A DNA stretch of 8,956 nucleotides. Origin: Paramicrosporidium saccamoebae KSL3 (taxonomy: Eukaryota; Fungi; Cryptomycota). The position numbers and the translations under genes were made by a program. Shown here piece after piece: positions 1 through 8,956 of this stretch; position 1 is the first letter of the stretch; the number at the start of each line of letters is the position of its first letter. The notes below the pieces were generated by a model, which did no database searches, had not been told where the DNA came from, and saw nothing but the letters and a program-made list of their open reading frames with translations. The DNA is taken from NCBI GenBank assembly GCA_002794465.1, contig MTSL01000094.1, positions 1 to 8,956 of the forward strand, read 5' to 3'.

Positions 1-294
1 TCAAAATTGCCTCCAGATGTCGCCCAACGGTATTGTCTGTTATTGGATCCAATGCTGGCGACGGGTGGGTCGGCCATCAAAGCCATTGATGTCCTTCTCC
101 AGCACGGCGTGAATCCGGGAAGAATTGTCTTTGTGAACCTCGTTGCGTCTCCTGAGGGATTATTGGCGATCCATAAAAAGTTTCCAACGGTGCAGGTGGT
201 GACGGCAACAATCGATGAGGGTCTGGATGACAAAAAGTACATTGTTCCTGGACTCGGTGATTTCGGATGTCGTTACTTTGGAACTGATAAATAA
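1..294 (+). CDS. FUR1: Uracil phosphoribosyltransferase, C-terminal part (5' end outside window)
   Basis: Frame is open from base 1 (SKLPPDV...). It carries the PRPP-binding motif LLLDPMLATGGSA and the UPRT C-terminal signature YIVPGLGDFGCRYFG; stop TAA at 292-294. Confidence 0.95.
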   Translation, partial: SKLPPDVAQRYCLLLDPMLATGGSAIKAIDVLLQHGVNPGRIVFVNLVASPEGLLAIHKKFPTVQVVTATIDEGLDDKKYIVPGLGDFGCRYFGTDK

Positions 295-376
295 ACCCAC
301 ACCTTAGCACATCGATGATATGAACCCTAACATTAAATTCAGCATGTTATTATTGCAGTTGGATAGGGTGCAATCC

Positions 377-432
377 CTCAGGCGTGGGTTCTATTCACTC
401 AAGCATGGGCCACAACCCGCTCAGGCGTGGGT
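377..432. repeat. Three-copy 13-mer direct repeat, period 21-22 bp
   Basis: CTCAGGCGTGGGT at 377-389 and 420-432 (identical); CTCAAGCATGGGC at 398-410 (3 transitions). Confidence 0.8.
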
Positions 433-469
433 CAACACACCAGGTGCGGATCACATTCTATAGTATCAT

Positions 470-1427
470 ATGAGAAAGATTGCCGTGCTGTTTCCGGGAC
501 AGGGAAGCCAGTCCGTGGGAATGCTAAAGGCTGTGCTACAAAAGAGTGAGGGAGCGAGAGAACTAGCACGGCGAGCAAACATGTTGCTGGGATACTCCTT
601 GACAGAGCTAATTTCATGTGGACCTGAACTACGGCTGGCCAAAACGGAATACACTCAGCCTGCTGTCGTGTTGGCATCATTGTGTCAATGGGAATTCATA
701 AAGGAGAGCAGTGTCGTGCCCAAGGAAGCGAAACTGATAATGGCTGGAAATTCTATCGGAGAGTATTCGGCGTTGGCGGCTGCTGGGTGGATGGGCTTTG
801 ACTTGGCTATGGAATTGGCAGTACCGATTACGTTGATTTACATAATGTTAGGCACTACGGGGGAGGATCATGGCCGAATGCGAGGGAGGAGTGATGACAG
901 TGGTTAATCTCGAGACTGCAAGTGACTTGGCCTCGGTGACGGAGAGGCTCAACAGCGATAGGGATCCATCACTGGCAGGAATCTCAGCCGTCAATTCTTC
1001 TGTCCAACTGGTGATATCTGGAGAGGCAGTGGAAATTGGACGGTTGGAGACGATTCTTAAAAGCAATCCCAAGGTAAAAAGTATTCGGAGGATCCGGAAT
1101 GTAAGTTGCGCTTTCCATTCGCCTCTCATAAAGTCAGCCAGCGAAAAGTTTCATAGAGACGCAATGCATCTGCTCAAAAAGATTCAGGCTAACAAAGACG
1201 TTCCAGTTATCAGCAATCTAACGGCCCAATTTCACACTCAGGAAACAATTGCAGATTCGTTGACGAGACAAATATCGGGAACAGTCCGATGGAATGATAC
1301 GGTGCAGCTCCTCAATAGGATGGGCGTCTCTGCAATCCTGTCGATCGGGCCAGGTAATGTCATTCAGAATCTTATAGAAAGAGATCCATCAGTCACTATT
1401 CCCTTAATACACTCTGGTCAACCCTAA
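470..1427 (+). CDS. MCT1: Malonyl-CoA:ACP transacylase (FabD/MCT1 family), join(470..820,852..1427), 308 aa
   Basis: N-terminal LFPGQGSQ, TEYTQPA, nucleophile elbow GNSIGEY, AFHS, and C-terminal V-RW and GPGNV motifs. Removing intron 821-851 joins ORFs 470 and 870 and yields MELA|ALRGRIM, matching the conserved FabD RG-xM segment. Confidence 0.92.
821..851 (+). other. Spliceosomal intron in MCT1, 31 nt, phase 0
   Basis: GTACCG...CATAATGTTAG; excision restores the frame and the conserved Arg motif. Confidence 0.9.
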
Positions 1428-1510
1428 TTCTACTTCTGATGGACTATTTCGGTCATTAGCATTGCCATTAGATATGTCGCGTAGTGGGGATAATACCACG
1501 GCCCAGTGTA

Positions 1511-1568
1511 GGCGAGAAGAGACGAGATGGGACGAGAAGAGAAGAGAAGAGAAAAGAAGAGAAGAGAG
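1511..1568. repeat. (GAGAA)n microsatellite / polypurine tract
   Basis: 1534-1568 is 35 nt of pure purine: GAGAA x4, AAGAA, GAGAA, GAGAG. It is preceded by related 10-nt units (GGCGAGAAGA, GACGAGATGG). Confidence 0.9.
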
Positions 1569-1848
1569 TTTATTCAGTCAATCCAACGACCCTTTTATAG
1601 TCACAAATCACATAACTCTCAAATGGTAAAGATCTCATTATCCTTCATCGATTGTCCTGATTATCCCTTCTCCATACTAGGGAACTATTTTCAAAAGCCA
1701 AGCTAATCGGTTTTCTACGTCACAGATATACTCTCTCATAACTATAACTCCAGGCCGATCATTAGGCTCCCTACGTCCATCCAGTCACAACTGAGCTCCT
1801 CACATCCACCCGGCCAATAAGAAAAGAGTTAATTTCCCCAGAGGTGCA

Positions 1849-3442
1849 ATGGGATTGTTTTCATCCGAGATAGAAAGTCTTATTGTCGAAGCCACCTCTG
1901 AATACCTTCCGGCCGCGCAGGAGGACCTTGGAAAGAATTTAGAAATTTGCGACCTCATCAAGAGCCGCCAAGTGCCCTCCAAGACGGCCATGCGAGCCCT
2001 CAAGGATCGTCTCCATCATCGGAACCCCAATGTCCAACTCCTCGCCCTTTCCGTACGCCCATTGATTAGTTGTAATATGCAGATAGTTGACCGACACGTG
2101 TGTTAAAAACACGGGAACCGTCTTCCTCCGGGAATTGGCATCTCGCGAATTTGTCGACGTCATCGTCGAGTTGTGTCGAGAGGGAGAATTTGCAGTGGCA
2201 AAGAAAAGTCGGGACCTGCTGCAGCAATGGGCGCAGCTATTGGGCGGAGAAGAAGGATTGCAGTACATGCGCGCTGCTTATGAACAATCTAAGCGCGAAG
2301 GAATTGAGTACCCACCGGCCCCACGCGCCATTCCCGCGTCCATTGTGACGACGGAAGCGCCACCCGAGTGGACCGACAGTGCGGTATGTGTGCGATGCAA
2401 CGTGCAATTCGGCATTATGTTGCGGAAACACCACTGCAGACGATGCGGAAAGACCTTTTGTCAAGACTGTTCGGGGAAGGAAATTGCTCTGCCCGAATTG
2501 GGATTGTATGATGAAGTGCGTGTTTGCGAAAGCTGTTTCGCAGACAAGTTTACTGAACGGACTAGCACGAGAGGATCAAAGGATAACATTCCACAGCCCG
2601 GATCTGCAAACCCTCCAGATGGTACATACGAGGATGACATGGAAAAGGCCATTAGACTTAGTTTGCAGGAAACACAGCTGCCTAGGCCAGTAGCGGCAGC
2701 CAGGCCCAAAGAAGATGCCTATGATGAAGACGCAGCATTAGCGGCTGCCATTGCAGCATCGTTGCAAGAAACTCGACCAGAAGTTCGGAATGAAATTCGG
2801 ACCGAAATTCGGAATGGAAGTCAGAATGAAAGTCGGGATGAAACTCACCCATCATCTCCTGCCATCTACTCAACTGTTCCCAACTCTGCGCCATCCTATG
2901 CACCAATCCAACCACCCGTTACGCCAGTAATGTTAATCACACCAATTGAGAGGGAAAATGTGCAATTGTTTTCGGAGCTTCTGAACCGAATGGGTCCACA
3001 GGATGAAGAATTGGGTGAGCCGCAATTCTTACAACTCGCAAACAACATGATCCAGCTGCGGGACCGTCTGCAAGCAGCCCTGTCCCGTGCCGACTGTCCT
3101 GCCGACGTATCTCGCATCACTTCCATCCTCGATACTGCCCTGCTCATCTATGAGCGTCTCTCAGCCGAATCATACAGTCCACCTAATCTGGCCACCCTTC
3201 CTACGGCTCCCCACAGCGAGACGGGCTCCATTACTTACGTCGACACTAGTAAGCCCAGTGCCCCATTGGCCCAGCCGCCGCCAGCCGAGGTGGTTCCAGT
3301 ACTGCGTCCCCTGCCGATGAGGAGGAAGGAGGAGGATGTCATGCTGATTCCCGATTTGGATGTAGAGGATATGCCCCAACCCGAGCCACGGGAGGATCCC
3401 TTAGCAGAACTGGTTGATGACGCACCGCTTATTCAATTGTAA
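1849..3442 (+). CDS. VPS27: ESCRT-0 subunit Vps27/Hrs, join(1849..2052,2087..3442), 519 aa
   Basis: VHS domain (ATSEYLP, NPNVQLLALS|LTDTCVKN, EFVD); FYVE finger (W-D, CxxC, RKHHCRRCG, VRVCESC; about 2369-2543); two UIMs (EDDMEKAIRLSLQE, EDAALAAAIAASLQE); GAT-like helix (ERENVQLFSELL); C-terminal clathrin-box-like LIQL. Confidence 0.95.
2053..2086 (+). other. Spliceosomal intron in VPS27, 34 nt, phase 0
   Basis: GTACGC...TGTAATATGCAGATAG; only the TAG acceptor at 2084-2086 gives an open frame and the VHS motif LLALS|LTDTCVKN. Confidence 0.88.
2768..2851 (+). repeat. Coding 12-nt minisatellite inside VPS27 (7 degenerate units)
   Basis: GAAACTCGACCA GAAGTTCGGAAT GAAATTCGGACC GAAATTCGGAAT GGAAGTCAGAAT GAAAGTCGGGAT GAAACTCACCCA, encoding ETRP EVRN EIRT EIRN GSQN ESRD ETHP. 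Confidence 0.8.
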
Positions 3443-3700
3443 ATAAACGAGAACTGCTTGATTTATTGTCACTAGGTTGTGTAGAGCGGGAGTTTTCCGA
3501 GGGCGTAAATCAATAACAGGCTGCTGATTACTTTTACTATTGCCATTGGATCCGATGCAAACAACGTGAATGAGCGAGAACTGCTTAATCTTTCTGAAGG
3601 CATGAATAAATAAATGTCCCTTGATTGCCTTTTTACTATTCTATTGCCGTTGGATTAAATGCAAACAGCGCAAATGAACAAGAACTGCTTGATTTATTTC
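3439..3700. repeat. Degenerate direct repeats in the convergent VPS27/PRE10 spacer (two long copies, one partial)
   Basis: 3538-3589 vs 3642-3693: 42/52 identical, ungapped, offset 104. 3439-3467 vs 3670-3698: 26/29 identical. The shared core AGAACTGCTT occurs at 3450, 3577 and 3681. Confidence 0.9.
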
Positions 3701-3718
3701 CATTAGATTACATGCGGA

Positions 3719-4533
3719 TTAGTCATAGTCCATACGGGCGGCGAGGTTCTCTTTGGCAACACGGATGGCCGCCTCCAGCACCTCCTTGGGCACAATCTGA
3801 TGTTGGTTATTCGACTCGGGTCCAATCCAACTCATCTCCAACTCAAAATCCTTGTCCTTGGCCGGGTCATGCGCCAAATAGATGATTTTGGCGGCCTCCA
3901 CGACGGCCTGGGACACGGTCATGCTGTCCAGGTCGAGTTTTTCAATTTCCGTCTTGGCCGTCTGTCGTCCCTTTCCTGCAGCACACCCGCGATATCCCCA
4001 ACACACGCCCGACGGCTCAACCATGTAAAGATGGGAGCCATCCTCATCCACCGCAGCCATCAGCAAATTGCCACAGAATGGCCTCACACTGCCATAGAGC
4101 GTATAGGCCTGCACATACATGGCCAGGCGGTCGGCAAGCATTGGTCCTGGGATGCCAGTGGCAAAGTTTTCCCGATGGGAGGCAGATTCCTCACGGGCCC
4201 GCAGAGCGAGAGCACGACAATCGGCTGCCAGTCCAGCACCGACGACACCGGCATGCAACTCGACGGTATGGATGCGTCGGTTTGCTCCGGCCTTGAGAAG
4301 ACGCGAATGAATTGGTTTTTCTACCGCCAGAACAACGCCGTCCTTGACCTTGAGTCCAATGGTGGTTCTACACATTATGGCCCATTCTGTGAATACCCCG
4401 AGTTTTCAACAGCCTTGGAGGCATATTCGACCTGAAAGATGCGTCCATCGGGCGAAAAGGTGGTGGTGCTCAAGTCGTACTACAGAGAATGACAAAGGTT
4501 GAATGGAAGTACTCCTGCGCCAATGGATGCCAT
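3719..4533 (-). CDS. PRE10: 20S proteasome alpha-7 subunit (PSMA3/Pre10), complement(join(3719..4367,4397..4479,4513..4533)), 250 aa
   Basis: The spliced N-terminus MASIGAG|[28 protein letters not shown]|[17 protein letters not shown] is the alpha-7 signature; also [26 protein letters not shown] and [11 protein letters not shown]. Confidence 0.96.
4368..4396 (-). other. PRE10 intron 2, 29 nt, phase 2
   Basis: GTATTCACAGAATGGGCCATAATGTGTAG on the minus strand; excision gives ENSG|TTIG. Confidence 0.92.
4480..4512 (-). other. PRE10 intron 1, 33 nt, phase 0
   Basis: GTACTTCCATTCAACCTTTGTCATTCTCTGTAG on the minus strand; excision gives SIGAG|YDLS. Confidence 0.92.
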
Positions 4534-4562
4534 ATTGTGGGAGGACGGGGGTGGCAAGGACT
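4534..4562. promoter_or_regulatory. 29-bp spacer between divergent PRE10 and TAF2 start codons; contains PACE-like GGTGGCAAG (4550-4558)
   Basis: ATTGTGGGAGGACGGGGGTGGCAAGGACT lies between CAT (4531-4533) and ATG (4563-4565). The motif matches the Rpn4 site GGTGGCAAA at 8/9. Regulatory function is inferred. Confidence 0.55.
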
Positions 4563-7500
4563 ATGGAGGAGCCCGCAGATATCATACGACAAGATCCTCG
4601 CGGATACTTTCCACGTACCCTTTGTTATAAGGAATAACACATAGTTCATCAAAGGGTCACTTTGCGCATCCACCCGGTCGAGAAAGGGGTCAGTGCCGTC
4701 TCGGATATCCGCATTCAATGCACTGACAGCAGTCTGACCACCCTAAGTCTGCACGCACGTTGCATTGATATACAGACGGTTAGCATAGACGGAAATGCGG
4801 CCGAATATACTTTGGAAAGGGTCGCTTTGGACACGTTGGTCCCTGAGGGAGTGACCGTCGGCGCACCAAGCGAGCTCATCCAGTATCCCAACCGTCTTCG
4901 CCAGGAAATCTTGAATTCTCGGGACCGGAGTGAACTCAAAGTCACCCTTCCAACTGTCCGGGCTGGGGAGGAGATTGTCCTGCGGATTGAATATGAGATG
5001 AAGCTGTCCTTTTTGGCACGCATGGATGGCGAGGAGACGAGGTATTTCCAGGTGCATGCGACTGGGATGGACGGAATGGGTCGACATTGGCTTCCGTGTT
5101 TCGAAGACGATCCCATTCTGTGGGACTTTGAGTACCGCATCAGCACGGATAAAATTCCGTCCTTGTTAGCCACCCAGAACATCCATGTGGCCAGTTCCGG
5201 AGCGCTTTGTCAACAATTTTTTCTTCCCGAGGAGAATACCAAAGTGCTGCAATTCAAGCTTGATGTGCTTACTCCCCCGAGAAATGTGGGCTTTGTTGCA
5301 GGTATTTTTGAGATGGTGCGGGTGCCAGCAGCGCCTTTTGCAGCGGCCTTTTGTCCGCTGGGCATGGCAGCCAAACTGACACTGTCAGTAGAGTTTCTGT
5401 CTCGCGCCTTTGGATACATTAATTGGTATCTGACCACCACATTTCCATATCCATCGTATTACTGCGTGTTCCTGCGCGAGGCCTTTGCCGCATCTGAATC
5501 GGCCTCGGTGGCTAATATCTCTCTGTTCAGCACATTGGCCTTATTCAACAATACCATTATCGATCAGACCCTAAAGACTCGTAGTCTCATCAGTGCTGCT
5601 CTTGCCGAGCAATACTTTGGTGTTCGTCTGAGGGCCGAGGGGAGCGCCAGTCGATGGCTAACCCAAGGAATCAGTGGATTCCTGGCACGACACATGTTGC
5701 GTATCTTTCACGGAAACAATGATTTCCGTTATAATTTGAAAAAGGCCATGGCAACGCTACTTGCAGTTGACACGGGACACGGTCCGATTGTTGACGCTCC
5801 CGATGTATTTGCTAATCCCGCCGACGAAGATTGGCTGAGACTAAAGTCCTGTCTAACAATGATTGTGTTTGAGCATCGTTTGGAAAAGGGCGCTTTGCAA
5901 AAGGTCAGCGCTTCTTGTCCACTAATTGGTTAGATTTTGGCCCATATTTGGAGCGAGTTTCTTGAGGATCGACTGCCAGGTGGAGTGTTAGGAACGGGCG
6001 TCTTCTTGAAGTTGGCCAAGAAGATTAGCGGAAAGGATATGCGATCCTTTGCGGACCAATGGATCTTTTCAGCGGGATGTCCAGTGTTCAGTTGCACATT
6101 CTCCTTCAACCGTAAACGGTCGACCATTGAAGTGGATGTGAAGCAGTCCACTCCCAACCATCCACAACGAAAAGTGGCTGGCACATTGCTCATCCGCGTC
6201 CACGAGGTCGACGGAGTCTTTGACCATTCAGTGCACATTGACGACTTTTCGCATCATTTCGAGCTCCCAGTTCATGCCAAAGCCAAGAAGATTAAAAAGA
6301 AAAAGCGTCTACTGATGCCAGATCAGCCTGAGCCTGCAGTAGACACTAAGGAAGAGGAGGAAGACACGTTTGTGTCGCCGTTGTCATGGATCCGACTTGA
6401 CCCGGAGATGGAATGGATTGCGTCATTGGAGCTGCATCAGCCCGACTTTATGCTCGTGGAGCAGCTGCAAAACGACCGGGACGTGATTGCCCAACACGAG
6501 GCCATTGAGAGTCTGTGTCGTCAGCCCTCTGATACGGTGATTGAAGCATTGGAACGGATTCTGAATGATCCCAAATGTTTCTATCGGATCCGTATTGAGG
6601 CGGCGGAGGGATTGGCCGGATGTGCTCCCAACCCGGAAACCCATTTGGGAGGACTCAAGTTGATCTCTTTCTATAACAAAGGCTTTGCACTGCAATCACT
6701 GGAGACGGTGGTGGTGCCGGTGCCCAAGACTAACAACTTTGAGGCGCTGCAGAGCTATTTTATCCAATCCTCCTTGGCGGGGGCAATGGCCAAGATCCGC
6801 ACCAAGAACGGTACGTTAATGGAGCTGGTGGGTCAGATTCTACTGAATATGCTGCGTTTCAATGACAATGCGGGGAACATGTACAGCGACAATTACTATG
6901 TCGTCTCGCTGTTACGGGCTATGTTGGAGCATCTGCGGGTGCGACGTGAGACTGATTTGCCCACTGAACGGTTACTACGCGAATTTGTCAAAGAGTTGGA
7001 CCGCTACGCCATTGTGGAAAAGATTCAGCCATACTATCACAATACGGTAATGGTTACCATCCTGGATGTATGGCGTGAATTGCGACTAATGGGAATGACC
7101 CATTCCACAGCCATTGTCTGTCCCGAAGTCTTACTGAAGGAGGGAAATTTTGTAAGTGTTCGTCTGGCTGCGCTGGAATATCTGCTGAGTACAGAAGAGT
7201 TGCTGTCCGACTCGATCTGCGAGTCTCTACAGAGTTTATTGACGGGCAATCGAGGGATCCGGGCTGCAACGCTGGACAGGCTGCTTCGAATAACACCAAA
7301 GTCCATTTCCTGTCGCACCGACTTTAACGCCAAAAAGGAGTTCCTGCTTGATCTGCTTAGTCAGATGGATCTGGCCTATGTTTCGCAGAGCGTGCAATAT
7401 CTATACTTTGTGGGACGACTCATTGAAACGGCGACGTTGGACCGTCCGACTGAGAGCGGACGTATTTCGTTGCGGATTGCGCTGCCTGTTGAACACGAAC

Positions 7501-8831
7501 TCAGCTCGGCAGATGAACATGTGGGGACGGTGGGCGAAGAGGAGCCTGATTGGTATTTGGAGGTGGGTGGGGAGCAGGGCTCCCGGGTCCGTCCCAGTGT
7601 GACTCCCAAACTACGACTTGCCATGCCCGATTCCTCTCCAACAGGAAAACTTGCAGCGGTAGTACAGGGCATCTGGAGCAACTTTGATAGTTTCCCCTTT
7701 CGCTATCCCGTCGATCCGTCAGTGGTGGGTTATTACGACGTCATTAAGAACCCCGTGGATCTGAGCACAATCCAAGATCGACTGCGCAAGGACATTATCT
7801 CTTCTGTAGCACAACTCTGTGAGGATCTGCGGCTAATGTTTGATAACTGCTTCCTGTTCAATCTGCCCGAATCGCTTATTTATGAGCAGGCCAAGCGACT
7901 GCGTAGTCACGCTTTGAAAGAATTTCGTCGCGTCTTTCCCCTTCAGTTTAAGGAGATTAGGGCCGTCTTAATGACCAAGGAACCTGTGGTCATTATCCCC
8001 GATATCATTGCCGACGTTGTTCCCGATGTCGTGGCACGACCTCCCAAAGTCCCCAAGACGCCGGAATTGTCACTAACAGAACGCATGGAGCGGGTTTTGG
8101 AAAAGACGCGCAGCCATCCCTATGCATTCTGGTTCCTGACGCCAGTGGATCCCGTTGCTCTCAATATTCCCACCTATCCAGAGATTGTCACCGAGCCTAT
8201 GGATTTGGGTACTCTTGAACAGCGGCTTCGTGCCGGCGACTTTGCCGACAATCCGAGAGAATTTGTTCGATTGCTTGATATAATCTTTGTCAATTGCACC
8301 ACCTTTAATCCTGTCAACACAGTGGTGCACCAGAATGCTCTGCAGATGCGCACGGCTGCACAAAAACTGGTGAAAAAGCTGTTACCCGAGACAACTACGA
8401 CCGAAAGTGTGCCCAAACTCAAGCTCACTCTCAGTCCCAAAAAGTCTGCTGAGACGGGCGGGCTAAAGCTAAAGTTGACGCTGCCTCCAAGGGACGACTC
8501 CTGGTATGCATCGGCACAAAAAATTCTCGATCAGGTGAGCGCCCATGAATTTGCCATCCCCTTCCTCCAGCCCGTTGATCCCGTCCTCCTTAATCTGCCC
8601 TCTTATCCGCGCATCATTAAGAATCCCATGGATCTCTCCACCATCCGCGCTAAACTCTCCTCTGCCTCCTACACGAGGGCCACCGAGATGCATCGCGACT
8701 TTAAATTAATGTTTTCCAATTGCTATCGGTTCAATGGACGGACCGCACCGATTTCAGAGGCCGCAAAGATATTAGAATCTTTTTACGACTCTCTCTATCT
8801 CCAATGTATACATGGTGTTTCTGATGAATAA
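4563..8831 (+). CDS. TAF2: TFIID subunit 2 (M1-aminopeptidase-like pseudoenzyme) with three C-terminal bromodomains, join(4563..4614,4645..5903,5934..8831), 1402 aa
   Basis: TAF2-like segments: YFPLHQRVTLRI, RHWLPCFED, LAEQYFG, WLTQGISGFL, FADQWIFSAGCP, LLIRVHEVDGVFDH, WIRLDPEMEW, DRDVIAQHEAI, FYRIRIEAA, YSDNYY, YHNTV. Basic patch KAKKIKKKKR is a probable NLS. Three bromodomains follow in the same ORF. The start at 4563 depends on intron 4615-4644. Confidence 0.92.
4615..4644 (+). other. TAF2 intron 1, 30 nt, phase 1
   Basis: GTACCCTTTGTTATAAGGAATAACACATAG; contains an in-frame TAA. Excision links ATG 4563 to the ATG-less ORF at 4662. Confidence 0.85.
5904..5933 (+). other. TAF2 intron 2, 30 nt, phase 0
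   Basis: GTCAGCGCTTCTTGTCCACTAATTGGTTAG, with a CTAAT branch site; excision joins ALQK|ILAHIW. Confidence 0.92.
7647..7931 (+). other. Bromodomain 1 of TAF2 (approximate bounds)
   Basis: PFRYPVDP..GYYDVIKNPVDLSTIQDRL...DLRLMFDNCFLFN; conserved Asn codon at 7860-7862. Confidence 0.92.
8082..8381 (+). other. Bromodomain 2 of TAF2 (approximate bounds)
   Basis: WFLTPVDPVALNIPTYPEIVTEPMDLGTLEQRL...IFVNCTTFN; conserved Asn codon at 8307-8309. Confidence 0.92.
8502..8801 (+). other. Bromodomain 3 of TAF2 (approximate bounds)
   Basis: PFLQPVDPVLLNLPSYPRIIKNPMDLSTIRAKL...DFKLMFSNCYRFN; conserved Asn codon at 8733-8735. Confidence 0.93.
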
Positions 8832-8832
8832 A
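8827..8832 (+). terminator. Putative poly(A) signal AATAAA overlapping the TAF2 last codon and stop
   Basis: GAA TAA A; the same arrangement occurs at FUR1 (290-295) and VPS27 (3442-3447). Confidence 0.55.
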
Positions 8833-8833
8833 C

Positions 8834-8955
8834 ATTTGTGGTAATATTTGTGGGGTGATATCTGCGATAATATTGGTGGTACTATTTGCGAAAATATTTG
8901 TGGTAGTGTTCACGAAAATTCTTAGTCTCATCTATGTGTGAGTGTCTACGAAAAT
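8834..8955. repeat. Degenerate 12-nt minisatellite downstream of TAF2
   Basis: ATTTGTGGTAAT, ATTTGTGGGGTGAT, ATCTGCGATAAT, ATTGGTGGTACT, ATTTGCGAAAAT, ATTTGTGGTAGT, GTTCACGAAAAT; the phase is still kept at 8944-8955 (GTCTACGAAAAT). Confidence 0.8.
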
Positions 8956-8956
8956 G

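Follow-up and report, generated by a model that had tools for sequence, protein, structure and literature searches.

In yeast, animals, and plants, the start sites of typical bidirectional gene pairs are about 100–1000 bp apart, and two separate preinitiation complexes flank one nucleosome-free region. Tighter spacing is known from Microsporidia: in E. cuniculi, 5′ UTRs are <7 nt, CCC- or GGG-like motifs lie immediately 5′ of the ATG, and the genes of the head-to-head S16/L13 pair are 35 bp apart (PMC2803860; PMC10815200). For microsporidian ribosomal protein genes, an AAATTT-like element upstream of the C/G run has also been described. A different kind of signal is the consensus for Rpn4p, GGTGGCAA, located upstream of proteasome genes in yeast, and among fungi its enrichment upstream of proteasome genes is limited to hemiascomycetes (PMC526180). 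Paramicrosporidium saccamoebae, an amoeba parasite in the Rozellomycota with a 7.3-Mb genome, has been placed in a sister position to Microsporidia (PMC5701793); searches of the literature yielded no paper about the promoters, introns, or start sites of Paramicrosporidium.

We analyzed contig MTSL01000094.1 of P. saccamoebae (the window, meaning the whole 8,956-nt stretch of DNA), in which the proteasome gene PRE10 (minus strand) and the TFIID gene TAF2 (plus strand) lie head to head with an ATG-to-ATG gap of 29 bp at positions 4534–4562. Both are genuine protein-coding genes, on opposite strands, as judged by Pfam and full-length alpha7 matches for PRE10 and by Pfam and PDB matches for TAF2; their ATGs lie well within the 1 kb that delimits a divergent pair, with no intervening gene. 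We propose, with a probability of about 0.55, that, in this reduced genome, the 29 bp and the flanking first exons together form a single compact bidirectional promoter without a TATA box.

The resemblance to E. cuniculi and other Microsporidia goes beyond their sister relationship and the reduced parasite genome: the two genes are head to head and a few tens of base pairs apart, a TATA box is absent, at most 20 nt from the start codons of PRE10 and TAF2 one strand carries a C-run and the other a G-run, and AATAAA overlaps or closely trails stop codons in the window. In contrast to Microsporidia, a spliceosomal intron immediately follows the tiny first exon of both PRE10 and TAF2, the spacer between them lacks an AAATTT-like element, P. 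saccamoebae belongs to the Rozellomycota, and the leaders are known here as upper bounds from upstream ATGs; the tandem intergenic spacers of the window (175–421 bp) are also much longer than in E. cuniculi. With the bidirectional promoters of yeast, animals, and plants, the locus shares two conserved, divergent housekeeping genes, a common TATA-less G+C-rich region, and an evolutionarily conserved pairing, but with start codons only 29 bp apart the complexes must overlap. By analogy, the arrangement looks like the known promoter compaction of Microsporidia rather than a new mechanism; very short leaders and a 35-bp pair have been published for this sister group, and other pairs in the relatives are equally tight. 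The locus shows that extreme compaction of divergent start codons predates or parallels Microsporidia proper, in a Rozellomycota lineage still with many tiny spliceosomal introns, and it provides a conserved test locus and a candidate motif for bidirectional initiation by RNA polymerase II in a space below that of one preinitiation complex.

Gene models of PRE10 and TAF2

The preliminary description of this DNA had named the two genes and given the 29-bp gap as well as, for each gene, the tiny first exon and the intron after it, and all of its coordinates hold. PRE10 (alpha7) begins on the minus strand with a 21-nt exon 1 (4533–4513; ATG at 4533–4531) coding for MASIGAG, followed by a 33-nt intron 1 (4512–4480; GTACTT...TGTAG), read-through of which leads to a stop. 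Exon 2 (4397–4479) is kept in all relatives, with Pfam Proteasome_A_N covering residues 8–30, and a 29-nt intron 2 (4368–4396; GTATTC...TGTAG) is needed to join ...AVENSG to TTIGLKV in exon 3 (3719–4367), which carries Pfam Proteasome and ends at the stop codon according to its open reading frame and the splice model. The spliced product, with both Pfam domains, is 250 aa, and fungal alpha7/PRE10 proteins, also of 250 aa, align with 100% of its length. The PRE10 N-terminus cannot be longer because an in-frame TAG lies directly 5′ of the ATG (4562–4564, in minus-strand reading); the start, described earlier as firm from homology, is supported by homology and by six further related lineages, as are the TAF2 start and the first introns of both genes. 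Exon 1 is identical in L015 (relatives are given by number), and MASIGAG or MASEG is found in L012, L010, L008, L001, and L004; intron 1 ranges from 33 to 50 nt among the relatives with its flanking coding sequence kept, and intron 2 is also present in L015. A homology search for the spliced PRE10 transcript in the public protein collection returned only the unspliced 218-aa form, and a second member of the PRE10 cluster, considered as a cDNA, was rejected as genomic DNA of a 90%-identical relative.

TAF2 exon 1 (4563–4614, plus strand) is 52 nt, coding for MEEPADIIRQDPRGYFP plus 1 nt, and is followed by a 30-nt phase-1 intron 1 (4615–4644; GTACCC...CATAG) with a read-through stop at 4638. Exon 2 (4645–5903) matches human and Komagataella TAF2 structures, and after a second 30-nt intron (5904–5933), exon 3 (5934–8831) codes for an Ig-like domain, a TPR/HEAT region, and three bromodomains (Pfam TAF2_3rd, TPR_TAF2_C, and three Bromodomain). 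A phase-1 intron of 30–59 nt sits at the same codon in all relatives, and this position and the read-through stop argue for splicing of 4615–4644, as predicted previously. L015, L003, and L009 conserve the exon-1 peptide MEE...QDPRGYxP|LHQ (the bar marking the intron), and M-E/D/G opens the protein in all relatives.

The ATG at 4563 had been called the likeliest start, and the peptide conservation in relatives begins there, with in-frame ATGs remaining at 4527 and 4503. We consider it unlikely that TAF2 initiates at one of these or at the annotated 4489, in which case the coding regions would overlap in antisense or the gap would differ. From 4503 onward the frame runs open, no stop separating the upstream ATGs from 4563, and the deposited annotation gives TAF2 as 4489–8831 (1377 aa); however, the conserved peptide begins with M-E-E in L015 as well as L003 and with M-E/D/G in all other relatives, the extension 5′ of 4563 is merely the antisense of PRE10 exon 1, and the context of 4563 is A at −3 with G at +4 while those of 4527 and 4523 are weak, the out-of-frame 4523 preceding the in-frame 4527. 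All exon structures found for a 1377-aa TAF2 from 4489 break the conserved N-terminal segment, with loss of LHQR and mostly of more of LHQRVTLRIHP, and the simplest of them (4489–4550, 4730–5903, and 5934–8831) is absent from the collection. The deposited annotation was made by MAKER with Augustus trained on Rhizopus, and it missed both PRE10 5′ exons too, giving PRE10 as exon 3 alone (218 aa) without the first 32 residues. The public annotation mis-starts both genes; the public gene models of P. saccamoebae miss 29–33-nt introns and tiny first exons, and a genome-wide re-annotation would alter N-termini and intergenic statistics. Elsewhere in the window, tandem and convergent spacers measure 175, 421, and 276 bp, and Rfam and tRNA scans found no non-coding RNA.

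Conservation of the divergent pair and its spacer

Synteny and spacer length in relatives, suggested in the preliminary description as a check, bear out the pairing, which is kept head to head in seven lineages with spacers of 24–69 bp: the window (29 bp), L015 (29 bp), L012/13 (51 bp), L001/2 (49 bp), L004/5/6/14 (49 bp), L008 (65 bp), and L010/11 (24 or 69 bp). The TAF2 N-terminal proteins of these lineages are only 47–60% identical where measured, and the longer gene order UPRT-MCAT-VPS27-PRE10-TAF2 is also kept in relatives. The head-to-head arrangement is lost in L009 and in the distant L017; a TAF2-core search for distant synteny reached only ~31%-identical relatives, L017 being without PRE10 beside TAF2, and L016 has no annotated gene upstream of TAF2. 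Other tight divergent pairs include DTW/NADK (L001, 11 or 29 bp; L012, 59 bp) and NUDIX/MCAT (L008, 62 bp); judging from these sequences, tight divergent pairs are general in the clade of P. saccamoebae relatives.

The spacer itself (4534–4562, assigned to no strand), a putative shared bidirectional core promoter, is the 29-bp ATTGTGGGAGGACGGGGGTGGCAAGGACT, with a G-rich string at 4539–4559; as noted before, it is G-rich on one strand and lacks a TATA box. It is identical at 27/29 positions in L015, a relative whose DNA identity is 89.6% overall and falls to 78% for introns and 74% for third codon positions, although with 29 sites only the test of spacer conservation is weak (binomial P = 0.03; Fisher P = 0.10). 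The spacer sequence cannot be aligned across the more distant lineages; L008 lacks its C/G asymmetry, which is weak in L001 and L010. A CCAAT in the antisense of PRE10 exon 1 was rejected as an element; the S-I-G codons alone account for it, and L001, L004, and L010 lack it. We also observed a 20-nt inverted repeat, 75% complementary (4489–4508 and 4609–4628), which flanks the promoter inside both first introns; its core CCTTTGT is only partly seen in relatives, and we discounted it as probably due to chance.

Leader lengths and a putative shared promoter

Out-of-frame, overlapping upstream ATGs are present at −40 relative to TAF2 and −52 relative to PRE10 in both the window and L015, and L001 has one at −20 relative to TAF2, inside the spacer. 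These would limit the leaders to less than about 40 nt for TAF2, less than about 52 nt for PRE10, and <20 nt for L001 TAF2, all as upper bounds only, and would confine the start sites of both genes to roughly 4524–4584. Since any leader is ≥0 nt, each gene must have its −30 region within the first exon of its partner. A gap of 29 bp is smaller than the footprint of one preinitiation complex, and the earlier statement that two independent complexes have no room there is borne out. The accompanying choice between tiny leaders and promoters inside the partner gene fares less well: leaders are indeed bounded, but the two options as framed are a false dichotomy, and the bounds, which derive from sequence, would be compatible with either overlapping or non-overlapping 5′ ends.

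From the gene models, the gap, the conserved arrangement, and the recurrence of a short C/G motif, we infer that PRE10 and TAF2 are both transcribed from start sites within the spacer or at its edges, and that their leaders range from a few nucleotides to a few tens. The strand-asymmetric tract, whose C-rich side is the PRE10 strand (CCACCCCCGTCCTCCCACAAT|ATG) and whose G-rich side is the TAF2 strand, would act as a promoter-proximal signal, in parallel to the signals, CCC-like and GGG-like, next to microsporidian start codons. The upstream half of each preinitiation complex would sit on the first exon of the partner, so that the two genes could not load independently on the same template at the same moment, and PRE10 and TAF2 would probably fire alternately from one nucleosome-free site.

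It is possible instead that the transcripts overlap, each start site lying inside the first exon or intron of the partner, such that the mRNAs are complementary over tens of nucleotides at their 5′ ends, with possible mutual interference. A gap below the footprint of one complex fits this arrangement, as does the identity of the first exons in L015 (100% for PRE10 and 94% for TAF2), although their synonymous sites are not significantly more conserved than elsewhere. PRE10-sense ATGs are found in 0/6 independent spacers versus 2.8 expected (P = 0.05), which suits a PRE10 leader spanning or exceeding the spacer, and for at least 140 nt upstream, the PRE10-sense strand of L012, L004, and L010 is free of ATGs, so that long leaders overlapping TAF2 are equally allowed there. 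E. cuniculi, moreover, transcribes both strands across loci (PMC2803860). Against overlap, the out-of-frame ATGs at −40 (TAF2), −52 (PRE10), and −20 (L001 TAF2) would cripple the translation of longer leaders, and a TATA-like TTATAA in TAF2 intron 1, considered as an element and rejected, is already lost in L015.

Motifs within the spacer

Under the shared-promoter reading, a candidate GGG-/CCC-like promoter-proximal motif is GACGGGGG at 4544–4551 on the plus strand (CCCCCGTC on the PRE10 strand). The C/G runs are close to the starts, with CCCCCGTCCTCCC at −23 to −11 of PRE10 and GGGGG at −16 to −12 of TAF2. The 7-mer GACGGGG/CCCCGTC recurs in 3/9 other divergent spacers versus 0.10 expected (P = 1.5e-4, before correction for 69 k-mers and relying on the second ATG for L001 DTW). 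Some 30 other gene starts, many of them uncertain, were inspected in the window and relatives, and a CCC run ≤30 nt from the ATG shows no obvious enrichment among them. It is a rather doubtful conjecture, but one we record, that GACGGGG/CCCCGTC is a short, reusable bidirectional core-promoter element 0–17 nt from the start codon in Paramicrosporidium-like Rozellomycota, a forerunner or variant of the microsporidian CCC/GGG signal, joined at PRE10 by the Rpn4/PACE-type GGTGGCAA.

That 8-mer, at 4550–4557 on the plus strand, is identical to the yeast consensus and serves as a lead only. If it were functional, the Rpn4/PACE proteasome regulon would extend far outside Ascomycota, with an Rpn4-like zinc-finger factor driving PRE10 and TAF2 carried along; we think this improbable. 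As in Saccharomycotina (PMC526180), GGTGGCAA lies directly upstream of a proteasome subunit gene; it is found exactly in the spacers of the window, L015, and, in opposite orientation, L001/L002, and two of its five independent occurrences in 77 kb fall in PRE10 spacers. Unlike the described system, which is known only from ascomycetes, the site occurs here in either orientation and in some related lineages only, being absent from the orthologous spacers of L004, L012, L008, and L010; the L001 copy coincides with the GCCACCATGG Kozak context of TAF2, and near-matches are about twice as common as the uniform expectation (31 versus 16.5). The G-rich strand had also been put forward as a possible two-tier G-quadruplex, and folding of this kind, organizing or regulating the bidirectional promoter, is very unlikely. 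Two-tetrad quadruplexes are only marginally stable, the more so within duplex DNA. The two-tier motif is present in the window, L015, and L012, and when the window and L015 spacers are folded as RNA by ViennaRNA with the G-quadruplex option on, the minimum-free-energy structure includes a two-tier quadruplex; however, the window holds 40 such motifs on its two strands over 8956 bp, the spacer has only two runs of ≥3 G, no lineage has a three-tier motif, and the motif is absent in four of the seven lineages (L001, L004, L008, and L010), with G-richness itself lost in L001, L008, and L010. By analogy, the G-rich tract is probably better read as a microsporidian-like, start-proximal signal. In the same window, VPS27 carries an AAATTT-like element, TTAATTTCCCC, at −20 to −10.

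Gene models of PRE10 and TAF2

PRE10, the proteasome alpha7 gene, is read on the minus strand from 4533 as ATGGCATCCATTGGCGCAGGA, followed by an intron running from GTACTT to TGTAG, and then TACGACTTG. Removal of intron 1 (4512..4480, 33 nt) and intron 2 (4396..4368, 29 nt) leaves a coding sequence for 250 aa, in which Pfam finds Proteasome_A_N (residues 8-30) and Proteasome (31-216); homology searches align the protein full-length with fungal 250-aa proteins named alpha7, PRE10, or PSMA3. Because a TAG lies in frame directly upstream of the ATG, the PRE10 start is firm, as the preliminary description held. TAF2, on the plus strand, begins at ATG 4563 with a 52-nt exon and has two 30-nt introns (intron 1, 4615..4644, phase 1; intron 2, 5904..5933); the 1402-aa product carries TAF2 Ig-like and TPR domains and three bromodomains (Pfam), and is matched by the human and Komagataella TAF2 structures. 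A DPRGY motif in TAF2 exon 1 is common to the window and the related contigs L015, L003, and L009, which confirms both the coding status of exon 1 and the splicing of 4615-4644, and supports 4563, previously named only as the likeliest ATG, as the start. The ATG-to-ATG gap is 29 bp (4534..4562, ATTGTGGGAGGACGGGGGTGGCAAGGACT), and the original account of starts, tiny first exons, introns, and gap is correct in every element.

All four introns observed in the window (4368-4396, 4480-4512, 4615-4644, and 5904-5933) are 29-33 nt long, start with GTA or GTC, end with TAG, and carry a YTRAY-like box whose distance to the 3' splice site is ~9-11 nt; orthologous introns in relatives are 30-59 nt. The TAF2 bromodomains are C-terminal and in a single reading frame (7650-8831), an arrangement found in all relatives, even those only ~31% identical (L001 9292-12237; L004 2867-5746; L009 2355-5606; L012 1264-5430; L016 4726-5915; L017 10910-13420). 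TFIID bromodomains are on TAF1 in animals and on Bdf1 in yeast.

The window is contig MTSL01000094.1 in full, in reverse orientation (assembly GCA_002794465.1), from P. saccamoebae KSL3, an intranuclear parasite of Saccamoeba that the authors of the genome place as sister to Microsporidia (PMC5701793). The 7.3-Mb genome, with 3750 predicted genes, was annotated by MAKER with Augustus trained on Rhizopus. Deposited PRE10 is the last exon alone (3719..4375, 218 aa), with the first 32 residues lost, and deposited TAF2 (4489..8831) has 1377 aa rather than 1402 and starts inside PRE10 intron 1. All exon structures found for a 1377-aa TAF2 starting at 4489 break the conserved N-terminal segment, dropping LHQR and mostly more of LHQRVTLRIHP; the simplest rebuilt structure differs from the deposited model. 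The Rhizopus-trained predictor seems to have missed the 29-33-nt introns. Our models are based on cross-species evidence, not the deposited annotation, and correct both public gene models.

Conservation of the divergent pair

Relatives were collected by homology searches of proteins from public assemblies, and both start codons were located in each lineage (slash-joined contig handles denote one lineage). Their contigs have the same gene order, UPRT-MCAT-VPS27-PRE10(-)-TAF2(+), and the comparison of synteny and spacer length proposed in the preliminary description shows the pair kept in seven lineages, including the window, with spacers of 24-69 bp: 29 bp in the window and in L015 (89.6% DNA identity), 51 bp in L012/L013, 49 bp in both L001/L002 and L004/5/6/14, 65 bp in the G+C-rich species L008, and 24 or 69 bp in L010/L011, by choice of in-frame ATG. 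In each lineage PRE10 exon 1 encodes MASIGAG or MASEG and is followed by a 33-50-nt intron; TAF2 exon 1 starts M-E/D/G in all lineages and ends 1 nt into the codon preceding HQK/HQR, before an intron of 30-59 nt. The pairing is absent from L009, which has no PRE10 within 685 bp upstream of TAF2, and from the much more distant L017; L016 has no annotated feature upstream of TAF2. Between the window and L015 the spacer is identical at 27/29 positions, against 78/100 in introns and 74% at third codon positions, which is only suggestive of constraint (binomial P 0.03, Fisher P 0.10). Spacers of the lineages other than L015 are not alignable, yet their length is ≤69 bp throughout.

Start codons of other head-to-head pairs are similarly close, the DTW/NADK gap being 11 or 29 bp in L001 (1200-1228) and 59 bp in L012 (11436-11494), and the NUDIX/MCAT gap 62 bp in L008 (1588-1649); the 29-bp spacer is not exceptional for the clade. 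Elsewhere in the window, tandem genes are separated by 175 and 421 bp and the convergent pair by 276 bp, whereas these divergent spacers in relatives measure 11-62 bp; divergent spacers are therefore consistently the shortest, the reverse of what two independent promoters require. The head-to-head finding is real, and Paramicrosporidium-like lineages conserve such tight divergent pairing as a general feature.

Leaders and candidate promoter signals

The best explanation for the PRE10/TAF2 pair is a further case of the promoter compaction known from Microsporidia, where RACE found leaders of <7 nt and 35 bp separate the head-to-head genes S16 and L13 (PMC2803860). What this locus adds is a new lineage, tiny 5' exons and introns of 29-33 nt in combination with the compaction, and a candidate motif that recurs.

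Upstream ATGs bound the leaders, if ribosomes scan. In the window and L015, TAF2 is preceded at -40 (4523) by an out-of-frame ATG whose reading frame extends over the start codon, and PRE10 by one of this kind at -52 (4585); L001 has a further such TAF2-strand ATG at -20, inside its spacer. Under scanning, the TAF2 leader would be < ~40 nt (<20 nt in L001) and the PRE10 leader < ~52 nt. Among six independent spacers, PRE10-sense ATGs are absent (0 vs 2.8 expected; P 0.05) and TAF2-sense ATGs are not depleted (4 vs 5.5 expected), a weak hint at a PRE10 leader extending over much of the spacer and a shorter TAF2 leader. The two start codons share the context A at -3 and G at +4. Each gene's -30 region lies in its partner's first exon whatever the length of the leader, so the alternatives of the preliminary description, short leaders from a shared promoter or promoters within the partner gene, do not exclude each other.

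Relative to the PRE10 start codon, the C-run of the spacer is 11-23 nt upstream; relative to that of TAF2, the complementary G-run is 12-16 nt upstream. The two-tier G-quadruplex initially envisaged for this tract was rejected: a three-tier structure is impossible there, two-tier motifs number 40 in the window (both strands), and the motif is missing in 4/7 lineages. A second lead is GGTGGCAA at 4550-4557, which is identical to the consensus for Rpn4p/PACE in yeast proteasome promoters (PMC526180) and recurs in the L015 and L001 spacers. This sequence also serves as GCCACCATGG context for TAF2 in L001, is missing from the PRE10/TAF2 spacers of four lineages, and has near-matches common in background; among fungi, its enrichment at proteasome genes is confined to hemiascomycetes (PMC526180), and a PACE/Rpn4-type role here seems quite unlikely.

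As for compaction of the microsporidian kind, most microsporidian genes have a CCC-like, sometimes GGG-like, signal directly upstream of the ATG (PMC2803860), routinely used for start-codon calling (PMC10815200). Each 6-8-mer of the window spacer (69 k-mers) was compared with nine other divergent spacers, and GACGGGG/CCCCGTC occurs in three of them vs 0.10 expected (P 1.5e-4; ~0.01 corrected for 69 k-mers), in a small sample in which one spacer hinges on the second ATG for L001 DTW. The three are L012 PRE10/TAF2, L001 DTW/NADK, and L008 NUDIX/MCAT, and the motif is always 0-17 nt from a start codon. At 1829-1848, VPS27 carries TTAATTTCCCC between -20 and -10 relative to its start codon; this is the sole window gene start resembling the microsporidian AAATTT-plus-CCC arrangement.

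The putative shared promoter is flanked by an inverted repeat with imperfect 20-nt arms (75% complementary; 4489-4508 and 4609-4628), the first within PRE10 intron 1 and the second where TAF2 intron 1 begins; its common core, CCTTTGT(C/T)AT, is HMG-box-site-like, kept in L015, and only loosely present elsewhere.

Gene ends and repeats

AATAAA overlaps the stop codons of UPRT, VPS27, and TAF2 (290-295, 3442-3447, and 8827-8832) and lies ~27 nt downstream of the PRE10 stop, a further sign of gene-end compaction. The VPS27-PRE10 convergent spacer (3441-3709) has two direct repeat families beside each gene's AATAAA (53 nt, 81% identity, 104 nt apart; 38 nt, 84%, 231 nt apart), each terminating in GAACTGCTTGAT/GAACTGCTTAAT. 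A (GAGAA)n microsatellite of ~11 copies (1514-1567) lies within the 421-bp MCAT-VPS27 spacer, and a 12/24-nt coding repeat in VPS27 (2768-2846) encodes a EIRNEIRTEIRN tract.

What the first reader, a model, noticed from the sequence alone, without database searches (positions are those of the whole stretch)
5934..8831. TAF2 fused in-frame to three bromodomains: acetyl-lysine reading moved onto a different TFIID subunit
Yeast and human TAF2 have no bromodomain. Animals carry TFIID's double bromodomain on TAF1; budding yeast Taf1 lacks it and TFIID recruits Bdf1 instead. Here one exon runs without a stop from the TAF2 core into three bromodomains, each with the ZA-loop PVD/P-DL pattern and the acetyl-lysine-binding Asn, so the fusion is not a splicing artefact. 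It suggests a third architecture with multivalent acetyl-histone reading on TAF2. I recall bromodomain-bearing TAF2 annotations in some basidiomycetes and early-diverging fungi, so the fusion may be under-studied rather than new; the three-domain count and its function need checking.
Basis: partly seen in the sequence, partly recalled or inferred. Interest (0 to 1): 0.8.

Follow-up and report, generated by a model that had tools for sequence, protein, structure and literature searches.

The report
Fungal TAF2 with three bromodomains
This is the TFIID subunit TAF2 gene of the amoeba parasite Paramicrosporidium saccamoebae, which really does carry three acetyl-lysine-reader (bromo) domains on its tail. 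That layout was published in 2019 and is common in fungi outside the ascomycetes, so this is a new member of a known kind.

Summary
One ORF (5937-8831, +) runs without a stop from the TAF2 Ig-like and TPR/HEAT core into three Pfam bromodomains (72, 58 and 86 bits against a cut-off of 21.7). Each domain keeps the acetyl-lysine Asn and the ZA-loop Tyr.

The window is a whole 8,956-bp contig of Paramicrosporidium saccamoebae (Rozellomycota). The gene is the deposited PSACC_01248.

The architecture is not new. Antonova et al. 2019 (Genes Dev, PMC6672047) described one to six bromodomains on TAF2 in basidiomycetes, Mucoromycota and Blastocladiomycota. In my exhaustive TAF2-core search, 59 of the 150 best cluster representatives carry one to seven bromodomains, and three is the commonest number. 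Every organism-named carrier looked up (15 of 30 look-ups) is a fungus.

Findings that go beyond that paper:
- The lineage, Rozellomycota, was not in that survey.
- The domains are closest to BET/Bdf1 first bromodomains.
- The disordered linkers carry hxhKh motifs like the Taf14/ENL ET-binding motif of yeast and human TAF2 tails.
- The deposited gene model is mis-spliced at two 30-nt introns.

Acetyl-histone binding is inferred, not shown. Whether this genome's TAF1 lacks bromodomains, or a separate Bdf1 exists, could not be tested.

The parts
4563..4614 (+). TAF2 exon 1 (my corrected model). It encodes MEEPADIIRQDPRGYFP plus the first base of a Leu codon.
   Evidence: Splicing 4614 to 4645 gives GYFPLHQRVTLRI. 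This matches the conserved TAF2 N-terminal G-Y-x-V-x-HQ-K/R-V block seen in P0015, P0013, P0017 and P0019. With this exon, Peptidase_M1_N matches weakly at aa 17-70. The deposited model instead starts at about 4491, on top of the proteasome gene's first intron.
4615..4644 (+). Intron 1, 30 nt: GTACCC...CATAG.
   Evidence: It belongs to the same 29-33-nt GTA/GTC...TAG class as the other four introns in the window.
4645..5903 (+). TAF2 exon 2: the M1-aminopeptidase-like N-terminal half.
   Evidence: It aligns with TAF2 homologues along its length. Peptidase_M1 matches weakly and below Pfam's cut-off (E 0.006).
5904..5933 (+). Intron 2, 30 nt, in frame, containing the TAG at 5931-5933.
   Evidence: Removing it restores ...ALQK|ILAHIWSEFLEDRLPGGVLGTG..., which aligns with 12 homologues. 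The relative P0002 reads straight through this point in one ORF. The deposited model splices 5929-5991 and deletes this conserved block.
5934..8831 (+). TAF2 exon 3: Ig-like domain, TPR/HEAT domain, three bromodomains and the stop codon.
   Evidence: Single ORF; Pfam. The corrected protein is 1,402 aa.
6072..6443 (+). TAF2 Ig-like domain (PF25316).
   Evidence: 126.5 bits against a cut-off of 27.
6444..7244 (+). TAF2 TPR/HEAT domain (PF25577).
   Evidence: 147.8 bits against a cut-off of 27.
7605..7628 (+). PKLRLAMP: an hxh(K/R)h motif in the disordered segment just before BD1. Candidate ET-domain-binding motif.
   Evidence: pLDDT is below 50 here. PKL(K/R)(L/I/V) is conserved at this position in 9 of the 13 aligned homologues. 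Human TAF2's ET-binding motif (LVLNL, aa 994-998) sits at the equivalent place, the start of the C-terminal disordered tail.
7638..7973 (+). Bromodomain 1. Pfam match 7656-7895; Asn codon 7860-7862.
7983..8057 (+). Disordered linker between BD1 and BD2.
   Evidence: Model residues 137-161 have pLDDT below 50.
8073..8381 (+). Bromodomain 2. Pfam match 8085-8342; Asn codon 8307-8309.
8400..8489 (+). Disordered linker between BD2 and BD3. It carries PKLKLTLS (8412-8435) and GLKLKLTL (8460-8483), two candidate ET-binding motifs.
   Evidence: Model residues 276-305 have pLDDT below 50. (L/I)K(L/I)K(L/I) is conserved before the last bromodomain in 7 of the 13 aligned homologues. The motif is defined in PMC9177701.
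8496..8807 (+). Bromodomain 3. Pfam match 8517-8768; Asn codon 8733-8735.

Best explanation
This is the TAF2 (TFIID subunit 2) gene of Paramicrosporidium saccamoebae.

The protein, about 1,402 aa, has four parts:
- the usual catalytically dead M1-aminopeptidase-like N-terminal half;
- the TAF2 Ig-like domain;
- the TAF2 TPR/HEAT domain;
- a C-terminal tail in which three BET-like bromodomains are strung on disordered linkers, in place of the purely disordered tail of yeast and human TAF2.

The domain architecture, the fold and the conservation of the pocket residues are shown. The following is inferred. Each bromodomain binds acetyl-lysine, most likely on H4 or H3 tails of promoter-proximal nucleosomes. 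The three flexibly tethered readers then give TFIID multivalent affinity for acetylated chromatin. Metazoan TAF1's tandem bromodomains do this job in cis, and Bdf1 does it in trans in budding yeast.

The linkers keep short hxhKh motifs. In yeast and human TAF2 tails these motifs bind the ET domain of the YEATS readers Taf14 and ENL. The tail probably therefore also recruits an ET-domain partner.

The arrangement is the standard one for non-ascomycete fungi, not a peculiarity of this genome.
For: Identity:
- 100% match to PSACC_01248, which UniRef names TFIID subunit 2.
- Pfam TAF2_3rd, TPR_TAF2_C and three bromodomains in one ORF.

Fusion is real:
- A metagenomic relative (61% identity) has the same order of four genes: MCAT, FYVE, proteasome, TAF2.
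- In that relative TAF2 plus three bromodomains is one uninterrupted 4,167-nt ORF.
- Eleven further database homologues at 28-61% identity carry two or three bromodomains.

Spread:
- 59 of the 150 best TAF2-core cluster representatives carry one to seven bromodomains; the mode is three.
- Named carriers lie in Mucoromycota, Mortierellomycota, Chytridiomycota, Zoopagomycota (all three subphyla) and Pucciniomycotina.
- The architecture is published in PMC6672047.

Reader competence:
- The Asn140 equivalent is kept in 191 of 200 TAF2 bromodomains and the Tyr97 equivalent in 198 of 200, including all three here.
- Model pLDDT is above 90 per domain.
- Foldseek gives TM about 0.9 and rmsd about 1 A to BRD3/BRDT/BRD2 first bromodomains.

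BET-like character, from single-domain PDB hits:
- BD3: BRD3 BD1, 2.7e-21.
- BD2: Candida Bdf1, 2.1e-17.
- BD1: BRDT BD1, 1.1e-14.

Flexible tethering: linkers have pLDDT below 50 and pTM is 0.38.

ET-binding-like motifs:
- h[KR]h[KR]h occurs 51 times in the linkers of bromodomain-bearing TAF2s, against 4.4 expected from shuffles.
- It occurs 53 times against 5.3 expected in the tails of bromodomain-less TAF2s.
- The motif's function is described in PMC9177701 and PMC13643176.
Against: - No binding data exist for any TAF2 bromodomain. A phrase search for TAF2 bromodomains found only the 2019 survey and one unrelated 2009 paper.
- Histone rather than non-histone ligands is an assumption.
- The Tyr139 equivalent is Phe in all three domains, and the WPF shelf is FPF, FWF and IPF. 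Ligand preference may therefore differ from BRD4.
- I could not show that this genome's TAF1 lacks bromodomains, or whether a separate BET protein exists.
- No transcript evidence was available to me for the splice sites or for a single mRNA.
- The hxhKh motifs could instead be nuclear localisation signals or DNA-contacting basic patches.
Confidence: 0.75

Rival explanations
1. The bromodomains read acetylated non-histone proteins rather than histone tails. Candidates are activators, other TFIID or SAGA subunits, or TAF2's own tail. They would then serve assembly or regulation rather than chromatin anchoring.
For: The pocket residues are intact but the shelf residues differ from BET (FPF, FWF and IPF instead of WPF). 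The tail also holds protein-docking motifs. ENL and Taf14 are known to use both acetylation-dependent and acetylation-independent contacts with cofactor disordered regions.
Against: The closest solved relatives are histone-tail readers (BET first bromodomains, Bdf1). TFIID's known bromodomain partners, TAF1 and Bdf1, read H4 acetylation (established knowledge, cited).
Confidence: 0.15
2. The bromodomains are structural or degenerate modules that no longer bind acetyl-lysine, retained as spacers or interaction surfaces.
For: Bromodomain number varies from 0 to 7 among fungal TAF2s, and ascomycetes lost them all. The domains are therefore dispensable in some lineages.
Against: The Asn is kept in 191 of 200 and the ZA-loop Tyr in 198 of 200 TAF2 bromodomains across phyla. 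That is not expected for domains freed from ligand binding. Each of the three domains has position-specific orthologues down to about 36-40% identity.
Confidence: 0.07
3. The fusion is an artefact: a misassembly, or two adjacent genes that are transcribed separately (TAF2, and a Bdf1-like bromodomain protein from an internal promoter).
For: No reads or cDNA were available to me. In Batrachochytrium dendrobatidis different annotations split or merge the TAF2 locus (1,444 + 1,006 aa against 2,295-2,439 aa). Gene models in this family are therefore error-prone.
Against: There is no stop codon in frame between the TPR domain and BD3. Composition is uniform across the junction. A relative in an independent assembly has the same continuous ORF with the same neighbouring genes. 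At least 59 independent clusters share the architecture.
Confidence: 0.03

Closest known systems
Fungal TAF2 with C-terminal bromodomains (Antonova, Boeren, Timmers and Snel 2019, Genes Dev 33:888; PMC6672047)
   Same: A TAF2 core is followed by multiple C-terminal bromodomains, one to six in that survey. The authors proposed that this compensates for missing TAF1 bromodomains and gives TFIID an alternative way to bind chromatin. The window protein fits this exactly with three.
   Different: That survey named basidiomycetes, Mucoromycota and Blastocladiomycota. Its text does not mention Rozella, Cryptomycota or Microsporidia. This example places the architecture in the lineage that the Paramicrosporidium genome paper puts as sister to Microsporidia (PMC5701793). 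The survey did not type the bromodomains or note the ET-binding-like linker motifs.
Metazoan TAF1 tandem bromodomain module (e.g. PDB 1EQF, 3UV5)
   Same: Acetyl-lysine readers are covalently part of a TFIID subunit and there is more than one of them. The multi-domain model aligns to the TAF1 tandem in Foldseek (E about 1e-9).
   Different: The subunit is TAF2, not TAF1. There are three domains rather than two. They are separated by predicted disordered linkers of about 25-30 residues rather than packed as a rigid tandem (rmsd 14-21 A over the tandem alignments). By sequence the domains are nearer to BET than to TAF1: BD2 and BD3 do not list TAF1 among their best 60 PDB hits.
BET family / yeast Bdf1 (BRD2, BRD3, BRD4, BRDT; Candida Bdf1 structures 5N13, 8R6L)
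   Same: These are the closest solved sequences and structures for each domain. Bdf1 is the TFIID-associated bromodomain factor of budding yeast (Matangkasombut et al. 2000, cited).
   Different: No ET domain is detected. The domains are in cis on TAF2. TAF2 bromodomains are more similar to one another than to BRD4 BD1 or BD2, which rank 31st to 134th among 200.
Yeast Taf2 C-terminal tail binding Taf14, and human TAF2 tail binding ENL, through an ET-binding motif (PMC9177701, PMC13643176)
   Same: Short hxhKh/hxhxh motifs lie in the disordered C-terminal tail directly after the folded TAF2 core. The window has three such motifs in predicted disordered segments.
   Different: Here the motifs are interleaved with bromodomains. 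Binding to an ET domain has not been tested for this or any bromodomain-bearing TAF2.
Plasmodium falciparum PfBDP6/TAF2 (PF3D7_0724700) and Cryptococcus neoformans CNAG_03273
   Same: Both are listed in the literature as TAF2 orthologues that carry a bromodomain.
   Different: I did not examine those sequences. Their bromodomain number and relationship to the fungal TAF2 bromodomains are not established here.

Membership tests
TAF2 (TFIID subunit 2) | TAF2 Ig-like domain (PF25316) followed by the TAF2 TPR/HEAT domain (PF25577) | tested here: met
   126.5 and 147.8 bits against cut-offs of 27.
TAF2 (TFIID subunit 2) | N-terminal M1-aminopeptidase-like domain | tested here: inconclusive
   Peptidase_M1 (E 0.006) and Peptidase_M1_N (E 0.002) match below Pfam's cut-offs. 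The region does align along its length with TAF2 of fungi and insects. The sequence reads LAEQYFG in that region, with no HExxH.
TAF2 (TFIID subunit 2) | Best database relatives are TAF2 orthologues | tested here: met
   All named hits are TFIID subunit 2, from Syncephalis, Anopheles, Microctonus, Aspergillus and Lachnellula. The core search gives 270 cluster representatives at E <= 1e-30.
TAF2 (TFIID subunit 2) | Physical membership of the TFIID complex | not testable with these tools
   Needs purification or proteomics.
Bromodomain (PF00439) | Left-handed four-helix bundle with ZA and BC loops | tested here: met
   Three bundles with pLDDT above 90. TM 0.86-0.93 and rmsd 0.9-1.6 A to BRD3, BRDT, BRD2, CECR2 and BAZ2A bromodomains.
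Bromodomain (PF00439) | Acetyl-lysine-anchoring Asn (BC loop) and water-network Tyr (ZA loop) | tested here: met
   N/N/N and Y/Y/Y at the BRD4 Asn140 and Tyr97 columns.
Bromodomain (PF00439) | Binding of acetyl-lysine peptides | not testable with these tools
   Needs peptide arrays, ITC or NMR.
Fungal TAF2-bromodomain architecture (Antonova et al. 2019) | TAF2 core with one or more bromodomains C-terminal to it, in a fungus | tested here: met
   The organism is Paramicrosporidium saccamoebae (Rozellomycota).
BET family (Bdf1, BRD2-4) | Two bromodomains followed by an ET domain | tested here: not met
   No ET/BET-domain family appears in the Pfam scan of the 964-aa ORF. The protein is a TAF2. 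Only the individual domains resemble BET first bromodomains.
TAF1-type tandem bromodomain module | Two bromodomains packed against each other as one rigid unit | tested here: not met
   By prediction only. The inter-domain segments have pLDDT below 50 and pTM is 0.38. Alignments to TAF1 tandems have rmsd 14-21 A.
ET-binding motif of TAF2 tails | hxhKh/hxhxh motif in a disordered region that binds a Taf14/ENL/BET ET domain | tested here: inconclusive
   The sequence motif, its disorder, its positional conservation and a roughly ten-fold enrichment are met. Binding was not tested, and I could not check whether the genome has an ET-domain protein.

The most novel reading that the evidence does not exclude
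The TAF2 tail may be an ancestral fungal 'reader hub'. On this reading, BET-type bromodomains were inserted among pre-existing ET-binding motifs at or before the base of Fungi, since they are present in the lineage sister to Microsporidia. Most fungal TFIIDs would then combine, on one flexible tail, direct multivalent acetyl-lysine reading with recruitment of a YEATS-ET reader. The bromodomain-less Taf2 plus free Bdf1 of ascomycete yeasts would be the derived, split version of this arrangement, and not the other way round.
Probability: 0.3. Interest if true: 0.45.

Novelty: new member of a known kind. Interest (0 to 1): 0.25.

Why it matters
The finding mainly bears on how representative the yeast TFIID models are. 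S. cerevisiae and S. pombe, whose TFIID has no chromatin-reader domain, are the exception among fungi.

The Paramicrosporidium gene shows that TAF2-borne bromodomains also exist in the reduced genome of an intranuclear parasite close to Microsporidia. This is consistent with an early fungal origin of the architecture.

No TAF2 bromodomain has been characterised biochemically. Ligand specificity, the purpose of one to seven copies, and any interplay with ET-domain readers remain open but are easy to test.

For genome annotation, the 29-33-nt introns of this organism mislead gene callers, and the deposited PSACC_01248 model should be corrected.

Tried and rejected
- **Wide architecture survey with the indexed protein search.** The full ORF gave only 16 hits and a six-sequence TAF2-core profile gave only 8. 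I replaced it with the exhaustive representative search and a local bromodomain HMM.
- **Looking for a separate Bdf1/BET protein of P. saccamoebae.** Searching with BD3 alone returned 3 candidates and one hit, a 125-aa fragment at 90% identity from a JGI metagenome. The TAF1/Bdf1 question is therefore unanswered. No tool here lets me query one eukaryotic proteome.
- **Plasmodium literature.** PMC1199594 mentions bromodomains only for TAF1. The PfBDP6/TAF2 label comes from a table in PMC9010790 and was not examined further.
- **Intron or transcript information in the genome paper.** PMC5701793 has no text on introns, TFIID or bromodomains.
- **A fixed distance between the hxhKh motif and the next bromodomain.** Rejected. 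The gaps range from 12 to 430 residues with a median of 76. The motif is equally enriched in bromodomain-less TAF2 tails, so it is a feature of the tail, not of the bromodomain.
- **Stop-codon read-through or TAG reassignment at 5931-5933.** Rejected in favour of a 30-nt intron. The nine residues before the TAG have no counterpart in any homologue, and four other introns of 29-33 nt ending in TAG occur in the window.


Full report
**What the window is.** The 8,956-bp window is an entire contig of Paramicrosporidium saccamoebae. The 964-aa ORF matches NCBI protein PSACC_01248 at 100% identity. That protein is 1,377 aa, UniRef names it 'Transcription initiation factor TFIID subunit 2', and its longest contig is 8,956 bp.

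The window holds five genes or gene ends:
- the 3' end of a UPRTase gene (52-291);
- a malonyl-CoA:ACP transacylase gene (470-1427);
- a VHS-FYVE-UIM (Vps27/Hrs-like) gene (to 3442);
- a proteasome alpha-subunit gene on the minus strand (3719-4533);
- TAF2 (4563-8831).

**Checking the observation.** ORF 5937-8831 is open for 964 codons. Pfam places the TAF2 Ig-like domain at aa 46-169, the TAF2 TPR/HEAT domain at aa 170-436, and three bromodomain stretches in the same ORF. Scanned one at a time, the bromodomains score 71.7, 58.2 and 85.8 bits against a cut-off of 21.7.

Aligned to BRD4 BD1, all three carry the acetyl-lysine Asn (N140 column) and the ZA-loop Tyr (Y97 column).

An AlphaFold2 model of the last 418 residues was built with 13 homologues as the alignment. 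It gives three helical bundles at pLDDT above 90, joined by segments below 50, with mean pLDDT 81.9 and pTM 0.38. Foldseek matches single domains to BRD3, BRDT and BRD2 first bromodomains at TM about 0.9, rmsd about 1 A and about 40% identity.

**Is the fusion real?** Several lines say yes.
- The TAF2 core and the bromodomains share one exon, so no splice prediction is involved.
- GC content is flat across the junction.
- A relative at 61% identity, on a 148-kb JGI metagenome contig, has the same four genes in the same order: MCAT, FYVE, proteasome (minus strand), TAF2. Its TAF2 with three bromodomains was called as one uninterrupted 4,167-nt ORF.
- Homologues down to 36-39% identity keep three bromodomains. 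More distant ones, including Syncephalis plumigaleata, keep two.
- Each of the three window domains finds its best matches at the same ordinal position in these relatives. The triple arrangement is therefore inherited, not a recent internal duplication.

**Gene model.** The deposited model is wrong in two places.

At 5903/5934, a 30-nt in-frame intron (GTCAGC...GGTTAG) contains the only stop between the two long ORFs. Removing it restores the block ILAHIWSEFLEDRLPGGVLG, which aligns with twelve homologues. The deposited 63-nt intron (5929-5991) deletes that block and keeps nine residues that align with nothing.

At the 5' end, starting at ATG 4563 and removing a second 30-nt intron (4615-4644) yields GYFPLHQRVTLRI. 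This is the conserved TAF2 N-terminal motif.

The other three introns I could place in the window are 31, 33 and 29 nt. All five begin GTA or GTC and end TAG. The corrected protein is 1,402 aa. The TAF2 and proteasome start codons are divergent and only 29 nt apart (4533 minus strand, 4563 plus strand).

**How common is the architecture?** Antonova et al. 2019 (PMC6672047) reported that fungal TAF2 carries a variable number of bromodomains, one to six, in basidiomycetes, Mucoromycota and Blastocladiomycota. They found none in ascomycetes. They suggested that the domains compensate for missing TAF1 bromodomains.

I repeated the survey independently. An exhaustive HMMER search used the bromodomain-free part of exon 3 (571 aa) against 1.84 billion cluster representatives. 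It found 270 proteins at E <= 1e-30.

I then applied a bromodomain HMM built locally from the window's three domains and iterated twice. It found one to seven bromodomains in 59 of the 150 best representatives, and in 58 of the 112 that are at least 1,000 aa long. The distribution is 7, 10, 24, 10, 3, 3 and 2 proteins with 1 to 7 domains. Three is the mode.

Look-ups named these carriers:

| Organism | Bromodomains |
|---|---|
| Hesseltinella | 5 |
| Calcarisporiella | 2 |
| Linnemannia | 4 |
| Blyttiomyces | 6 |
| Gaertneriomyces | 4 |
| Fimicolochytrium | 4 |
| Globomyces | 2 |
| Batrachochytrium | 1 or more |
| Neoconidiobolus | 6 |
| Basidiobolus | 2 |
| Coemansia | 3 |
| Tieghemiomyces | 3 |
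| Syncephalis | 2 |
| Austropuccinia | 3 |

All are fungi. The literature also lists Cryptococcus CNAG_03273 and Plasmodium PfBDP6/TAF2 as bromodomain-bearing TAF2 orthologues.

The kind is therefore known and widespread. What this window adds is a member in Rozellomycota, a lineage absent from the text of the 2019 survey. The genome paper places it as sister to Microsporidia.

**What kind of bromodomains?** Against all PDB sequences, the best single-domain hits are all BET family:
- BD3: BRD3 BD1, 2.7e-21, and every one of the top 60 single-domain hits is a BET first bromodomain.
- BD2: Candida Bdf1, 2.1e-17.
- BD1: BRDT BD1, 1.1e-14, with CBP/p300 close behind.

TAF1 appears only for BD1, and there as a two-domain sum.

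TAF2 bromodomains nevertheless resemble one another more than they resemble BRD4. No ET domain is present. They therefore form their own BET-like group, and the protein is not a BET-family member.

Across 200 TAF2 bromodomains the pocket Asn is kept in 191 and the Tyr in 198. This argues for maintained ligand binding.

**Linker motifs.** Three short motifs sit in the predicted disordered segments:
- PKLRLAMP, just before BD1;
- PKLKLTLS, between BD2 and BD3;
- GLKLKLTL, between BD2 and BD3.

They fit the hxhKh/hxhxh ET-binding motif. Through that motif the yeast Taf2 tail binds Taf14 (PMC9177701) and the human TAF2 tail binds ENL (PMC13643176).

Two of the motifs are positionally conserved in the aligned relatives. 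The pattern h[KR]h[KR]h is about ten-fold over-represented in two sets:
- the linkers of bromodomain-bearing TAF2s, 51 observed against 4.4 expected from shuffles;
- the last 300 residues of bromodomain-less TAF2s, 53 observed against 5.3 expected.

The motif is therefore an old feature of the TAF2 tail, and the bromodomains lie among these motifs. Binding to an ET domain is inference.

**Mechanism.** The domain order, fold, pocket conservation and flexible tethering are shown. It is inferred that the three domains bind acetylated histone tails and raise TFIID's affinity for acetylated promoter nucleosomes by avidity. This would be functionally equivalent to TAF1's tandem module in animals and to Bdf1 in budding yeast. 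I put this at about 0.75.

The rivals are non-histone ligands (0.15), non-binding structural domains (0.07) and artefact or separate transcripts (0.03).

**What could not be done.** I could not test whether this genome's TAF1 lacks bromodomains. I also could not test whether it has separate BET or YEATS-ET proteins. The third homology search returned one hit, and no tool gives access to a single eukaryotic proteome. No reads or cDNA were available.

**Verdict.** Novelty is low: this is a new member of a known, published and widespread kind. Interest is 0.25.

Noticed in passing
window 4491-5991 (TAF2 5' part): The deposited gene model PSACC_01248 appears mis-spliced at both introns. Its start near 4491 overlaps the opposite-strand proteasome gene. 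Its 63-nt intron (5929-5991) removes a conserved 21-residue block. A model with ATG 4563 and two 30-nt introns (4615-4644 and 5904-5933) fits all homologues and gives 1,402 aa.
   Followed up: yes
window 821-851 (+), 4480-4512 (-), 4368-4396 (-), 4615-4644 (+), 5904-5933 (+): All five introns I could place are 29-33 nt long, start GTA or GTC and end TAG. Three are multiples of three and contain in-frame stops. Introns this short are easy for gene callers to miss or misplace.
   Followed up: partly
window 7605-7628, 8412-8435, 8460-8483: hxhKh motifs (PKLRLAMP, PKLKLTLS, GLKLKLTL) lie in the disordered linkers around the bromodomains. They match the ET-domain-binding motif of yeast and human TAF2 tails. 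The motif class is about ten-fold enriched in TAF2 tails with or without bromodomains.
   Followed up: partly
window 4531-4565: The start codons of the proteasome alpha-subunit gene (minus strand, ATG at 4533-4531) and of TAF2 (plus strand, ATG at 4563) are only 29 nt apart. The two divergent genes must share or overlap their promoter and 5'-UTR regions.
   Followed up: no
window 8834-8919: A degenerate tandem repeat lies directly after the TAF2 stop codon and runs towards the contig end. Its period is 12 (ATTTGTGGTAAT, 5.8 copies, 64% matches) or 24. It may be why the assembly stops here.
   Followed up: partly
L001 1-16167 (JGI metagenome 3300036987, contig Ga0377238_000378): An uncultured relative (TAF2 61% identical) keeps the UPRTase, MCAT, FYVE, proteasome and TAF2 genes in the same order. 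Its MCAT and TAF2 genes have no intron where the window has one. A separate JGI fragment (P0169) is 90% identical to BD3. Close relatives of P. saccamoebae are therefore present in environmental data.
   Followed up: partly
P0156 cluster (Batrachochytrium dendrobatidis): Different B. dendrobatidis annotations give the TAF2 locus as one protein (2,295-2,439 aa) or as two adjacent ones (1,444 + 1,006 aa). Bromodomain counts for TAF2 taken from deposited gene models, including some of mine, may therefore be underestimates.
   Followed up: no
window about 5600-5625 (TAF2 aa about 347-353, LAEQYFG): The M1-peptidase-like half matches Pfam only weakly, and the sequence shows no HExxH zinc-binding motif in this region. 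This fits TAF2 being a pseudo-peptidase.
   Followed up: no
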